Shown here: positions 1-44,323 of the stretch, piece by piece
Layout: every line of letters begins with the position of its first letter
How positions within the stretch are numbered: position 1 is the first letter of the stretch
NCBI GenBank assembly: GCA_964630685.1
Contig: CAZVVW010000007.1
Location: 1-44,323 of the forward strand
Reading direction: 5' to 3'
Origin: an uncultured Methanosarcinales archaeon
Lineage (GTDB): Archaea; Nanobdellota; Nanobdellia; Woesearchaeales; BS150m-G63
Length of the DNA stretch: 44,323 nt
The notes under the pieces: generated by a model
Seen by the model: the letters and a program-made list of their open reading frames with translations, nothing else
Told to the model about the DNA's origin: nothing
Database searches by the model: none
Program-made: the position numbers and the translations under genes

Positions 1-1
1 C

Positions 2-1114
2 ATCATATTACAAGCAACAAAGGGGTTAAGTAAATTACATGCTAAAGGTATTAGGCATAGAGACATTAAACCTTCAAATATACTTGCTTATGAGCAATAT
101 AATGAATGGGCGCTTGGAGATTATGGCACTTCATCTAATCGAGAATCAACTAAAAGCAGAAAAAATGCAGAAACTTTTCAATCGCCTGAATTTAGATTAA
201 ATAAAACAAAGGGAGTATTTAATTATGGATTTGAGGAAGATATATTCCAGTTAGGGGTTACTTATTATATGGTCCTTTCTGATGAAGAAGAAGGATTTGA
301 TAGGGGTTGGCAAAAAAAAGGAGGACCTTTACAAAACCACATTTATACCACTATTGAAAAAATGAATAAAAGTAAAGAAGAAAAATATTTCTTAAAAAGG
401 TTATGTGGAGAAAAGGCGCCAGATTCTAACAAAATACCTAAGGGAAAAACATTAGAAGACTATAGATATACTCACATAAATCAATTTATTGAAGAAGTAG
501 AAAGATATCTGAAAACGGGATCAATTAACAAACCTGTTGTTAAGAAAAAAATTAAAAAATTACCTAAACCACTTGTTAAAAAAGAAGTTGAAACTAAGAT
601 TGTTGAGGGAAATAAATATACTATTCCAAAATCTACACCTCAACCTAAACCAATTATTGAAGATCCTGCAGATCATCCTAATTATCAAAGATTTTTGACA
701 GAACACGATAATTTTTTAAATTGTTTAAATGGCGCAAAAAAAAATAATAATGGAAAATGGGGCACTATCAATCATCAAACAATTGATGGATTAATGAAAT
801 CATGTGACTCTTATTTAATTTGGGCAAATAAAAAAGATGTTCAAAAAGTTCCTCAGAGAAATGCGTTATTTGAATCTGGAAGAAATGAATATGATAAAAT
901 AAGAAATAAAGAATGGGATTTGCTTAAATCATTTGAAGAAGGACTAAATAAAAATGTTACTAAGCCAGATTTAATATATTTTATTAAAACAATATTTTTA
1001 TGGGGTCCGCCATTTACAACCCCTGATAAAGAAAGAGACAAAGGTAAAGCAAGATATGGTTTAAATGAATTAGATAAAATTCCTTATATTAAAGAATTAA
1101 AAAATGGAAAGTAA
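2..1114 (+). CDS. Hanks-type Ser/Thr protein kinase, 5'-truncated by the window edge, with a Lys/Pro-rich linker and an unknown C-terminal domain
   Basis: The frame of ORF 269..1114 is open from base 2 and reads ...KLHAKGIRHRDIKPSNIL...WALGDYG...FQSPE...EEDIFQLG. These are the catalytic loop HRDxKxxN, a DFG-like DYG, an APE-like SPE and subdomain IX D. Confidence 0.9.
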   Translation: MILQATKGLSKLHAKGIRHRDIKPSNILAYEQYNEWALGDYGTSSNRESTKSRKNAETFQSPEFRLNKTKGVFNYGFEEDIFQLGVTYYMVLSDEEEGFDRGWQKKGGPLQNHIYTTIEKMNKSKEEKYFLKRLCGEKAPDSNKIPKGKTLEDYRYTHINQFIEEVERYLKTGSINKPVVKKKIKKLPKPLVKKEVETKIVEGNKYTIPKSTPQPKPIIEDPADHPNYQRFLTEHDNFLNCLNGAKKNNNGKWGTINHQTIDGLMKSCDSYLIWANKKDVQKVPQRNALFESGRNEYDKIRNKEWDLLKSFEEGLNKNVTKPDLIYFIKTIFLWGPPFTTPDKERDKGKARYGLNELDKIPYIKELKNGK

Positions 1115-2087
1115 AAACCTAGAACAAAAACTTGAAGGGATAATTGGAGAGATTAAATCAGAAATTAAACCAAATGTAAAAAAGTTATGGGAAGAGTATG
1201 AAAATGCTTTAACTGATTGTTATGGGGCAAAATTCAAAGATTATGAGTATGAAAAGGCGTTGGGTGTATTAGAAAAGATAATCAAAGAAGAACCAAATAA
1301 TAGTAAAGTTTGGGTAAAAAGAGGTGATTTGTGTAGTTTACATCTAAAGAGAGATGATGCTTTAAGATGTTATGATAGGGCAATAGAAATAAATCCCAAA
1401 AATACAGATGCTTTAGTTGGAAAAGCAGAAGAATATGAATATGAGGATATGCCTGAAAAAGCATTGAAATTCTACAATAAAGCATTAGAAATAACGCCGA
1501 GAGATATAGATATTCTTGAAGAGAAGGCTTCTTTGTTAATTTATGATTTAGAAAGACCAAGAGAAGCGTTGAAAGTTTATAATCAAATATTGAAAATAGA
1601 TCCTGAAAATGATTTTGCGTGGAATGATAAAGCAGAAATATTGAATTCTCTTGGAGAATATGTTGGTGCACTAAAATGTTCAAACAAAGCAATAGGGATA
1701 GATTCAATTGATGGAGAATACTATTTCCATAAAGGTGTTGCTTTAGATGGACTTGGAAGATTTAAAGAAGCATATGATGCTTATTATTCTGCAGAAATAG
1801 CAAATAAAGCAGTATTTGATAAAGATAATATTCAAATACTGAATAATCAAGGTGCTGCTGCTGCTGAGATTGGAAGATATAATAGAGCGCTACGTTGTTT
1901 CGATAAAGCTTTAGAAATTTCTCCAAGATATAAAAAAGCTAAAAAAAATAAATCGATTGTTTCCAAAGCATTAGAAAAATCAAAAAAACTGCCTGATGGA
2001 TTAATTCCACTTATGAAAAAAGTGTTTTCAAAAGAGTGTGTTTCTATCCCTAAAGAACTAAAAGAAACCGCTATATATCCAATTTAA
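1104..2087 (+). CDS. TPR-repeat protein carrying the shared NLEQKLEGII leader
   Basis: Multiple 34-aa TPR motifs (A..CYDRAIEINPKN..A); N-terminus MESKNLEQKLEGIIGEIK. Confidence 0.9.
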   Translation: MESKNLEQKLEGIIGEIKSEIKPNVKKLWEEYENALTDCYGAKFKDYEYEKALGVLEKIIKEEPNNSKVWVKRGDLCSLHLKRDDALRCYDRAIEINPKNTDALVGKAEEYEYEDMPEKALKFYNKALEITPRDIDILEEKASLLIYDLERPREALKVYNQILKIDPENDFAWNDKAEILNSLGEYVGALKCSNKAIGIDSIDGEYYFHKGVALDGLGRFKEAYDAYYSAEIANKAVFDKDNIQILNNQGAAAAEIGRYNRALRCFDKALEISPRYKKAKKNKSIVSKALEKSKKLPDGLIPLMKKVFSKECVSIPKELKETAIYPI

Positions 2088-2092
2088 TTAAA

Positions 2093-3199
2093 ATGGAAAA
2101 AAACCTAGAACAAAAACTTGAAGGGATAATTGGAGAGATTAAAGAAATAGAAAAAACTGATGTAAAAATAAAATATTCTTCTAAAATAATAGAAAAAATA
2201 AAAAAAAGTACTGTTGCAAAATTAAAATGGCCTTTATTATATGTTGCGGGAACAATGATATTGGGCACAATAATACTGTACTATTCTCCTTCGCCAAACA
2301 AATCTCAAAATCACATAAAAAATAAAGGCACTATTAATGAAATTGTAATAGATTCTACTTTAACAGAAAATATAATGGGAGATTCTAAAGATTCATTAGA
2401 ATTAACTTTAAAAGATGGTCGCTATTGGCACAACAAAGGAATTAAATTACATAATTTAGAAGATTATGAAAGTGCAATTAAATGTTATGATTATGCTATT
2501 GAAATAGATTCTGAAGATGATATTGTCTGGAGTAATAGGGCTGCTGCTTTGAACAGTCTTGGAAGATTTGAAGAATCGGTTGAATCCTATGATAACTCAT
2601 TAGAAATAAGCCTTAATGACCCTATTAATTTTGGTTATAGAATTCTAAATAGTCTTAGATTAAATAACAAAGCATCTGTATTGATTGAGTTGGGAAAATT
2701 GGAAGAAGCAATTGAATCCTATGATAAAGCTATTAAACTTAATCCAGGAGATGAAGTACTCTATTATAACAAAGGGGATGTATTGGATGATCTTAACAGA
2801 AATAATGAAGCTATTGAATGTTATAATAAAGCTATTGAAATTAACCCTTTATCAGGTATATCTTGGAATAATAAAGGAAGGGTGCTAAAGGAACAAAAAA
2901 AATTGGAAGATGCCTTATATTGTTACAATAAGGCTATCGAGATAAATCAAAACAATAGTATGGCTTGGAATAATAAAGGGGATGTCTTAGAAGATCAAAA
3001 AAAATTGGAAGATGCCTTATATTGTTACAATAAGGCTATTGAAATAAATCCTAAAAATGATAGTGCTTGGAATAATAAAGGAAATATGTTTTATAGTGAG
3101 AGGAATACTGAAGATGCTTTAAAATGTTATACTATGGCTGTTGAAATAAACCCTAATAATCAAAATTCATTAAACATGATAAAATTACTGAGTGATTAA
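2093..3199 (+). CDS. TPR-repeat protein with one predicted TM helix, carrying the shared leader
   Basis: N-terminus MEKNLEQKLEGIIGEIK; hydrophobic segment WPLLYVAGTMILGTIILYY; repeated AWNNKG...CYNKAIEINP TPRs. Confidence 0.9.
   Translation: MEKNLEQKLEGIIGEIKEIEKTDVKIKYSSKIIEKIKKSTVAKLKWPLLYVAGTMILGTIILYYSPSPNKSQNHIKNKGTINEIVIDSTLTENIMGDSKDSLELTLKDGRYWHNKGIKLHNLEDYESAIKCYDYAIEIDSEDDIVWSNRAAALNSLGRFEESVESYDNSLEISLNDPINFGYRILNSLRLNNKASVLIELGKLEEAIESYDKAIKLNPGDEVLYYNKGDVLDDLNRNNEAIECYNKAIEINPLSGISWNNKGRVLKEQKKLEDALYCYNKAIEINQNNSMAWNNKGDVLEDQKKLEDALYCYNKAIEINPKNDSAWNNKGNMFYSERNTEDALKCYTMAVEINPNNQNSLNMIKLLSD
2894..3039 (+). repeat. Recent in-frame TPR unit duplication (44-bp exact repeat, 102-bp period)
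   Basis: CAAAAAAAATTGGAAGATGCCTTATATTGTTACAATAAGGCTAT occurs at 2894-2937 and 2996-3039. Confidence 0.9.
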
Positions 3200-3200
3200 T

Positions 3201-3908
3201 ATGAAAGAAAAAAATCTTGAACAAAAACTTGAAGGGATTATTGGATTTTTTAATTCAAGAAACTCAGAGAAAAGGGTTGAAAAATCAAAAAAAAATGTTG
3301 ATGAGATTAGAGATTACAGTATAGACCCTGAAATTGCTAAAAAAAGATACACTGAATATAAAATAGAGATATTTAAGAAGTTAAGTAAACTTTTTGTTGA
3401 TGGAGATATTCATTCTAGAGATGAATTAATTTCAAAAATTAATGGGTGGGCTGGCAATTATTGTAGAGATTTAAGAAAAAGTAAAGATTATGACCACTCA
3501 AGTTATATTAGGGGTTTAGTTGATTTAGGGTTACTCAAAAGAAATAAAGGCGATAGTCTATTTGAAGGGTGTGCTAAAAAAGTGAGTTATGAAGCTCCTA
3601 AAAAATTAGAAAAATCTGCTCAAGAAGATGACCTCATTATTGTAAAAAGAATGAGTGGAAGCCCCTATAACAAACATAAAACAAAAATTCTCAAAGAATT
3701 AAGTGGTGGATTTTCTCCTGGAACTGTTTATTCTAGAGATGATGCTATTTTATTAATTAAAATGCTGGCTGATGATTATGATCCTAATTTGTTAAATCAA
3801 AATGGGTATGATTATATGCATTTATTGAGAGGCTTGATAGATATTGGGCATCTCAATAGAAATAAAACTGGTACCAAATATTGTAAAGGAACTCCAAGAG
3901 ATGAATAA
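3201..3908 (+). CDS. Protein with the shared leader and two tandem DUF2087-like winged-helix domains
   Basis: ATG at 3201 gives MKEKNLEQKLEGIIG. Two internal repeats of F..G..[HY]SRD...DY....RGL[VI]D.G.L.RN resemble the DUF2087 consensus as I recall it. Confidence 0.65.
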   Translation: MKEKNLEQKLEGIIGFFNSRNSEKRVEKSKKNVDEIRDYSIDPEIAKKRYTEYKIEIFKKLSKLFVDGDIHSRDELISKINGWAGNYCRDLRKSKDYDHSSYIRGLVDLGLLKRNKGDSLFEGCAKKVSYEAPKKLEKSAQEDDLIIVKRMSGSPYNKHKTKILKELSGGFSPGTVYSRDDAILLIKMLADDYDPNLLNQNGYDYMHLLRGLIDIGHLNRNKTGTKYCKGTPRDE

Positions 3909-3909
3909 C

Positions 3910-4278
3910 ATGGCAAATAAAAATCTTGAATCTAAACTTGAAGACATTATTAGTGAGATTAAGAAGACCCCTAAAAAAACTCAAACATATGGGCCTTTTG
4001 AAAATGAGCCCTATGAAAACAATAAAAGGTTTAAAAAAAGATATGGGTTACTTAAAGAATGTTACAGAGGATTATTTCATTGTATGGATGATTTTTTTGA
4101 AGTTGATAAAAGGGGGGGAGCATTAAGAAATGTTTTTTTTGGCTCTCTTTTTGCAATATGGTTGGGAACTACAATTACATATTGTAACGGCTGTTTTAAT
4201 GAAGAATCAAATGTTCCTGCTGTAGAAGAAAGGATGGGGTATGAAAACAATTCCGACCAATATGGGGTGGTAGAATAA
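3910..4278 (+). CDS. Small membrane protein carrying the shared leader
   Basis: ATG at 3910, just after the upstream stop, gives MANKNLESKLEDIISEIKK; hydrophobic segment VFFGSLFAIWLGTTITY. Confidence 0.75.
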   Translation: MANKNLESKLEDIISEIKKTPKKTQTYGPFENEPYENNKRFKKRYGLLKECYRGLFHCMDDFFEVDKRGGALRNVFFGSLFAIWLGTTITYCNGCFNEESNVPAVEERMGYENNSDQYGVVE

Positions 4279-4279
4279 A

Positions 4280-4342
4280 ATGAATAAAAAACCTAATTTA
4301 GAACAGCAAATTGAGAGCATAGTTGAATTAAATAAAAAATGA
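4280..4342 (+). CDS. 20-aa leader-only mini-ORF (MNKKPNLEQQIESIVELNKK)
   Basis: The ATG is 1 nt after the previous stop, and its TGA overlaps the next ATG (ATGA at 4339-4342). The sequence matches the array leader motif. Confidence 0.6.
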   Translation: MNKKPNLEQQIESIVELNKK

Positions 4343-5574
4343 AACAATATAAAAACTCGCAAAACCTGGAAACCAAGGTTGAAGGGATTATTGAAAAGAT
4401 CAGATTGCCTAGTCTTGAACGTATGACTAAATTTACTGAATATGATGTTAAAGAAGATATCGTTGTTCCTAAAGGAAGATATGTTGTAGATAAAGATATT
4501 GTTATTAAGAAAGAAGGGGGTTTGAAAATTGCTTCTGGAACTGAATTCTATTTCAAAAAAGATGCTGGAATTGTTGTTTATGGATATTTACAGGCGAAAG
4601 GAACTGGAGAAGAGAGAATTTTATTTTCTTCTTATGGTGATGTATGGAAAAATATATCTATATTTAATTTAGGAGATAAAGAATCTGAGCTTGAGTACTG
4701 TGATATAACAAAAGGAACTGGGAGACTTATTGAAGATTTAATACACTCAAAAAATTCAGAAAAGTTCCTTGGAGAAATGAAAAAATATGATGAACTTGGC
4801 GGAGGCATACTTATTATTAAATCAAATCCTTTGATACAAAATTGTGATATCTATGAAAACCAAGCATTTCATGGTGGTGGAATGTATATCTGTAAATTCT
4901 CTAAACCTCCTTTAGAAAAAACAATTATAGAAAAAAACAAAAGCAAAGTGGGGGGAGGGATTTATATCCTTGAATCTGCACCTCAATTAAAAAATGGTTG
5001 TTATATATCCCAAAATGAAGCCGAATATATGGGTGGAGGTATTTGTGCTTCGAGATCTGGATTATCATTAAATAAAATCTATATAAATTCAAATAGTGCA
5101 GATTCTCCAGGAATTGGGGGGGGGATCTATTTAAGTAATTCTGAATTAAAAATGAATAGTGGAGGTATAAGCAAAAATAATTCCAAAATGGGTGGTGGTG
5201 GTGCTTGGTTTTACAAATCAATCGTGACTATAGAAAATTCAGTAATAGAGGATAATATAACAAAAGGAAGTGGTGGCGGATTATATGCTCGACTTTCTGA
5301 TATTGGTATAGAAAATGCAATAATTGAGAATAATGAAGCAAAAATTGGTGGGGGAATGTGCATAGATAAATGCGATCGATTAGCGATAAGGGAGAACTTA
5401 ATAAATTATAATACTGCTGAAAAAGGTGGAGGTGTTTTTCATAGGGGTTCAGAACCAAAAAGTTTGGGTTGGTTAAAAAATAAAATAGTATATCTTTGTG
5501 GAGACTCAATTAAATTGGATAATAATGTATCTAACAATCAAGTAGATAATATTTATGGTCCTGATAAAAAATGA
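4339..5574 (+). CDS. Right-handed beta-helix protein (Pmp-like GGG[IL]Y / NxA repeats) carrying the shared leader
   Basis: Repeated N.A..GGG[IML][YC] motifs; N-terminus MKQYKNSQNLETKVEGIIEKIR. Confidence 0.85.
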   Translation: MKQYKNSQNLETKVEGIIEKIRLPSLERMTKFTEYDVKEDIVVPKGRYVVDKDIVIKKEGGLKIASGTEFYFKKDAGIVVYGYLQAKGTGEERILFSSYGDVWKNISIFNLGDKESELEYCDITKGTGRLIEDLIHSKNSEKFLGEMKKYDELGGGILIIKSNPLIQNCDIYENQAFHGGGMYICKFSKPPLEKTIIEKNKSKVGGGIYILESAPQLKNGCYISQNEAEYMGGGICASRSGLSLNKIYINSNSADSPGIGGGIYLSNSELKMNSGGISKNNSKMGGGGAWFYKSIVTIENSVIEDNITKGSGGGLYARLSDIGIENAIIENNEAKIGGGMCIDKCDRLAIRENLINYNTAEKGGGVFHRGSEPKSLGWLKNKIVYLCGDSIKLDNNVSNNQVDNIYGPDKK

Positions 5575-5903
5575 AAGATGACCAAAATTTAGAACAAAAA
5601 CTTGAAGGGATTGTTGAACAGATAAAAGTAGATGTTTCAGAAAAAGAAAAAGATTTATTTGAAAAAGCTAAAAAATTATATTTTGAGGGAAATTATGGTG
5701 AATCAATAGAATGTTATGATAAAGCCATTGAAATAAATCCAGAATATAGCTCTGCTTGGAATAATAAAGGGAATGCTTTAGACGAACAAGGAAAATTAGA
5801 ACGAGCAATCGAATGCTATGATAAGGCAATTGAAATAAATCCTGAATTTGATATTGCTAAAAATAATAGAAGAATTGTTTTAGGAGAATTAAATGAAAAA
5901 TGA
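5571..5903 (+). CDS. Short TPR protein carrying the shared leader
   Basis: MKDDQNLEQKLEGIVEQIK followed by two ECYDKAIEINPE TPR units. Confidence 0.88.
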   Translation: MKDDQNLEQKLEGIVEQIKVDVSEKEKDLFEKAKKLYFEGNYGESIECYDKAIEINPEYSSAWNNKGNALDEQGKLERAIECYDKAIEINPEFDIAKNNRRIVLGELNEK

Positions 5904-6388
5904 AAGAAAAAGATAAAAACTCGCAAAACCTGGAAACCAAGGTTAAAGAAATTGTTGGAAAGATCAAAGGAAAAGAAGTAGAATATTTAATCAAAAAAGG
6001 AGATGCTTTTTATGGGGCAGAGAATTTTAAAGAAGCGATTGAGTGTTATGATAAAATTCTAGCGGAAGATCGGGACAATTTGGAAGTTTGGTTAAATAAA
6101 GGAAATTCATTACTTTATTTAAGGAAATTGGATGAATCTATAACTTCTTTTGATAACATTATTAAAACAGGATATTCTAAATATCGTTCTTCAGCATACA
6201 TAGGTAAAGCAGCAGCATTATACGAACAAGAAAAATATGAAGAGGCGGTGGAAGCTATGGAAAAATCAAGGATAAATGACATTGGGGTACGCTTTGCATT
6301 AAAGGATGTTAAAAAAAAGGCAGCATATCAAAAAGCAAAATGGCCTAAAAAGGTTATGTTGAATATTCAAAAACTTTTTTATGATTAA
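5900..6388 (+). CDS. TPR protein carrying the shared leader
   Basis: MKEKDKNSQNLETKVKEIVGKIK; TPR motifs EAIECYDKIL and WLNKGNSL. Confidence 0.85.
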   Translation: MKEKDKNSQNLETKVKEIVGKIKGKEVEYLIKKGDAFYGAENFKEAIECYDKILAEDRDNLEVWLNKGNSLLYLRKLDESITSFDNIIKTGYSKYRSSAYIGKAAALYEQEKYEEAVEAMEKSRINDIGVRFALKDVKKKAAYQKAKWPKKVMLNIQKLFYD

Positions 6389-6516
6389 AAAAAGTGCATG
6401 AGATTATTTGTAAAGTAATGGGGGATATAAAAAAAAGAGAATCTAGTAAATAAACTTTATGAAACATATAGTGATTCTGTAACTATCAAAATCGATTCTA
6501 TTAAGTGATGATAAAG

Positions 6517-6678
6517 AAATAAAAAAATACGCCAACGCCTGAGATTTGGAACCTACGTTTTGGGTCGTAGCCCCCCAGATGCAATATAAGTTAACTTCGT
6601 TAACTTAATTACATAGCACACTCTTTAATGGATTATCTTAATTGAAAAACACAATAAATAAAAAAATACGCCAACGCC
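6517..6678 (-). repeat. 23-bp direct repeat of the tRNA-Ser 3' end plus trailer, flanking a structured element
   Basis: AAATAAAAAAATACGCCAACGCC occurs at 6517-6539 and 6656-6678 (139-bp period). Confidence 0.9.
6541..6612 (-). other. tRNA-associated 72-nt structured element, copy 1
   Basis: The reverse complement GTAATTAAGTTAACGAAGTTAACTTATATTGCATCTGGGGGGCTACGACCCAAAACGTAGGTTCCAAATCTC aligns without gaps to 40651-40722 (56/72 identical). Confidence 0.85.
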
Positions 6679-6784
6679 CGGATTTGAACCGGGAATCCCA
6701 AAGGGACCGGCTGTTTTGGAAAAAACAAATGCTTTTTCTTTTTTCACTCAAGGCCGGCGCAATACCAGGTTATGCGACGTTGGC
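6669..6784 (-). tRNA. tRNA-Ser(TGA) with a 34-nt intron at 37/38 (intron 6713-6746)
   Basis: Acceptor GCCAACG/CGTTGGC with G73; anticodon stem CCGGC/GCCGG around CT-TGA-G; long variable arm; T arm CCCGG TTCAAAT CCGGG; relaxed BHB motif at the intron. Confidence 0.92.
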
Positions 6785-6808
6785 ATAATGGTTTAGATAA
6801 TTAAGTGA

Positions 6809-6816
6809 TTTATAAA
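6809..6816 (-). promoter_or_regulatory. TATA box of tRNA-Ser
   Basis: TTTATAAA about 25 nt upstream of the tRNA 5' end. Confidence 0.6.
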
Positions 6817-7026
6817 AGTTATTGTTAGTTCAAAATCCAATTTTAATATCCTTTTTTAAGGTTTTCGAAAGGTTTATTAATAAAATTTAGAAAAGTTTAT
6901 CGACGAGAAATTTTTAAAAATAGGAACCTTTATATATAACTTGTGTGCTTTGTTTATAAAACTATTGTATCTATCAATAGGTGTTAAGTTTTAATGTTCA
7001 ATTATTAAATCTTTCGGGTGGTAAAT

Positions 7027-7956
7027 ATGGCAGACGAAAAATATGTTAAAAAATGCCCTGAATGTGGCAGTATAAACTTGTTCTGGAATCGTGACCGAGG
7101 AGAGATAATCTGTAAAGATTGTGGCCTTGTGGTCGAAGAAAAAATGATTGACTTTGGTCAAGAATGGCGAGAGTTTGATCAAAAAGGAGAATCTAAAAGA
7201 AGGGCTGGAGCTCCAATGACTTATACTCAATATGACCAAGGATTAGGTACTAGAGTTGGTACATCTTCTGATTTGTATGGTCTTGGTAAGAAAGACAGAA
7301 ATAAATTCTTTAGATTAAGAAAATGGCAGAACAGAATTTCAACTGCCATTGAAAGAAACCTTAAACTGGCTTTGGCTGAATTGAAAAGGGTCGGTTCTTA
7401 TTTAAAATTACCAAAATCTGTAGAAGAAGAAGCAGCAAGAATCTACACAATGGCTGTTCAGAAAGGATTAGTAAGGGGAAGAAGTATGGAGAGTGTTGTT
7501 GCTGGAGCTTTATACGCTGCATGCAGAAGACACGAAGTTCCCCGTACTTTGGATGAATTAAGTGAAGCTAGTGGAATTGAGAAAAAAGAAATTGGAAGAA
7601 CTTACAGATTTGTTACAAGAGAATTGGGAATGAATATTCTACCAAGTAATCCTGAAGAATACATAGCAAGATTTGCTTCTGCACTAAAATTAAGCCCAGA
7701 ATCTCAATCAAAATCAATTGATATTCTTAAAAAAGCACAAAAAGCAGAATTAACTTCTGGTAGGGGTCCAACAGGAATCGCTGCAGCTGCATTATATGTG
7801 AGTGCATTAATTCATGGCGAAAAGAGAACTCAAAGAGAAGTTGCAGATGTTGCTGGTGTGACAGAAGTTACTATCAGAAACAGATACAAGGAATTGCTTG
7901 CTAAATTAAATCTTGAAAAAAATATTAAGAAAATCAAGAAAAAGAATAAAAAATAA
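7027..7956 (+). CDS. tfb: Transcription initiation factor IIB (TFB)
   Basis: Zn ribbon CPECG...CKDCG, B-reader EWREF, and cyclin repeats with GRSMESVVAGALY and TQREVADVAGVTEVTIRNRY. Confidence 0.98.
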   Translation: MADEKYVKKCPECGSINLFWNRDRGEIICKDCGLVVEEKMIDFGQEWREFDQKGESKRRAGAPMTYTQYDQGLGTRVGTSSDLYGLGKKDRNKFFRLRKWQNRISTAIERNLKLALAELKRVGSYLKLPKSVEEEAARIYTMAVQKGLVRGRSMESVVAGALYAACRRHEVPRTLDELSEASGIEKKEIGRTYRFVTRELGMNILPSNPEEYIARFASALKLSPESQSKSIDILKKAQKAELTSGRGPTGIAAAALYVSALIHGEKRTQREVADVAGVTEVTIRNRYKELLAKLNLEKNIKKIKKKNKK

Positions 7957-7968
7957 TTTCTTTTTCTT

Positions 7969-8250
7969 TTATTCTTTTTTATTATCTATTGCTTTTCCTA
8001 CATAACTTATTGCAGAATTATATGCGGATTCATAACATTGCAAGATTGTTTTTAGATATGGTGCTTCTTTATTTACATGTTGTTTGATTCTCATATCTGC
8101 AACTCTGTTATAATAATAATTTAAAACATTTTTAGATATACCTGCGTTTGATGCCATGTTTTTCAAATATAGAGCGTGGTCGTCTCTAAGATCATAAATT
8201 TCGTTTGCCTCTTTTGGTGATAATGCGTGTATTATTTTTTCTATATCCAT
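7969..8250 (-). CDS. Hypothetical protein
   Basis: 93-aa ORF with a GGAGG Shine-Dalgarno-like sequence upstream. Confidence 0.7.
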   Translation of the reverse strand: MDIEKIIHALSPKEANEIYDLRDDHALYLKNMASNAGISKNVLNYYYNRVADMRIKQHVNKEAPYLKTILQCYESAYNSAISYVGKAIDNKKE

Positions 8251-8423
8251 TTTATCCTCCCAAGAACTCTTTTTTTATTTTTTATGTTACTGTTTTTTAT
8301 AAACTTTTTGATTTTATTTTTATCGGATGAATTCCGAAACGTATATAGAAAAGTTTTTATACCTAAAAATCTAAATAACAATCTATCATAAAGTAGTAAA
8401 ACTTACATGTGGGGTGCATTTAT

Positions 8424-9581
8424 ATGAAAAAACTAGAAATAATATGTAGAAAAAGTGAAGGTGATTCGCACCAGATAATCTTTAAGTATGATGGTGCAGA
8501 AAGAAAAACAATTGAAGAATTACTTGCTAAATATAATGTTAAAGAGTATGTAGCTAATGGTGATGGAAATTATTTCTTCAATATTAATTCTGGTCAAGGA
8601 ATGTCAGATTTTGCTAAAGATGCATGGTTTGGGAGAGCTCCTATTGATAGCGGAAATATTAAATTAGCTAGAAATAGTTATTGTAGATTAAGGGGAGCTG
8701 TAGACCAAAAAAGGTTTCCTGATGAAGTTGAAGGTGCAGGACTTTCTAATTATGATCCTGCTGTAAAACAAGGAGAACTAAGAACTATTTCAGGTGTTTT
8801 ACAAACTAATGAGACTATTTCCAAAGAAAAACCTAAAATTGAAACTCTCAACCCCATTGAGAAAGAATCTAAATTAGAAAAACAAGTTGATAGAACTGCT
8901 GAAGAAATTAAAATTAATGAAAAAGAGTCAAAAGATGATGTTGAAAAACAAGAAGGGTTGAAAACTCTTCAAGACTCGAATAAACTGAGCCAAGAGGAAC
9001 CTAAAATGGAATATAAAAAACCAAGTAAGACAAATAAATTTTTCAAAGGAGTATTTTACACTGCATTAGTTGCAAGTATTGGCGCTGGTGGATATTTTAT
9101 GAATGAGGGATATAAACAGATGAAAACTGTAGAGAAAGAATTGGGAAACGTGCAAGAAAAATTGGGGAAGATATCTTACTTGACTAAAGAACAATCTGAA
9201 AAAGATTATTTAAAAGATTTAAATATTCTTATTGAAAAAGTTATTAATAAAAATAATAAAATTAGTACTTTAGAAGATAAATTGAAAATTTATAATTCTA
9301 AATTAAGTCAAACAAATTCTCAAATGGATGAATACCAAACAGAGGTTGTTGGCGAAATAAGTTTATTAAAAGATAGTTTGAAAACAAATATCAATAAAAT
9401 AAACAATGAATTAGAATTATATAATCAACAAAATATTATTGTGGATGACTCTTTAGCTACTGCTATAATGGGCGTAGATACTAAACTTGATTCTATTAAT
9501 AATGGAATCATAATGGAAATAGACCACTTAAAAGAGAAAAAGGCAACGAGTTTATGGTATATGATTAAAAATATATTTTAA
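8424..9581 (+). CDS. Single-pass membrane protein with a long coiled coil
   Basis: GGGGTG SD before ATG 8424; TM segment GVFYTALVASIGAGGYF; heptad-rich C-terminus. Confidence 0.75.
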   Translation: MKKLEIICRKSEGDSHQIIFKYDGAERKTIEELLAKYNVKEYVANGDGNYFFNINSGQGMSDFAKDAWFGRAPIDSGNIKLARNSYCRLRGAVDQKRFPDEVEGAGLSNYDPAVKQGELRTISGVLQTNETISKEKPKIETLNPIEKESKLEKQVDRTAEEIKINEKESKDDVEKQEGLKTLQDSNKLSQEEPKMEYKKPSKTNKFFKGVFYTALVASIGAGGYFMNEGYKQMKTVEKELGNVQEKLGKISYLTKEQSEKDYLKDLNILIEKVINKNNKISTLEDKLKIYNSKLSQTNSQMDEYQTEVVGEISLLKDSLKTNINKINNELELYNQQNIIVDDSLATAIMGVDTKLDSINNGIIMEIDHLKEKKATSLWYMIKNIF

Positions 9582-9583
9582 AC

Positions 9584-10183
9584 TCATTGAATTAATTTAA
9601 TAATTTCATCAAAAATTTTTTTATTTATTTCTTTTTTGTATTTCTTAGCTGAATTTCTTATTTTATTTTTATTTATATTGAATCCTTTTTCTTTTAATTT
9701 AGAGGTAAGGCTACTTGAAGTTATACATTGACAGAACTGAGTTACATTACTAGGTTTTTCTGTGTTGTTTGCCCTCTCAAAATCGAGTAATACTGGTTTA
9801 TTGGTTTTGGTTATAAGTATATGTTTGTATGGGTGATGCATCTCTTCTTTATTGATTTTTAGCTCATCTAATTTATACATCTGAGCAAAGACGTTTTTTA
9901 AAAGTTTTTTAATTTTGGTTTTAGTTGAATTTTTTATAAATTCTTCTATAAATATCCCATCTACAAACTCATAAATTAAAGAATTGTTTTCAAAAGAAAT
10001 AAATTTGGGCCCTATTTTGTATTTATTTAATTTTTTTAGCCAGTATGCTTCAATTTCTATTCTTGAGTGGGCTTTACTTTTAGGGTTTTTTTCTTTTATG
10101 GCTATTTTTTTCCTGCCTAATTTAGCTGTGTAAATAAACCCCCTTTTACCTTTTGCAAAGAACTCTTTCCCTTTTATTTCCAT
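9584..10183 (-). CDS. Atypical archaeal Ser/Thr kinase-like protein (COG2112-like)
   Basis: FAKGKRG glycine loop, AIK, IEIEA, IGPKF and LLDFERA motifs; catalytic loop NKEEMHHPYKHI. Confidence 0.8.
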   Translation of the reverse strand: MEIKGKEFFAKGKRGFIYTAKLGRKKIAIKEKNPKSKAHSRIEIEAYWLKKLNKYKIGPKFISFENNSLIYEFVDGIFIEEFIKNSTKTKIKKLLKNVFAQMYKLDELKINKEEMHHPYKHILITKTNKPVLLDFERANNTEKPSNVTQFCQCITSSSLTSKLKEKGFNINKNKIRNSAKKYKKEINKKIFDEIIKLIQ

Positions 10184-10191
10184 CTTATTTT

Positions 10192-10422
10192 TTAAAAAAG
10201 ACTTCTTGAATGGTATTTGTGTCTTGCAAGCCTAAATGCGGTAATCCATAAGAATATGCCCACAATAATTAAGATCACATTAGCGGTTGTTTGTGGTAAT
10301 ATAACATTAAAATCTATTATATTGAATATTAATAAAAGATTATATGTTCCTAAAGCAATTGCTATTAATCCCACTAAGAATTCTAAAGAAATTTTTCTTT
10401 TTTGTATTTGTTCTTCAACCAT
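10192..10422 (-). CDS. Small two-TM membrane protein
   Basis: Two hydrophobic segments; co-oriented with neighbours. Confidence 0.75.
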   Translation of the reverse strand: MVEEQIQKRKISLEFLVGLIAIALGTYNLLLIFNIIDFNVILPQTTANVILIIVGIFLWITAFRLARHKYHSRSLF

Positions 10423-10457
10423 AATAGAATTAAATAATCTTTGAAGCTATTTAAATT

Positions 10458-11000
10458 TTACTTTTTATTAATTTTATATATATATAATTCTTCAAAATCT
10501 AGTTTTAGTTGATCTACTTCTTTGAAAGTGTAATTATTGGTTTTTAATATATCATTTATTTTTTCTTTATTTGTTAAAGAACTAAAGAGTAAAAGTATTG
10601 TTCCATTTTTGTTGATGTGGGTTTTTGCGTGTTTTAAAAATTTTTCAGTTAATTCATATCCTTGTTTTCCCCCATCAAGAGCTAAATCTTTTGGTTCTTG
10701 ATCTGGGAGATAAGGTGGATTAAATATTATTGTGTCAAATTTCTCTTTTATGTTTTGAAATAAATCTGACTGAACCACTGTTATAGGCATTCCTTTACCT
10801 ATTGCGTTTGCTAATGTAGTGGTTACTGCTTCTTTATTGATGTCTGAAGCTAAAACAGAAGTGACTTTTTTGTTTTTTGCTGCTGCAATTGCCTGTATTC
10901 CAGAGCCTGTTCCCAAGTCTAACACTCTTCCAAATGCATATTTGGTTACTGCTTTTTCTAATAAAAAAGAGTCTTCTCTTGGTTCATAAACAGAATTCAT
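10458..11000 (-). CDS. HemK2/MTQ2-family release-factor glutamine methyltransferase
   Basis: VYEPREDSFLL, LDLGTGSG, FNPPY and ALDGG motifs. Confidence 0.92.
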   Translation of the reverse strand: MNSVYEPREDSFLLEKAVTKYAFGRVLDLGTGSGIQAIAAAKNKKVTSVLASDINKEAVTTTLANAIGKGMPITVVQSDLFQNIKEKFDTIIFNPPYLPDQEPKDLALDGGKQGYELTEKFLKHAKTHINKNGTILLLFSSLTNKEKINDILKTNNYTFKEVDQLKLDFEELYIYKINKK

Positions 11001-11488
11001 TCTTCTTGATCTTCTTGCACTGTTTTTTTTGGTTGTTCTAATGCTTGAAGATATTCTTTTACTCTTGCTAAGATATTTTTTAGATAGAAACCTTCTATTT
11101 TTTCTTCAAAAATTTTGTTTAATTGCTCAAATTCAGAAATTCTATAGCTGTTTTCAATGTTTTCTATGAGATATATGTCTTTTAACCTTTTTAATTGTCT
11201 CCTTATATTTGATGATGCAATACCTACAAGTGGAAGATTATTTTCTGTTCTTGATTTTATTACTTTTTCTTCTATCTTTTTAGAAGTTAGGTTTTCCTGA
11301 TTATGTTTTGATTGAATTAAAATTAAAAGAATATCGCTGATTACATCTCTACTATCCCCTGGTTGTAATAAACCTATAGAGAGACATATTTTTTTCACTA
11401 ACTCTCTATCTTCTAACTCATAAGGTTTTTCATATTTCCTTAATGTTATTTCAGATAAAGGAGTATCTCTTGAAACTTTTTTGGGCAT
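10997..11488 (-). CDS. Hypothetical protein, possible winged helix-turn-helix
   Basis: 163-aa ORF coupled to the methyltransferase; SNIRRQLKRLKDIYLIE...YRI resembles a wHTH recognition helix and wing. Confidence 0.7.
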   Translation of the reverse strand: MPKKVSRDTPLSEITLRKYEKPYELEDRELVKKICLSIGLLQPGDSRDVISDILLILIQSKHNQENLTSKKIEEKVIKSRTENNLPLVGIASSNIRRQLKRLKDIYLIENIENSYRISEFEQLNKIFEEKIEGFYLKNILARVKEYLQALEQPKKTVQEDQEE

Positions 11489-11585
11489 GTTAGTTATAAT
11501 CTTGTTGAGATATATAAAAGTTTTTATATCCTCTTAAAAACATAATGGGCAAAACTTTAAAAATACCTTTAATAATTGCATTAAA

Positions 11586-12242
11586 ATGAAAAGTAAACTA
11601 GAAAATATATTAAAATTAGTACAAGATAATCCTGTAGATTTTAATAGATTTAGTGAAGATATCCATCAAATTAATCCAGAATCTAGAGTCAAATCTATTT
11701 CTAGTATACTAAGTAGAATTAATATTCCTAAACATTCAACCATTTTAGATATCGGAACTGGTTATGGTGCTGTTTTATTAAATGCGCTAGGCTATAATGT
11801 TATTGGGGTTGAAATTAATGGCCCTAAATTAAAAGAAGGGATGAATTATTGGGGTAAATTAGGTATTGATTTTGAATTAACTAATAATTTGTCTTCTGTC
11901 GTAAATGCTTCTGGAAAATTATATTTTTCAGCAAAAGATTCTAGAAATTTAGGTGAAATTCCAGATTCTTCTATTGATATGGTTACATCTTTTTATCTTA
12001 GTGGATATATGGTTGGAAAAAATGGTGCATATGGAGATGTTGGAAGAATGTTAAAACCTAAAGGAAATTTAACTGCAACCACTCAAGGTTATTCTGATAT
12101 GCCTGAATTTTTTAAAGAATTAATGGTAAATCTTATGGGTGAATTTATGGAACCTAAAAATTTAAAATTAACTTCAACATTTACAATTGATGACCCTTTA
12201 GTTCATGATAAATTTGTGCTTATTTATAGTAAATTAAAATAA
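11586..12242 (+). CDS. Class I SAM-dependent methyltransferase
   Basis: ILDIGTGYG, VIGVEIN, DSSIDMV and RMLKPKG motifs. Confidence 0.85.
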   Translation: MKSKLENILKLVQDNPVDFNRFSEDIHQINPESRVKSISSILSRINIPKHSTILDIGTGYGAVLLNALGYNVIGVEINGPKLKEGMNYWGKLGIDFELTNNLSSVVNASGKLYFSAKDSRNLGEIPDSSIDMVTSFYLSGYMVGKNGAYGDVGRMLKPKGNLTATTQGYSDMPEFFKELMVNLMGEFMEPKNLKLTSTFTIDDPLVHDKFVLIYSKLK

Positions 12243-12297
12243 GAGATAATTAAAATAAGAGATAATTAAAATAAGAGATAATTAAAATAAAAGATAA
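12232..12297 (+). repeat. 16-bp tandem repeat, 4 copies (AATTAAAATAAGAGAT)
   Basis: Three exact copies and one with a single mismatch; the first copy contains the methyltransferase stop codon. Confidence 0.92.
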
Positions 12298-12355
12298 GCT
12301 ATTCTAATAAATTTAAAATTTAAAAAGAAAAAGGATTATTAATAAATTTATTTTA

Positions 12356-12739
12356 TTATTCCCTAATATCTTTAGTTTCAGTACTCCTGTAAATAGTTGC
12401 AAATGAGGGTGTAACAACAATATAATCATCACTAAAACCAGCAATATCTCCTTCAATAGCATCACAAGTATTCTTTAACTTATTAACTGCCCTTTTTAAT
12501 TCAATTAGATCTTTATCTTTTAATGGTTTAATATTAACAAGAGCTATGGTGCTCCCTTCCCTTAAAGAATCTAATATTGGTTTGATATCAGAAAAATCTT
12601 CTATAACAAAAGGTCTTACAGTAACTTTTGAAACTCCACCAGCTTCAACAGTGTCAAGTTCTACATATTCTTCACTAGCTTCTTCTTCAAAATCCTCGCC
12701 AGCCATCTTCTCTTTAATTTTTGAAAGGAAATCCTTCAT
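12356..12739 (-). CDS. sepF: Cell division protein SepF
   Basis: EEYVELD N-terminus, LREGSTIALVNIKPL...ELKRAVNKLK...GDIAG...IVVTP; GAGGGG SD before ATG 12739. Confidence 0.9.
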   Translation of the reverse strand: MKDFLSKIKEKMAGEDFEEEASEEYVELDTVEAGGVSKVTVRPFVIEDFSDIKPILDSLREGSTIALVNIKPLKDKDLIELKRAVNKLKNTCDAIEGDIAGFSDDYIVVTPSFATIYRSTETKDIRE

Positions 12740-12900
12740 TATAAACCCCTCCTCATAAGTATAATTATACAAATTTTAATAGCCTTTATCTATATAAACT
12801 TTTCTATACAGAACAACTCACTAGACATTTAAAATTAACACCCTAAATTTAGATTATTTTTAGAAAGTTTTTTAAACCAGTTAAAATTCCAAATTCTACT

Positions 12901-13194
12901 ATGGTAACAAGAATAGGTACATTTAGAAGAAAATCAAGGCAGAAGATGACTAAAAAACCTTCTACTAGAGGGAAATTTAGTATAACTAAATATCTTCAAG
13001 AATTTAAGATAGGGGATAGAGTTGTTTTAAAATTAGATTCTGCAGTCCAAAAAGGAATGTATTTTCCAAGATTTCATGGAAATTCGGGATTAATTAAAGC
13101 TAAAAAAGGAAGATGTTATGAAGTTGCTATTAAGGATATTAAAAAAGAAAAAACAGTTATTGTACATCCAGTACACCTCAAAAAATTAAAGTAG
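12901..13194 (+). CDS. rpl21e: 50S ribosomal protein L21e
   Basis: RRKSR, FKIGDRV, KGM..RFHG and IVHPVHLK motifs. Confidence 0.97.
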   Translation: MVTRIGTFRRKSRQKMTKKPSTRGKFSITKYLQEFKIGDRVVLKLDSAVQKGMYFPRFHGNSGLIKAKKGRCYEVAIKDIKKEKTVIVHPVHLKKLK

Positions 13195-13206
13195 TTTTTA
13201 TATAAA

Positions 13207-13560
13207 ATGAAACTAGAAATAATTGAAGAAACTCCTGTTGGGATAACTCAACTAAAAGAAGAGCTATCAAAAATCCAAAAGGGAGATAATGAACTGAGTC
13301 CAAGAAGTCAAAAATTAGAAGAATATGTTAATCAGTTCACTGAATTAAGCTCAGAAGAATATAAAAAACTAATTGGTGAATTAACTAAATTAGATATTCC
13401 AAGATTAAAAGAACTTCACATAATTAAGATAGCAGATTTATTACCTGCCACTGTTAATGATGTAAAAACAATTCTACAAGGATATGCGTTAACAGTAACT
13501 AATGATAACATGAAAAAAATTGCTAACGTATCATCTAAATTTATCCCCAAGAAGAAGTAG
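13207..13560 (+). CDS. rpoF: RNA polymerase subunit F (Rpo4)
   Basis: KIADLLP.TVNDVKTIL motif; conserved L21e-RpoF-DUF655 gene order. Confidence 0.9.
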   Translation: MKLEIIEETPVGITQLKEELSKIQKGDNELSPRSQKLEEYVNQFTELSSEEYKKLIGELTKLDIPRLKELHIIKIADLLPATVNDVKTILQGYALTVTNDNMKKIANVSSKFIPKKK

Positions 13561-13616
13561 TGTTCTATAAGAAAGTTTAAATACTAATATATTATTAAAT
13601 TGATAAAGGTAAAAAA

Positions 13617-14177
13617 ATGGAACTAACACCAGTAAGAGAAGAAATTGCAATTGTATTGGATTTTTTACCAAATGGATACCCATTTGATAACACTCCAAGT
13701 CATAGAAAGACTTCAATAGTGCAAGCTATAGGGAAAGAGCATTTAATTTTACTAGAATTGGTTCCTAAAAAAGATGTTAAATTACAAATTGGAGATGAAA
13801 TTTATATTGGTGAAGGAAAAAGAGATCAGATTCATCATATCTTAGGAAAATTAGAAACCCCAAAATTAACTAAAACTGCTGAAAAAGAATTAAAATTTGT
13901 TATTGAAAAAATATTAGACCGAAACCAGACAAAATTTGTTGAATTTTTCAATAAAGCTCAACCTTTGACCACTAGAATGCACCAGATTGAACTTTTACCT
14001 GGATTAGGTAAAAAACACATGTGGGAAATTATAGAAGAACGAAGAATAGAGCCATTTAAAGATTTTGAAGATTTAAAGAAAAGAGTAAAATTAATGCCAG
14101 ATCCTAAGAAAGTGTTAACTAATCGAATAATTAAGGAAATAGTTGGCGATGAAAAACATCTTCTTTTCATAGGATGA
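13617..14177 (+). CDS. DUF655 putative RNA-binding protein (HhH)
   Basis: VLDFLPNG, FFNKAQPLTTRMHQIELLPGLGKK motifs. Confidence 0.93.
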   Translation: MELTPVREEIAIVLDFLPNGYPFDNTPSHRKTSIVQAIGKEHLILLELVPKKDVKLQIGDEIYIGEGKRDQIHHILGKLETPKLTKTAEKELKFVIEKILDRNQTKFVEFFNKAQPLTTRMHQIELLPGLGKKHMWEIIEERRIEPFKDFEDLKKRVKLMPDPKKVLTNRIIKEIVGDEKHLLFIG

Positions 14178-14302
14178 ACATACTAATAATTAGTTCTAAA
14201 TAGTAATATTCTTAATAATCACCACTAATAAGTACTAAAAACAGAAACATTTATATACTATTTCTACTAGTACTACTAATAGGGGGTAATTAAGGGGTAA
14301 AA

Positions 14303-14824
14303 ATGATTAAAAAAACAATTAAAATTATATTCATTTTAGGAGTATTTATGCTGGGTTGGTTAGCTAATTCTACTTACCCCATTGTGTTGACTAACTCAGT
14401 TACTCCTTTTCAAACTTTTATGATTTATGAAGAGCCTTCTGCAAATAGTGCAAGAGAAAGAAACTCTCCATACGACCATATTAAAGAGTCACAAATCAAG
14501 GTTTTTAGCGATAAAATTATAATTGATATAGAAGACCCAGAATGGGCAACTTTCACTGATACTAACTCTATGGACCCTGTTATTGATGCAGGAGCTAACG
14601 CAATAGAAATAATCCCTAAAACTACAGATCAAATTCACTTAGGAGACATAATTTCCTATAATTCTCCTTACACTGATGGTTCAATAATCCACAGAGTAAT
14701 TAAAATAGGTCAAGATAAACAAGGTTGGTATTGTAAATTAAAGGGAGATAACAATAATTTTGAAGATCCTGGAAAAATCAGGTTTGACCAAATACAACGT
14801 GTTGTTGTAGCTATAATCTATTAA
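14303..14824 (+). CDS. Signal peptidase I (S26B, Sec11-like)
   Basis: N-terminal TM segment; TNSMDP (catalytic Ser), IIHRV (His) and KGDNN motifs. Confidence 0.88.
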   Translation: MIKKTIKIIFILGVFMLGWLANSTYPIVLTNSVTPFQTFMIYEEPSANSARERNSPYDHIKESQIKVFSDKIIIDIEDPEWATFTDTNSMDPVIDAGANAIEIIPKTTDQIHLGDIISYNSPYTDGSIIHRVIKIGQDKQGWYCKLKGDNNNFEDPGKIRFDQIQRVVVAIIY

Positions 14825-14878
14825 ACATAAGCTATATATACTCGCGCACATATACATATAAATTAGGGGGATGCATAC

Positions 14879-14992
14879 ATGAACAAATTAGAACAATTAG
14901 CGAATTTAAAACAAGGTTTTGCTAAAGGATTTATTACTGAAAAAGAATTTATAAAAATGGAAGAAAGATTAAAAAAAGAAAGAAACAATTAA
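14879..14992 (+). CDS. 37-aa SHOCT-like microprotein, copy 1
   Basis: MNKLEQLANLKQGFAKGFITEKEFIKMEERLKKERNN; AGGGGG SD and TATA upstream; paralog at 18177. Confidence 0.7.
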   Translation: MNKLEQLANLKQGFAKGFITEKEFIKMEERLKKERNN

Positions 14993-15159
14993 AATTTTCC
15001 CATCATTCTTTTTTTAAATTCTTCAAGTCTTTGAGATTGTTTCAAAGAAGTTTTCATCAATAAAATATTTTTCTCTTTTAACTCATCAATCTGTCTATCT
15101 CTCTTTTTCAGCTCTTTAGAGTACCATTCTTTGAGTTTTTCAATTTCTTTTTTTATCAT
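14989..15159 (-). CDS. Small coiled-coil protein
   Basis: Overlaps the stop of the ThyA-like gene; heptad pattern. Confidence 0.7.
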   Translation of the reverse strand: MIKKEIEKLKEWYSKELKKRDRQIDELKEKNILLMKTSLKQSQRLEEFKKRMMGKF

Positions 15160-15808
15160 GTTTACCTTCAATTATTTCTTTAATTTCATCAAATTTATCT
15201 TTAAATATATGGGCGCTATTGGAAAATATGCCAATTACTCCTTGTTCAACATTTAATTTTTTACATACATCTTTTTGTAAAATGCTTAATTGGTATATGT
15301 TTGCAGGCCAACCCATAAAGATATCATTACTCCTGATCATCATAGTCAAATTAAGTTTACCTTTCCTTAATTTAAAATCTATAGTCATCATACTTGGAGT
15401 ATCTTTTCTATGTATATTTGCATCATTTATTGGATCCCATAATGAGATAACTGCCCTCCTACTAGTTGGATTATTTTTTAATAGTGGAATCACAAAATCA
15501 TCAATTTGATTTAATTTACTTTGATAGGAAAAAATCCTAGTTCCAGGGGTATAGGAATATCCAGGAGCTAATTTTTTTAATAGCATAATATTTGCTATTT
15601 CACTTCTAGGTGGATAGAACCATTTTTTAAAATCTTCAAGAAGTTCTATTGGTTTTAAAATTCCTTCTGATGGATTAGATATTTCAATATAAAAATTTAA
15701 TACTTCTCTGCATATCCTTTTATCTCCATCGATAAAATCTTTACCTTTATCAAGTATCAATTTCAGGCTTTTCTTCCAAACTTCTAAAGCTGTTTTTTCT
15801 TTAATCAT
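15140..15808 (-). CDS. Thymidylate synthase (ThyA)-fold protein with Ser at the catalytic Cys
   Basis: NPTSRRAVISLWDP, DTPS (normally PC), RSND, WPAN and SAHIF motifs. Confidence 0.85.
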   Translation of the reverse strand: MIKEKTALEVWKKSLKLILDKGKDFIDGDKRICREVLNFYIEISNPSEGILKPIELLEDFKKWFYPPRSEIANIMLLKKLAPGYSYTPGTRIFSYQSKLNQIDDFVIPLLKNNPTSRRAVISLWDPINDANIHRKDTPSMMTIDFKLRKGKLNLTMMIRSNDIFMGWPANIYQLSILQKDVCKKLNVEQGVIGIFSNSAHIFKDKFDEIKEIIEGKHDKKRN

Positions 15809-15816
15809 TTTATCTT

Positions 15817-17436
15817 TTAATCTTGAATAAAACTAGTAAGTTTTAGATTAGTTCCTTTCACCTCGCCAAAATCATAACAAAATAAAGGTAACCTATAACT
15901 AGTCATGATTATGTTAAATTCTCTACATACATCATCTGGGTCTATTTCCCCACTTCTAAAAAATCTTGCTCTATCCCCTCCAGAAAATATTTCAAATAGT
16001 TTTTCTTTTCCGACCAGCACATTCTTTAATTCCTTAGAGTATATATCTTTTGTATCTTTTATTTCTACTTTAGGAAAACTGCCTTTGCTAAAGTAAGGAT
16101 CCTCTTTAAATTCTCTAAAAGCAGAAGAAAAAGCAATCCTAAATCTTGTAGGCATGCCACAACTTTTGTAAATAATTTCCTCAACAATGCAAAATCTATC
16201 GATTGACCCCCTTGTAGACTTCAGAAGTTCTACAACGAATTCTTGATCCATCTTTGGCTCTTTCCAACCATAATTCCAAAGCCTTATATAATTTCTACCA
16301 AATCTAAATAATTCTTTAGGGTCATTCATCAACCACAATATAGGTTTAAAATATTCCTCTGCCCTTCTTCTTTGAAGGGAATTGGCAGATAATAATGATC
16401 TTGCCATTTTTCTTACAAATATTTTAAAAGACTTTGCTGTTTTATTTTCTTCTAAATATCTTTTAACATCTATAGCAATGGAAGATTGACTACATATCAC
16501 TCCATAACTTTCTTTTTGAAGTTCATTTTGGTATATCTCCCATTCTTGTGAATCAAATGTATATCCCCCTGCTTTTCCAACAATATATGGGGCATTTAAT
16601 AAATCATTATTTTTTATATATAGATATCTCCTTTTATTGGAAAATATATCTATTAATTTTTTAAAAAAATCTAAATTATCTTGCATCCATTTAGTTTTAA
16701 CTCCAAACACAAAATCAATATGTCCATCAATGCCTAATTTAGTATAATGTCTTATTATTTCTAAGAGTCGACTTTTATTAGTTAGATTACTTAATTCGAT
16801 TATGCAACTTATCTTTTTTCCATAATCTCTACATTCAGACTTTATTTTTTTTAAAAGTGATTTTAATTCATTTTCATCACAATTTTCAATAATAAACTCG
16901 AAATTATTTAATCCAATAGCATCATTGACGCAAGAAAAAGAATCTTCAATAGCTTTATTTAATTTTTCTAAATCTCTTAGATTTTTACATTCAAGAAGGA
17001 TTGAATTTACCCTATCGATCCATGTTGCAGTTTCAAATTTGGCAACCCATCCTTTTTGTTCATGTCCTTCTATTGGCATTGCAGGCATTAAAGGTTTTGA
17101 AATAATTATTTTTCTTTTATGTTTTTCAACTGTTAATTCTTCTCCTTTTTCTAATGCGAGGGAAAAATATTTTTCTCCTTTTGAACCTTCTTTACTTACT
17201 TTTAATATCCCTTCCCCTATCATTCTATTCAAATGATATAATAATCTTCTATGTAGTCTTGCTTTATCTCTTTTTGCAATTAATAATTTTTCTTTATCAC
17301 TTATTTTACTTTTAAAACTAGCATCGATTCTTCTATATGTTTTAGGATATGTTTTTTTTAATATTTCAGAAGTAGATACCTCTGTTTCAGGATTTCTCTT
17401 AAAAATAGATAATATTTTATATTCAGTTGAATGCAT
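15817..17436 (-). CDS. 539-aa hypothetical protein with a probable N-terminal winged-helix domain
   Basis: RLHRRLLYHLNRMIGEGILKV...GEKYF has a wHTH-like pattern; the rest is unrecognised. Confidence 0.75.
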   Translation of the reverse strand: MHSTEYKILSIFKRNPETEVSTSEILKKTYPKTYRRIDASFKSKISDKEKLLIAKRDKARLHRRLLYHLNRMIGEGILKVSKEGSKGEKYFSLALEKGEELTVEKHKRKIIISKPLMPAMPIEGHEQKGWVAKFETATWIDRVNSILLECKNLRDLEKLNKAIEDSFSCVNDAIGLNNFEFIIENCDENELKSLLKKIKSECRDYGKKISCIIELSNLTNKSRLLEIIRHYTKLGIDGHIDFVFGVKTKWMQDNLDFFKKLIDIFSNKRRYLYIKNNDLLNAPYIVGKAGGYTFDSQEWEIYQNELQKESYGVICSQSSIAIDVKRYLEENKTAKSFKIFVRKMARSLLSANSLQRRRAEEYFKPILWLMNDPKELFRFGRNYIRLWNYGWKEPKMDQEFVVELLKSTRGSIDRFCIVEEIIYKSCGMPTRFRIAFSSAFREFKEDPYFSKGSFPKVEIKDTKDIYSKELKNVLVGKEKLFEIFSGGDRARFFRSGEIDPDDVCREFNIIMTSYRLPLFCYDFGEVKGTNLKLTSFIQD

Positions 17437-17532
17437 TATTCTGGAAAATTTCCTTTTTATTGAATATTGAAGACGAGTTTTTTTATAGGTCTTCTATTGA
17501 GGATTAAAAGAAAATAGATATATAAACTTTTC

Positions 17533-17650
17533 TGTTTCAGTATTTTTTTTAAAAAATAAATACGGAGATCTTTCATTTATAAATGTTTCAGGAATTTACT
17601 GAAACATTCAACTTTTTTTCCTAAAAAACGTTTATAATAACTGAAACATT
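17533..17650. promoter_or_regulatory. Candidate operator: palindrome AATGTTTCAG-N7-CTGAAACATT plus extra half-sites
   Basis: Perfect 10-bp inverted repeat at 17582-17608; half-sites at 17533-17540 and 17641-17650; located in the divergent intergenic region. Confidence 0.65.
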
Positions 17651-17707
17651 ATTCTAAATTTATTCCGATACAATCGTTTACTATGCGAAAAGTATGGGGG
17701 TAATTCA

Positions 17708-18169
17708 ATGTCATTAAACAAAAAAGAGTTAATCGTTTTGTCCCACTTAAGGCAAAACTCAAGGAAAAATTTGACCAAGATATCAAAGCAGACAGGAATA
17801 CCTGTGAGTACATTATTTGATAAATTAAGAAAATACCAACAAGGAGTTATAACTAAACAGACTGTTCTTTTGGATTTCCAAAAATTAGGGTTTGATGTGA
17901 AAGTGAAAACACTATTAAAAATAGCTAAAGATCAAAAACAAGAATTAACTAATCACTTAATTAATAGTCCGAGTGTTAATTCAATTTCATCTGTGACAGG
18001 GGGATTTGATTTATTAATTGAAGCAATATTCAGGAATCTAAAAGAATTGGAGATATTTTCAGACCAATTAGAACAATTTAATATCAAAAAGAAAGAGGAA
18101 TTTTTTGTGGTAGAAGATATTAAGAGAGAATCTTTCTTAGCCCACCCAGAATTAATCGAATTGGTTTAA
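17708..18169 (+). CDS. Lrp/AsnC-family transcriptional regulator
   Basis: LRQNSR..LTKISKQTGIPVSTLFDKL HTH; LDFQKLGF and VTGGFDLL motifs. Confidence 0.93.
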   Translation: MSLNKKELIVLSHLRQNSRKNLTKISKQTGIPVSTLFDKLRKYQQGVITKQTVLLDFQKLGFDVKVKTLLKIAKDQKQELTNHLINSPSVNSISSVTGGFDLLIEAIFRNLKELEIFSDQLEQFNIKKKEEFFVVEDIKRESFLAHPELIELV

Positions 18170-18176
18170 ATCAAAA

Positions 18177-18311
18177 ATGAACCCCTTAGAACAATTAGCA
18201 AAATTGAAACAAGGTTTTGTTAAAGGATTTATCACAGAAAAAGAATATAGAGAAATGAAGCAAAAAATATTTCAAAAAAACCAAAAAGATTTCAGAAAAT
18301 ATGCCATTTAA
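18177..18311 (+). CDS. 44-aa SHOCT-like microprotein, copy 2
   Basis: MNPLEQLAKLKQGFVKGFITEKEYREMKQKIFQKNQKDFRKYAI; starts 7 nt after the Lrp stop. Confidence 0.7.
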   Translation: MNPLEQLAKLKQGFVKGFITEKEYREMKQKIFQKNQKDFRKYAI

Positions 18312-18515
18312 CAAAAATTTTTCAATAGAACCAATGAAATTTCCGAAAGAATCAATAAGATTTTGGTTATTATACCTAAACTGTTTTTAAAAAAAATGTT
18401 GTATTAAACACTACAGCGCAGGCTTATATAGCAAATATACGCTTAAGATGTAAGAGTTCCTGAAAAGGAAATTGATTGATATTATTCAAAATAGCGATAG
18501 ATAAAGAGGCCAAAA

Positions 18516-19979
18516 ATGAAAAACAAAACAAATAACACCAATGTTTTATTGATAGGGTGTGGTCCCCACGCCAAAAGGATTTATGTACCTTTACTTAAAA
18601 AATATAAAAAAAGGATAGACCTTAAGTGTGTTGTAGATGTTGGAGAGAAAAAGAAAGATGTTAATGGTTTTTTAAACTCTTTAAAATGTGATAGATATTT
18701 TATAGATACAAAACAATTAACTTACAATAAATTAAATTCAAAGGTAGAAAAAAAATTAAATAAATTTGTAAAAGATTATAAGATTAAAGGAGTCATTATC
18801 GCCACAGAGCCACTTACACACGTAATGTATTCTAAGTGGGCATTAAAAAAGAATTTATCAATACTTTTAGACAAACCAGTTTCAACTTATAAAGGCATAT
18901 CCACTAAGAAAGAATTAGCAAAGAAGATATTGAAAGATTATGATAATTTAGCTAAAATCTATAAACCCAAAACAAAGATATCCTTTTCTTTAATGTCTCA
19001 AAGAAGATTTCACCCAGCATTTGAAAAAATAAAAAAATTAATAGGGGATTGTTATGAAAAAACAAATTGTCCTGTGACCTCTATCCAATCATTTCATTGT
19101 GATGGTCAATGGAGAATGCCTACAGAAATTGTAGAACAGATATACCACCCTTATTGTCAAGGGTATGGTAAATGTTCACATTCAGGATATCATTTTTTTG
19201 ATATAGTTCCATTTTTAATAGATTCAAGTTATTCAAAAAAGAAAAAATATGATAATCTTACAGCATATTCAACAGCAGTTAGGCCTCTAGATTTTTTACA
19301 ACAAGTAGAACTGAAAGATTATGAAAATTTATTTGGAAAAAAATCATTCAGTAATCACAATAAATATTCTGAAAAAGATTACAAAAAGATTATGGGAAAT
19401 TTTGGAGAGATTGATGCATTTACTAATTTAGAATTCAAGAAAGGGAACAATATAATAACTCTCGCGAGTATTAATTTAATTCATAATGGATTCGCACAAA
19501 GAAATTGGATTTCAGCTGAAGGAAGAGACTTATACAAGGGGAATGGAAGAGTAAGACAGGAAAGTCACATTATTCAACAAGGACCTTTCCAAGCAGTCCA
19601 TTACCATAGTTATCAATCTAAAGAAGTGGATCCAACTAAAACCAATGATAATTTGTATGATGTAGGTGGAGAATATCATTCAGATATTTATATATTTAAA
19701 AATTCAAAAGTTATTGGGGGGGAAACATTTGAAAAGATTAGTATTAAAAATTTGAATAAAACCATAATGGAAGAGAAATCTAGGGGGCATCAAGAAGATG
19801 CTAGGGCAAAAGGTTTTTTGGAATTTGTGGAATTTTTAGAAGGTAAAAGAAAAAGAAAAGATATGACTTCGGATTTTTTAACACATAGAATGGGCTCTCT
19901 GATAACTTCTTTAATTTATCAATCAATTACAGCACAATATGAAAATTCAAATGCTAAAATGAGTATAAAAATAAAATGA
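18516..19979 (+). CDS. Gfo/Idh/MocA-family oxidoreductase
   Basis: Rossmann LIGCGPHA, IIATEP..H, LLDKPV, QRRFHP and a GKCSHSGYHFFD motif. Confidence 0.88.
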   Translation: MKNKTNNTNVLLIGCGPHAKRIYVPLLKKYKKRIDLKCVVDVGEKKKDVNGFLNSLKCDRYFIDTKQLTYNKLNSKVEKKLNKFVKDYKIKGVIIATEPLTHVMYSKWALKKNLSILLDKPVSTYKGISTKKELAKKILKDYDNLAKIYKPKTKISFSLMSQRRFHPAFEKIKKLIGDCYEKTNCPVTSIQSFHCDGQWRMPTEIVEQIYHPYCQGYGKCSHSGYHFFDIVPFLIDSSYSKKKKYDNLTAYSTAVRPLDFLQQVELKDYENLFGKKSFSNHNKYSEKDYKKIMGNFGEIDAFTNLEFKKGNNIITLASINLIHNGFAQRNWISAEGRDLYKGNGRVRQESHIIQQGPFQAVHYHSYQSKEVDPTKTNDNLYDVGGEYHSDIYIFKNSKVIGGETFEKISIKNLNKTIMEEKSRGHQEDARAKGFLEFVEFLEGKRKRKDMTSDFLTHRMGSLITSLIYQSITAQYENSNAKMSIKIK

Positions 19980-20647
19980 ACTTAGAAGATTTATTAATAA
20001 TATCCTTTGATGGATTGAATCGTGCAGGTAAAGGTACCCAAATCAATTACTTAAAACAACATTTGGAATCGCAAGATTATCTTGTAGAAGTTTTGAGGGG
20101 AGATGGTAGCAGACCTGGTGAAGGATCTTTAGGATTTTATGATCCCCAATCATGTTTTTGGAAACAATGGCAAGGAATTCAAGATAAATCATTTGATGAT
20201 TGGGAATATGCTGCGAAAGTACTCACTTCTGAAAATTATTTGAGAGCTATAGAAGTTAAAACACAAGCAGAAAAAGAAGAAAAAAAAGGAATAATATTAT
20301 TAGATAGGTCATATCTTTCAAGGTGGTATATGTTGAGAAAAGAAGAATCTAGTGCACCCCTGAGTGGTTGTTTAGAAGAACTTACCCTAAAACCAGATAT
20401 TTACTTTATTTTAGAAGTTCCCAAAGAACATTTGTTAAAACGGAATGCCAATAGCAGCCCCATCAAAGCAGAATTTAGGGGGAAGAATATTTTAACAGGT
20501 TATGAGGATTGGACAAATACTTTTGGAAAAATACCCCTCCACTTGAATATTTACAAGTTAGATGGAACTAAACAAAAATCAGAAATACATGAAGAAGTGA
20601 AAGGAGTTATTGAGAATGAATATTTAACTAGTTTTATAGAAAACTAA
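19976..20647 (+). CDS. Thymidylate-kinase-like nucleoside monophosphate kinase
   Basis: P-loop SFDGLNRAGKGTQ, ILLDRSYLS and KPD motifs. Confidence 0.85.
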   Translation: MNLEDLLIISFDGLNRAGKGTQINYLKQHLESQDYLVEVLRGDGSRPGEGSLGFYDPQSCFWKQWQGIQDKSFDDWEYAAKVLTSENYLRAIEVKTQAEKEEKKGIILLDRSYLSRWYMLRKEESSAPLSGCLEELTLKPDIYFILEVPKEHLLKRNANSSPIKAEFRGKNILTGYEDWTNTFGKIPLHLNIYKLDGTKQKSEIHEEVKGVIENEYLTSFIEN

Positions 20648-20681
20648 AAAGATTTAAACAACTAAAAATACCTTTATAAAA

Positions 20682-21143
20682 ATGGCAATAAAAAGTAGAA
20701 ATTCAATAATGGGAATATTGAAAAATAAAGAGGGGAAAATTTTGATTGGTTTTTCTGAAAGGGTCAATTCTGGGAATTCTAAAAATATAGATAGTCATTC
20801 TTGGAAATTTCCTCAAGGGGGAATAGATGGAGGAGAAACAGCTACAACAGCATTAGTAAGAGAACTTAAAGAAGAATTGAATTATGAATTAAATAAACAA
20901 AATATAATTACTAAACTTGAAGAAACAGTGCCTTATTATTTCAAAGATAATGGAGGGATCCCAGAATTTGAAGTGAACTTACATGCATTTTTAATAGATT
21001 ACACTGAAAACAATGAGTTTGATTATGATAAAGAAGAATTTTCTGAATTAAAATGGATATCTCCTGAAGAAATATATGATTTAAATTTAACAATTAGAAG
21101 AGACGCGTACATTGTTATTTTAAAGAAATTTGATTTATTGTGA
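20682..21143 (+). CDS. Nudix hydrolase (RppH/Ap4A-like)
   Basis: Nudix box WKFPQGGIDGGETATTALVRELKEEL. Confidence 0.92.
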   Translation: MAIKSRNSIMGILKNKEGKILIGFSERVNSGNSKNIDSHSWKFPQGGIDGGETATTALVRELKEELNYELNKQNIITKLEETVPYYFKDNGGIPEFEVNLHAFLIDYTENNEFDYDKEEFSELKWISPEEIYDLNLTIRRDAYIVILKKFDLL

Positions 21144-21352
21144 TATTATAAAAAATATCAAATTCATTTTAAATTTCCCCTTACACAAAAAACAATAAGC
21201 TTTATATATCACTACTTCTAAGTAACACTATATAACAAGGGGTTAATTAAAATGTCAAAAAACTTAAATAGCTCAAACACTCTTGAATTAACTAAGGTTC
21301 ACTACGGAGTTATTCTTACAGCAACACAAATAATAACGATTTAAATTTCAAA

Positions 21353-23326
21353 ATGGCTAGCGCAGAATATATTCAAAAGGTTGACGACCTGAAAAAACAT
21401 GGAAAAAAACAAGTGCTGATTATAAGCAATAGTAAAGAAAGAGGGGATAGTCTGAAAAAATCATTAGAAGAAATATTTAATTATGGTGTGCTTGTATCAA
21501 CTAATCAAGAAGACTCAATTGATAAATTCAAAAAGTATAGTATAGATTTAGTGTTTTCAGATATGTTCTTGGATAAAGAAAATTTTGATAATGGAGTATT
21601 TAGATTGATAAATATCTTAAAACAAACAGACCCTTATCTTAAATCAATCGTGATGTCTGAAGGGATAGAAGATTTAGAAGAAAAATTGACTCAAGAAAAT
21701 ATGAATATTAAAAAATTTTTAGAGGGTTCTTTTTCTGTTGATGGTTATCTTAATAGAAAACCATTCAGCCATAATAAATTAGGAAACATCATAGAAAGGG
21801 CGTTAACAGAAAAACAAAAAGATAAAGAGTATATCATCAACCATTTTAACAAAACTCTAAAAGATTATCTGGAAACCAAAAACCAAGAAAATAAAGAAGC
21901 ATTAGAAAATTGTGTTCAATACTTATATGATAGACATTTTATGGGCAAATTAGCAATTTTTACAGAAGATTGCGCAACAGGAGTATTGAGTGATATTGAT
22001 CCAACTAAAAAATATGGTGAATATTTTGAATCTTATTATATCAAAGAGTTTGCAGATTCTAAAGAGATAACTCAATTCAGGGAAGATCAGAAGTTATTCG
22101 AAAAACACAACAAAAAAGACACTAAAAACAAAATAATCTTGCCTGAAATTATATTTTCATGTAAATCTCCAAAAGATGATACAGTGAGGTATGGTGTTTC
22201 TAAAATTAACATAGGGCCAACAATTGGCGATGTGTTGACAATATTAAATACAAAAGGAAAAAGTAAGCATCACAAAAAATCAATTAATCAATGGTATGAT
22301 GATACAATCAATTCAATAGTAGAAGTAAATCTAGACCACCTTCTTTTATGGCAAGATAAAACTTCTTTAACTAATAATGAATCAACAGCAAAAAGAGTGA
22401 TCAAAACATATAAAGAAAATTTATTACAAGCATTCTTAGATTTCAATGAATATTTGTTTAGAGATTCTAGTATAGCTCCATTGAAGGATCAACATTTTGT
22501 TCAACTAGAAAAATATCTTCAAATATTTGACACCTTAGAAGATCACAATTTATTTGTAAGAGTGATTGATAACAGTCCAGGCAATTCTGGATGGGATTTA
22601 AGAAAAGTGAGCAACAATCTTCCAGAAATATTGGGCGCATTAGGTTTGAGCACACACAACGAATACATAAAAAAAGAGAAAAATCTTCCAGAAATATCTA
22701 ATAGGATAAAAGAAAAAATAAATGAATTATACATACACTGGGACCAATCCAATAAGGATGGACATCTTTTAGAAGATTTTTTCCATATCACAGATAGTTA
22801 TGAAGCCAATTTGAGCTTAGAAGACCAATTAGCTCATTATGTTTCTTTTATGAAGTGTTCTGCAAAAAATAAAGAATTTGATTCAAACAACACTAAATTA
22901 TGGTTGGATTACTTCCTTGTTGGTTTTTATAGAAATATAAGAAAAAGACATTTAAATATTGTCAAATATGCTTATAGAAATGAAAAGATGTTCAAGTATC
23001 ATCAACTCTCTCCAGAAAAACATCAAGAAAAACTAGAAAATTATGAAGCAAAAATGGCTCATTATATTAAAAAAGCATTGACTCACCTTTACAATGGATT
23101 TTCTTTCTTTAATTTTAGAGAAAGAGAAAACACACTAAACAAAAATAGGAATTTTCTATTAAATGTGAATCGGGCTCATGGAAAAGTAAGATATCTTAGA
23201 GACCTTCCAAAAGGGGGTTCTAAAGAAGAATATAGAGATATTGTGGATAGTTTAGTTAAACTAGAAACATTAACTAGTAAAGTTGTTAAAACAAACAGAA
23301 TATATTCAGATAAATTTGATATTTAA
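21353..23326 (+). CDS. Receiver (REC)-like domain fused to a large, possibly kinase-fold domain
   Basis: VLIISN...IDLVFSDMFL...SIVMS...RKPF REC pattern; the C-terminal IDNSPGN...HWD...LEDF weakly resembles an APH/kinase fold. Confidence 0.65.
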   Translation: MASAEYIQKVDDLKKHGKKQVLIISNSKERGDSLKKSLEEIFNYGVLVSTNQEDSIDKFKKYSIDLVFSDMFLDKENFDNGVFRLINILKQTDPYLKSIVMSEGIEDLEEKLTQENMNIKKFLEGSFSVDGYLNRKPFSHNKLGNIIERALTEKQKDKEYIINHFNKTLKDYLETKNQENKEALENCVQYLYDRHFMGKLAIFTEDCATGVLSDIDPTKKYGEYFESYYIKEFADSKEITQFREDQKLFEKHNKKDTKNKIILPEIIFSCKSPKDDTVRYGVSKINIGPTIGDVLTILNTKGKSKHHKKSINQWYDDTINSIVEVNLDHLLLWQDKTSLTNNESTAKRVIKTYKENLLQAFLDFNEYLFRDSSIAPLKDQHFVQLEKYLQIFDTLEDHNLFVRVIDNSPGNSGWDLRKVSNNLPEILGALGLSTHNEYIKKEKNLPEISNRIKEKINELYIHWDQSNKDGHLLEDFFHITDSYEANLSLEDQLAHYVSFMKCSAKNKEFDSNNTKLWLDYFLVGFYRNIRKRHLNIVKYAYRNEKMFKYHQLSPEKHQEKLENYEAKMAHYIKKALTHLYNGFSFFNFRERENTLNKNRNFLLNVNRAHGKVRYLRDLPKGGSKEEYRDIVDSLVKLETLTSKVVKTNRIYSDKFDI

Positions 23327-24264
23327 TTTTCTTCAACAACCCTGCCTACTTTAAGTACCATATAAGGCCCAATCATACAAAAAGTGTGTTGAAGTATTGT
23401 CCACGAATTATATAAAAGCACAGTACAATATTCTTCAGTATTTTTATTAATCTGTTCTAAACATTTATCAATTAGCACTTTTCTTTTTTCATACAATTCA
23501 TTGATTTTTTTACCATCAAATTTGTAAAACAACTCATAAAATTCTTTAAAATAAGCATTAACTTCTTTGAATATCTCAAAAGCTTCTTTGCTAAGTTTAC
23601 GATTATTTTTATTCTTAAAATCCATATACCATTTACATATAAATTTATAATAATCTGCGATATTCTCAAGTTCTTCAACAATATAATAGATTGGCCCTAT
23701 TTTATTATATCCACTAGCACCTTTTTTATTTAATAATCTTCTGCAGAAAGTTGTATACCTATTGTTAGTCTCTTCAAGAAAAACAACCTCTTTCAATCGC
23801 GAAAAATCTTTTTTATATAAAGCAAGCTCAATATCATTTGCCATATTAACAACCAAAAGAAAAGTCCTCCTTAAGATTGGACTAAATTCCTCAAGATTCT
23901 CTGCAATACTCTTGATAATACAATAATCCCTTCCTTGTTCAACAATCTCAAAAGACATGGCCTCCTTACCAATAGCAGATTGTATATCCCTTATCTTTTC
24001 AGGGTCTTTAAAGTTTACTCTTAATTCATCCACTCCTCGCTTGTACATTGCATGTATTGCCCTAATAGACATTCGTTCTAATTCACTCACATCTAACTCT
24101 GCCTTTTCTATATTAGAGCCACTTAATGGGCTAATAAATATTTGATTTTCATTTATATGAAGATTAATTTCTTCTCCTTTAAGAATATTATATTTCTTGC
24201 ACCACTTATGTGGTAAAGAAACCATTTTAGTACTTCCAGCAATTTGTATAACTTTTCTTCTCAT
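23323..24264 (-). CDS. AbrB-PhoU phosphate uptake regulator
   Basis: MRRKVIQIAGSTKMVSLPHKW (AbrB-like) followed by PhoU helices (CRRLL, ELENIADY). Confidence 0.9.
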   Translation of the reverse strand: MRRKVIQIAGSTKMVSLPHKWCKKYNILKGEEINLHINENQIFISPLSGSNIEKAELDVSELERMSIRAIHAMYKRGVDELRVNFKDPEKIRDIQSAIGKEAMSFEIVEQGRDYCIIKSIAENLEEFSPILRRTFLLVVNMANDIELALYKKDFSRLKEVVFLEETNNRYTTFCRRLLNKKGASGYNKIGPIYYIVEELENIADYYKFICKWYMDFKNKNNRKLSKEAFEIFKEVNAYFKEFYELFYKFDGKKINELYEKRKVLIDKCLEQINKNTEEYCTVLLYNSWTILQHTFCMIGPYMVLKVGRVVEEN

Positions 24265-24434
24265 TGAAATACCCTCCAAAAAATAGAAATATTTTAAAAT
24301 TATTTAAATTTTTCGTTTTTTATATAGAATTTATAAAATATAAGGAAAAGTTATATATATTATATTTAACCTTTAATATGTAAGATTTCCGGATTAGTTA
24401 GTTTTTTGTCCGGAGTGAATTTGGGGGTGCGAAC

Positions 24435-24617
24435 ATGATGGATCCAAAAGAAGAGATGATAATGCTAGAAGAAGAAATAGAAGCAGAAGACTTTTTTGAC
24501 ACCACAAGTGTTTACTCTAAAAACGGAACTGATCACTTGTTGGAAAACGATGAAATTTCTGCTGCAGAAGAAGCATTTATGAATGGATGGGATGAAGCAG
24601 ACGATGAAGGCTGGTAG
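24435..24617 (+). CDS. Small, highly acidic protein
   Basis: GGGGGTG SD; 60 aa, D/E-rich, with ENDEISAAEEAFMNGW. Confidence 0.8.
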   Translation: MMDPKEEMIMLEEEIEAEDFFDTTSVYSKNGTDHLLENDEISAAEEAFMNGWDEADDEGW

Positions 24618-24687
24618 ACTTTCAATCCTTAGCTTTTAACTAGATATTATCCATTAAAATTAAATTGAACTAGATGTATTTTTAAAA

Positions 24688-24933
24688 ATGAAAGATTTTG
24701 TTTCAGTAGGAAAACCCGCCCATCAACAAAGACCGAGGCGATGGAAGGACGACTTTATTAAAGATAACTTTGGACTTATGGTCAAAGATTATGAATTAAT
24801 ATCAGAATTAAGAAAAGCAAATGAGAATAATGAAGATCATGTAGAATTTATTAGAGAAGATGGCACACATGTTAGAATAAATATAGAGAAACAATATGAG
24901 TTACCTGATAGTTTATGGCTAGCAAATTATTAA
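24688..24933 (+). CDS. Hypothetical protein
   Basis: 81-aa ORF with plausible composition. Confidence 0.65.
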   Translation: MKDFVSVGKPAHQQRPRRWKDDFIKDNFGLMVKDYELISELRKANENNEDHVEFIREDGTHVRINIEKQYELPDSLWLANY

Positions 24934-24974
24934 TTGATTATTAATCTAATCTTAGTCCAAATAATCCAATAATT

Positions 24975-25487
24975 TTATTGATATAGATTGTATCCTGGAG
25001 GAATTTGTGTGTTAGGGTTTTGTGTTTGTTGTTCTGATTCTTGGGGCTTATATCTTATTACATAAATAAAGAAAAAGATATTACTCACTAAAAAAAAGAC
25101 CACAACAGCCCTCATAACATCCGGACCTACATAAACCATCCCAGAAGCATCTTTAAATAAATTCAAAAACCATTTAGAACTCAAATAATAAAATTTCAAA
25201 GGAAATGCAATAAACACAGCACTTATCACTATATTTATCATATTAAATAAAGCCATAATTTCAGTGAGCATAGCTCTTCTTTGTGCCAGATAATCTTTCA
25301 AAATACTATGCAATAACCAACCAGATACAAGCCCAATTCCACCCATAAAAGAGTAATAAATGAAATGATAGTTTGCTTGCGACCAAAAATAAATTGCTAA
25401 AGGATAAAAAGCAAAAACATAGAAAATAGTTAAAGACATTAATGCTGGCTCAAGCTCCCTTAATACTTCTTTTAATGTTAAATCCAT
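24975..25487 (-). CDS. Membrane protein (about 4 TM helices)
   Basis: Four hydrophobic segments. Confidence 0.8.
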   Translation of the reverse strand: MDLTLKEVLRELEPALMSLTIFYVFAFYPLAIYFWSQANYHFIYYSFMGGIGLVSGWLLHSILKDYLAQRRAMLTEIMALFNMINIVISAVFIAFPLKFYYLSSKWFLNLFKDASGMVYVGPDVMRAVVVFFLVSNIFFFIYVIRYKPQESEQQTQNPNTQIPPGYNLYQ

Positions 25488-25489
25488 AA

Positions 25490-25588
25490 TTACTTTTTTC
25501 CCCTTTTTACTTTTCTTTGAGAAGATTTTGATCTTTTCTTCTTCTTTCCAGATCTTAGTAAAGCTCTATGTTTTGTTTTTCTTCCCAT
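25490..25588 (-). CDS. 32-aa very basic peptide
   Basis: MGRKTKHRALLRSGKKKKRSKSSQRKVKRGKK; TATA about 30 nt upstream; stop lies 2 nt before the next ATG. Confidence 0.65.
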   Translation of the reverse strand: MGRKTKHRALLRSGKKKKRSKSSQRKVKRGKK

Positions 25589-25634
25589 TTTAATAATTTA
25601 TCTAATATAATTAAGAGTATAAATACGTTTGGTT

Positions 25635-25862
25635 TTAAATTTTTTTGTATAGTATGGGCCAAATTGTTTTGAACAAAAAGACTGCACCAAGTAAAAACAT
25701 GAGAAGTATAGTAAATTTAAGATATTTTACACTTTGACTATACACATCTCCACCATAATCTACAGAAAATAAAGAATTTTTTAGAAAAATAAATCCTATA
25801 ATCAAACTTAATGATAATAAAATAATTAGCAAAGCGTGTTTTGTTGGGTATTTTAATTTCAT
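25635..25862 (-). CDS. Small two-TM membrane protein
   Basis: Two hydrophobic segments. Confidence 0.7.
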   Translation of the reverse strand: MKLKYPTKHALLIILLSLSLIIGFIFLKNSLFSVDYGGDVYSQSVKYLKFTILLMFLLGAVFLFKTIWPILYKKI

Positions 25863-25875
25863 TGAAAATTAATCT

Positions 25876-26067
25876 TTATTTCTTTAATACTGGTAAGTTT
25901 TCTTCAAATCCACATTTTTCGCAGTGAATTTTTCCTGTTTCCATATTTATCTTTAAACCCAATTCTCCACATTTAGGACATCTTTTCATCATAGAAGGAT
26001 TTTCTTTTAACCCAGAAGCAGCCAATCTTAATTCCATCTCTTTTTTTAATTTATTGTATATTTTCAT
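25876..26067 (-). CDS. Small zinc-ribbon protein
   Basis: CPKCG...CEKCGF. Confidence 0.8.
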   Translation of the reverse strand: MKIYNKLKKEMELRLAASGLKENPSMMKRCPKCGELGLKINMETGKIHCEKCGFEENLPVLKK

Positions 26068-26070
26068 TTT

Positions 26071-26211
26071 TTATGCTATGCTACTTCTTGCAACAACATG
26101 ATTACATTTTTTACATTTGAGAATTACGTATAAAGTTCCACCAACATCTCTTCTACTAGCTTCTTCGAGTTTACCACCACATAACTCACAGATACCTTTT
26201 ATTATAGGCAT
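26071..26211 (-). CDS. 46-aa zinc-ribbon microprotein
   Basis: MPIIKGICELCGGKLEEASRRDVGGTLYVILKCKKCNHVVARSSIA has two CxxC motifs; TATA upstream; below the ORF-track cutoff. Confidence 0.75.
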   Translation of the reverse strand: MPIIKGICELCGGKLEEASRRDVGGTLYVILKCKKCNHVVARSSIA

Positions 26212-26253
26212 TTTAAATAATTTAAGTGATTGAAGTATAAATAATTTACTAAA

Positions 26254-27633
26254 TTAATCCATATCTAGTTTATTTAACCAGTCTTTCAGCACTTTTGTAG
26301 CTATAACATCATCTTCATTATATTCTAGAATTATCTTTTTCCATTTATGTTGATTAGTATTTAACCATAAACTATACCAAAACATAGATTGAGCACCGCC
26401 AGCTTTTGAATCTCTCCATTTGAATCCAAGATACTTGGCTATTGGTTTGATAGAATAAGAATATAATGGCAACACGACACAATGTGTGACTACTTTATGC
26501 AAATCAATCATGTTACTCATTATTTTATTGAATAATTTTTTATTTGCGCCGTATTTTTCTTTTAGTTTTCTCATAGACCTCAATTCATAACTAGTGTAAT
26601 AATAAATCTTAAAATCTCTAATTTTAGCCATAAAATCTAAAAACTCTTTCCACATTTTTTCTTCATCTTTTGGTTTATCTGCCCAAATCCCATAAAATTT
26701 CTCTTTACCTTTTTGCCTAACTAATAATCCATACAAATAATCTATTCCTAATTCAGTTTCTCCTTCAATATCAAAAAATATCTCTGTTTCAACTTCTTCA
26801 AATTCAGGTTTTTTTAGCACAATAACTTTGTTTTCACTTATAGCTTCAGCCTGCCTTTGAAATTTGATCATATTAATTCCATTCAATCTGTCTGTTTTAC
26901 ATTTAGCAATATCTCTTATTGTTTTGATTCCAACCTTGCTCAGTTTTTCTTTGGCTGTTTTACCTAACCTAGGAATCATAGAAATATCTTGTTTTTTAAT
27001 CATATAAGGGATGCAATATTCTCTCCATACACATTCAGCACATTTACTAACATGTGTGGGGCGTATCTTTTTTCCATTTACTATTTTTCTTATTTCACTT
27101 AGGTTGTGATTATATTTTCCAAGCGCTTTTTTTACATCAAAATCTAGAGTTTCATGATTTATGTTTATTACATGACCTTTTTTAGGTAATCTTTTTTGTA
27201 CTTTTTCTAAAAGTAATGAATAAAACATTACTTGCATTTTGTATTCTTCTTTTAATCGTTTTCCAGATTTAATATCTAATGCAACATAATGATAATCACC
27301 AAATTTAGAATCTCCTTTTCTTTTTTCTAACAAATCAGGCCTTCCAAGCATATCTTTTTCTATTAAAACTCCTTGGTAGATTCGTTCGACACCTAATTCC
27401 ATTAATTCTGATGTTTTTTTGAACGCAGCTTTGGTGTCTTTAATTTTTACTTCTTCAAAATTTTGGTCTTTAATTACTTCTTTTTCGTGAGTTACACCAT
27501 CTTCCATTTTTTTCTGTATAAATTCAGAATAAGGCACTCTTTTTTCTTTGTCTCCATGAAGATTGAGGTAAATCTTAGTTGGACATTGCACATAATTGTA
27601 AAAATGTGTTGCTGTTATCATGCTTTTATTCAA
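26254..27633 (-). CDS. TM0106-family RecB-like nuclease with an RNase H-like C-terminal domain
   Basis: YVQCP, GRPDLL, DIKSG, C..C.W...C, FFDIEG, YSIKPIA and YNEDDV motifs. Confidence 0.9.
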   Translation of the reverse strand: MNKSMITATHFYNYVQCPTKIYLNLHGDKEKRVPYSEFIQKKMEDGVTHEKEVIKDQNFEEVKIKDTKAAFKKTSELMELGVERIYQGVLIEKDMLGRPDLLEKRKGDSKFGDYHYVALDIKSGKRLKEEYKMQVMFYSLLLEKVQKRLPKKGHVININHETLDFDVKKALGKYNHNLSEIRKIVNGKKIRPTHVSKCAECVWREYCIPYMIKKQDISMIPRLGKTAKEKLSKVGIKTIRDIAKCKTDRLNGINMIKFQRQAEAISENKVIVLKKPEFEEVETEIFFDIEGETELGIDYLYGLLVRQKGKEKFYGIWADKPKDEEKMWKEFLDFMAKIRDFKIYYYTSYELRSMRKLKEKYGANKKLFNKIMSNMIDLHKVVTHCVVLPLYSYSIKPIAKYLGFKWRDSKAGGAQSMFWYSLWLNTNQHKWKKIILEYNEDDVIATKVLKDWLNKLDMD

Positions 27634-27674
27634 ATAAGGAAAACTATATAAATTCTTCTTACCTTTTTGAAGTT

Positions 27675-27908
27675 ATGGTCGAGACAACAAAAGATTTGAT
27701 TAAAACCATTGTAGATGAGAAAACTAAAGATTTAGAAGACACAATGGATGATCTTCTTGAATGGAAAAGAAAAACAACAGAAAAATTAGAGACTGTTGAC
27801 CAATCACTAAAAGATTTAAAAGAAGATGTTGGTGTTGTTGTAGATTCTTTCTTAAAAAAAGATGAAGTGATTGATGTTAAGACACTTGAACCTAAAAAGA
27901 AAGATTAG
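27675..27908 (+). CDS. Small coiled-coil protein
   Basis: ATG at 27675 downstream of a TATA box; heptad pattern. Confidence 0.7.
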   Translation: MVETTKDLIKTIVDEKTKDLEDTMDDLLEWKRKTTEKLETVDQSLKDLKEDVGVVVDSFLKKDEVIDVKTLEPKKKD

Positions 27909-28058
27909 TTTTTTATTAAATTTTATGATAAATTCTATTATTGTAAGTATTTCCAGGAAAATCAAATGATTTATATCCACAACTATGCTCAACTTGAAGA
28001 ACGCGCAAAAAAACTAAAACAAAAATTAGACGCAACAAGAGAAATACATGTACGCACA

Positions 28059-28186
28059 AAAAAAGAAAACTTTATAGAAAAGACTTCATCTTCACAAATA
28101 ACAATAAGACTTCGCTTTCGCTTGTCTTAAAGCAGAGAATATTTCGTCTTCACAAACATAAAGTTTTCAAAAAAGAAAACTTTATA
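28059..28186. repeat. Duplicated BRE-TATA-like 18-mer with a perfect palindrome upstream of rps19e
   Basis: AAAAAAGAAAACTTTATA at 28059-28076 and 28169-28186; ATAAAGTTTTC-A6-GAAAACTTTAT at 28158-28185. Confidence 0.8.
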
Positions 28187-28239
28187 AAGCACTTCTTATC
28201 TCCAAACTAAATGTTTAGAGGGTTCTAACATAAAATAAA

Positions 28240-29091
28240 ATGGCATCCATATATAACACAAACCCAAACGAGTTGATAGAGAAAGTGGCTGAACAGCTCA
28301 AAAGCTTTGAAGAGATCAAAGCACCTAGCTGGGCTTCTTTTGTTAAAACAGGACATTCCAAAGAAAGACCTCCAGTTGAAAAAGATTGGTGGTATATCAG
28401 ATTTGCAGCTGTATTAAGGTCAATATATAAATTAGGGCCTGTCGGCGTTTCAAAATTAAGAACTAAATATGGTAGTAAAAAAAATAGAGGCGTAAGACCT
28501 TCACATTTCTATAAAGGTTCAGGAAATATTCTAAGGAAAATTCTTCAACAAGGAGAAAAAGCTGGATTATTAAAACAAGTTGAAAAAGGAGTTCATAAAG
28601 GAAGAATTCTTACTCCAAAAGGAAAATCTTTACTAGATAAAACTGCAGCAAGTATACTTAAAAATAAACCAAAAACATCTACAGTTCCCAAACCAAAACT
28701 TGTAGAGAAAGAAAAAACGGAAACTCAACCTAAAGAAGCTGTTAAACCAAAACCAGCTAAGGAAGAAGAATCTAAAAAAGATTCTTCAGCACTTCCAGAA
28801 AAAGGAAGCAAAGAAGAAATGGTTAAAGAAGCAGAACCAAAAAAAGAACAAAAAAGTAAACGAGAAACACCTAAAGAAGCTGTTAAAGAAGAGATCAAAA
28901 AAGATTCAGATTCTAAAAAAATAGCAGAAGTTGAAAAAGAAGTCAAGGAAATTAAAGAAAAAGAATTAAAAAAAGAAAAAAAAGAACCTCAAGAAAAAAC
29001 AAAAAAAGATAAGGATAAAGAAGAAATTAAAAAAGTTGAAGAGTTAGTAAAAGATATTCAAACTAAAGCAATAAAAAAATCAAAAAAATAA
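28240..29091 (+). CDS. rps19e: 30S ribosomal protein S19e with a long K/E-rich C-terminal extension
   Basis: FVKTGHSKERPP..DWWYIR, GPVGVSKLRTKYG and GRILTPKGKSLLD motifs. Confidence 0.97.
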   Translation: MASIYNTNPNELIEKVAEQLKSFEEIKAPSWASFVKTGHSKERPPVEKDWWYIRFAAVLRSIYKLGPVGVSKLRTKYGSKKNRGVRPSHFYKGSGNILRKILQQGEKAGLLKQVEKGVHKGRILTPKGKSLLDKTAASILKNKPKTSTVPKPKLVEKEKTETQPKEAVKPKPAKEEESKKDSSALPEKGSKEEMVKEAEPKKEQKSKRETPKEAVKEEIKKDSDSKKIAEVEKEVKEIKEKELKKEKKEPQEKTKKDKDKEEIKKVEELVKDIQTKAIKKSKK

Positions 29092-29101
29092 TATTAACAA
29101 A

Positions 29102-29275
29102 ATGGCAACATTCACACACTTAAGCAAAAAGAAAAGATTGGCAAAAAAAGGAAGACGAACTAGATGGGCTCCTTTTTGGACAGTTCCAAAAATATATGGA
29201 TTAGGAAGAAGAATCCACCCAGGAAGGCACACTAGCGTAAAAAGATCATGGAGAAGAACTAACACCAAAGCATGA
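29102..29275 (+). CDS. rpl39e: 50S ribosomal protein L39e
   Basis: MATFTHLSKKKRLAKKGRRTRWAPFW...IHP...KRSWRRT; immediately upstream of L31e. Confidence 0.92.
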   Translation: MATFTHLSKKKRLAKKGRRTRWAPFWTVPKIYGLGRRIHPGRHTSVKRSWRRTNTKA

Positions 29276-29928
29276 TGGCAGACGAAAAACCAATCGAAAG
29301 AACATATAATGTTCCATTAAGAAAAGAATTCTTGAAAGTTCCTAAACACAAAAGGGCAAAAAAAGCAGTTACAGCTTTAAAACAATTCTTAGTTAAGCAC
29401 ATGAAATCAGAAAACATTAAAGTGGGTGCTTATGTTAATAAAGAAATATGGAAAAGGGGAATAAAAAGTCCTCCTCACCATGTCAAAGTTAATGTTACTA
29501 AAGATAAAGAAGGGTTGGTAAATGCAGAACTCGTTGGAGCTCCTGTAGAAACACCTAAAGAAGAAAAAGAGACTAAAGAAGCAAAATCTAAAAAAGATTC
29601 TTCAGCACTTTCAAAAAAAGGAAGCAAAGAAGAATCTAAAAAAGATTCTTCAACCAAAGAAGAATCTAAAAAAGATTCTTCAGCACTTCCAGAAAAAGGA
29701 AGCAAAGAAGAATCTAAAAAAGATTCTTCAACCAAAGAAGAATCTAAAAAAGATTCTTCAGCACTTCCAGAAAAAGGAAGCAAAGAAGAATCTAAAAAAG
29801 ATTCTTCAACCAAAGAAGAATCTAAAAAAGATTCTTCAGCACTTCCAGAAAAAGGAAGCAAAGAAGAATCTAAAGAAAAATCACCTAAAGAATCACCAAA
29901 AAAAGATACAGAAAAAAAAGATGAATAA
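29272..29928 (+). CDS. rpl31e: 50S ribosomal protein L31e with a repetitive C-terminal extension
   Basis: ERTYNVPLR, KRAKKAV, KHMK and IWKRGIKSPP motifs. Confidence 0.97.
   Translation: MMADEKPIERTYNVPLRKEFLKVPKHKRAKKAVTALKQFLVKHMKSENIKVGAYVNKEIWKRGIKSPPHHVKVNVTKDKEGLVNAELVGAPVETPKEEKETKEAKSKKDSSALSKKGSKEESKKDSSTKEESKKDSSALPEKGSKEESKKDSSTKEESKKDSSALPEKGSKEESKKDSSTKEESKKDSSALPEKGSKEESKEKSPKESPKKDTEKKDE
29581..29874 (+). repeat. In-frame 78-bp-period tandem array of palindromic units in rpl31e, with one copy in rps19e (28763-28818)
   Basis: Alternating 48-bp and 30-bp units; six begin with the perfect palindrome GAAGAATCT-AAAAA-AGATTCTTC. Confidence 0.95.
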
Positions 29929-29930
29929 AT

Positions 29931-30545
29931 ATGAGTTTTAAAAACTCCGCGTTAACATTGCTAACTTCTCTTTACTTACTTTCTCCAGTAAAAGCTCAGG
30001 ATACATTTAAATTTAGTGCAAACCATTGGTTATTGCCCGACTGTAAAATTGAGTATTATCAAAGTGCAGATAGTAATAGCGTAAATTTAGAATTAGATGA
30101 ATCTTTAAATATTTTTTATTCTCAAACACCTACAGAAGACGGAGTAAAAATAGTGGAAACAATGGAAGATACCTCTGTTTATGATTGGGATAAACAAACA
30201 AAAAACATTCATTGGATGAGAAAAAATGGAGAATCGGGAGACATCCATAATAACCCTTCTGTAAATTCACTCATTGATATTATAGAAAAAGCACTAAACA
30301 ATAATCTTGAACAAGGGACTCACCAAATTTTAGTGGATGAGGCATTTAGAGATATTTATATTAACAAACAAGAAACAGATTCAACAGTAACACTAACAGC
30401 ACCAATAGATTACAACACTTTACCAATAAAAGAGATAAAAGTAGAATTTTATAAAAAAAATAATAAACTAGAACCAAAAGAAATCTTTATAGATTTCCCT
30501 TGGTACCTAACTTTTTTAGATTATAGATTAAAAAGAGAAAATTAA
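29931..30545 (+). CDS. Putative secreted protein
   Basis: Signal-peptide-like N-terminus MSFKNSALTLLTSLYLLSPVKA. Confidence 0.75.
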   Translation: MSFKNSALTLLTSLYLLSPVKAQDTFKFSANHWLLPDCKIEYYQSADSNSVNLELDESLNIFYSQTPTEDGVKIVETMEDTSVYDWDKQTKNIHWMRKNGESGDIHNNPSVNSLIDIIEKALNNNLEQGTHQILVDEAFRDIYINKQETDSTVTLTAPIDYNTLPIKEIKVEFYKKNNKLEPKEIFIDFPWYLTFLDYRLKREN

Positions 30546-30853
30546 AACATTGTTTTTTTCCCGTCATAAAATAAATTTAAAGTCGTCTTTAATTCACCTA
30601 TTTCATCATTACCTTCAAATCCTGAAGAAAAAATATCTGTTGAGTTATTTAATTTATAGGTATTTTTTTCTTTCTCTAACTTGTTTAACTTATAACTTAA
30701 ATCCCTCCTTTCTTCTTCTTTTTTTATTGCTTCGTAATAATTAATAGTAACATCCTCAATACCCTTATAACCCAATTTCCTTTGGAGATTTGAGTCTATA
30801 ATTTCCCCATACCTTCTTAATTCTTCTCTTGCTTGATCTTCTTCATATGTCAT
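30542..30853 (-). CDS. Hypothetical protein
   Basis: 103 aa; GAGGT SD upstream. Confidence 0.7.
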   Translation of the reverse strand: MTYEEDQAREELRRYGEIIDSNLQRKLGYKGIEDVTINYYEAIKKEEERRDLSYKLNKLEKEKNTYKLNNSTDIFSSGFEGNDEIGELKTTLNLFYDGKKTMF

Positions 30854-30939
30854 TTTTATTACCTCAGTTATTATTCTAAACTAACACATCAAACGCATAT
30901 AAATTTAAGTTGTAGCAATTTATATAACTCATAATAGTA

Positions 30940-31362
30940 TTATTTGCCAGCTAAACCGTCTCCATCAATATCTGGCCAGTTTATAGGTTGACTTTTGAAA
31001 TCAAAAACATCCATACAATTATTGTAAAATACCATATTCCCTTCGTTTCTTTCTTTAAGTTCTCTTAAGAATTCGTGGTATGTTGGTTGTCCATGTAGGA
31101 TATCTTCTCTTTGAAATCTGCCCCACACTTCATTACCAGGAACACATGCTTCAATAGTTGGAGCGTTGTAGATTTTTTCAACCTCTGATTTATATGGATC
31201 TGCTTTATCTAAAAGATATCCGCCACCAGCACCAATAGCAACTATTGCTGCTAAAGTGATTGCTCCATCCCTTATTTTTTTCCCAAAACTTTTTTTATTT
31301 TTCTGCCTATTCAAATAAGGCATTGCATCTTGTCCAACTTTAAAATTAGAATATTTTTTCAT
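30940..31362 (-). CDS. Membrane-anchored protein, possibly with a degenerate LysM-like domain
   Basis: TM segment AITLAAIVAIGAGGGYLL; VPGNEVWG...N...INWPD pattern; C-terminal DIDGDG; GGGGGTG SD. Confidence 0.65.
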   Translation of the reverse strand: MKKYSNFKVGQDAMPYLNRQKNKKSFGKKIRDGAITLAAIVAIGAGGGYLLDKADPYKSEVEKIYNAPTIEACVPGNEVWGRFQREDILHGQPTYHEFLRELKERNEGNMVFYNNCMDVFDFKSQPINWPDIDGDGLAGK

Positions 31363-31496
31363 TTTATTACACCCCCTTTCGGTTTGAATATATCCTATTT
31401 AGCACTACTTCTTTATAAATGTTTCGATTATTTACCACCCATAAGTAATGAAAAATAAAAAGGTTTATAAATCCATTCATATTCTCTCTATAAAGT

Positions 31497-32129
31497 ATGA
31501 AAATAGACTATAAAAGCTATAATAATTTTCTTGATATTTTAGCTGAATCCAAGGAAAAAGGGCGAGAATTGGGCTCTTTTGGGCTGTATTTACCCTCTGA
31601 AGATAGGATTTTAACTTCTATCTCATTAGATGAGCTTCCTGCAGATACAATAGAAAAAAGCAATAAAAATCAATTAAAATACAATCAAGATCTCTTAGAT
31701 TTAATCAGCGCATTCAATCAAGGAACAACAGAATATTTCAATCTAGCTCAACATCAATTTAATCAAAAAGATGGAAAAATATTCAGTTATCACACTCACC
31801 CAATAAGCGAGCAAGATATGGTTCCAAGCAAATATGATCGCTCAGAATTGATAAACATGGCAAGTCCATTAGAGTTAGTGATTTCTGCCCAAGCACAGAA
31901 ATACTGGCCTAAAACACCTTTTGTTGCAGGATATCATCAAGATTATTTTCCAGAAAACAAAAAAGATTTTTCAAAAATAACTTTTAATGAGATAAATTCA
32001 ACTGCAAAAAGAATGTGCATTCCAGAAAGTGCTATATGGGAATTAGCTTACTTGAATTATCATACAGGATTATATCCTGTTATTGATTTTGAAATAGAAA
32101 AACCAAAATCAGATCTTATCAAGAAATAA
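31497..32129 (+). CDS. JAB/MPN+-like metalloprotease domain protein
   Basis: N-terminal GRE and YHTHP-x7-PS..D (JAMM motif HxHx7-9SxxD). Confidence 0.7.
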   Translation: MKIDYKSYNNFLDILAESKEKGRELGSFGLYLPSEDRILTSISLDELPADTIEKSNKNQLKYNQDLLDLISAFNQGTTEYFNLAQHQFNQKDGKIFSYHTHPISEQDMVPSKYDRSELINMASPLELVISAQAQKYWPKTPFVAGYHQDYFPENKKDFSKITFNEINSTAKRMCIPESAIWELAYLNYHTGLYPVIDFEIEKPKSDLIKK

Positions 32130-35100
32130 CTCAAAATCTTCCCCTTTTACTTTCTCTTTACTATGATGTTTATGTTTTCTTCCAGGGTTTAATTCAGAAA
32201 TCTTAATATGCTCTGCGCCAACTTTTTCTTTTATTTGGTCTTCCCATTTATTCAACATCTTAACTAAATCTTCATTTGCTTTTACAAATAAAGAAATATT
32301 ATCTTGTTTTCTTAATTCAGCATCTTTCCTTAGAGATTGTACTCTCCTCATAACCTCTCTTGCATAACCTTCTGCTTCTAATTCATCAGTTCTTTCTCCA
32401 TTTAAATAAATTAGCCCTTTTTTAAATTCTCCTTCAGCAAATGGTTTAGGTACTTCTCTTTCCACAATAATATATTCTTTTCTGAGATCAAATTTATCTT
32501 TGCCCACCTTAAGTACATATTTATCTCCTTTTTCTAAATGTCCAAGAATCGTTTCTGCACTTTGTAAAGCTAATTTAGATACAATAATTGGCGTTTTATC
32601 TTTGAAAACTGGTGCTAATTTGGCATAATTTGCTTTGATTTTTCTTTTTACTAAGGGCATATCTTCTTCTACTTTAATTTCTTGAAAATTAAGTTGCGTT
32701 TTTACTATGTCTCCTAACAATTCAACTGCTTTTAAGGTATCTTTCTCTTTACTTACAATTATTGCTTCTTTTATTGGCCACCTTACACCTAAATTAAGTT
32801 TTTCTCTGACTGCTAAACCAGATTGAATTACATTTCCAATAATTTCTATATTTGATTCTAATTTTTTATCAATAGATTTAGAATCATATTCTGGCCAATC
32901 AAATAAATGGATGCTTTCTTCTTTTAGTGTGAATTCATCTCTTAAATTTTGATAAATTTCTTCTGAGATAAAAGGTGCAATAGGTGCAAATAATTTTAAA
33001 ATTCCTAACAAACATTTATACAAAGTATACATTACAACTTCTTTTTCTTCTTTAGATTTGAGGATTTTATCTCTTGTTAATTGGATATATGTTCTACTTA
33101 AATCTAAAAATAATTCTTCTATAATTAATGGAGTTTCATTTAGTTCATATTTTTCAAAAAATTGTGTTGTTTGTTTTATTGTGCTGTTTAATTTTGAAAA
33201 AATGTATCTCTCTTCAACTGATAATGTATTTTTAATTAATATTTCATCAAGATTTTTAGGGTTTTTCTTTAATTCTCTTGATAATTGAATTAAATAATTT
33301 TGAATGTTCCATAACACACCTAAATTTTTGTGTTTTAATTTCATATCATCAAAATTATAATTAACATCTAACCCTGGATTTGCGGCACCAATGAGATAAT
33401 ATCTTAAAGTATCTGCACCATATTTATCAATGACTTCTTGAGGGAGGATATAATTTCCTAAGCTTTTAGACATCTTTCTTCCTTTAGCGTCTTGTACAAA
33501 ACCATGCATATAAACAGATTTATAGCTCGGTTTTTCCATTCCAATCATAGAAGCAACAAATAATAAATTAAACCATCCACGAATTTGATCTTTTCCTTCT
33601 AAAATAAATTCAGCAGGCCATAATTTCTTGAACATATCTCTTTTTTGTGGATAATCTAAGCAAGTCCATGAAGTTGTTCCTGCATCTATCCAAACATCTA
33701 AAATATCTGGAATTCTTTTTTTAATTCCACCGCATTTACATTTTATTGTTAATTTATCTATCCATGGAATATGTAATTCATCAGGTATTTTTTCTACATG
33801 TTTTTTCAATTCTTCTATACTCCCAATTACAGTATAATTTTCACAATCATCACATTTCCAAATAGGAACAGGAGTTCCCCAATATCTTTGTCTAGTAATT
33901 GAATTGTCTCTTAAATTATCTAACCAAGAATCGAATTGTTTGTTTCCAGCCCAATCCGGAACCCATTTTATATTTTTATTGAGCTCCCTCATATTTTCTT
34001 TTAAATCTTCTATCTTGAAAAGCCACTGTTTTGTTGTTCTAAAAATAACTGGTGATTTGCACCTCCAACAATGAGCATAATCGTGTTTGACTTCATTTGC
34101 CCCAATTAATGATCCTTGTTTTTCTAATGCGTCTATGAAGTGTTTATCGTCTTTTTTAGCAAATAATCCTGAAAATTTTCCCATAGTATTTGGAAATTTC
34201 CCTTTATGATCTAAATTATTAAATGCAGGTAATTTATTTTTGTGTCCTACTTCATAATCTTCTGGACCACATCCTGGAGCACAATGAACTAAACCAGAAC
34301 CTGCACTCAAATCAACATATTGATTACTCATAACCACGGTGTGTAATTTATCTGAGTCAATATCTTTAAATGGTTGAATTTCTTTTTCAAAAGGATGATG
34401 ATATTTTAATCCCTCAAGCTCTTTCCCCTTGAATGTTTCAATTATCTTAAATTTTTGATTGGCAACAGAACTAATCAAGATATTTGCTAAATCTTTAGCT
34501 AAAATCCAAGTTTCACCCCTCACTTTTGCTTTAATATATTCAAATTTGGGGTGTGCCATCACAGCCAAATTATAAGGGATTGTCCAAGGAGTTGTTGTCC
34601 ATATGATTAAAAATTCATTTTCACTTCCAACTACTTGTAGTTTTACGAAAATTGAAGTATCTTCTACTTCTTGGTATTCTAATTCGTGTTTTGCTAATGC
34701 TGTTGCACATTCCGCACACCAGTGCATTGTTTTTTTTCCTTCATATAATCTTTTTTTTTCGTGCGCTTTCTTCACCAACCACCAGCACCCTTCAATAAAG
34801 CTATTTTCTATGGTTTGGTAAGCATTTTCAAAATCCATCCAAACCCCTAATCTTGAGAAGTCCTTATTCATTATTTTCATATTATCTGTTGAGAACTTCT
34901 TACACTCTTTGATAAATTTAGCAATTCCAAATTTTTGGATATCTTCTTTATCTTTTAATTTATGTTTAGCTTGGATTTTATGAGCTGTAGGCAATCCATG
35001 CATGTCATAACCTGCACGATCCCATACATTAAGACCTTTCATTCTTTTATATCTTAGAATTGCATCTTTTAGTGATTTATTCCATGCGGTACCTATATGT

Positions 35101-35246
35101 ACTTTTCCGCTTGTATATGGAGGACCATCTAAGAAGTAATAATCTTTTTTGCCTTTGTTTTTAGTCTTGGCTTTCTTGTAAACTTCTCTTTTTTCCCAAA
35201 ACTTCAAAGTTGTTTCTTCTATCTTTTGTGCATCATAACTTTTCAT
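32109..35246 (-). CDS. ileS: Isoleucine--tRNA ligase
   Basis: DGPPY..G..HIG, WTTTPWT, GSGLVHCAPG, TRQRYWG, EGKDQIRGWF and KMSKS motifs. Confidence 0.98.
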   Translation of the reverse strand: MKSYDAQKIEETTLKFWEKREVYKKAKTKNKGKKDYYFLDGPPYTSGKVHIGTAWNKSLKDAILRYKRMKGLNVWDRAGYDMHGLPTAHKIQAKHKLKDKEDIQKFGIAKFIKECKKFSTDNMKIMNKDFSRLGVWMDFENAYQTIENSFIEGCWWLVKKAHEKKRLYEGKKTMHWCAECATALAKHELEYQEVEDTSIFVKLQVVGSENEFLIIWTTTPWTIPYNLAVMAHPKFEYIKAKVRGETWILAKDLANILISSVANQKFKIIETFKGKELEGLKYHHPFEKEIQPFKDIDSDKLHTVVMSNQYVDLSAGSGLVHCAPGCGPEDYEVGHKNKLPAFNNLDHKGKFPNTMGKFSGLFAKKDDKHFIDALEKQGSLIGANEVKHDYAHCWRCKSPVIFRTTKQWLFKIEDLKENMRELNKNIKWVPDWAGNKQFDSWLDNLRDNSITRQRYWGTPVPIWKCDDCENYTVIGSIEELKKHVEKIPDELHIPWIDKLTIKCKCGGIKKRIPDILDVWIDAGTTSWTCLDYPQKRDMFKKLWPAEFILEGKDQIRGWFNLLFVASMIGMEKPSYKSVYMHGFVQDAKGRKMSKSLGNYILPQEVIDKYGADTLRYYLIGAANPGLDVNYNFDDMKLKHKNLGVLWNIQNYLIQLSRELKKNPKNLDEILIKNTLSVEERYIFSKLNSTIKQTTQFFEKYELNETPLIIEELFLDLSRTYIQLTRDKILKSKEEKEVVMYTLYKCLLGILKLFAPIAPFISEEIYQNLRDEFTLKEESIHLFDWPEYDSKSIDKKLESNIEIIGNVIQSGLAVREKLNLGVRWPIKEAIIVSKEKDTLKAVELLGDIVKTQLNFQEIKVEEDMPLVKRKIKANYAKLAPVFKDKTPIIVSKLALQSAETILGHLEKGDKYVLKVGKDKFDLRKEYIIVEREVPKPFAEGEFKKGLIYLNGERTDELEAEGYAREVMRRVQSLRKDAELRKQDNISLFVKANEDLVKMLNKWEDQIKEKVGAEHIKISELNPGRKHKHHSKEKVKGEDFELFLDKI

Positions 35247-35339
35247 AACTCCATTTAGATGAGTTTTTATTTATAAAAGTTGTTGTTTGAGGTGGTTTAA
35301 ACCAAAACATTAAAGAATCCTGATAGTCTTAGTTTGTAT

Positions 35340-35642
35340 ATGAAGGTTTTATTTATTTGTAATCAAAGTATTGATAGAAGTCCTACAGCTGAAGAGATTT
35401 TTGGATTGAAACATGAAACCAAATCTGCTGGAATTTATTCTGAAGCTAAACCTGTTACTTCTGAACTTTTGGAATGGGCTGAATTGGTTTTTGTGATGGA
35501 ACAACATCAAAGAAAATGGATTAGTGAGCGCTTTCCAAAAGAATATCTTAAGAAAAAGATATTGTGTTTAGAGATTCCTGATGTTTATGGTCGTGGACAA
35601 GAAGAATTAAAGAAAGAGTTAATTAAGAAAGTCAAGATTTAG
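35340..35642 (+). CDS. Low-molecular-weight protein-tyrosine-phosphatase-like protein
   Basis: VLFICNQSIDRSPTAE (CX5R) and IPDVY motifs. Confidence 0.9.
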   Translation: MKVLFICNQSIDRSPTAEEIFGLKHETKSAGIYSEAKPVTSELLEWAELVFVMEQHQRKWISERFPKEYLKKKILCLEIPDVYGRGQEELKKELIKKVKI

Positions 35643-35669
35643 TAGTTATTTTTTATATATATTTTTTCT

Positions 35670-36128
35670 ATGTCCAACAAGTGTTATGATCATGGTTTGT
35701 TGTTTAAGGGATTGATAGATGCTGTGTTTAAAGATGGTGAGAGGTACTTGATTGTTGACTGGAAAACTAATTGGAGTGAAAAGTATGCTTCGAGTCATAG
35801 GCAACAGTTGGAAGTGTATAAGAAATTATTTTCTGTTTCTGAGAATGTTCCTCTTGAGAATATTTGGGTAGCTATTGGTTATGTTGGGTTGAAAAAGATG
35901 GTGCATGATGGAAAGATTAGATATAAATTAGATAGCACTCCTCCTGCTAAGTCTGCTTTTGGTACTGCAATGAAAAGGGTTGAGTTATTGTTGTCTTGGC
36001 GGGCAGATGTGGATAAGTTCTTCCAAGACTTAAAGAGGGCCAGAGAAGATGATCCTTTGAAGAGAGCTATCTTGGAACAATATGATGGGGAGAAGAAAGC
36101 TGAGAAAGCTAAAGATGAATCAAAATAA
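35670..36128 (+). CDS. PD-(D/E)XK nuclease domain, probably N-terminally truncated
   Basis: FKGLIDAV...IVDWKT...QQLEVY; motif II begins about 12 residues after the start. Confidence 0.75.
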   Translation: MSNKCYDHGLLFKGLIDAVFKDGERYLIVDWKTNWSEKYASSHRQQLEVYKKLFSVSENVPLENIWVAIGYVGLKKMVHDGKIRYKLDSTPPAKSAFGTAMKRVELLLSWRADVDKFFQDLKRAREDDPLKRAILEQYDGEKKAEKAKDESK

Positions 36129-36312
36129 TCGTGAGTTGAATTATCTGCAGAAGATTGAGAATGATATACAGGAGAGGCTGTAGGATTTATTGGTTATTCA
36201 TCTTATTGGTGTTCATGAGAAGGTAAAAAAGTCTGGAGAGAATCATGATGGGTTGATTGGGTTATTGGATAAGGCTGTTGTTAATCTTAGAAATCTAAAT
36301 TTATTAATGTAA
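36115..36312 (+). pseudogene. Small ORF interrupted by an in-frame TAG
   Basis: MNQNNRELNYLQKIENDIQERL*(36181-36183)DLLVIHLIGVHEKVKK...NLLM*. Confidence 0.45.
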
Positions 36313-36392
36313 AGTTTTGAAATATTCTCAGAAAAACAAAAAAACATCAAACAAAAAAGATTAAATACTTTCTTTCAATCCCCATTAACACA

Positions 36393-37714
36393 ATGGGACA
36401 TATAACCTCAAAGAACTACCATTCTTTACAAAAAAGACTTAACGATGCACCTCAGGGGGCACCAGCATCAAAAGCCCTATTTCAAATTCTAGAAGTGCTA
36501 TTTACAGAAAAAGAAGCAAAACTTGTTTCTACTTTGCCCATTAAACCATTCACAGTTAAAATCGCATCTAAAAGATGGAAAAAATCAACAAAAGAAGCAA
36601 AACAAATACTAAACACTTTAGCAGATAAAGGGTTACTTCTTGATATATTTAATGGAAAAGAACAAACTTATGTACTTCCTCCGACAATGACGGGATTCTT
36701 TGAGTTTTCATTAATGAGAACAGATGGTAAGTTTGACAGAAAAGTTTTATCTGAATTATTTCATCAATATATCAATGTAGAATCAGGTTTTTTAAATGAA
36801 GTTATGGCGGTAGATCCTTCACTTGCAAGAGTGTTGGTCCACGAATGTTCATTGCAGGAAAAACATAAATCTGAAATTTTGGATTATGAAAGAGCATCAA
36901 AAATAATTGAGACTGCAACTTGCATAACTGTAGGTACTTGTTATTGTAGGCATAAAATGGAACACAAAGGACTTGCTTGTAATATGCCTCAAGATGTATG
37001 TTTGACATTTAATCTGCTGCAAAGAGTCTTTCAAAACATGGAGTTGCAAAAGAGATAACAAAAAAAGAAGCAAAAAAGATACTAGATAAATGTATAAAAT
37101 TAGGTCTTGTTCAAATCGGAGATAATGTTCAAAACAATGTATGTTGGATTTGTAATTGTTGTTCTTGTTGTTGTGAAGCAATACTCGCTTATAAAAGATT
37201 AAGATATAATATGAAAATCCAAACAAATTTTTATGCTAAAATAAAAACTGATAGTTGTATAGGGTGTGGAATATGTGTAAAAAAATGTCCAGTGTCTGCA
37301 ATAACCCTCAAAGAAGAAAAAGGAAAAAAAACCGCAGTAGTTGATATGAACAAATGTTTTGGTTGTGGTGTATGTACTAGATTCTGCCCAAAGAAAACAA
37401 TAGTTATGGAAAGGCGAAAAGAAACAGCATTTGTTCCAAAAGATGGGTTTGAAAGATACATCTTCACTGCAATCAATAATGGAAAATTACAAAATTTAAT
37501 CTTTGATAATTATAGTTTATGGACCAATGAAGCAATGAGAAGGCTTTTAGGATTTATACTAACATTAAAACCAGTAAAAAGAAAACTCGCAACACAACAA
37601 TTGAAATCTAGATTCATAAATAGGTTATCAAAAAATTATTACACTCTTGCAAAAGTATTTATTGACATGAAAAAACCAAATTATTCTCATCCAGAATTAA
37701 AAAAGAAGAATTAA
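36393..37714 (+). pseudogene. Frameshifted 4Fe-4S ferredoxin-domain protein (one gene split into ORFs 36393-37058 and 37211-37714)
   Basis: After CLTFN (about 37013) the -1 frame continues AAKSLSKHG...WICNCCSCCC...MKIQT directly into the CxxCxxCxxxCP domain. Confidence 0.85.
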
Positions 37715-37719
37715 AATAA

Positions 37720-37866
37720 TCATTTAATAATATAACCACACTGGCATACATGAGTTTCATGTTTGTCGCTGTATTGGGTTGTTACTCCATAGTCTACTTT
37801 AACACCACATTTTGGACACTTAGGTTCTAGTGCCTCAACAGAATTAAATATATTTAAATCTTCCAT
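37720..37866 (-). CDS. 48-aa zinc-finger microprotein
   Basis: MEDLNIFNSVEALEPKCPKCGVKVDYGVTTQYSDKHETHVCQCGYIIK; TATA upstream. Confidence 0.72.
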   Translation of the reverse strand: MEDLNIFNSVEALEPKCPKCGVKVDYGVTTQYSDKHETHVCQCGYIIK

Positions 37867-37923
37867 AGAATTTAATTATATAAAGTAAAGCTAATATAAA
37901 TACTTTTCTAAATAAATAGCCTT

Positions 37924-40392
37924 TCAGAAAAACTCGTTCAAACCACTTTGTTCTTTTTCAGAAGAAATATCTGATTTTTTTATATCAAATACAGAAAAAA
38001 TACTCTCGACCGCTGGAACTACTTGATGATTTATATAATAATCTGCATCATATTTTTGATCTTTTACTTCTTCCACCATTCTAGCCCTATCTCTTATCAT
38101 TCCTTTTCCTTTCATAATTACATAACTAATATTAGATCCAGCACCAACATCCATTCCTTTTCCTTTCATTCTTTTAGCTACAGCAACATGTGGTCCTATT
38201 TGAACATAATCATCTACTTCTTTTTTTAATTGGGTACTGATTACGACTTCTTCAACATCGACCTCATTTTTTCTTAAATCATTAATAATTTGTTTAGTAT
38301 ATTTTAATGCTTTTTCAACATTTTTTTCTTTTAATACTATTTCAAGAATTTTCTTTTGAACCTTTTTTGCAATTGGACTCCAGTTTCTACGAACAGTTTC
38401 AAACCCAGTTATTTTCATGTTCCCATCTTCAGAAATCATGGCATATTTTTTCTTGGCCCCTGTTTCTTTACCCTTTATAGGGACAAATATTCCTGAAGTG
38501 TATAGACCTTCATATTCTAATTCCATTAATCCTGGAAGTTCAACATTTATTTCTCCAATAAATTTAGAAATATCTTTTTTGGTTTTTTCTCCCATCAATA
38601 AAAATACACTGTCAGTGTCACTATAAATAACTTTAAATCCTGCTTTTTCAGATTTATTTATCACATTATGAATATAATATCTACCCCAGGCAGTGATACT
38701 CTTAGCACATTCCATACAATACCATCTTGCAGCGAAAAATCCATAATACCCATACAAACTATTGGCAAGCACTTTCAATGCTTCACTTCTTGCAGCTAAA
38801 ATAGCATCTGCTTTTCCTTTTTTAGCAATCATCTCTTTTATCCTCATTCTTCTTGTGATTAAATCATTTACAACAAGAGGGATAAATCCTTTTTTCTTTT
38901 CGCAGAACCAATATTTTTCATCTGGAGCTTTCTGTCCACCACAACATTTACAATTCAAAGTTTCAGGAGAAACATTATGGGAACTAATTATTGTTGGGTA
39001 TAGGCTTCTATAATCTAAAATTGCAATGTTTTCATACATACCAGCTTGGGGTTCATATACAAAAGCACCTTTGTAAGTTAACATCCTCCTTTGTTTTATA
39101 TCTTCATGGCCTGGTTTATTGGGGATTAATTCATTAAAATTATAACTCTGATTCAATAAATACGCCTCTACTAATTGACTAAATCCCATTCTTACTACAT
39201 TGTAGGGTAACATTCCCACAATTTTTACTAGTTCCAATATATTAGGCATTAATTTTTTAGCTAAATTATAAACTAGTAAAGAATCTCTTAAGTTATACTT
39301 GCAATAAATTTCTAACTCTGTGGATTTATTATCCCATGCATTTGCCAACCCATCTAAATCTGCATCTACTTTTTCTTCATTTAGCAATTCTTTAGATACA
39401 GAATCAAGATCATACCTATCTGTATCCATTGTTCTGCCTATAACTCTTCTAATAAAACTAAAAATATCTAGGTGCATTATTCCCTTAATTTTTGCATTAG
39501 ATATATCTCTTTTAGTTACAGCTAAATTAGAATAATCTAACCCTAAATCAAGTTTGATTTTATATTTTTTAGCTCTTGTTTCAATATAAGGCATATCAAA
39601 CCCATCAGAAAAATAACCCACTAATGCTTCTGGTTTGTAGTGTCCTATTACTTCTTTAATTTTTTCGATAAGTTCTACTTCACTATCTACAAATTCAATA
39701 TATTTTTCATTTGTTTTGAATTTTTTCCAAGTGATGACTTTTTCAAAATTTTTACCATAAAAACTAACCATTATGATGGGATATTTTTCAGGCTCAATTC
39801 CTTTTCCGGCAGGATTATAGGTTTCAATATCAAAACCAAGCATTCTTGGTTCTTTTAGTGCATCTTCACTAAATTGTTTAATACTGTCTGCCTTAAACAC
39901 ATCGACTCGTGATTTTTGATTTACAAATTCACCTTCTACTTCTACTAAAGTAATAGGGGTTATTTTATTATCGACAAGATATCTTCTTAAAAAAGGAATA
40001 TCTACTTCATATATATTCTCTATAGAATCCCATTCTTGTATCACTTTGGAAATTTTTGAAATTGCTTTATGGACATTTACATAAACTTTAATCAGATTGA
40101 GTTCTTTTCCATGTCTTTTTTTGGTTATATTTTCTGTTTTAATTACTTCATAATTATTTTTGTTTTCTTTTTCCAGGTCTCCTTCTTCTTCTAGTTTTAA
40201 TTTCCCTATTTTAATTATTAAACTATCTATATCATTTTCTCGTTTAGGTTTAACTAAAAAATAAGGAGTGAATGTATCATCAATTACAGTAATCCTTTTA
40301 TTATTTGATTGTCTTCCAAATAAATAAACCACAGACTTATTATCTACTTCTTTATAGTCCATGTCATATGGATAGAACTGTATTTTTACCAT
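37924..40392 (-). CDS. polB: Family B DNA polymerase
   Basis: Exo I FDIET, DYRSLYPTII, K..ANSLYGY, YSDTDS and KKKY motifs; C-terminal PIP box QSGLNEFF. Confidence 0.98.
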   Translation of the reverse strand: MVKIQFYPYDMDYKEVDNKSVVYLFGRQSNNKRITVIDDTFTPYFLVKPKRENDIDSLIIKIGKLKLEEEGDLEKENKNNYEVIKTENITKKRHGKELNLIKVYVNVHKAISKISKVIQEWDSIENIYEVDIPFLRRYLVDNKITPITLVEVEGEFVNQKSRVDVFKADSIKQFSEDALKEPRMLGFDIETYNPAGKGIEPEKYPIIMVSFYGKNFEKVITWKKFKTNEKYIEFVDSEVELIEKIKEVIGHYKPEALVGYFSDGFDMPYIETRAKKYKIKLDLGLDYSNLAVTKRDISNAKIKGIMHLDIFSFIRRVIGRTMDTDRYDLDSVSKELLNEEKVDADLDGLANAWDNKSTELEIYCKYNLRDSLLVYNLAKKLMPNILELVKIVGMLPYNVVRMGFSQLVEAYLLNQSYNFNELIPNKPGHEDIKQRRMLTYKGAFVYEPQAGMYENIAILDYRSLYPTIISSHNVSPETLNCKCCGGQKAPDEKYWFCEKKKGFIPLVVNDLITRRMRIKEMIAKKGKADAILAARSEALKVLANSLYGYYGFFAARWYCMECAKSITAWGRYYIHNVINKSEKAGFKVIYSDTDSVFLLMGEKTKKDISKFIGEINVELPGLMELEYEGLYTSGIFVPIKGKETGAKKKYAMISEDGNMKITGFETVRRNWSPIAKKVQKKILEIVLKEKNVEKALKYTKQIINDLRKNEVDVEEVVISTQLKKEVDDYVQIGPHVAVAKRMKGKGMDVGAGSNISYVIMKGKGMIRDRARMVEEVKDQKYDADYYINHQVVPAVESIFSVFDIKKSDISSEKEQSGLNEFF

Positions 40393-40452
40393 AAGATAGC
40401 CTAAAAGAGCCAAATTTATAAAATTGTCGAAAATTTACTTAAAAAAGCAATA

Positions 40453-40460
40453 TTTATAAA
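40453..40460 (+). promoter_or_regulatory. TATA box of tRNA-Ile
   Basis: TTTATAAA preceded by an A-rich stretch, about 29 nt upstream of the tRNA. Confidence 0.6.
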
Positions 40461-40488
40461 CAAATTAAATCTTCTAAACAGTGATTGT

Positions 40489-40595
40489 GGGCCTGTAGCT
40501 CAGTCTGGTTAGAGCGCTGGTCTTATATGACTACGCTTTAAACAAAAAGCACCTAAGACAGCCAGAAGTCGCGAGTTCAAATCTCGCCAGGCCCA
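40489..40595 (+). tRNA. tRNA-Ile(TAT) with a 32-nt intron at 37/38 (intron 40528-40559)
   Basis: Acceptor GGGCCTG/CAGGCCC; D stem GCTC/GAGC; anticodon stem CTGGT/GCCAG around CT-TAT-A; BHB central helix CTTA/TAAG; T arm GCGAG TTCAAAT CTCGC. Confidence 0.93.
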
Positions 40596-40753
40596 CCTTT
40601 ATATTAATTAATTATTTTAAATTAATGAGATTAATCAAAAAAATTACAAAGTGATTAAATCAATGCAGTTGATTTACATCGCTTCTCTGTGGCTACGGCA
40701 GAAAACGTAGGTTCCAAATCTCGCCAGGCCCACCTTTATATTAATTAATTATT
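40578..40753 (+). repeat. 39-bp direct repeat of the tRNA-Ile 3' end plus trailer, flanking a structured element
   Basis: CAAATCTCGCCAGGCCCACCTTTATATTAATTAATTATT occurs at 40578-40616 and 40715-40753 (137-bp period). Confidence 0.93.
40651..40722 (+). other. tRNA-associated 72-nt structured element, copy 2
   Basis: GTGATTAAATCAATGCAGTTGATTTACATCGCTTCTCTGTGGCTACGGCAGAAAACGTAGGTTCCAAATCTC; homologous to the reverse complement of 6541-6612. Confidence 0.85.
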
Positions 40754-40775
40754 CCAATACATTAATGTTCTCACA

Positions 40776-41483
40776 ATGATAACCAAACTAAAAGAGGAAT
40801 TACGAAAACAGGCAACCCCTGAACAAGCAAAGATATTGCAGAGATTCTTTAAAACAGGTAAAGGAGAATATGGAGAAGGAGATGTTTTTCTAGGAATAAA
40901 AGTTCCAATACAGAGAAAAATAGCAAAAAATTATTTGGGAATTTCGTTAAGAGAATTGCAAGAACTCTTAGATACAAATATACATGAATATAGATTAACT
41001 GCATTAGTTATTTTAATTAATAAATATAATAATTCAACTGAAAAAGAAAAAAAAGAAGTTTATGAATTTTATATTCAAAATCTGGAAAATATAAACAACT
41101 GGGATTTAGTTGATATTTCATGCCCCAATATTGTAGGAAATTATCTTTATTTTCAACCAATAATCAGTGTAAAAAAAATATTGCAACAACTTGCTATCTC
41201 AAAGAATCTTTGGAAGAGAAGAGTTGCGATAATTTCAACACTTTTTTTTATTAAACAAGGTAGATTCGGAGAAACATTAGGTATTTCTCAGATGCTTCTA
41301 AAAGATGAGCACGATTTAATACACAAAGCAGTTGGGTGGATGTTAAGGGAAGTTGGAAAAAAGAATCAAGAAGTAGAAGAAAGATTCTTAAATAAATACT
41401 ACAAACAGATGCCAAGAACTATGTTAAGATATTCAATTGAGAGATTCAGCGAGGAAAAAAGAAAGTATTATATGAAAAAATAA
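40776..41483 (+). CDS. DNA alkylation repair protein (AlkD-like HEAT-repeat glycosylase)
   Basis: FFKTGKGEYGEGD.FLG, NNWDLVD, LW.RR and IHKAVGWMLREVGK motifs. Confidence 0.92.
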   Translation: MITKLKEELRKQATPEQAKILQRFFKTGKGEYGEGDVFLGIKVPIQRKIAKNYLGISLRELQELLDTNIHEYRLTALVILINKYNNSTEKEKKEVYEFYIQNLENINNWDLVDISCPNIVGNYLYFQPIISVKKILQQLAISKNLWKRRVAIISTLFFIKQGRFGETLGISQMLLKDEHDLIHKAVGWMLREVGKKNQEVEERFLNKYYKQMPRTMLRYSIERFSEEKRKYYMKK

Positions 41484-41532
41484 TCTCTTTTTAGTAATCT
41501 TTATAAATAAATCAATAAACCCACACTAACAC

Positions 41533-41607
41533 GCCCCTGTGGTGTAGTCCGGTCAATCATTCCAGATTTTCGATCTGAAGACCCGGGTTCAAATCCCGGC
41601 AGGGGCA
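41533..41607 (+). tRNA. tRNA-Glu(TTC)
   Basis: Acceptor GCCCCTG/CAGGGGC; anticodon loop TT-TTC-GA; T arm CCGGG TTCAAAT CCCGG; TATA at 41500-41507. Confidence 0.93.
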
Positions 41608-41720
41608 CTACTTTTCACATTTTTCTTTTGAATTAAAAAACCCATCAAAAAAGAAAAAATAAATATGATTGAAGAAATATTTAAAAAACATTATTAATTA
41701 TTCTCAAAATAAAGTATTAA

Positions 41721-41876
41721 ATGGGAGGTGTTGAATACATCAATTATGTTGATAATTGTTTTGATGGATATGTCCAAGATAAATTAAAAGAATTTTCAAA
41801 TAAAAATTATGATATTTTTAAAGAAGCTTATGATTATGCCCATAAAAAAACTTTTGAAAGATTTAAAGAAATTTAA
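41721..41876 (+). CDS. 51-aa hypothetical ORF or gene remnant
   Basis: MGGVEYINYVDNCFDG...FKEI; no recognisable motif. Confidence 0.35.
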   Translation: MGGVEYINYVDNCFDGYVQDKLKEFSNKNYDIFKEAYDYAHKKTFERFKEI

Positions 41877-42038
41877 ACTTTTTAATTTAAATGATTAATC
41901 ATTCCTAAATAAAACCTAAAAAATAGAAACACTTAAAAAGGGTGCTCTTTTCCTGCTCAATATCAGAGAATATTAATGTTTGTTATTTCTGAGTTGAGTT
42001 TTAACAAATTTTTTCTGATAAACAACAATGAGGTAAAA

Positions 42039-42233
42039 ATGAAAGGAACAGTTAAATTTTTTAACGATATGAAAGGCTTTGGATTCATTGCCGCTGATGA
42101 CGGAAAAGAATATTTCGTTCACCAAACTGGACTTCAAGAAGGAGTTAATTTAAACGAAAACGACGTAGTCGAGTTTGATGTAGAAGATGGCGACAGAGGA
42201 CCAAAAGCAACTAATGTATCAAAAGCAGAATAA
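42039..42233 (+). CDS. Cold-shock domain protein
   Basis: MKGTVKFFN..KGFGFI...FVHQT...GDRGPKATNV; GAGGT SD before ATG 42039. Confidence 0.96.
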   Translation: MKGTVKFFNDMKGFGFIAADDGKEYFVHQTGLQEGVNLNENDVVEFDVEDGDRGPKATNVSKAE

Positions 42234-42247
42234 GCGAGGAATTCTAT

Positions 42248-42679
42248 ATGTCTATCAAAAAAGGCAATAAAATTAAGATTGAGTACACAGGTACATTGGA
42301 TGACGGAAAAGTATTTGATTCATCTGAAAAGCATGGTCAACCACTAGAATTAGAGGTTGGTTCAGGTAAAATCATTCCTGGTTTAGATAAAGCTCTAATT
42401 GGAATGAAAAAGGATGAAGAAAAAGAAATTACAGTGAAACCAGAGGAAGCATACGGTGAACGCAATGAACAATTTATCAAGAAAATACCAAGAAAACAAG
42501 TGCCTGCTGATCAGGAACCAAAACCAGGGATGGTGCTAGGATTAAAGTCTCCAGATGGAAGACAATTTCCAGCAATAATTACAAAAGTAGACGATGAAGA
42601 GTTAACAATTGATTTAAACCACCCTTTAGCAGGAAAAACTTTGAATTTCAAGATTAAAGTTGTTGATATAAGTGCTTAA
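42248..42679 (+). CDS. slyD: FKBP-type peptidyl-prolyl isomerase (SlyD-like)
   Basis: YTGTLDDGKVFDSS, IIPGLDKAL, PEEAYG and DLNHPLAGKTLNF motifs. Confidence 0.93.
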   Translation: MSIKKGNKIKIEYTGTLDDGKVFDSSEKHGQPLELEVGSGKIIPGLDKALIGMKKDEEKEITVKPEEAYGERNEQFIKKIPRKQVPADQEPKPGMVLGLKSPDGRQFPAIITKVDDEELTIDLNHPLAGKTLNFKIKVVDISA

Positions 42680-42797
42680 TTAGTAAATTATTTCTTTTTT
42701 TATTTTTTTCTAATCGAACTAAATACATTTTTCTTTTTTCAGATTTTTAATTTAAACATACACAAATTTTATATACAAATCAGTTATAATTAGTGGT

Positions 42798-43406
42798 ATG
42801 TATGGGATATTAGTGTTAGGAGATAGTATTTCTTATGGTAGGGGAGAATTTCTAAATCTTGGATGGGCGGGAAGACTAAAAAAAGATTTTGAGTCCAAAG
42901 ATCAATATAATTGCTTGTTTAATTTAGGAATACCTGGAGATACTTCAACCACCCTTTTGAATAGATTTGAAACAGCAATCCAATCTAGAATTAAATACAA
43001 ATATCCTGAAGATAAATTTATTATTATGATAGCTATAGGAATAAACGATTCCAGAGGAATCGATTCTCCAACTAAACACCAAACTAAAAAACAAGAGTTC
43101 AAAAAAAATATAGAAGAATTAATTAAAATAGCAAAAAAATACACTAAAGATGTGATTATATTAGGGTTAACCCCTGTTGATGAAACAATTACAAACCCTT
43201 TTGAAGATACTTATTTTGTGAATGATATAATTGAAGAATATAATAAAATTTTAAAAGAATCAACAGAAAATAAAGCCATATTTATAGATATTTTTGATGA
43301 ATTAATAAAATTAAATTACCAAGAATTATTATCAGATGGGTTACATCCAAATAAAAAAGGATATGAAAAAATATATCAAATTATTAAAAACTCAACAGCC
43401 CTATAA
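42798..43406 (+). CDS. SGNH/GDSL hydrolase
   Basis: LGDSI, NLGIPG, IGIND and DGLHP motifs. Confidence 0.93.
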   Translation: MYGILVLGDSISYGRGEFLNLGWAGRLKKDFESKDQYNCLFNLGIPGDTSTTLLNRFETAIQSRIKYKYPEDKFIIMIAIGINDSRGIDSPTKHQTKKQEFKKNIEELIKIAKKYTKDVIILGLTPVDETITNPFEDTYFVNDIIEEYNKILKESTENKAIFIDIFDELIKLNYQELLSDGLHPNKKGYEKIYQIIKNSTAL

Positions 43407-43410
43407 AAAG

Positions 43411-43599
43411 ATGGTTGACAAAGATGATATTTATTCTAAAAGTGTCGCGGCCATTGATAAATTAACTCTTCAAATTTACAAAGAATTCCAAGAAGAACAT
43501 AAAGATTTATTGATACAAAATCCTAAAGAGTACTGGAGACGGGCTTCTATATACAAAGAAGATAAATTAAGAAAAATCTTATATAATATGAAAAAGTGA
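43411..43599 (+). CDS. Small hypothetical protein
   Basis: ATG 4 nt after the GDSL stop; 62 aa. Confidence 0.55.
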   Translation: MVDKDDIYSKSVAAIDKLTLQIYKEFQEEHKDLLIQNPKEYWRRASIYKEDKLRKILYNMKK

Positions 43600-43724
43600 T
43601 TATTTAATAATTTTTATATTGATAATATTAAATCAATATATAAATCTTTCTATTTTCACTACTTACTAATAACAACTAAAAAAAACACAACTTTTTTAAA
43701 TGATTACTAAATCCAAAACATATC

Positions 43725-43826
43725 ATGAAGAGAAGTTCAAGAAGATGGAAAAAGCCTAGGCAAATGCGTTGGAAATGGCAACGTAAAAGAATGAAGAAGG
43801 AAAAGAGAAGAAGGCAGAAGAAATAA
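43725..43826 (+). CDS. rpl41e: 50S ribosomal protein L41e
   Basis: MKRSSRRWKKPRQMRWKWQRKRMKKEKRRRQKK carries the MRWKW..KR signature of archaeal L41e; TATA upstream. Confidence 0.85.
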   Translation: MKRSSRRWKKPRQMRWKWQRKRMKKEKRRRQKK

Positions 43827-44024
43827 GTATAAAAAACATAAGATTTATAAAAGAACCATAACTCCTCAATTACACTCATATCAACTCCAAATTCTCAATT
43901 TTAACAGTTGGGATATCTAATTTTCATTTACATGTGCACTTGATAGAACTATCTAGTGTGAATTAGTGTTGTTTGTTAGTGCAGAAACCTAACTAAAACT
44001 ATAAGTTTAAATTCTTGCGAACCA

Positions 44025-44323
44025 ATTTCCGTTGATCCTGCGGAAGATCGCTGCTATTAGGATTCGATTAAGCCATGCGAGTTCAGGCTCCTTCGGGAAC
44101 CGGCAAAATGCTCAGTAACACGTCGATAATCTGCCCTTAGGTCGGGAATAACCTTGGGAAACTGAGGATAATACCTGATATGGAATTATTTCTGGAATGA
44201 TTTTTTCTTTAAAGATTACGCCTAAGGATGAGTCGGCGGCGGATTAGGCTGTTGGCGGGGTAATGGCCCACCAAACCAACGATCCGTAGGGGCCCTGAGA
44301 GGGGTAGCCCCGAGAAGGACACT
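44025..44323 (+). rRNA. 16S rRNA, 5' part (runs off the window end)
   Basis: TTGATCCTG, AAGCCATGC, GCTCAGTAACACG, GGGATAACC, GGGAAACTG and GTAATGGCCCACCA are archaeal SSU signatures. Confidence 0.97.

Follow-up and report, generated by a model that had tools for sequence, protein, structure and literature searches.

Recent copying of a short leader sequence and turnover of its cargo genes next to a kinase gene in a marine archaeon

Concerted evolution of constant N-terminal parts is a feature of pilE/pilS, of the CdiA/Rhs orphan toxin cassettes, and of the lipoprotein families of Mycoplasma and Borrelia. F-box adaptors and the encapsulation peptides of bacterial microcompartments place a short N-terminal helix or motif on many domains that address one hub. 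In the procA genes, which encode the prochlorosin precursors of marine picocyanobacteria and occur in many copies per genome, a conserved leader-encoding 5′ part is joined to a highly diverse remainder; in the sections of the preprint drawn on here, the leader directs the product to one enzyme and localised "diversifying recombination" is proposed, with the diversity stemming from indels and not from domain swapping (bioRxiv 10.1101/2020.03.09.984088). In focal adhesion kinase, according to the portions of two papers used here, a C-terminal helical bundle (FAT) binds a short amphipathic LD-type helix, L-D/E-x-L-L, borne on other proteins (PMC5818605, PMC2572193).

We analysed a stretch of DNA of 44,323 nucleotides (the window), the host of which is a tiny marine archaeon. 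Eight closely spaced genes within 1104-6388, all on the plus strand, begin with the peptide NLEQKLEGII-x-IK (Table 1); a ninth leader-headed ORF of the genome lies on the minus strand of contig C1 (4327..3320). The leader is an N-terminal amphipathic helix of about 15 residues (N-L-E-x-K-L/V-E-G-I-I/V-x-x-I-K), with helical hydrophobic moments, computed from the sequences of 16 leaders of this genome and its sister species, of 0.38-0.70. No conserved Ser or Thr follows it. The cargo behind the leader is of the TPR, membrane segment plus TPR, DUF2087, small-protein or beta-helix type, and is missing altogether from one 20-aa ORF.

As far as the sections of the preprint go, the array resembles procA in that a conserved leader precedes diverse cargo and would lead it to a single partner. 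What procA leaders carry, however, is a short core peptide destined for modification and cleavage, whereas the array leaders carry folded proteins 110-411 aa in length; and the partner, a lanthipeptide synthetase for procA, would be a Hanks-type kinase for the array. (The array kinase was rejected as a LanL/LanKC enzyme: it matches LanL at 26 bits, where the cut-off is 650, and LanKC at 22 bits, where it is 575.) A way of working like that of FAT, as the portions used describe it, is possible for the array kinase, which has a predicted all-alpha C-terminal domain along which the leader is predicted to pack. Unlike the focal adhesion kinase system, however, the array is archaeal, and its motif lies at the very N-terminus and shares an operon with the kinase gene. 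(The kinase domain was also rejected as a FAT member, there being no fold match and a best Foldseek E-value against the PDB of 1.1.) With the pilE/pilS-type families the array shares a constant 5′ segment that offers homology for gene conversion and a variable 3′ cargo that is exchanged. It differs in that the constant segment spans no more than about 45-60 nt and in that there is no single expression site: a start codon and a leader belong to every cassette, each of which is probably expressed. Moreover, a family search of the array found no toxin or immunity domains, and no hydrophobic signal-peptide core occurs within the first 20 residues of the leader proteins. The F-box and encapsulation-peptide systems are unrelated in sequence and fold; a Skp1-like protein and a shell protein are absent, the proposed hub being instead a kinase domain family.

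Table 1. Features of the leader-gene array and its flanks (positions in the window)
Feature	Coordinates	Strand	Remarks
Ser/Thr protein kinase, 3′ part, 370 aa	2..1114	+	Pfam Pkinase 2.6e-13
Leader + TPR protein, 327 aa	1104..2087	+	start overlaps kinase stop; sister-species ortholog 63% identical
45-bp exact repeat, copy 1	1113..1157	+	encodes KNLEQKLEGIIGEIK
Leader + membrane segment + TPR protein, 368 aa	2093..3199	+	
45-bp exact repeat, copy 2	2099..2143	+	
Two 102-bp TPR units in gene 2093..3199	2894..3039	+	share 44-bp exact repeat 2894-2937 = 2996-3039
Leader + duplicated DUF2087-like protein, 235 aa	3201..3908	+	Pfam DUF2087 9e-11; sister-species ortholog 66% identical
Leader + small protein, 122 aa	3910..4278	+	no family match, no sister-species counterpart
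Leader-only ORF, 20 aa, MNKKPNLEQQIESIVELNKK	4280..4342	+	30.3 bits against leader profile
Leader + right-handed beta-helix protein, 411 aa	4339..5574	+	sister-species ortholog 49% identical
32-bp exact repeat, copy 1	4349..4380	+	
Leader + 2-TPR protein, 110 aa	5571..5903	+	
Leader + TPR protein, 162 aa	5900..6388	+	
32-bp exact repeat, copy 2	5913..5944	+	
Intron-bearing tRNA gene, right edge of variable array	6669..6784	-	Rfam tRNA 42.9 bits, E 1.1e-7
TFB (TFIIB-like) gene, conserved right flank	7018..7956	+	

The kinase gene is split by a contig end, its first residues (about 124; 1-124) being encoded at the end of contig C1 (C1:155466-155837). Its all-alpha C-terminal domain, which carries an IFLWGPPFTT motif, corresponds to about 644-1111 and is modelled by AF2 as helical throughout (best pLDDT 85.1). 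The tRNA gene was missed by ARAGORN. The stop of the leader-only ORF overlaps the start of the next gene, and its C-terminal end, ELNKK*, is similar to that of the gene at 5571, ELNEK* (repeat family D13). In public contigs we found a strain variant of the DUF2087-like protein whose sole difference, I14V, lies within the leader, a hybrid form of the gene 5900..6388 that is headed by the N-terminus from 4339..5574 (one contig), and contigs of runs X3 and X5 in which one 102-bp TPR unit of the gene 2093..3199 is skipped (2893->2996).

The original prediction held that the leader is copied at the DNA level between genes with unrelated cargo and could act as the crossover point for cargo exchange; the observation behind it is real, and the interpretation is partly supported. 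Both repeat pairs are exact and maximal, as neither can be extended, and the 20-mer GAACAAAAACTTGAAGGGAT is indeed shared by four genes (at 1122, 2108, 3219 and 5592), with 0.02 matches expected by chance and four copies reached in 0 of 100 shuffles. In first-order Markov simulations of 44 kb (30 replicates), the mean length of the longest exact direct repeat was 17.1 nt, and its maximum 19. The claim that identity includes wobble positions also stands, codon bias being no explanation: given the same peptide and the codon usage of the genome, the probability of identical codons is 5e-5 for two independent copies of the 45-mer and 1.3e-3 over 30 nt of the 32-mer. The latter includes the rare codons TCG (2%), CTG (3%) and ACC (9%), and exactly those codons would be chosen with P = 1e-7. 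The cargo is unrelated, as had been claimed, for the 32-bp pair (beta-helix versus TPR) but not wholly so in family for the 45-bp pair, where both proteins contain TPR repeats, although the architectures differ (the membrane segment is in the gene at 2093) and the DNA diverges straight after the repeat.

Recent DNA-level copying that is confined to the leader is borne out by the 45-nt tract, which is 100% identical yet embedded in an older, diverged homologous N-terminal region. Over a 42-nt leader core, the genes at 1104 and 2093 are 100% identical, whereas their counterparts in the sister species of the same genus (G001) are 69% identical. Among leaders with Gly at the conserved position, its codon is GGG in 6/6 from the genome of the window, where GGG has a usage of 15%, and GGA in 4/4 from the sister species. 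In all three firm ortholog pairs, each leader is nearer to a same-genome paralog than to its own ortholog, a result partly expected with eight paralogs against one ortholog. The sister species has leader repeats of its own: a near-exact extended leader of 62-75 nt on three unrelated cargos at two loci, and a unit of about 100 nt (kinase 3′ tail plus leader) that is present three times and whose tail is 86-88% identical within that genome and 68% identical to the orthologous tail of the window. These species-specific synonymous codons and repeats support recent gene conversion and recombinational shuffling. A 27-nt exact repeat also lies within the leader variant of a genome of another family (G164). 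Mean leader identity is 0.69 and 0.70 within genomes and 0.68 between them; thus homogenisation is pairwise and local, not global. Judging from these sequence patterns, short-tract gene conversion is what made some leader pairs identical. Similarity can also extend 5′ of the start codon into the 3′ tail of the gene before (4320-4347 versus 5881-5908, 86%; repeat family D13).

Comparison of the locus with its relative revealed the predicted changes in gene order and content: the sister species keeps the kinase and TFB flanks (77.7% identical for the kinase and 90% for the right flank, 6517-7959), and its leader genes differ in order and content. The gene 2093..3199 is matched there only in its N-terminal part (2107-2340), which is joined to MORN repeats, not TPR. 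At a second locus, linked to a kinase-like gene, the leader cassettes also differ between both species. Two homology blocks (window 11-1155 and 3280-3961) cross the end of a gene into the next leader and end at the leader end, where the cargo switches. The leader itself is only a candidate crossover point, however: other breaks fall behind the membrane segment (2340) and, in the sister species, about 60 nt within the kinase 3′ end. Moreover, the genes abut, so that any whole-gene rearrangement would seem to break at a leader. The sole direct leader-to-leader junction (4348->5913) is in a k=31 deletion contig of run X5 whose coverage has gaps next to each of the two repeats, and it may be an artefact of the assembly graph. 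Unequal or ectopic exchange would duplicate, delete, move and re-fuse cargo; that outcome is seen between the two species, and we infer the exact crossover sites.

The array comes next after the kinase in a module of conserved order (a protein of about 780 aa, a PP2C, a Ser/Thr kinase). The kinase is directly followed by one or more genes that begin with [NDST]-[LI]-E-... in 7/7 module-bearing genomes examined (G000, the genome of the window, and G001, G141, G164, G292, G085 and G239). This loose motif was defined post hoc from sequences already seen; of 862 other ORFs of the genome of the window, 4 have it within their first 30 aa. The NLEQKLEGII-type variant is limited to two species, and a third genome of the genus (G002, 79% complete) is without leader, kinase and 780-aa gene. 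Genomes from other families of the same order (G141, G292) also have beta-helix genes behind their kinase. Complex prediction for the sister-species kinase with a 45-aa leader gave 0.70 (runs 0.70, 0.70 and 0.02), above a pass mark that 116/157 solved complexes and 2/215 mismatched pairs reach, rates that are only rough here because self-made alignments were used. The best of three controls scored 0.49, a thin margin (+0.21 against the 0.20 needed), and since that score is for the leader with an unrelated protein, the helix is generally sticky. The runs share at least 60% of contacts, with a partner pLDDT of at least 42 that leaves the partner fold uncertain. In the predicted complex the leader packs along kinase helix 427-452, and its invariant N5, L6 and E7 would contact the invariant IFLWGPPFTT motif and the kinase C-terminal tail. 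In a natural fusion (representative protein P0016), a single polypeptide comprises kinase, helical domain and TPR repeats; a leader-like stretch in it, picked by eye, was undetected by the genus leader profile. In two further proteins (P0028, P0038), the helical domain is joined to the Rossmann-like N-domain known from the 780-aa family, and the kinase domain family proposed as hub is small, with 39 representative clusters in a set of 1.84 billion proteins. The leader probably plugs each array protein into the kinase encoded just upstream.

Could the leader be a shared protein signal for something other than the kinase, with conversion and shuffling unchanged? Cargo coiled-coil bundling, the 780-aa protein, the PP2C, and a membrane or export route, taken jointly, are unlikely, though they carry appreciable weight. 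By inspection, the hydrophobic residues L6, L10, I13 and I17 are spaced as in a heptad pattern; the hydrophobic moments and the stickiness of the helix point the same way, as do the 780-aa protein and the PP2C, which are linked to leader genes as strictly as the kinase is, the membrane segments behind some leaders, and the fusions of the helical domain with the Rossmann-like N-domain. Against this, the predicted complex with the kinase came through its controls and brings invariant residues of leader and kinase into contact, a kinase-TPR fusion is known, and the leader proteins lack a signal-peptide core.

Other readings concern the repeats themselves. The leaders might be kept identical not by recombination but by selection at the level of the mRNA or DNA, for instance on a shared binding site (for a small RNA or an RNA-binding protein) or on a re-initiation signal, given that the genes are translationally coupled and by inspection mostly without upstream Shine-Dalgarno-like sequences, that the leader repeatedly uses two rare codons, GGG and CTT, and that CTTGAAG is seen by inspection in the leaders of other genomes (in another reading frame in G164). 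We consider this improbable, as no RNA structure was found in 8/8 leader regions (z-scores -1.50 to +0.95), other families keep the peptide motif with different DNA, copied units run into non-coding or other-frame tails of the genes before, and about 45 aa of N-terminal protein sequence moves with leader variants to new cargo. Old tandem paralogs under purifying selection and AT-driven codon bias, without recent exchange, would suit a genome of 27-33% G+C, in which K, E, Q and N use one codon in 75-86% of cases, and the equal mean leader identities within and between genomes; the shared codon choices, rare codons included, the GGG/GGA difference repeated in three ortholog pairs, the identical tract within diverged flanks, and the 69% identity of the orthologous pair make that account very hard to sustain. 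We give similarly little credence to an artefact of metagenome assembly or binning, such as chimeric joins via short repeats. It is true that every repeat interrupts public k=31 contigs, the window order resting on the original assembly, that a contig end splits the kinase gene, and that raised depth over 703-1170 suggests a related, more abundant strain. However, each repeat copy with its own flank recurs with 0 letters different in contigs of four runs from two studies, 5/7 array proteins looked up are exact in other public assemblies (longest contig for each, 150,703 nt), and the sister species, assembled separately, displays the same phenomenon with other sequences; typical reads are longer than 45-nt repeats. 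A dedicated site-specific system of integron or shufflon type, in which a recombinase excises circles and re-inserts them at the leader, is extremely unlikely: sister-species cargo does lie between direct repeats (kinase tail plus leader), as circle integration leaves, and a tRNA gene adjoins the array, but scans of the array and of 16 flanking ORFs found no recombinase, integrase or transposase family, the leaders showed neither an inverted-repeat nor a hairpin signal, a degenerate leader pattern had 0 matches in viral contigs, and the breakpoint position is not fixed.

On balance, we favour the explanation that the leader helix marks unrelated proteins as partners of the upstream kinase module while recombination copies leaders and shuffles cargo. 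Because the leaders would have to fit the same receptor and lie head-to-tail in one operon, they would form short stretches of homology, which homologous recombination could use either for short-tract gene conversion between leader copies or for unequal or ectopic exchange at a junction unit made up of the preceding 3′ tail, the start codon and the leader. In the favoured explanation, the leader would assign proteins of the TPR, MORN, beta-helix, DUF2087, small and membrane types to a single signalling module, consisting of the 780-aa protein, the PP2C phosphatase and the Ser/Thr kinase with its C-terminal helical domain. As the complex prediction suggests, the leader helix would dock on that domain, and each docked cargo may then serve the kinase/phosphatase pair as substrate, as adaptor or as sensor subunit.

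The kinase gene that precedes the array is split over two contigs of this genome (G000; 936 kb, 35 contigs, ~27-33% G+C). In the window, which is contig C7, positions 2-1114 code for 370 residues at the C-terminus of this Ser/Thr kinase (Pfam Pkinase, 2.6e-13), and residues 1-124 are encoded at the extreme end of contig C1 (G000:C1:155466-155837), with ~5 residues absent between the two. Because the N-terminal part of the kinase ends C1 and the remainder opens the window, we take the end of C1 to adjoin the start of the window. The part of C1 upstream of the kinase contains a divergent TrmB-type regulator gene, a gene for a 783-aa protein with a weak LDH/MDH-like N-terminus, and a PP2C gene, the last two of which form a module together with the kinase gene. 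The kinase gene is followed by eight ORFs whose stops and starts overlap or abut, and which are named here by their start positions.

Leader-bearing genes of the array that follows the kinase gene
Gene	Product	Position	Strand	Length
g1104	leader + TPR	1104-2087	+	327 aa
g2093	leader + membrane segment + TPR	2093-3199	+	368 aa
g3201	leader + DUF2087-like	3201-3908	+	235 aa
g3910	leader + protein without family match	3910-4278	+	122 aa
g4280	leader only	4280-4342	+	20 aa
g4339	leader + beta-helix	4339-5574	+	411 aa
g5571	leader + TPR	5571-5903	+	110 aa
g5900	leader + TPR	5900-6388	+	162 aa

All eight ORFs of the array, and none of the further ORFs in the 44-kb window, carry at their N-terminus the peptide N-L-E-x-K-L/V-E-G-I-I/V-x-x-I-K, preceded by 3-9 residues (the leader; the protein part behind it is the cargo). 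One more copy was found in G000, at C1 4327..3320, in a gene encoding leader, TPR and a Gly-rich membrane part; the neighbouring gene encodes a TM-TPR-kinase-like protein of 700 aa that, judged by eye, has a leader-like N-terminus (LNSKLEDIVKK). A search for Sec, Tat or class III signal peptides, which have a hydrophobic core in their first ~25 residues, detected no 19-residue window with a mean hydropathy of at least 1.6 at any N-terminus, the first segment of g2093 to reach this mark being residues 44-62. Nor is there a conserved phospho-acceptor behind the leader, the following 30 residues containing 0-8 Ser/Thr at no fixed position.

The original prediction held that the leader had recently been copied as DNA between these genes. 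The repeats that it named, of 45 bp (1113-1157 and 2099-2143) and 32 bp (4349-4380 and 5913-5944), were borne out as exact and maximal, and the core that it described as common to four genes is a 20-mer present four times where 0.02 occurrences are expected; the longest exact repeats in simulated sequences were at most 19 nt. Given the same peptides and the codon usage of the genome, the probability of identical codon choice is 5e-5 for the 45-mer and 1.3e-3 for the 32-mer, the latter being built with rare codons. Conservation of the leader is not explained by RNA structure, as no fold signal was seen in any of the eight leader regions (z-scores -1.50 to +0.95).

Recent copying of DNA at the leader is upheld by three observations. 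The 42-nt cores of the g1104 and g2093 leaders are 100% identical, as compared with 69% between their counterparts in G001, a sister genome of the same genus. The 45 identical nt sit within ~91 nt at 70% identity (repeat family D5), a diverged homologous N-terminal region, and the similarity of the two proteins extends ~9 residues beyond the 45-nt tract. Finally, the codon for the conserved Gly of the leader is GGG in 6/6 G000 leaders (GGG being 15% of Gly codons across the genome) but GGA in 4/4 G001 leaders. This synonymous site is a cleaner signal of exchange than a comparison of how close the paralogs are. In each of the three firm ortholog pairs identified by blastp (g1104 and B_5841, 63%; g3201 and B_6490, 66%; g4339 and B_2799, 49%; the B_ names being G001 genes), every leader is nearer to a same-genome paralog than to its ortholog, a result that is weak by itself because there are eight paralogs to choose from. 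(Note that the blastp match of g2093 to B_3888 is confined to the N-terminal part, at 34%, and that C1_4327 and B_4780, similar in architecture, were not counted as firm orthologs because they are just 28.6% identical.) Mean leader identity is 0.69 and 0.70 within the genomes and 0.68 between them, and such equal means count against a global homogenisation of the leaders.

Copies longer than the leader itself were found in G001. An extended leader, EEQPLLDSEKQSQEDQNLE, is near-exact over 62-75 nt on TPR-Gly, TM-MORN and PP2C cargos at two loci, and a unit in which the leader is preceded by the final ~59 nt of the kinase gene is present three times. The kinase-tail part of this unit is 86-88% identical within G001 versus 68% to the orthologous G000 tail; where it follows the two MORN genes it is non-coding, and these genes take their last codons from it in a different frame. 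The 28 nt that precede the 32-bp repeat in the window are 86% alike (4320-4347 versus 5881-5908), and the tails of the leader-only ORF and of g5571 are thereby linked. Moreover, in G164, a module-bearing genome from another family of the order, an exact 27-mer is common to the copies of a different leader variant.

The prediction that gene order and content should change among relatives is confirmed by G001, in which the flanks of the array are kept on contig C18 (kinase, 77.7% nt identity; TFB with tRNA region, 90%) and the genes between them differ. With L- denoting a leader, the G001 order from kinase to TFB is L-MORN, L-DUF2087, L-TPR (the g1104 ortholog), L-TPR-Gly, L-TM-MORN and L-beta-helix, and that of the window is L-TPR, L-TM-TPR, L-DUF2087, L-small, L-only, L-beta-helix, L-TPR and L-TPR. 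The leader is a candidate for the crossover point that the prediction proposed. One block of homology, 11-1155, extends from the kinase across the first leader and ends with it, the cargo beyond being TPR in the window versus MORN in G001; another, 3280-3961, runs from DUF2087 through the stop codon and the following leader and again ends with it. Both blocks stop at leader ends, but in an array whose genes abut. Other breaks lie away from leaders, at position 2340 behind the membrane segment and at the kinase-tail junctions in G001. An integron-like or other site-specific cassette system would call for an adjacent recombinase and a structured site; a scan of the array and of 16 flanking ORFs showed no recombinase family, a fold signal was lacking in 8/8 leader regions, and we rejected it. 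At the level of DNA, a combination of gene conversion and recombinational turnover is quite probably what has shaped the array.

Population data consisted of k=31 contigs, which are broken inside every repeat. Each repeat copy together with one flank was confirmed with 0 differing letters in four runs from two studies, the linkage of the copies not being confirmed. Of the seven array proteins looked up, five have exact matches in other assemblies, the longest contig being 150,703 nt for each; for g2093 and g3910 no exact sequence was found among them. A 1,928-nt contig from run X5 joins 4348 to 5913 via the 32-bp repeat and encodes an in-frame hybrid (P0007) with the N-terminus of g4339 and the body of g5900. 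Because 4381-4445 and 5836-5912 are without coverage in X5, an artefact of the assembly graph is as likely here as a true deletion variant. One 102-bp TPR unit of g2093 (2893-2996) is missing from X3 and X5 contigs and present in those of X1 and X2; the samples may differ in TPR copy number, or a loop may have been collapsed in the assembly graph at k=31. A contig joining 5624 to 2179, which puts a leader of the g5571 type before a body of the g2093 type (runs X1 and X2; depth 3-3.8), was kept as a lead only. Weaker features of the contig layout (joints 997 to 6348 and 2104 to 6665, with sides of 20-21 nt; 5875 to 542 at depth 29-39; many loose ends) probably come from other organisms or AT-rich matches.

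The window holds several further repeats. An intron-bearing tRNA at 6669-6784 (minus strand; Rfam 42.9 bits; missed by ARAGORN) has its 3' end duplicated at a distance of 139 nt, in a 26-nt copy that is 96% identical (6514-6539 versus 6653-6678). A 39-nt exact direct repeat (40578-40616 and 40715-40753, copies 137 nt apart), the first ~20 bases of which are G+C-rich, may likewise stem from duplication of a tRNA end. At 12232-12290, immediately behind a gene ending at 12242, the 16-nt unit AATTAAAATAAGAGAT forms a short tandem array. Long near-perfect tandem repeats with a 78-nt period at 28763-29874, including a 182-nt exact repeat (29615-29796 and 29693-29874), code for a low-complexity stretch rich in Lys, Glu and Ser.

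A second variable leader-cassette locus, at C1 3320-8538 in G000 (L001) and at 178-5024 of contig C17 in G001 (L023), lies downstream of an AsnC-type regulator gene and has as neighbours the 700-aa protein gene and an AbrB/MazE-type gene. Its content differs, comprising a TPR gene and L-TPR-Gly in G000 and L-PP2C, a 69-aa leader-only protein and PP2C in G001. The ~45 N-terminal residues of the G001 beta-helix gene recur in the L-PP2C gene of that genome.

The module is also present in G001 and in the genomes G141, G164, G292, G085 and G239, and in 7/7 module genomes examined the gene or genes directly after the kinase open with a related motif: MVKDKSLEERLDAV on two beta-helix paralogs in G141, MVNK(N/D)LEELLKR on three genes in G164, MTLEEEFLGPLD on a beta-helix gene in G292, an N-terminus ...NIEREIDEVIELL in G085, and MTEDLEQKLGQI, plus two more genes, in G239. 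A loose form of the motif, defined after seeing these sequences, occurs in 4/862 other G000 ORFs; two adjacent genes at G000:C1:127470-128805 (minus strand) that begin MDLEKRL... and ...AEDLEKVIGQ resemble the G239 leader variants and were counted as background matches. The kinase search matched 34/301 genomes, mostly through generic kinase-domain matches (this tally includes genome G114, which is flagged as unpublished and which our conclusions leave out), and a metagenome scan with the G001 kinase yielded one short, uninformative locus (L025, 2,274 nt). With residues 1-40 of g1104 as a protein-search query, the sole match, from 1 candidate, was the query itself, which is uninformative on spread. 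A degenerate DNA pattern for NLEQKLEGI matched a G001 contig (two overlapping loci) and gave five single bacterial matches, taken as chance, among genome contigs, and 0 matches in viral contigs. ESM Atlas held no usable match to the C-terminal part of the kinase or the 783-aa protein (best score 0.82).

The C-terminal 154 residues of the kinase are predicted to be all-alpha (pLDDT 85.1 for the best model and 70, 66, 48 and 44 for the other four). Homology to the FAT four-helix bundle was unsupported, as Foldseek of this model against PDB returned nothing at E <= 0.001 (best E 1.1). The helical domain family comprises 39 representative clusters (E <= 0.001) among 1.84 billion proteins. When a leader piece of 45 aa was modelled in complex with the G001 kinase, the runs scored 0.70, 0.70 and 0.02, versus 0.00, 0.01 and 0.49 for controls (margin +0.21); the score mark is attained by 116/157 solved complexes and 2/215 mismatched pairs, rates that hold only roughly here because our own alignments were used. 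Contact agreement was at least 60%, and the fold of the leader piece itself is uncertain because its pLDDT is at least 42. On the side of the kinase, the predicted contacts involve helix 427-452, the tail at the extreme C-terminus and the invariant motif IFLWGPPFTT; on that of the leader, they involve residues N5, L6, E7, I10, I13, V14 and I17. In protein P0016 the kinase, the helical domain and TPR repeats are fused in one chain; a leader-like stretch between its domains is seen by inspection only, because a genus leader profile run against the 39 representatives gave nothing significant (best E 0.11). (In the kinase-less proteins P0028, P0038 and P0041, the helical domain lies behind a Rossmann-like N-domain typical of the ~780-aa module gene.) From these models, docking on the kinase is a possible function of the leader, to which we give somewhat less than an even chance.

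Known systems that pair a leader with a kinase or a cargo were also considered. A RiPP leader of a class III-IV lanthipeptide system, which would call for a short precursor with a core peptide and a synthetase with lyase, kinase and cyclase domains, is at odds with cargos that are domain proteins of 110-411 aa and with kinase scores of 26 (LanL) and 22 (LanKC) bits against cut-offs of 650 and 575, and a double-glycine bacteriocin leader with the lack, by inspection, of GG at the expected position. As for known anti-phage defence, PADLOC matched the kinase generically only (MkoA, mad6, PD-T4-6) and the other seven proteins had 0 matches; PADLOC and NCBIfam gave nothing beyond sub-threshold generic matches. 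Cassette families with constant N-termini and F-box-type adaptors are among the closest conceptual parallels. Others are the procA leader/core families (bioRxiv 10.1101/2020.03.09.984088) and helical-motif docking by the FAK FAT domain (PMC5818605, PMC2572193). The leader/kinase system probably belongs to none of the four, and our literature searches turned up no account of the leader or the module.

We tentatively suggest, as a rather unlikely reading of the whole, a plug-in signalling hub in some Woesearchaeota that combines a kinase/PP2C pair, exchangeable cargos and leader DNA as recombination homology. The Ser/Thr kinase/PP2C pair would recruit an exchangeable sensor/adaptor repertoire (TPR, MORN, beta-helix, FG-GAP, DUF2087) via an N-terminal docking helix of ~15 residues, for which the receptor would be a helical domain of the kinase not described before. 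The DNA encoding this helix would serve as homology for converting, duplicating, deleting and re-fusing cassettes and for moving them between two loci, such that close strains would differ in what the kinase can sense. For annotation, the findings explain the assembly breaks in this locus and draw attention to chimeric genes and a leader-only mini-ORF whose starts gene callers may misplace.

The genomes of DPANN archaea are very small, and few signalling systems can be recognised in them; in the present case, a rare kinase module sets aside ~5 kb for a rapidly changing group of partner proteins. The hub, if true, would parallel F-box-type adaptor families in a prokaryote, with cassette variation in addition. 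The docking reading, if true, would provide a new pair of peptide-recognition domain and motif, a clear natural case of homologous recombination on ~30-75-nt tracts by which an operon is reshaped between sister species, and a testable way into the Ser/Thr signalling of uncultured episymbiotic archaea.

Follow-up and report, generated by a model that had tools for sequence, protein, structure and literature searches.

A portable N-terminal leader helix on the variable cargo of a Woesearchaeota kinase operon: a possible docking module for a common partner

Eight consecutive + strand reading frames between positions 1104 and 6388 of the window, the 44,323-nucleotide stretch of archaeal DNA analysed here, start with the same leader motif, N-L-E-x-K-[LVI]-E-G-I-[IV]. 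The comparisons below establish the motif and its place at the N-terminus, its amphipathicity, peptide-level selection, synteny, concerted evolution and narrow distribution. Our preferred interpretation, to which we give a probability of roughly 0.45, is that the leader would be a cytoplasmic helix, tethered to its cargo, for docking or assembly on a common partner, which may be the C-terminal domain of the kinase encoded immediately upstream.

The original prediction placed the array behind a Hanks kinase, in genes that abut or overlap, and both points hold. The upstream frame (2..1114, + strand) matches Pkinase (E 2.6e-13) and represents the 3' portion of a gene for a Hanks-type Ser/Thr kinase. 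It overlaps the first array gene by 11 nt and the gaps after g1 are, in order, +5, +1, +1, +1, -4, -4 and -4 nt, a spacing of -11 to +5 nt overall. In g1 (1104..2087; 327 aa), a short linker joins the leader (1116-1157) to a TPR solenoid (TPR_1, E 1e-30). The leader of g2 (2093..3199; 368 aa; leader 2102-2143) is followed by a charged linker, a hydrophobic segment at residues 44-62 (Kyte-Doolittle maximum 1.61 at residue 44) and a TPR domain (TPR_1, E 2.2e-66), and that of g3 (3201..3908; 235 aa; leader 3213-3254) by two tandem DUF2087-like units (DUF2087, E 9e-11) that are 38% identical to each other (E 1e-14). The g4 protein (3910..4278; 122 aa; leader 3922-3963) consists of the leader, a charged linker of ~50 aa, a hydrophobic segment (Kyte-Doolittle maximum 1.30 at residue 71) and a short acidic tail, and has no Pfam, NCBIfam or PADLOC match. 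After g5 (4280..4342), a 20-codon micro-ORF that holds only a leader (codons 4295-4336) and whose stop overlaps the g6 start (ATGA), g6 (4339..5574; 411 aa; leader 4363-4404) carries a probable right-handed beta-helix with GGG-containing repeats (Chlam_PMP, E 5e-4; NosD, E 2.9e-3). The last two genes, g7 (5571..5903; 110 aa; leader 5586-5627) and g8 (5900..6388; 162 aa; leader 5927-5968), encode two TPR units (TPR_1, E 1.3e-21) and a TPR domain (TPR_2, E 9e-14), respectively. An intron-containing tRNA gene on the - strand (6669..6784; Rfam tRNA, 42.9 bits, E 9.3e-8) lies outside the array and forms its boundary on the TFB side.

Parts of the initial description of these genes need qualification. 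Seven of the eight frames are genes; the copy at 4280 is the leader-only frame, with no cargo. To call the cargo unrelated was an overstatement because TPR paralogues with common repeat units at the DNA level make up four of the seven full-length cargoes (the g7 TPR DNA is 73% identical to the g2 units, family D1); the cargo types themselves are non-homologous. The tandem winged helices proposed for g3 are borne out only to the extent of two tandem DUF2087-like units. The beta-helix assigned to g6 stands on weak Chlam_PMP and NosD matches, with a stronger one (Chlam_PMP, E 7.6e-9) in its orthologue at the related locus L040.

All eight N-termini read as first reported, and the motif starts (1116, 2102, 3213, 3922, 4295, 4363, 5586 and 5927, all + strand) each lie 3-9 residues downstream of an ATG. 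A six-frame scan of all 44,323 bases with a permissive pattern, N[LIVMF]Exx[LIVM]xx[LIVM][LIVM], gave 9 matches, namely the eight leaders and one at 9696, where the frame has just 11 codons remaining; across 200 mononucleotide shuffles the mean was 0.85 matches and the maximum 5. No further leader motif occurs in any real reading frame of the 44-kb window.

A syntenic locus, L040, in a Woesearchaeota MAG carries six further leaders on partly different cargo that includes MORN, TPR and a glycine-rich membrane domain. The L040 operon runs from a 783-aa protein through a PP2C phosphatase and the Hanks kinase, whose conserved C-terminal domain is helical, to the array, and region 6517-7959 of the window is 90% identical to L040. 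The orthologues of g1, g3 and g6 are 63%, 66% and 49% identical, respectively, and that of g2 keeps leader, linker and membrane segment, with MORN repeats replacing the TPRs. Leader carriers in these two genomes comprise TPR, DUF2087, beta-helix and MORN proteins, membrane anchors and glycine-rich membrane domains. The suspected N-terminal bias was confirmed: 14 of 14 array copies are N-terminal, and the leader is located within 3-25 residues of the start codon in 8/8 window and 6/6 L040 copies, two of the latter standing 18-21 residues in, behind an acidic extension. In another genome, P0014 is a g8 orthologue with a different leader subtype. By a count over 5.8 billion protein clusters, which places the family on contigs of four different lengths and hence in probably four genomes, its distribution is very narrow.

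The leader, with the consensus [DK]-Q-N-L-E-Q-K-L-E-G-I-I-x-x-I-K, is a slightly acidic and strongly amphipathic helix of 14-16 residues, whose hydrophobic moment falls in the 91st-99.5th percentile of 9,331 14-mers from 36 other ORFs. In an AF2 model of g1 it forms helix 3-18 (pLDDT 53-59), separated by a break at 18-21 (pLDDT <50) from a TPR domain whose best blocks reach pLDDT 88-98. The 25 residues after the leader are ~45% charged and unalignable between cargoes. Ser/Thr is not enriched downstream (0.123 vs 0.099), which gives no sign of an adjacent phospho-acceptor. Having neither a hydrophobic core nor a twin arginine, the leader does not qualify as a Sec, Tat or pilin signal, as originally argued.

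A candidate partner lies in the kinase. Frame 2..1114 encodes the C-lobe, followed by a linker rich in Lys and Pro and by a C-terminal domain of ~150 aa that is conserved; P0017 (499 aa) is the full-length protein from the same genome. The C-terminal domain belongs to no known family, and no PDB or Atlas relative was found; the predicted kinase structure (mean pLDDT 42) was unusable. The C-terminal domain is the best-conserved part of the kinase, above the kinase domain itself, and the search of the 5.8-billion-cluster set found it in just 3 proteins, whose contigs measure 115,161, 11,953 and 150,703 bases; leader proteins are found on contigs of the same three sizes. This co-distribution of kinase domain and leader may merely mirror one narrow clade.

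Charge distribution suggests on which side of the membrane the leader resides. Lys/Arg residues before and after the hydrophobic segment number 5 vs 2 in g2, 2 vs 0 in g4 and 3 vs 1 in the L040 orthologue, small counts that would place the leader on the cytoplasmic side in these three members with a membrane segment. No secretion genes were seen at the window locus or at L040 (44 and 9 ORFs scanned) and this, together with the Lys/Arg-rich leader side, makes us lean towards cytoplasmic docking. A different and rather unlikely role is that of an export or targeting signal read by a non-Sec route (secretion, vesicle loading or cell-to-cell transfer), through which beta-helix, MORN and TPR proteins would be delivered to the surface or host of a probably host-dependent archaeon. 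PMP-like beta-helix and MORN modules are typically extracellular, and here they occur on soluble members that have no hydrophobic segment (Kyte-Doolittle maxima <0.8). Moreover, close copies of the MORN and TPR units are found both on soluble members and after a membrane segment, which puts them outside the cell, a combination that fits export better than docking. Array proteins are also only 49-71% identical between the two genomes, vs 99.4% for the neighbouring TFB, and the gene content differs, as would suit interaction genes. However, where a membrane segment is present it already provides an insertion signal, and the leader of these members stays cytoplasmic; two L040 leaders lie inward from the start, and neither an ATPase nor a translocon or secretion family was seen among the 44 window and 9 L040 ORFs scanned. 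The operon is headed by signalling enzymes, and literature searches turned up no signal of this kind. The proposal of a portable address tag is supported in part, namely as regards a portable, peptide-selected module on non-homologous cargo, with docking the likelier of its suggested roles.

Selection on the leader was assessed by codon analysis of 14 leaders, with 91 pairs pooled. N, L and E are invariant and use 2, 5 and 1 codons, respectively, the five Leu codons including TTA and CTN. Over the 10 core codons, pS is 0.60 and pN 0.21 (pN/pS 0.34), and constraint follows a helical periodicity, with pN/pS of 0.24 at N-L-E and hydrophobic positions 6, 9, 10 and 13 as opposed to 0.73 at the remaining seven. 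Entropy summed at codon positions 1, 2 and 3 is 6.6, 3.3 and 9.8 bits. Purifying selection on the leader therefore acts at the peptide level. The original prediction held that confinement of the motif to this locus, with no synonymous excess among the copies, would indicate neutral local duplication. Each genome does have the motif at a single locus only, yet the synonymous excess is present and argues against neutral local duplication.

It is nevertheless necessary to ask whether the leader might have no function of its own and be a relic of tandem duplication of one ancestral gene, its similarity kept by gene conversion as the downstream parts diverged or were replaced, an explanation we consider improbable. 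Some copies are identical or nearly so in DNA: the g1 and g2 leaders differ at 3/48 nt, all in the two codons preceding the motif, and those of g6 and g8, which also have KNSQ in common ahead of the motif, at 6/48 nt. The claim that similarity stops after the motif fails for some pairs, g1 and g2 being identical over 42 nt (14 leader codons). Leaders group by genome and not by orthologue. In 4/4 orthologue pairs the leader is nearer to a same-genome paralogue, differences per 48 nt being 12 vs 3/8, 13 vs 3/11, 14 vs 8/8 and 22 vs 6/16 for orthologue vs same-genome paralogues. Between orthologues the leader is no better conserved than its cargo (11, 10, 7 and 5 of 14 residues vs overall identities of 63%, 34%, 66% and 49%), a point against the docking interpretation. 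The leaders show concerted evolution within each genome and act as recombination joints, although gene conversion alone could explain the within-genome similarity. Non-coding DNA was carried along in some duplications (~75 nt of kinase 3'-end DNA is common to three L040 junctions), P0005 is a hybrid of the first residues of g6 and the g8 body, and a leader-only remnant exists in g5, whose leader is the most divergent copy (16-26 differences/48 nt from every other). A motif found at one locus per genome, in probably four genomes, would also be expected of a relic. What weighs against the relic is the low core pN/pS with its helical pattern of constraint, the five codons used for the invariant Leu, and the persistence of the motif on orthologues just 49-66% identical and on cargoes without detectable homology. 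In addition, the DNA homology of paralogous junctions sets in only 3-6 nt ahead of the Asn codon and stops ~45 nt later, which indicates that the unit kept is the peptide and not a duplicated block.

That the conserved ~45 nt constitute an RNA or translation element, for example for re-initiation in a tightly coupled operon, is very improbable. Each junction does have overlapping or abutting stop and start codons, inspection by eye reveals no consistent Shine-Dalgarno-like sequence upstream, and L040 keeps ~45 nt of untranslated, kinase-3'-end-like DNA before two leaders. However, RNAalifold finds 0 pairs and no consensus structure in 14 aligned junctions, variation falls mostly at the third codon position (9.8 vs 3.3 bits at the second), upstream sequences are unrelated except in three recent duplicates, and constraint has the periodicity of a helix.

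The leader fits the definition of a microcompartment encapsulation peptide given in PMC4594438, which describes 15-20 residues forming an amphipathic helix, with a poorly conserved linker to the domain. Like peptides of the PduP/PduD/EutC type, it is a short terminal amphipathic helix giving several unrelated proteins of one locus a common address. Its sequence is itself conserved (N-L-E invariant), whereas encapsulation peptides have, according to that review, an alternating hydrophobic/hydrophilic pattern without sequence conservation. A cargo-loading peptide for a microcompartment- or encapsulin-like compartment with its shell encoded elsewhere in the genome is nonetheless the least credible explanation, given that the 44 window and 9 L040 ORFs include no BMC shell, EutN or encapsulin match, that repeat scaffolds and membrane proteins, rather than pathway enzymes, make up the cargo, and that membrane-anchored members could not be encapsulated. 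The host is, moreover, an archaeon, and microcompartments are not known in archaea.

The docking interpretation finds partial parallels elsewhere. The MAP-kinase D-motif is a basic, extended docking motif that recruits substrates and adaptors to the kinase. As with such motifs, the leader is a short linear element off the catalytic site, common to unrelated proteins that would work with one kinase, and all of its carriers share an operon with a kinase and a PP2C phosphatase; unlike the D-motif, it is an acidic helix without Ser/Thr enrichment beside it. Some TPR scaffolds, among them the magnetosome protein MamA, bind helices or entire TPR motifs, and oligomerisation of MamA needs its N-terminal part. 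Here, the four TPR proteins among the seven cargoes are candidate receivers of their neighbours' helix, but the leader is also present on non-TPR cargo. The MIT domain is a TPR-like three-helix bundle, and MIM1 has, like the leader, an acidic-to-basic amphipathic helix with Leu/Ile at i, i+4 and i+7. MIT matches of the TPR proteins fall under the Pfam cut-off except that of g2 (36.2 bits vs 30), in which no single stretch passes alone. According to PMC7240154, MIM1 is a leucine-rich motif of the C-terminal helix and binds in between helices 2 and 3 of MIT. Unlike the leader, MIM1 is C-terminal and on ESCRT-III subunits; no ESCRT-III or Vps4 genes were seen in the window, which has SepF, and we regard the parallel as a resemblance only. 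Mycoplasma Vlp/Vsp-type families are tandem variable surface proteins with a conserved 5' end, and polymorphic toxin loci are cassette arrays. The leader array likewise combines a conserved 5' segment with variable, often repeat-rich bodies reshuffled by recombination, as in the hybrid P0005, the duplicated junctions and the concerted evolution. Unlike those systems, it has no lipoprotein or Sec signal, profile searches of the window ORFs found no toxin or immunity domains, and each cassette forms an entire gene that has a start of its own.

Under the docking interpretation, a small Woesearchaeota clade has its own lineage-specific operon, of which the array would be the variable tail; in the array products a charged, poorly conserved linker joins the leader helix to an interchangeable module (TPR, MORN, two DUF2087 units, beta-helix, single-pass membrane anchor or glycine-rich membrane domain). 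Since all cassettes begin with the same ~45 nt, this leader DNA is also usable for in-frame recombination, and it may double as the homology by which cassettes are duplicated, deleted, reordered and homogenised. We infer a cytoplasmic location, a docking function and the identity of the partner: the helix would bring soluble modules and membrane-anchored ones together at a single shared binding site. This site would most plausibly belong to the kinase/phosphatase module of the same operon, such as the kinase C-terminal domain, or alternatively be formed by leaders packing against each other. The leader most likely plugs interchangeable scaffold proteins into one common partner.

The ORF listing and its translation place eight plus-strand frames at 1104, 2093, 3201, 3910, 4280, 4339, 5571 and 5900 (g1 to g8), each of which opens with 3–9 residues followed by the leader motif N-L-E-x-[KQ]-[LVI]-[EK]-x-I-[IV]; all eight leader-bearing N-termini of the original prediction are therefore present. 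A loose form of the pattern, run through six frames of all 44,323 bases, matches nine times: at the eight leaders and once at 9696, in a frame with 11 codons remaining. As a control for chance, the pattern matched on average 0.85 times, and at most 5 times, in 200 mononucleotide shuffles. The kinase upstream overlaps g1 by 11 nt, and the later intergenic gaps are +5, +1, +1, +1, -4, -4 and -4 nt. Because the frame at 4280–4342 (+) has 20 codons, barely more than the leader, the array consists of seven cargo genes and one leader-only micro-ORF, and the expectation of eight genes with cargo holds for seven of them but not for this one. Coupled to both its neighbours, g4 and g6 (stop/start ATGA), the micro-ORF either remains from a lost cassette or gives a free leader peptide able to compete for the leader's receptor.

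Among the cargoes, Pfam identifies g1, g2, g7 and g8 as TPR proteins, and in g2 a single hydrophobic segment separates the leader from the TPR domain. The g3 protein matches DUF2087, and comparison of its two halves shows them to be 38% identical (E = 1e-14). No Pfam family is matched by g4, which has one hydrophobic segment, and g6 gives a weak Chlam_PMP match that is better in its orthologue at a second locus (L040, described below). The cargo had been called unrelated. This is correct for four module classes but not for all seven genes, since four encode TPR proteins and g2 and g7 have TPR units with 73% DNA identity.

The array lies in an archaeal chromosome of ∼29% G+C, with genes for TFB, SepF, ribosomal proteins L21e, S19e and L31e, family-B DNA polymerase and IleRS, and the start of a 16S rRNA gene. 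In ORF 2–1114, the C-lobe of a Hanks-type kinase is extended by ∼270 residues that match no known family, and downstream the array is bounded by an intron-containing tRNA gene (6669–6784, minus strand) and TFB. This tRNA gene was reported by Rfam in 'evalue' mode only (42.9 bits) and missed by ARAGORN and by gathering-threshold Rfam. Twelve bases at its 3' end (6667–6678) are repeated 139 nt away (6528–6539) in a second stretch that resembles a tRNA 3' half and could be a second tRNA, degenerate or split, or the scar of an old integration; the same pair of tRNA-like stretches occurs at L040. A second tRNA gene at 40489–40595 (+), 107 nt long and presumably intron-containing, scored 63.2 bits with Rfam, while ARAGORN gave only a tRNA-Glu at 41533. 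The S19e ORF (28240–29091, +; 283 aa, Pfam domain at residues 4–141) and the L31e ORF (29272–29928, +; 218 aa, Pfam domain at residues 8–77) seem to carry long C-terminal extensions, and the 459-aa ORF at 26254–27633 (-) combines a Cas4/PD-(D/E)XK nuclease with an RNase_H_2 superfamily domain (E = 1e-32).

The second leader array, L040 in the Woesearchaeota MAG BS150m-G63, is syntenic with the window. It comprises a divergent TrmB-like regulator, a 783-aa protein of no known family, a PP2C phosphatase, a full-length kinase of 493 aa and six leader genes, with a tRNA region and TFB downstream. In order, the leader genes encode a MORN protein, a DUF2087 protein (orthologue of g3), a TPR protein (orthologue of g1), a TPR protein with a glycine-rich membrane domain, a protein composed of leader, linker, membrane segment and MORN module whose N-terminal part is orthologous to g2, and a beta-helix protein (orthologue of g6). 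Two leader–TPR proteins (P0008 and P0009; L040 3878–4780) end in a ∼120-residue glycine-rich hydrophobic domain that resembles glycine-zipper membrane segments and has no counterpart in the window. Protein identity between the two loci is 99.4% for TFB, 71% for the kinase, 66% for g3, 63% for g1 and 49% for g6, and g2 is 34% identical to its orthologue over a local alignment of 213 residues. Gene order and content of the array also differ. The array is thus a fast-changing stretch between conserved flanks.

Leader and kinase are linked by co-operonic position and co-distribution. The C-terminal domain is the best-conserved part of the kinase and was found in only three proteins, whose contigs match in size three that carry leader proteins. 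The AF2 model of the kinase, with a mean pLDDT of 42, is of too low quality for use, and only three long helices at residues 355–444 reach pLDDT 55–81. An Atlas search with the kinase C-terminal domain and the 783-aa protein gave no usable match, and a PDB sequence search with the same two queries, g3 and g6 returned nothing below E 0.2. Nor does the locus resemble known anti-phage defence systems beyond a generic kinase domain: in PADLOC, the kinase matches kinase-containing models by its kinase domain only, g1 has one weak match to PrimPol (E = 6.2e-5) with no single stretch passing alone, and no match was obtained for the PP2C phosphatase, for the 783-aa protein or for the other four of five array proteins scanned.

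The 14 leaders of the two arrays have the character of short amphipathic helices. The hydrophobic moments of the leader 14-mers fall at the 91st–99.5th percentile of 9,331 14-mers from 36 other ORFs, their mean Kyte–Doolittle hydropathy ranges from -0.60 to 0.00 (negative except in g3, at 0.00), and their net charge lies between -2 and +2. The AF2 model of g1, made from a two-sequence alignment (mean pLDDT 74), has a helix at residues 3–18 (pLDDT 53–59), and a break at 18–21 (pLDDT <50), followed by a TPR solenoid with pLDDT values of 88–98 in its best blocks. The columns following the motif show no conservation, and the 25 residues behind the leader are ∼45% charged and unalignable between cargoes. 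Ser/Thr are not enriched after the leader, and for this reason we discarded the idea of an adjoining phospho-acceptor. The mostly net acidic character of the leaders makes an in-plane membrane-binding helix seem unlikely. Stable coiled coils usually have three to four heptads; the hydrophobic leader positions 2, 6, 9, 10 and 13 fit two heptads only.

As originally predicted, the leader belongs to none of the Sec, Tat and pilin signal types. Sec and lipoprotein signals need an h-region of ∼7–15 residues near the N-terminus, which a leader of this hydropathy does not have, and the soluble members contain no 19-residue stretch above 0.8 on the Kyte–Doolittle scale. The twin arginine that precedes the hydrophobic stretch of Tat signals is absent from all 14 N-termini. 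Class III (type IV pilin/archaellin) signals consist of a short basic leader, a ∼20-residue hydrophobic helix and a prepilin peptidase site, whereas here the motif is followed by the charged stretch and no hydrophobic helix. Three members have a hydrophobic segment, and their Lys/Arg residues number 5, 2 and 3 before it and 2, 0 and 1 after it; by the positive-inside rule these small counts suggest that the leaders of such members are cytoplasmic. The interpretation we favor, with a probability of roughly 0.45, is that the leader is a cytoplasmic, tethered docking or assembly helix, which would tie exchangeable modules, some soluble and others membrane-anchored, to one common site in the kinase/phosphatase operon. 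An export signal would fit the presence of beta-helix and MORN modules, and also the fact that identical kinds of unit stand behind a membrane segment in some members and on soluble proteins in others, but the apparent cytoplasmic location of the leader in membrane members, the signalling genes that head the operon and the absence of a transport gene from the scanned window and L040 ORFs argue against it, and we regard this alternative as unlikely.

The substitution pattern indicates what is retained in the leader. N, L and E are invariant in all 14 copies and are written with two, five and one codons, respectively. For the 10 core codons, pooled over 91 leader pairs, pS is 0.60 and pN is 0.21. 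Over the leader as a whole, pN/pS is 0.24 at N-L-E plus hydrophobic positions 6, 9, 10 and 13 and 0.73 at the other seven positions. All these figures are descriptive and carry no formal test because the pairs are non-independent. Variation at codon positions 1, 2 and 3 amounts to 6.6, 3.3 and 9.8 bits. At paralogous junctions, DNA similarity starts 3–6 nt ahead of the Asn codon and stops ∼45 nt later; with similarity bounded in this way, the conserved unit is a peptide with a helical pattern of constraint. Orthologous leaders share 11, 10, 7 and 5 of 14 residues and are no better conserved than the cargo, and what persists between them is N-L-E and the hydrophobic stripe. Set beside this pattern, a leader that is purely a remnant of duplication seems to us improbable. 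An RNA element is far less credible, as RNAalifold predicts no pair in the aligned junctions and RNA structure there was rejected.

Several known systems offer partial parallels. Microcompartment encapsulation peptides, as defined in PMC4594438, are terminal amphipathic helices of 15–20 residues with a poorly conserved linker to the domain. The leader is likewise a terminal amphipathic helix, both in hydrophobic moment and in the g1 model, and its linker is similarly variable, as seen in the columns after the motif and the break in that model. Unlike such peptides, however, it is not accompanied by the BMC-H/T and EutN/CcmL shell families, which are unmatched by Pfam in 44 window ORFs and 9 L040 ORFs, and its cargoes are TPR, MORN, DUF2087, beta-helix and membrane proteins rather than the enzymes of one pathway. 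Cargo-loading peptides of encapsulins are usually C-terminal, with the shell gene next to the cargo, whereas the leader is N-terminal and the encapsulin family is absent from the scanned window and L040 ORFs. Loading of a compartment is the least probable role that we considered. The MIM1/MIT pair brings together the C-terminal helix of an ESCRT-III protein with a Vps4-type MIT domain as its partner; the leader is N-terminal and on non-ESCRT proteins, and no Snf7 or Vps4 family was found among the window ORFs. Kinase docking motifs, which are defined by direct binding to the kinase and by phosphorylation that depends on the motif, and variable-gene arrays with conserved 5' ends are analogies only. 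The same applies to MIM1–MIT (PMC7240154) and to TPR–helix assembly (PMC3905215).

We searched a profile of the leaders against a set of 5.8 billion clusters, covering proteins of 75–2000 residues and scoring 8,000 candidates per search. This returned 10 matches, and a wider profile 14, all with the motif near the N-terminus; with 8,000 candidates scored each time, more distant leaders may be missed. Intact matches lie on contigs of 150,703 (the window's own proteins), 115,161, 155,843 and 11,953 bases, probably four genomes, and P0005, P0006 and P0010 lie on short contigs. An exhaustive HMM search with the eight leaders against 1.84 billion representatives gave five matches at E ≤ 0.001, each to a protein of the window itself or to one nearly identical to it. 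Given how short the motif is, it could not score significantly elsewhere, and the search says little on absence.

A scan of 185,579 species, each represented by one genome, with a degenerate DNA pattern found 40 loci. Only one contig among them carries several copies, that of BS150m-G63, which was entered three times (L038–L040). Eleven of the 40 are an internal N-L-E-x-K-V-E-G-I-I in rhodanese-like proteins (named by eye) of Gemmatimonadota (L001, L005, L007, L008, L011, L016, L018, L027, L029, L033 and L037), an unrelated, convergent ten-residue pattern. A further 24 are singletons from other bacteria, most of which lie within a protein or in a short frame. There are two archaeal singletons, one of which (L017) is internal, 627 codons into its frame. 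The other (L025, 3611–4003, +), in an unrelated archaeal MAG, encodes an IscA/HesB-like protein (named by eye) with a 14-residue extension, after which a near-perfect leader core runs into the domain's first strand; its neighbours are housekeeping-like, the array is absent, and the core may be either a chance or a borrowed motif. Phage records showed no similarity to the array, and plasmids gave one irrelevant TPR match. No described equivalent of the leader was found in the portions of the literature covered by our search. We regard the leader as a kind of shared terminal address helix with a very narrow distribution.

In all four orthologue pairs, each leader is nearer to a paralogue in its own genome than to its orthologue. 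The nearest neighbour lies in the same genome for 13 of the 14 leaders, with w_g7 tied between b_g1 and w_g2. Three L040 junctions have ∼75 nt of kinase 3'-end DNA in common, which after the two L040 MORN genes (6493–6645 and 2802–3092, -) is out of frame and behind the stop codons, and two L040 genes have an identical 19-residue extension ahead of the leader. P0005, on a contig of 1,928 bases, is a g8 protein that starts with the first residues of g6; it fits a deletion, giving a population variant without g6–g7, across a 30-nt identical stretch of leaders 6 and 8, or could be a chimeric assembly. Given the orthologue and paralogue pattern, the duplicated junctions and P0005, the leader DNA is a recombination joint, whatever the peptide does. 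The ∼45 nt that follow the 3' ends of both MORN genes resemble, in another frame, C-terminal kinase residues, and are a duplicated junction or possibly a conserved element before the next start.

It is possible, and we propose it tentatively, that the leader is the address of an undescribed, lineage-specific DPANN targeting system with a dedicated receptor, either a signalling complex or an export route, with the leader DNA doubling as a recombination joint. In the first form, a soluble Hanks kinase/PP2C pair without a sensor of its own would be the center of a 'plug-in' signalling complex, in which the common cytoplasmic helix would wire in cytoplasmic adaptors as well as exchangeable sensors outside the cell, formed by TPR or MORN modules behind a membrane segment. 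In the second form, host-directed proteins would leave the cell by a new non-Sec route that the leader defines. In either form, an in-frame joint in the leader DNA would let the cell swap modules.

To our knowledge, little is understood of the ways in which DPANN archaea sense and handle their hosts, and annotation is missing for most of the genes that evolve fast in them. The locus provides a sharply defined 14-residue handle common to a cassette array beside a kinase/phosphatase pair. This makes 'hypothetical repeat proteins' a testable system, with the peptide as bait and one set of mutations for the whole array, within the limits that a very narrow distribution sets on generality. If a docking or export address proves true, the leader would be a new portable tag in archaea, and its coding sequence would both encode an interaction motif and offer a joint at which modules are exchanged by recombination.

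Follow-up and report, generated by a model that had tools for sequence, protein, structure and literature searches.

Partial copies of tRNA genes are usually taken as scars of integrated viruses or plasmids of kilobase size. Short repeats of other kinds have their own hallmarks: REPs are short palindromes present in tens to hundreds of copies, which are often paired in inverted orientation and lack long target repeats, MITEs carry terminal inverted repeats and a short target-site duplication of 2–10 bp, and in E. coli each tyrT repeat unit begins with the last nucleotides of the tRNA. These tyrT units yield the rtT RNA, as described in the accessible part of one source (10.1101/2024.07.17.603846). 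In the available excerpts of others, partial tRNA copies mark the integration of proviruses and plasmids in archaea (PMC9897764, PMC3293823), and att cores in the T loop are an established route into tRNA genes, as for mycobacteriophage Ms6, whose core lies in the T loop of tRNA-Ala (PMC1762012). Split tRNAs are known in DPANN archaea, according to the accessible text of a genome preprint (10.64898/2026.05.13.725050). The units described here share features with several of these systems. They lie behind tRNA genes in a 44,323-nt stretch of DNA, the whole of which was analyzed and is referred to below as the window.

The window is archaeal, as judged from an SSU rRNA gene of the archaeal type that starts at 44025 (Rfam scan). 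Its GC content is 27–33%, and its housekeeping genes include those for TFB, PolB, IleRS, and ribosomal proteins. Two of its three tRNA genes carry a unit. The tRNA-Ser(UGA) gene (6669–6784, minus strand) was read by eye and with a T-arm scan; it contains a 34-nt intron in the canonical place, and its T arm is intact (CCCGG-TTCAAAT-CCGGG). The tRNA-Ile(UAU) gene (40489–40595, plus strand), also with an intron, was identified from the sequence and with the Rfam tRNA model (63.2 bits). ARAGORN reported tRNA-Glu alone in the window and missed both of these genes, and the Rfam scan at the gathering score recovered tRNA-Ile(UAU) and missed tRNA-Ser(UGA). The sequence TTTATAAA is located 23–28 nt upstream of each of the three tRNA genes. 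The introns of tRNA-Ser(UGA) (∼34 nt) and tRNA-Ile(UAU) (∼32 nt) both follow position 37, and the window has a tRNA-Ile with a UAU anticodon.

The initial annotation described a 72-nt element behind both of these tRNA genes, and the underlying alignment was reproduced exactly: the reverse complement of 6541–6612 and 40651–40722 are identical at 56/72 positions without gaps (the best of 200,000 random pairs of 72-mers from the window reached 41/72). The element is real, but the homologous unit is longer than 72 nt, as the 55–60 nt spacer that precedes the hairpin belongs to it. Homology between the window copies reaches 108 nt at 71% identity (6541–6648 and 40615–40722), and of the window's 332 inverted repeat pairs, this one is the longest. 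With at most three mismatches allowed, two occurrences of the 18-mer ACGTAGGTTCCAAATCTC were counted in the window (0.02 expected). The window also contains repeats elsewhere. At 28685–29960, 78-nt tandem repeats are present in seven copies and two blocks within the Lys/Glu-rich C-terminal extensions of S19e (283 aa) and L31e (218 aa). At 12225–12307, a 16-nt AAGAGATAATTAAAAT-like unit is repeated in tandem ∼5 times over the 3′ end of the ORF at 11586–12242 and the downstream intergenic region. A 98-nt direct repeat with 81% identity (14874–14971 and 18172–18269) starts, in each copy, around an ATG just past an ORF, and its copies may be paralogous small ORFs.

A scan with an 18-mer query of one genome for each of 185,579 species returned five loci (L001–L005). 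The scan required an exact 18-mer, so diverged relatives would escape it. Three of the loci (L001–L003) are bacterial singletons that have nothing in common beyond the 18-mer and were rejected as chance matches. The other two, L004 and L005, are both from one Woesearchaeota MAG that is related to the window genome and has three exact-core sites. In L005, a unit is located behind the orthologous tRNA-Ser(UGA), adjoining a TFB gene whose product is identical to that of the window in 310/312 residues. In L004, two tandem units (L004-A and L004-B) lie behind tRNA-Ile(GAU), which itself follows tRNA-Asn. The further copies that the initial annotation proposed to look for are thus present in a related genome, where they follow the orthologous tRNA-Ser and, as a tandem pair, a third tRNA. 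Altogether, there are five copies behind three different tRNA genes in two genomes, all in the tRNA sense and always with the intact tRNA on the upstream side; the evidence base is these five copies from two close genomes. A covariance model that was built from them (R1) and run unfiltered over the window, L004, and L005 (75,988 nt) scored the five copies at 110–139 bits and found no sixth copy. A 29-bit match at L005 1525–1632 was discarded, as it consists of the duplicated spacer alone. Extra copies of tRNA 3′ ends were searched for, and none were found besides those that flank the units. The genes for tRNA-Glu and tRNA-Asn have no unit, so units are present behind three of the five distinct tRNA genes seen.

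Each unit opens with the terminal 10–13 nt of its tRNA, a segment that runs from the T-stem 3′ strand through the discriminator. It continues with an AT-rich spacer of 55–60 nt, the distal 40 nt of which are 50–85% identical between loci (pairwise, over 40 columns). Hairpin 1 of four copies is built of two helices, of 5 and 9 bp, which are separated by a single bulged base on the 3′ side and closed by a triloop. That of L004-B differs in sequence: its helices, likewise interrupted by a bulge, are 8 and 4 bp long, and its loop has 11 nt. A linker of 4 nt leads to the 4-bp stem S1, which encloses GGCTACG and is followed by AAAA and by CGTAG, which pairs back to CTACG to form stem S2. The tail of the unit is GTTCCAAATCTC. 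Its last 21 nt (AAAACGTAGGTTCCAAATCTC) are identical in all five copies and end as a T-loop look-alike with one extra C. This invariant 21-mer abuts the T-stem 3′ strand and thereby sets a fixed right boundary of the module. The structured module is 72–84 nt long, the unit period is 137–151 nt, and the units contain no ORFs.

At tRNA-Ser, all elements are on the minus strand. The first copy of an exact 23-nt direct repeat (6656–6678) comprises the end of the T stem, the acceptor 3′ strand, the discriminator, and 13 nt of the trailer. The AT-rich spacer of 56 nt (6613–6668), which over its 3′ 40 nt shares homology with the other loci (motif AATTAAAGAGATnAATCAAAG), precedes hairpin 1 (6581–6612; 5 bp, one-base 3′ bulge, 9 bp, and triloop). 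The H-type pseudoknot at 6553–6577 is formed by S1 (6574–6577 with 6561–6564) and S2 (CTACG/CGTAG, 6566–6570 with 6553–6557), with an A-rich loop between them, and the invariant 21-mer occupies 6541–6561. The second copy of the 23-nt repeat (6517–6539) again corresponds to the tRNA-Ser 3′ end with its trailer, and a decayed second copy of the spacer follows the second acceptor copy at 6490–6529 (local alignment of 42 nt; 1/500 shuffles scored as high). At tRNA-Ile, on the plus strand, the direct repeat is exact over 39 nt (40578–40616) and includes the end of the T loop, the 3′ strands of the T stem and acceptor stem, and 21 nt of the trailer. It is followed by the AT-rich spacer of 55 nt (40596–40650), hairpin 1 (40651–40682), the pseudoknot (40686–40710; S1, 40686–40689 with 40699–40702; S2, 40693–40697 with 40706–40710), and the invariant 21-mer with its T-loop look-alike (40702–40722). 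The second copy of the 39-nt repeat is at 40715–40753, and weaker similarity to the spacer continues to ∼40767. In agreement with the initial annotation, both window copies are thus followed by the acceptor 3′ strand and trailer of the host tRNA.

The fold of the units is strongly supported by pairing and covariation. In the five model-aligned copies, 96% of 125 cells form standard pairs (29–38% when the partners are slid by 1–3 columns), 9/25 pairs show compensatory changes on both sides, and none of 500 column shuffles reached the observed pairing and covariation values, with the caveat that these figures come from five sequences whose hairpin columns were fitted to the model. The sequences of hairpin 1 in the window copies, its single-base bulge on the 3′ side, and its three double changes were all found as first described, and covariation became stronger in the enlarged alignment: across the five copies, six pairs in the two helices of hairpin 1 (alignment columns 41–77) change on both sides. 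The GNA triloop is present in the two window copies (GAA and GCA) but not in the others, which have AGA, TGT, or an 11-nt loop. The structure 3′ of hairpin 1, annotated initially as a simple second hairpin with a CTACG/CGTAG stem, is better described in another way. S1, which lay outside the structure of the model, is paired in 20/20 cells and has the variants GGG/CCC, CUG/CAG, and CCG/CGG, with two of its four pairs covarying (GC/CG/UA), and S2, whose sequence does not vary, is paired in 24/25 cells. As the two stems are interleaved, the presumed second hairpin corresponds to a single stem of an H-type pseudoknot, the loop of which is A-rich.

The fold also has strand preference. The second pair of hairpin 1 is U·G or G·U in 5/5 copies and would be an A·C mismatch if the other strand were folded. 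The RNA z-scores of the window copies are −2.1 and −2.4 for the tRNA-sense strand (−0.4 and −0.9 for the other strand). When the copies are folded as DNA, the minimum free energy of the sense strand is lower in 5/5 copies, but its z-score is better in only 3/5. Together, the U·G/G·U pair, the RNA z-scores, and the DNA free energies argue for a fold that is selected on the tRNA-sense strand, and this gives importance to a transcript of the sense strand or to an intermediate in which it is single-stranded. The central claim of the initial annotation is genuine: a covarying structured element in the tRNA sense lies behind different tRNAs, and at each site it is accompanied by a duplicated 3′ end of the respective tRNA.

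The exact direct repeats of the five units are 23, 39, 66, 31, and 55 nt long, and the periods are 139, 137, 140, 151, and 141 nt (the first two periods, for tRNA-Ser and tRNA-Ile of the window, are those given initially). On its left, every repeat begins within or beside the T-stem 3′ strand, and its right edge varies; the repeats run through the acceptor strand into up to the whole 55-nt trailer. In L005, the entire spacer is repeated after the second acceptor copy with 52/55 identical positions (0/500 shuffles), and the content between the repeats is therefore the structured module alone, ∼74 nt. Weaker spacer similarity was also detected past the last acceptor copy at tRNA-Ser and tRNA-Ile(UAU) of the window and in L004 (matched by 1/500, 0/500, and 8/500 shuffles, respectively). 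The first 66 nt of the two tandem units of L004 are identical, and their hairpins are identical at 18/37 positions. Since the distance between the tRNA end and the hairpin is constant (55–60 nt) and independent of the repeat length, a simple duplication of the target site, with a stagger that varies, was rejected as unlikely. The arrays fit either n complete units plus a partial one or insertion of a module with duplication of the acceptor strand and most of the spacer. At both Ser loci, the second acceptor copy is followed by T runs, and the Ser trailers contain runs of T6–T7; there is no T run behind the Ile units. The genes downstream of the Ile loci (window, from 40776 onward; L004, from 10215 onward) have first codons that overlap weakly spacer-like sequence (AATTACGAAA, AGATAAA-CAAA; 8/500 shuffles for L004), and their starts may be built on a decayed copy of the spacer.

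Comparison of the two genomes at tRNA-Ser shows that the units diverge faster than their surroundings. The tRNA-Ser(UGA) gene itself is the same as its L005 orthologue at 117/119 aligned positions, the TFB genes share 93.3% of their nucleotides (57/313 third codon positions differ), and the upstream intergenic region is identical at 195/236 positions. The corresponding values are 35/56 for the spacer and 38/56 for the hairpin-pseudoknot segment, so the unit diverges approximately twice as much as the neutral proxies, and its pairing is maintained. The two orthologues at tRNA-Ser are identical at 81/113 positions and are no closer to each other than to the units at other tRNAs (60–84% identity over 112–124 columns across the three tRNA loci). 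Similarity is also mosaic: the Ser unit of the window and L004-A share 27/28 positions in the pseudoknot and 22/32 in the hairpin, and L005 and L004-A share 28/32 in the hairpin. The genes just downstream of tRNA-Ser differ between the two genomes. In the window, at least six consecutive genes at 1100–6000 (kinase-like, TPR, DUF2087, and PMP-repeat) begin with the same ∼60-nt N-terminal coding segment at 62–88% identity (ORF starts at ∼1104, 2093, 3192/3198, 3907, 4339, 5571, and 5900); L005 has a related, differently composed shared-leader cluster downstream of tRNA-Ser, and these genes look like a variable paralogous family. As judged from these alignments, the fast divergence, the lack of closeness between orthologues, the mosaic segments, and the differing downstream genes point to exchange or replacement of units between loci and not to quiet vertical descent.

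No described family was found to include the unit, in agreement with the initial annotation. The Rfam gathering scan of the window, L004, and L005 returned rRNA and tRNA only and matched no family to the element, and at E ≤ 10 the L004 and window Ile loci gave chance rows of 10–29 bits (the cut-offs are 42–143). Alignment of the Ile unit with phage and plasmid collections by blastn gave AT-rich partial matches that covered at most 45% of the query and did not touch the pseudoknot or core. Bacterial-type promoter and terminator scans of the element were uninformative. Inspection of the copies by hand revealed no consistent bulge-helix-bulge, foldable T arm, C/D or H/ACA box, terminal inverted repeat, or short ORF. 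Beyond a GAGAT/ATCTC complementarity of 4–7 nt, there are no terminal inverted repeats, which rules out a MITE, as do flanking repeats of 23–66 nt in place of short ones. Such an element is absent from the titles and abstracts of the openly accessible literature searched and from the accessible text of the Nanobdellota genome preprint (10.64898/2026.05.13.725050).

The co-occurring integrase, HUH nuclease, or reverse transcriptase whose presence the initial annotation had suggested checking is absent from the 98 ORFs inspected over 76 kb. With Pfam, no integrase, transposase, HUH enzyme, TnpB, or reverse transcriptase was detected in 48 ORFs of the window and 29 ORFs of L004 and L005, and comparison of 21 Pfam-negative ORFs with PHROGs gave none of these either, over the 76 kb of the genomes that were covered. 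A RAYT (Y1 HUH) gene was likewise not found in the 48 and 29 ORFs by Pfam or in the 21 by PHROGs, over the same 76 kb. The window encodes a 459-aa protein (26254–27633, minus strand) with Cas4/PD-(D/E)XK nuclease and RNase_H_2 (exonuclease-like) domains, and no CRISPR array was seen in the window.

We tentatively interpret the units as a family of protein-less, non-autonomous cassettes that recombine at tRNA 3′ ends in a Woesearchaeales lineage, a reading that is plausible but short of probable. In a first step, a module would enter behind an intact tRNA gene by recombination, with the boundary between T loop and T stem as the fixed joint, the T-loop-like tail as the element-side partner, and an enzyme acting in trans. 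Homologous recombination between the 23–66 nt flanking repeats, or between copies, would then account for tandem growth, contraction or loop-out, and exchange between loci. What the sequences show directly is the anatomy, the repeats, the covariation, the tandem array, and the fast mosaic divergence; mobility, the joint, and the enzyme are inferred from them. The occurrence of five copies at three tRNA genes in two genomes, each followed by its own tRNA 3′ end, argues for such a cassette, as do the fixed right boundary (the invariant 21-mer) combined with the variable far end of the repeat, the L005 array in which little more than the ∼74-nt module lies between the repeats, and the L004 tandem with identical first 66 nt and differing hairpins. 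Fast turnover relative to the conserved TFB, the mosaic segments, and the changed genes downstream of tRNA-Ser are in line with it, and T-loop att cores and partial tRNA copies are known from integration in the accessible parts of the sources (PMC1762012, PMC9897764, PMC3293823). Against it stand the lack of an integrase, transposase, HUH enzyme, or reverse transcriptase in the 98 ORFs, the low copy number (three exact-core sites in the MAG and nothing more in 75,988 nt), and the absence of anything that covers the module from the phage and plasmid collections. Neither empty sites nor presence/absence polymorphism were observed at the loci of the two genomes. In addition, ∼140 bp is too small for a conventional double-stranded circular intermediate, the near-constant and partly homologous spacer of 55–60 nt suits a fixed functional unit better than random staggered cuts, and the presence of the tRNA-Ser unit in both genomes is also compatible with vertical retention. 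The last two points, together with the invariant 21-mer and the low copy number, suit the main alternative reading, which is possible yet doubtful: the unit would be a gene for a small structured RNA, or a tRNA-trailer RNA, that has a function in the host, with the hairpin and pseudoknot as the functional fold. Its transcription in the tRNA sense would result from read-through or begin at a weak TATA-like box of the spacer. The tRNA 3′-end copy would have arisen as a side product of unequal recombination and would also provide a terminator, in parallel with the E. coli tyrT/rtT units. The compensatory changes (9/25 pairs; 96% pairing compared with 29–38% in controls), the U·G or G·U second pair in 5/5 copies, and the lower values of the sense strand in RNA z-scores and in DNA free energy (5/5) are as expected for an RNA, and the T runs past the second acceptor copy at both Ser loci would serve termination. 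However, the T6–T7 runs in the Ser trailers should stop read-through, the Ile units have no T run after them, the spacer has no TTTATAAA-like box and only weaker AT-rich boxes 24–27 nt before the hairpin, and there is no Rfam match. A trailer RNA also leaves unexplained why homologous units lie behind three unrelated tRNAs, each with the local 3′ end, and it has to accommodate divergence faster than that of neutral proxies. The recombining cassette and the trailer RNA are compatible and not mutually exclusive.

The remaining explanations carry far less weight. A tandem duplication without function, in which the T loop and a sequence that resembles it by chance underwent slippage or unequal crossing-over and the product then decayed, would have the constant period (137–151 nt) with a partial last unit and the tandem copies of L004; it is already disfavored and in our view very unlikely, as the units are homologous at three tRNA loci (60–84% over 112–124 columns), the fold is kept through compensatory changes, and the 21-mer is the same in 5/5 copies while neighboring sequence outpaces neutral divergence. 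The initial annotation had connected the hairpin with HUH enzymes of the REP/RAYT type. A REP/RAYT or IS200/IS605-type hairpin substrate, or a TnpB-type right end with a guide RNA in which the tRNA copy is the guide, would explain the bulged hairpin and, in anatomy only, a structured segment followed by locus-specific sequence, as in guide RNAs. The chances of this are remote, and the proposed link is not supported: the 98 ORFs over 76 kb include no Y1/HUH transposase, RAYT, or TnpB, the direct repeats are 23–66 nt long, whereas those elements leave no long ones, neither the GNA motif nor the loop in general is conserved, and the element ends 40 nt past the hairpin. The copy number is likewise low, with three exact-core sites in the MAG, compared with tens to hundreds for REPs, and with five copies in 75,988 nt, all in the tRNA sense behind tRNAs. 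That the repeated acceptor 3′ strand belongs to a split (trans-spliced) tRNA as its 3′ half, or is an alternative 3′ exon, is barely conceivable, even in a DPANN host, for which split tRNAs are known from the available text of the preprint (10.64898/2026.05.13.725050). A T stem is impossible, as the sequence 5′ of the T-loop look-alike is unpaired with the T-stem 3′ strand, the anticodon-stem strand is missing, and the Rfam tRNA model is silent there even at E ≤ 10; moreover, the upstream tRNA is already complete, and two such pieces lie behind one tRNA-Ile(GAU).

A further reading can be envisaged, which we regard as unlikely: a new archaeal element, a gene-less cassette of ∼140 nt whose sole content is an RNA-like fold (hairpin, H-type pseudoknot, and T-loop mimic), and which would copy itself behind tRNA genes with the T loop as docking point, via a single-stranded or RNA intermediate and a host tRNA-processing or repair enzyme, with no dedicated integrase. 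The whole ‘element’ between the tRNA copies is a structured module of 72–141 nt that is conserved at three tRNA loci. If mobile, the unit would be, to our knowledge, the smallest tRNA-targeting element, and it would provide a handle on recombination in DPANN archaea, about whose mobile elements little is known. As an RNA, it would give archaea a tRNA-linked pseudoknot RNA. In practical terms, the units create partial tRNA copies that are able to confuse tRNA annotation, and they mark a variable genome region downstream of tRNA-Ser.

When the units are compared with known systems, resemblances are found to several of them. Like the ends of REP/RAYT and IS200/IS605 elements, they fold strand-specifically and contain an imperfect hairpin in which one base is extrahelical; unlike them, they have long direct repeats, a low copy number, a variable loop, and no HUH enzyme found among the 98 ORFs, and a pseudoknot and an invariant tail are located 3′ of the hairpin. 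Integron cassettes and their attC sites are similar in being small and arranged head-to-tail next to a fixed attachment point, and in forming, on one strand, imperfect hairpins that contain bulged bases, but in our case an integron integrase was not detected, a cargo gene is lacking, and a tRNA 3′-end copy bounds each unit. The tyrT/rtT units, from which a small RNA is released from the tRNA transcript, are similar in anatomy only: they are also head-to-tail behind a tRNA, and each starts with a copy of the tRNA 3′ end. They differ in showing no homology to our units (0 Rfam families matched), which are from an archaeal host and, homologous to one another, follow three different tRNAs, with the 3′ end of the respective tRNA at each locus. 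With integrase-borne tRNA elements, the units share the intact tRNA on one side and the direct repeat of the tRNA 3′ portion on the other, as well as a proposed joint at the T loop/T stem, and tandem insertions are possible in both (PMC1762012, in its accessible part). However, each of our units is 72–141 nt long and gene-free, with no recombinase in the 98 ORFs over 76 kb, its repeats reach up to 55 nt beyond the tRNA, and the inserted part is a covarying hairpin joined to a pseudoknot.

Follow-up and report, generated by a model that had tools for sequence, protein, structure and literature searches.

A small non-coding element inserted behind tRNA genes of an uncultured archaeon carries retroposon-like junctions

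Several described systems place foreign DNA at tRNA genes or leave direct repeats around small inserts. In archaea, integrative elements that target tRNA genes through SSV-type and pNOB8-type integrases leave att-site repeats. Retroelements of Dictyostelium also target tRNA genes, and target-primed copying, known from eukaryotic SINE and LINE retroposition, is recognized by a fixed and structured 3′ end, a long target duplication of variable length, 5′ truncation, and carry-over of donor flank. Casposons and Cas1-mediated spacer integration produce long target duplications of fixed length and involve terminal inverted repeats, and some casposons target tRNA 3′ ends. The PATEs of the IS200/IS605 family and the REP/RAYT systems insert 3′ of a fixed 4-5-nt motif and are not known to duplicate their target. 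Finally, mobile-element-driven disruption of tRNA genes is the subject of PMC3293823, and the MITEs of prokaryotes are the subject of PMC11602168.

Here, we analyzed an element located directly behind tRNA-Ile(UAU) in a 44,323-nt stretch of archaeal DNA (the window), which belongs to a 936-kb genome that is 96.6% complete (G000). A congener, G001, was used for empty-site comparison. We found no description of such an element in the literature. The locus is organized as follows:

40489..40595, forward strand: intact tRNA-Ile(UAU), the target gene (Rfam tRNA match, 63.2 bits; aragorn -i, Ile(tat), i(40,32))
40528-40559, forward strand: 32-nt intron of tRNA-Ile(UAU) (aragorn with introns)
40578..40616, forward strand: copy 1 of the target-site duplication, 39/39 identical to 40715-40753
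40617..40714, forward strand: inserted element of 98 nt, absent at the orthologous G001 site (alignment of 25 copies)
40623-40720, forward strand: match of covariance model R1 to the element, 104.4 bits
40715..40753, forward strand: copy 2 of the target-site duplication (BLAST, whole genome)
40776..41483, forward strand: AlkD-like DNA alkylation repair gene, a neighbor outside the element (Pfam PF08713, E = 2.4e-63), syntenic in G001

The tRNA gene was missed by aragorn in default mode and called with the intron option. A preliminary description of this DNA had reported a 39-bp duplication made of the 3′ half of the T-loop, the acceptor strand, and 21 nt of trailer, and BLAST against the whole genome reproduced it exactly: the direct repeat extends from T-loop C56 through the 3′ strands of T-stem and acceptor stem to A73 (40595), and the last 21 nt of copy 1 are trailer (40596-40616). 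The element itself contains no open reading frame in its 98 nt and is 5′-truncated relative to full-length copies of ~125-135 nt. In G001, the end of a PolB gene, tRNA-Ile(UAU) (98% identity), and the AlkD-like gene (76%) are colinear with those of G000, and the tRNA runs straight into ...CCCAC TTTATATTA TCCCAATA..., with neither element nor repeat. The flank 3′ of repeat copy 2 (CCAATA...) resumes as in this empty site. Since the congener has the same tRNA and AlkD-like gene without the insert, we conclude that the G000 lineage acquired these 98 nt by insertion, which duplicated 39 bp of the target. The neighbors are core genes and form no island; the earlier view that the copies border accessory genes does not hold here, as the AlkD-like and PolB genes are syntenic in G001, where the tRNA-Ile(UAU) site is empty.

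Two side observations concern the same locus. At the G001 orthologue of window position 40488/40489, a 624-bp insert (L047, G001:C23 ~17256-17879) lies precisely where the promoter/leader meets the 5′ end of tRNA-Ile(UAU). By eye, it appears to have small open reading frames on both strands; it is lacking in G000 and may represent a different type of mobile cassette that uses tRNA boundaries. In independent Logan assemblies, a 158-nt unitig covering repeat, element, and repeat (40587-40744) was found with 0 mismatches in 3 runs of 2 studies, one of which may be the source of the window; as the Logan graph has k=31 and the 39-nt repeat exceeds k-1, repeat order and empty alleles are invisible to unitigs alone. 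Mean word depth of the element unitig compared to flanking contigs was 5.6 versus 9.0 (X1), 4.7 versus 5.4 (X3), and 4.2 versus 4.8 (X4), a lower depth that might reflect some empty alleles in the population, which unitig depth cannot show.

As the preliminary description had proposed, the element has a counterpart within the window, a homologous element with a 23-nt exact repeat behind tRNA-Ser(UGA):

6668..6785, reverse strand: tRNA-Ser(UGA) with intron, carrier of the other window copy (aragorn with introns)
6540..6655, reverse strand: element behind tRNA-Ser(UGA) (R1 match 6543-6640, 109.2 bits)
6553-6543, reverse strand: tail GGTTCCAAATC of this element
6517..6539, reverse strand: decayed duplicate of the tRNA-Ser 3′ end plus 13 nt of trailer (= 6656-6678, 23/23 identity)

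The T-stem part of this downstream duplicate is altered. An orthologous copy is present in G001, and the site is empty in G003, from another genus. In both species, these copies have two additional bases, TC, behind AAATC; the dinucleotide also occurs at Ile- or Lys-type T-stems and suggests carry-over from a donor. The preliminary description had used the Ser copy as evidence on the element terminus; the TC of this copy is an extra dinucleotide of the orthologous copies, not the family terminus. In the vicinity of this copy, window positions 1100-6100, previously read as a "leader array", include at least six similar 60-nt stretches and 102-nt periodic repeats, which look like paralogous repeat-protein genes and not like a CRISPR leader or array.

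Next, we evaluated the distribution of the element across the genome. Using R1, built from 7 copies (alignment A2), 10 matches were obtained in G000, each of which (10/10) is situated 3′ of a tRNA gene and in the orientation of that tRNA. Carriers represent 9 of the 35 tRNA genes: Ser-UGA, Ile-UAU, Ser-GGA, Trp, Ser-GCU (two in tandem), Arg-CCU, Phe (degenerate), Tyr-GUA, and Lys-UUU. The element is thus not a universal tRNA terminator, in agreement with the earlier note that tRNA-Glu at 41533 lacks it (no R1 or R2 match at 41533-41608). The last two carriers were labelled Asn and Leu by aragorn, and their anticodon arms read Tyr-GUA and Lys-UUU. With aragorn -i, G000:C2 c68454-68578 was called Asn(GUU), c67889-68019 Leu(CAA), and G000:C3 70471-70586 Pro(AGG), for anticodon arms of Tyr(GUA), Lys(UUU), and initiator Met(CAU), respectively; these labels are wrong because non-canonical introns mislead the caller. 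Both window carriers contain introns, but the link that this had suggested is not apparent across the genome (5/9 carriers versus 9/26 non-carriers with introns, Fisher p = 0.43). In a model-free scan for 12-nt tRNA tails, a second exact copy was detected at 6 tRNAs only, 129-156 nt away and each time preceded by the element tail, and no copy was found beyond 156 nt in G000 for the 29 of 35 tRNAs scanned (6 being without the T-loop motif used).

Filled and empty sites differ between the two congeners. R1 yielded 15 matches in G001, partly at other tRNAs than in G000: copies at Ser-UGA and Ser-GGA and the distal Phe copy are shared, while Ile-GAU (two different subfamilies in tandem), iMet (Pro according to aragorn), Gly-UCC, Ser-CGA, Cys, and two extra Phe copies are filled in G001 only. 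An antisense insertion in the 5′ part of tRNA-Val, with 24 nt duplicated, is likewise restricted to G001. In addition to Ile(UAU), filled/empty pairs were thus established for tRNA-Ile(GAU), Val(GAC), iMet, Gly(UCC), and Cys. In a metagenome population resembling G001, contigs show one more copy at Ser-CGA and a tandem arrangement at Ser-GGA. At tRNA-Leu(GAG) of G001 (L020 1375-1690, G001:C10), ~25 nt of 5′ sequence are followed by unrelated DNA, an element, and a degenerate 3′ end, and this gene, intact in G000 (G000:C3 27400-27487), is likely a pseudogene made by insertion. Two other arrangements were seen in G001. The tRNA-Ser(CGA) gene is inverted relative to both flanks (L030, G001:C9, versus G000:C13 16856-16946), the G001 version having an element behind it, and two tandem partial copies consisting of hairpin HP1 and linker only (L033/L034, G001:C24 11632-11801) occupy a non-tRNA site after a gene end, adjoining a terminator-like hairpin.

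Across the order, the family has a patchy distribution. No R1 match was obtained in G002 (79% complete), nor in 96 of the 101 relatives searched. A second model (R2) of the 38-nt 3′ module, searched in 151 genomes of the order, detected the module in 9 genomes and 8 of 144 genera, and in none of the other 142 genomes. Copies from other genera end at CTGTAG plus 2-4 target-matching bases, with 10-25 nt of non-T-loop targets duplicated. These targets include the end of a putative SRP54-like protein gene (read by eye) and, in antisense, the 5′ end of tRNA-Glu, and some copies abut tRNA 3′ ends in antisense. In G056, from another genus (L009, L012, L015, L018, L121), the hairpin-linker-pseudoknot module forms the end of a longer repeat that comprises several small hairpins, with at least 5-8 occurrences between housekeeping genes and no obvious flank duplication. 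An exact-terminus pattern scan of genome_contigs returned 20 stretches, 9 of them in one Woesearchaeota MAG; among the other 11, 10 were R1-negative and 1 (L054) was positive. The same scan of viral contigs gave 0 matches. At L054 1-300, an element copy and a tRNA 3′ end are located ~150 nt upstream of a putative 23S rRNA 5′ start (by eye), at the beginning of a 665-kb contig from a record labelled Methanosarcinales, for which the label or binning may be wrong.

The family consists of non-coding elements of 65-135 nt with a constant order of parts: full-length copies start with a 5′ hairpin, and in every copy a 5′ box precedes hairpin HP1, from which a linker leads to an H-type pseudoknot that has ...CTGTAG or ...CGTAG as its end; in this genus, a T-loop-like tail comes next. 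In the Ile(UAU) copy these parts are:

40649..40684, forward strand: hairpin HP1, 16 bp with one bulge (RNAalifold; pair counts)
40686..40711, forward strand: H-type pseudoknot, with stem S1 pairing 40686-40689 with 40699-40702 and stem S2 pairing 40692-40697 with 40706-40711
40710..40720, forward strand: T-loop-like 3′ tail GGTTCCAAATC, overlapping the start of repeat copy 2 and the same behind different tRNAs

For HP1, 96.9% of cells are paired, 4 pairs are changed on both sides, and the covariation score was reached by 0/500 shuffles; in other subfamilies, the sequence is wholly different and the hairpin is retained. The pseudoknot is formed by the linker pairing with the loop of a hairpin HP2, through the pair types CUG:CAG, GGG:CCC, CCG:CGG, and UCG:CGA. 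Covarying pairs in S1 are 13:29 (CG 14, GC 6) and 14:28 (GC 16, CG 4, UA 1; alignment A3, 22 copies). Again, 0/500 shuffles reach the pseudoknot score and slid controls score far lower, with the qualification that pair-count shuffles, for HP1 and pseudoknot alike, ignore the kinship of copies, and that relatedness inflates such tests. The modelled covariation in both structures points to a functional form that is probably single-stranded, and the fold of the element is more stable than that of shuffled sequences (z = -2.5).

The tail is element-borne, because the copy behind tRNA-Trp ends in TTCCAAATC while the T-loop of tRNA-Trp itself is TTCGAATC, and because the Arg and Tyr copies share a variant tail, GGTCTC.... 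The preliminary description had thus rightly assigned the terminus to the element, but not its identity: the shared end is GGTTCCAAATC, not CAAATCTC. Terminal inverted repeats were not found in the 3 copies analyzed, which showed only internal hairpins and AT-rich trailer palindromes. Several trailers begin with T5-T12 runs, which would end tRNA read-through, a point against the mechanism proposed below. At gathering score, Rfam matched only tRNA and SSU rRNA in the window, and between 40560 and 40790, with E up to 10, nothing appeared beyond chance save a tRNA 3′ end resembling tmRNA. Other identities were considered and rejected: a C/D box or H/ACA sRNA (box motifs absent by eye), a TATA box within HP1 (the Arg copy retains the hairpin, not TTTATAT), and an archaeal (BHB) tRNA intron (the element is placed after a complete tRNA). 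A helix closing the 5′ box on the tail appears in the fold of the Ile copy and is not conserved elsewhere.

The junctions follow a consistent pattern. Among the R2 matches of G000 and G001, 19/21 are flanked by an exact repeat of 11 nt or more, at a spacing of 110-171 nt, and no repeat pair spaced by more than 171 nt was found. On the 3′ side, the joint stays at about T-loop position 57/58, and wherever the downstream copy borders the element, that border falls within the T-loop. By contrast, the 5′ joint varies between 0 and 48 nt past the tRNA: it lies 0-1 nt past the discriminator at Ser-GGA, Ser-CGA, and the distal Ile-GAU copy, 21 nt past it for the Ile(UAU) copy, and 48 nt for the proximal Ile-GAU copy. 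Duplications in the genus accordingly range from ~17 to 65 nt. Within one subfamily, 5′ truncation is seen across iMet, the proximal Ile-GAU copy (copy 1), and the Ile(UAU) window copy. The second tRNA ends decay, as observed at Ser-UGA, at Ser-GGA and Gly-UCC in G001, and at iMet, and judging from their sequences these downstream ends are no functional halves.

We interpret the repeat pair as the trace of a small mobile element, non-coding and strand-specific, that inserted recently by homology-anchored copy-in from a single-stranded donor copy, and assign this reading a probability of about 0.55. It builds on the insertion, duplication, polymorphism, structures, and junction pattern observed above; for the template type, the priming step, and the enzyme, we infer the following course. 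The template would be a single-stranded copy of a donor element, probably RNA, whose T-loop-like 3′ end would base-pair within a tRNA gene, at its T-loop. DNA synthesis, primed at this site, would then copy the element toward its 5′ end, often stopping early, and the new strand would be joined again at a position that varies from 0 to 48 nt downstream of the tRNA 3′ end. With the 3′ joint in the T-loop and the 5′ rejoining beyond the tRNA, the stretch between the two joints (the 3′ half of the T-loop, the acceptor strand, and some trailer) would come to lie on both sides of the element. An intact tRNA would stay upstream, with a functionless partial copy downstream, and the direct repeats would then permit tandem amplification and loss. 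Insertions that do not restore the tRNA would probably be purged, so that the intact tRNA may always be kept through survivorship. Because the 3′ junction is in the T-loop, homology to the T-arm plausibly guides insertion, as the preliminary description had suggested.

Taken together, the fixed 3′ joint, variable 5′ joint, truncation, flank carry-over, and structured 3′ end fit target-primed or template-switch synthesis, and they do not fit cut-and-paste transposition or site-specific recombination. In structure, the element resembles SINEs and other non-LTR retroposons, with which it has in common the fixed 3′ end, a duplication of variable length, 5′ truncation, and donor-flank carry-over. 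It also shares with them a tRNA-like tail, structure at the 3′ end, and bursts of small, non-coding subfamilies present in many copies. Unlike SINEs, it occurs in a prokaryote, has no linked LINE or reverse transcriptase (RT) and no correlation with RT, ends without a poly(A) or simple-repeat tail, and has an RNA intermediate only by inference. By structural criteria, though not by enzymatic ones, it is a SINE-like retroposon. We know of no case of this junction signature from archaea or bacteria. Tentatively, these elements could be the first SINE-like retroposons of prokaryotes or, equally, the product of a new host-enzyme-driven "homology-anchored copy-in", in which target-primed synthesis would copy an RNA, equipped with a pseudoknot at its 3′ end and a T-loop tail that it has captured, into tRNA genes; if the first 3′ end were subsequently lost, T-loop introns and split tRNA genes of DPANN archaea could arise in this way.

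The element could instead be a passive by-product of replication or repair, arising when forks stall at highly transcribed tRNA genes and a microhomology-driven template switch leads into an existing copy and back at the T-loop, with no dedicated machinery and no function for the element structures. Both junctions do look homology- or microhomology-mediated, targets are at gene ends, and our searches for an enzyme were negative in G000, with no RVT_1, Y1 transposase, Cas1, or TnpB above cut-off, which also counts against the copy-in that we favor. So does the distribution of RT, which does not track the element: RTs were found in 2/9 genomes with the module and 30/142 without it, both order searches being assumed to share the same 151 genomes. 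G001 encodes one RT (L035 760-2250, G001:C3; 347 aa), which is lacking in G000. It follows a non-coding leader of ~430 nt and, from this layout of a short open reading frame after a long non-coding leader, looks like the RT of a diversity-generating retroelement; there is no R1 match at this locus and no element nearby. Genes beside the G056 and G073 copies are housekeeping genes or have no Pfam match. A passive origin is nevertheless unlikely, as one family has been recopied repeatedly, with 25 or more copies in the two congeners and additional gains among strains, and compensatory changes preserve HP1 and the pseudoknot across subfamilies and genera, which argues for selection on the element itself.

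Selection could also act on behalf of the host, if the element were a useful small RNA or a processing or termination module co-transcribed with tRNAs, the partial tRNA end being part of its function. In this genus, the element always has the orientation of the tRNA and immediately follows the gene, which would agree with such a role, as would the conserved structure and a fold better than that of shuffles. We consider this decidedly unlikely: presence varies between congeners and within a population, relatives of the element occur at non-tRNA sites and in antisense, and R1 and R2 matches are absent from most relatives (96/101 and 142/151, respectively). Tandem multiples, 5′-truncated copies, and decaying duplicates of tRNA ends are equally at odds with a host module, and tRNA-Leu(GAG) of G001 looks destroyed.

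Mobility as a single-strand DNA transposon of the IS200/IS605 or REP-RAYT type, driven in trans by an HUH Y1 transposase, would account for hairpins and strict strand specificity, and these tiny, hairpin-based, strand-specific repeats resemble the element in general form. One Y1_Tnp gene is indeed found in G001, the genome with the most and youngest copies. G000 has no such gene, and the hairpins flanking the G001 gene, an IS200-like locus, are unrelated to the element (best R1 E = 0.12 there), i.e., there are no matching Y1 transposase ends. Moreover, duplications of 10-65 nt are the rule here, including 19/21 copies in the genus, and that family is not known to make any, which renders this explanation very unlikely. 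Two further DNA-based systems invite comparison. MITEs are similarly small, non-coding, non-autonomous, intergenic, and structured, but the element differs in having no terminal inverted repeats, a long and variable duplication instead of a short and fixed one, and, within the genus, strictly one orientation to the target. Casposon and CRISPR Cas1 integration resembles it in the long target duplication and the tRNA 3′ end, and differs in the variable length, the lack of terminal inverted repeats, and the lack of Cas1, which was not detected in any of the three congeners.

The preliminary description had taken the copies for possible residual att sites, that is, attL/attR scars of a virus, plasmid, or island integrated into tRNA genes and relieved of its cargo by later deletion. 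An intact tRNA gene followed by a direct repeat of its 3′ part is the footprint of tRNA-targeting integrative elements in archaea, for which tRNA genes are preferred targets as well. In contrast to att repeats, the present ones surround a ~100-nt insert without integrase or cargo (65-135 nt across the family), homologous at more than 15 different tRNAs; the same element thus recurs at many tRNAs, with 5′-truncated copies and other-genus relatives at non-tRNA sites. The left border of the repeats is constant and the right one is not, with lengths of ~17 to 65 nt, and no integrase fragment lies inside or beside a repeat pair. Two PF00589 tyrosine recombinase genes are located on other contigs of G000, and such genes occur in all three congeners, including the one without an element match. 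Neither distant tRNA-tail copies nor repeat pairs beyond 171 nt were detected, neighbors are syntenic core genes, and viral contigs gave 0 matches. Likewise, larger islands bounded by the element in relatives, as the preliminary description had envisaged, were not found, nor were larger cargo-bearing relatives with the same repeats, either in the G000 tRNA-tail scan (29/35 tRNAs) or in viral contigs. An att origin is thus highly improbable.

Finally, Logan unitigs break at the 39-nt repeat, which a k=31 graph alone cannot order, but an assembly artefact at a short repeat is a negligible explanation given that 9 tRNAs of G000 share one architecture, which recurs in G001, in separate metagenome contigs, and in 3 runs from 2 studies.

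Overall, a retroposon-like signature is present here in genomes of ~0.9 Mb, some of them without any reverse transcriptase or transposase found. The partial tRNA copies that it leaves can mislead the annotation of tRNAs and att sites in metagenome-assembled DPANN genomes. If confirmed, the mechanism that we favor, homology-anchored copy-in from a single-stranded donor copy, would represent a new way of DNA movement in prokaryotes, and would provide a testable route by which tRNA genes gain insertions, duplicated ends, pseudogenes, and perhaps T-loop introns.
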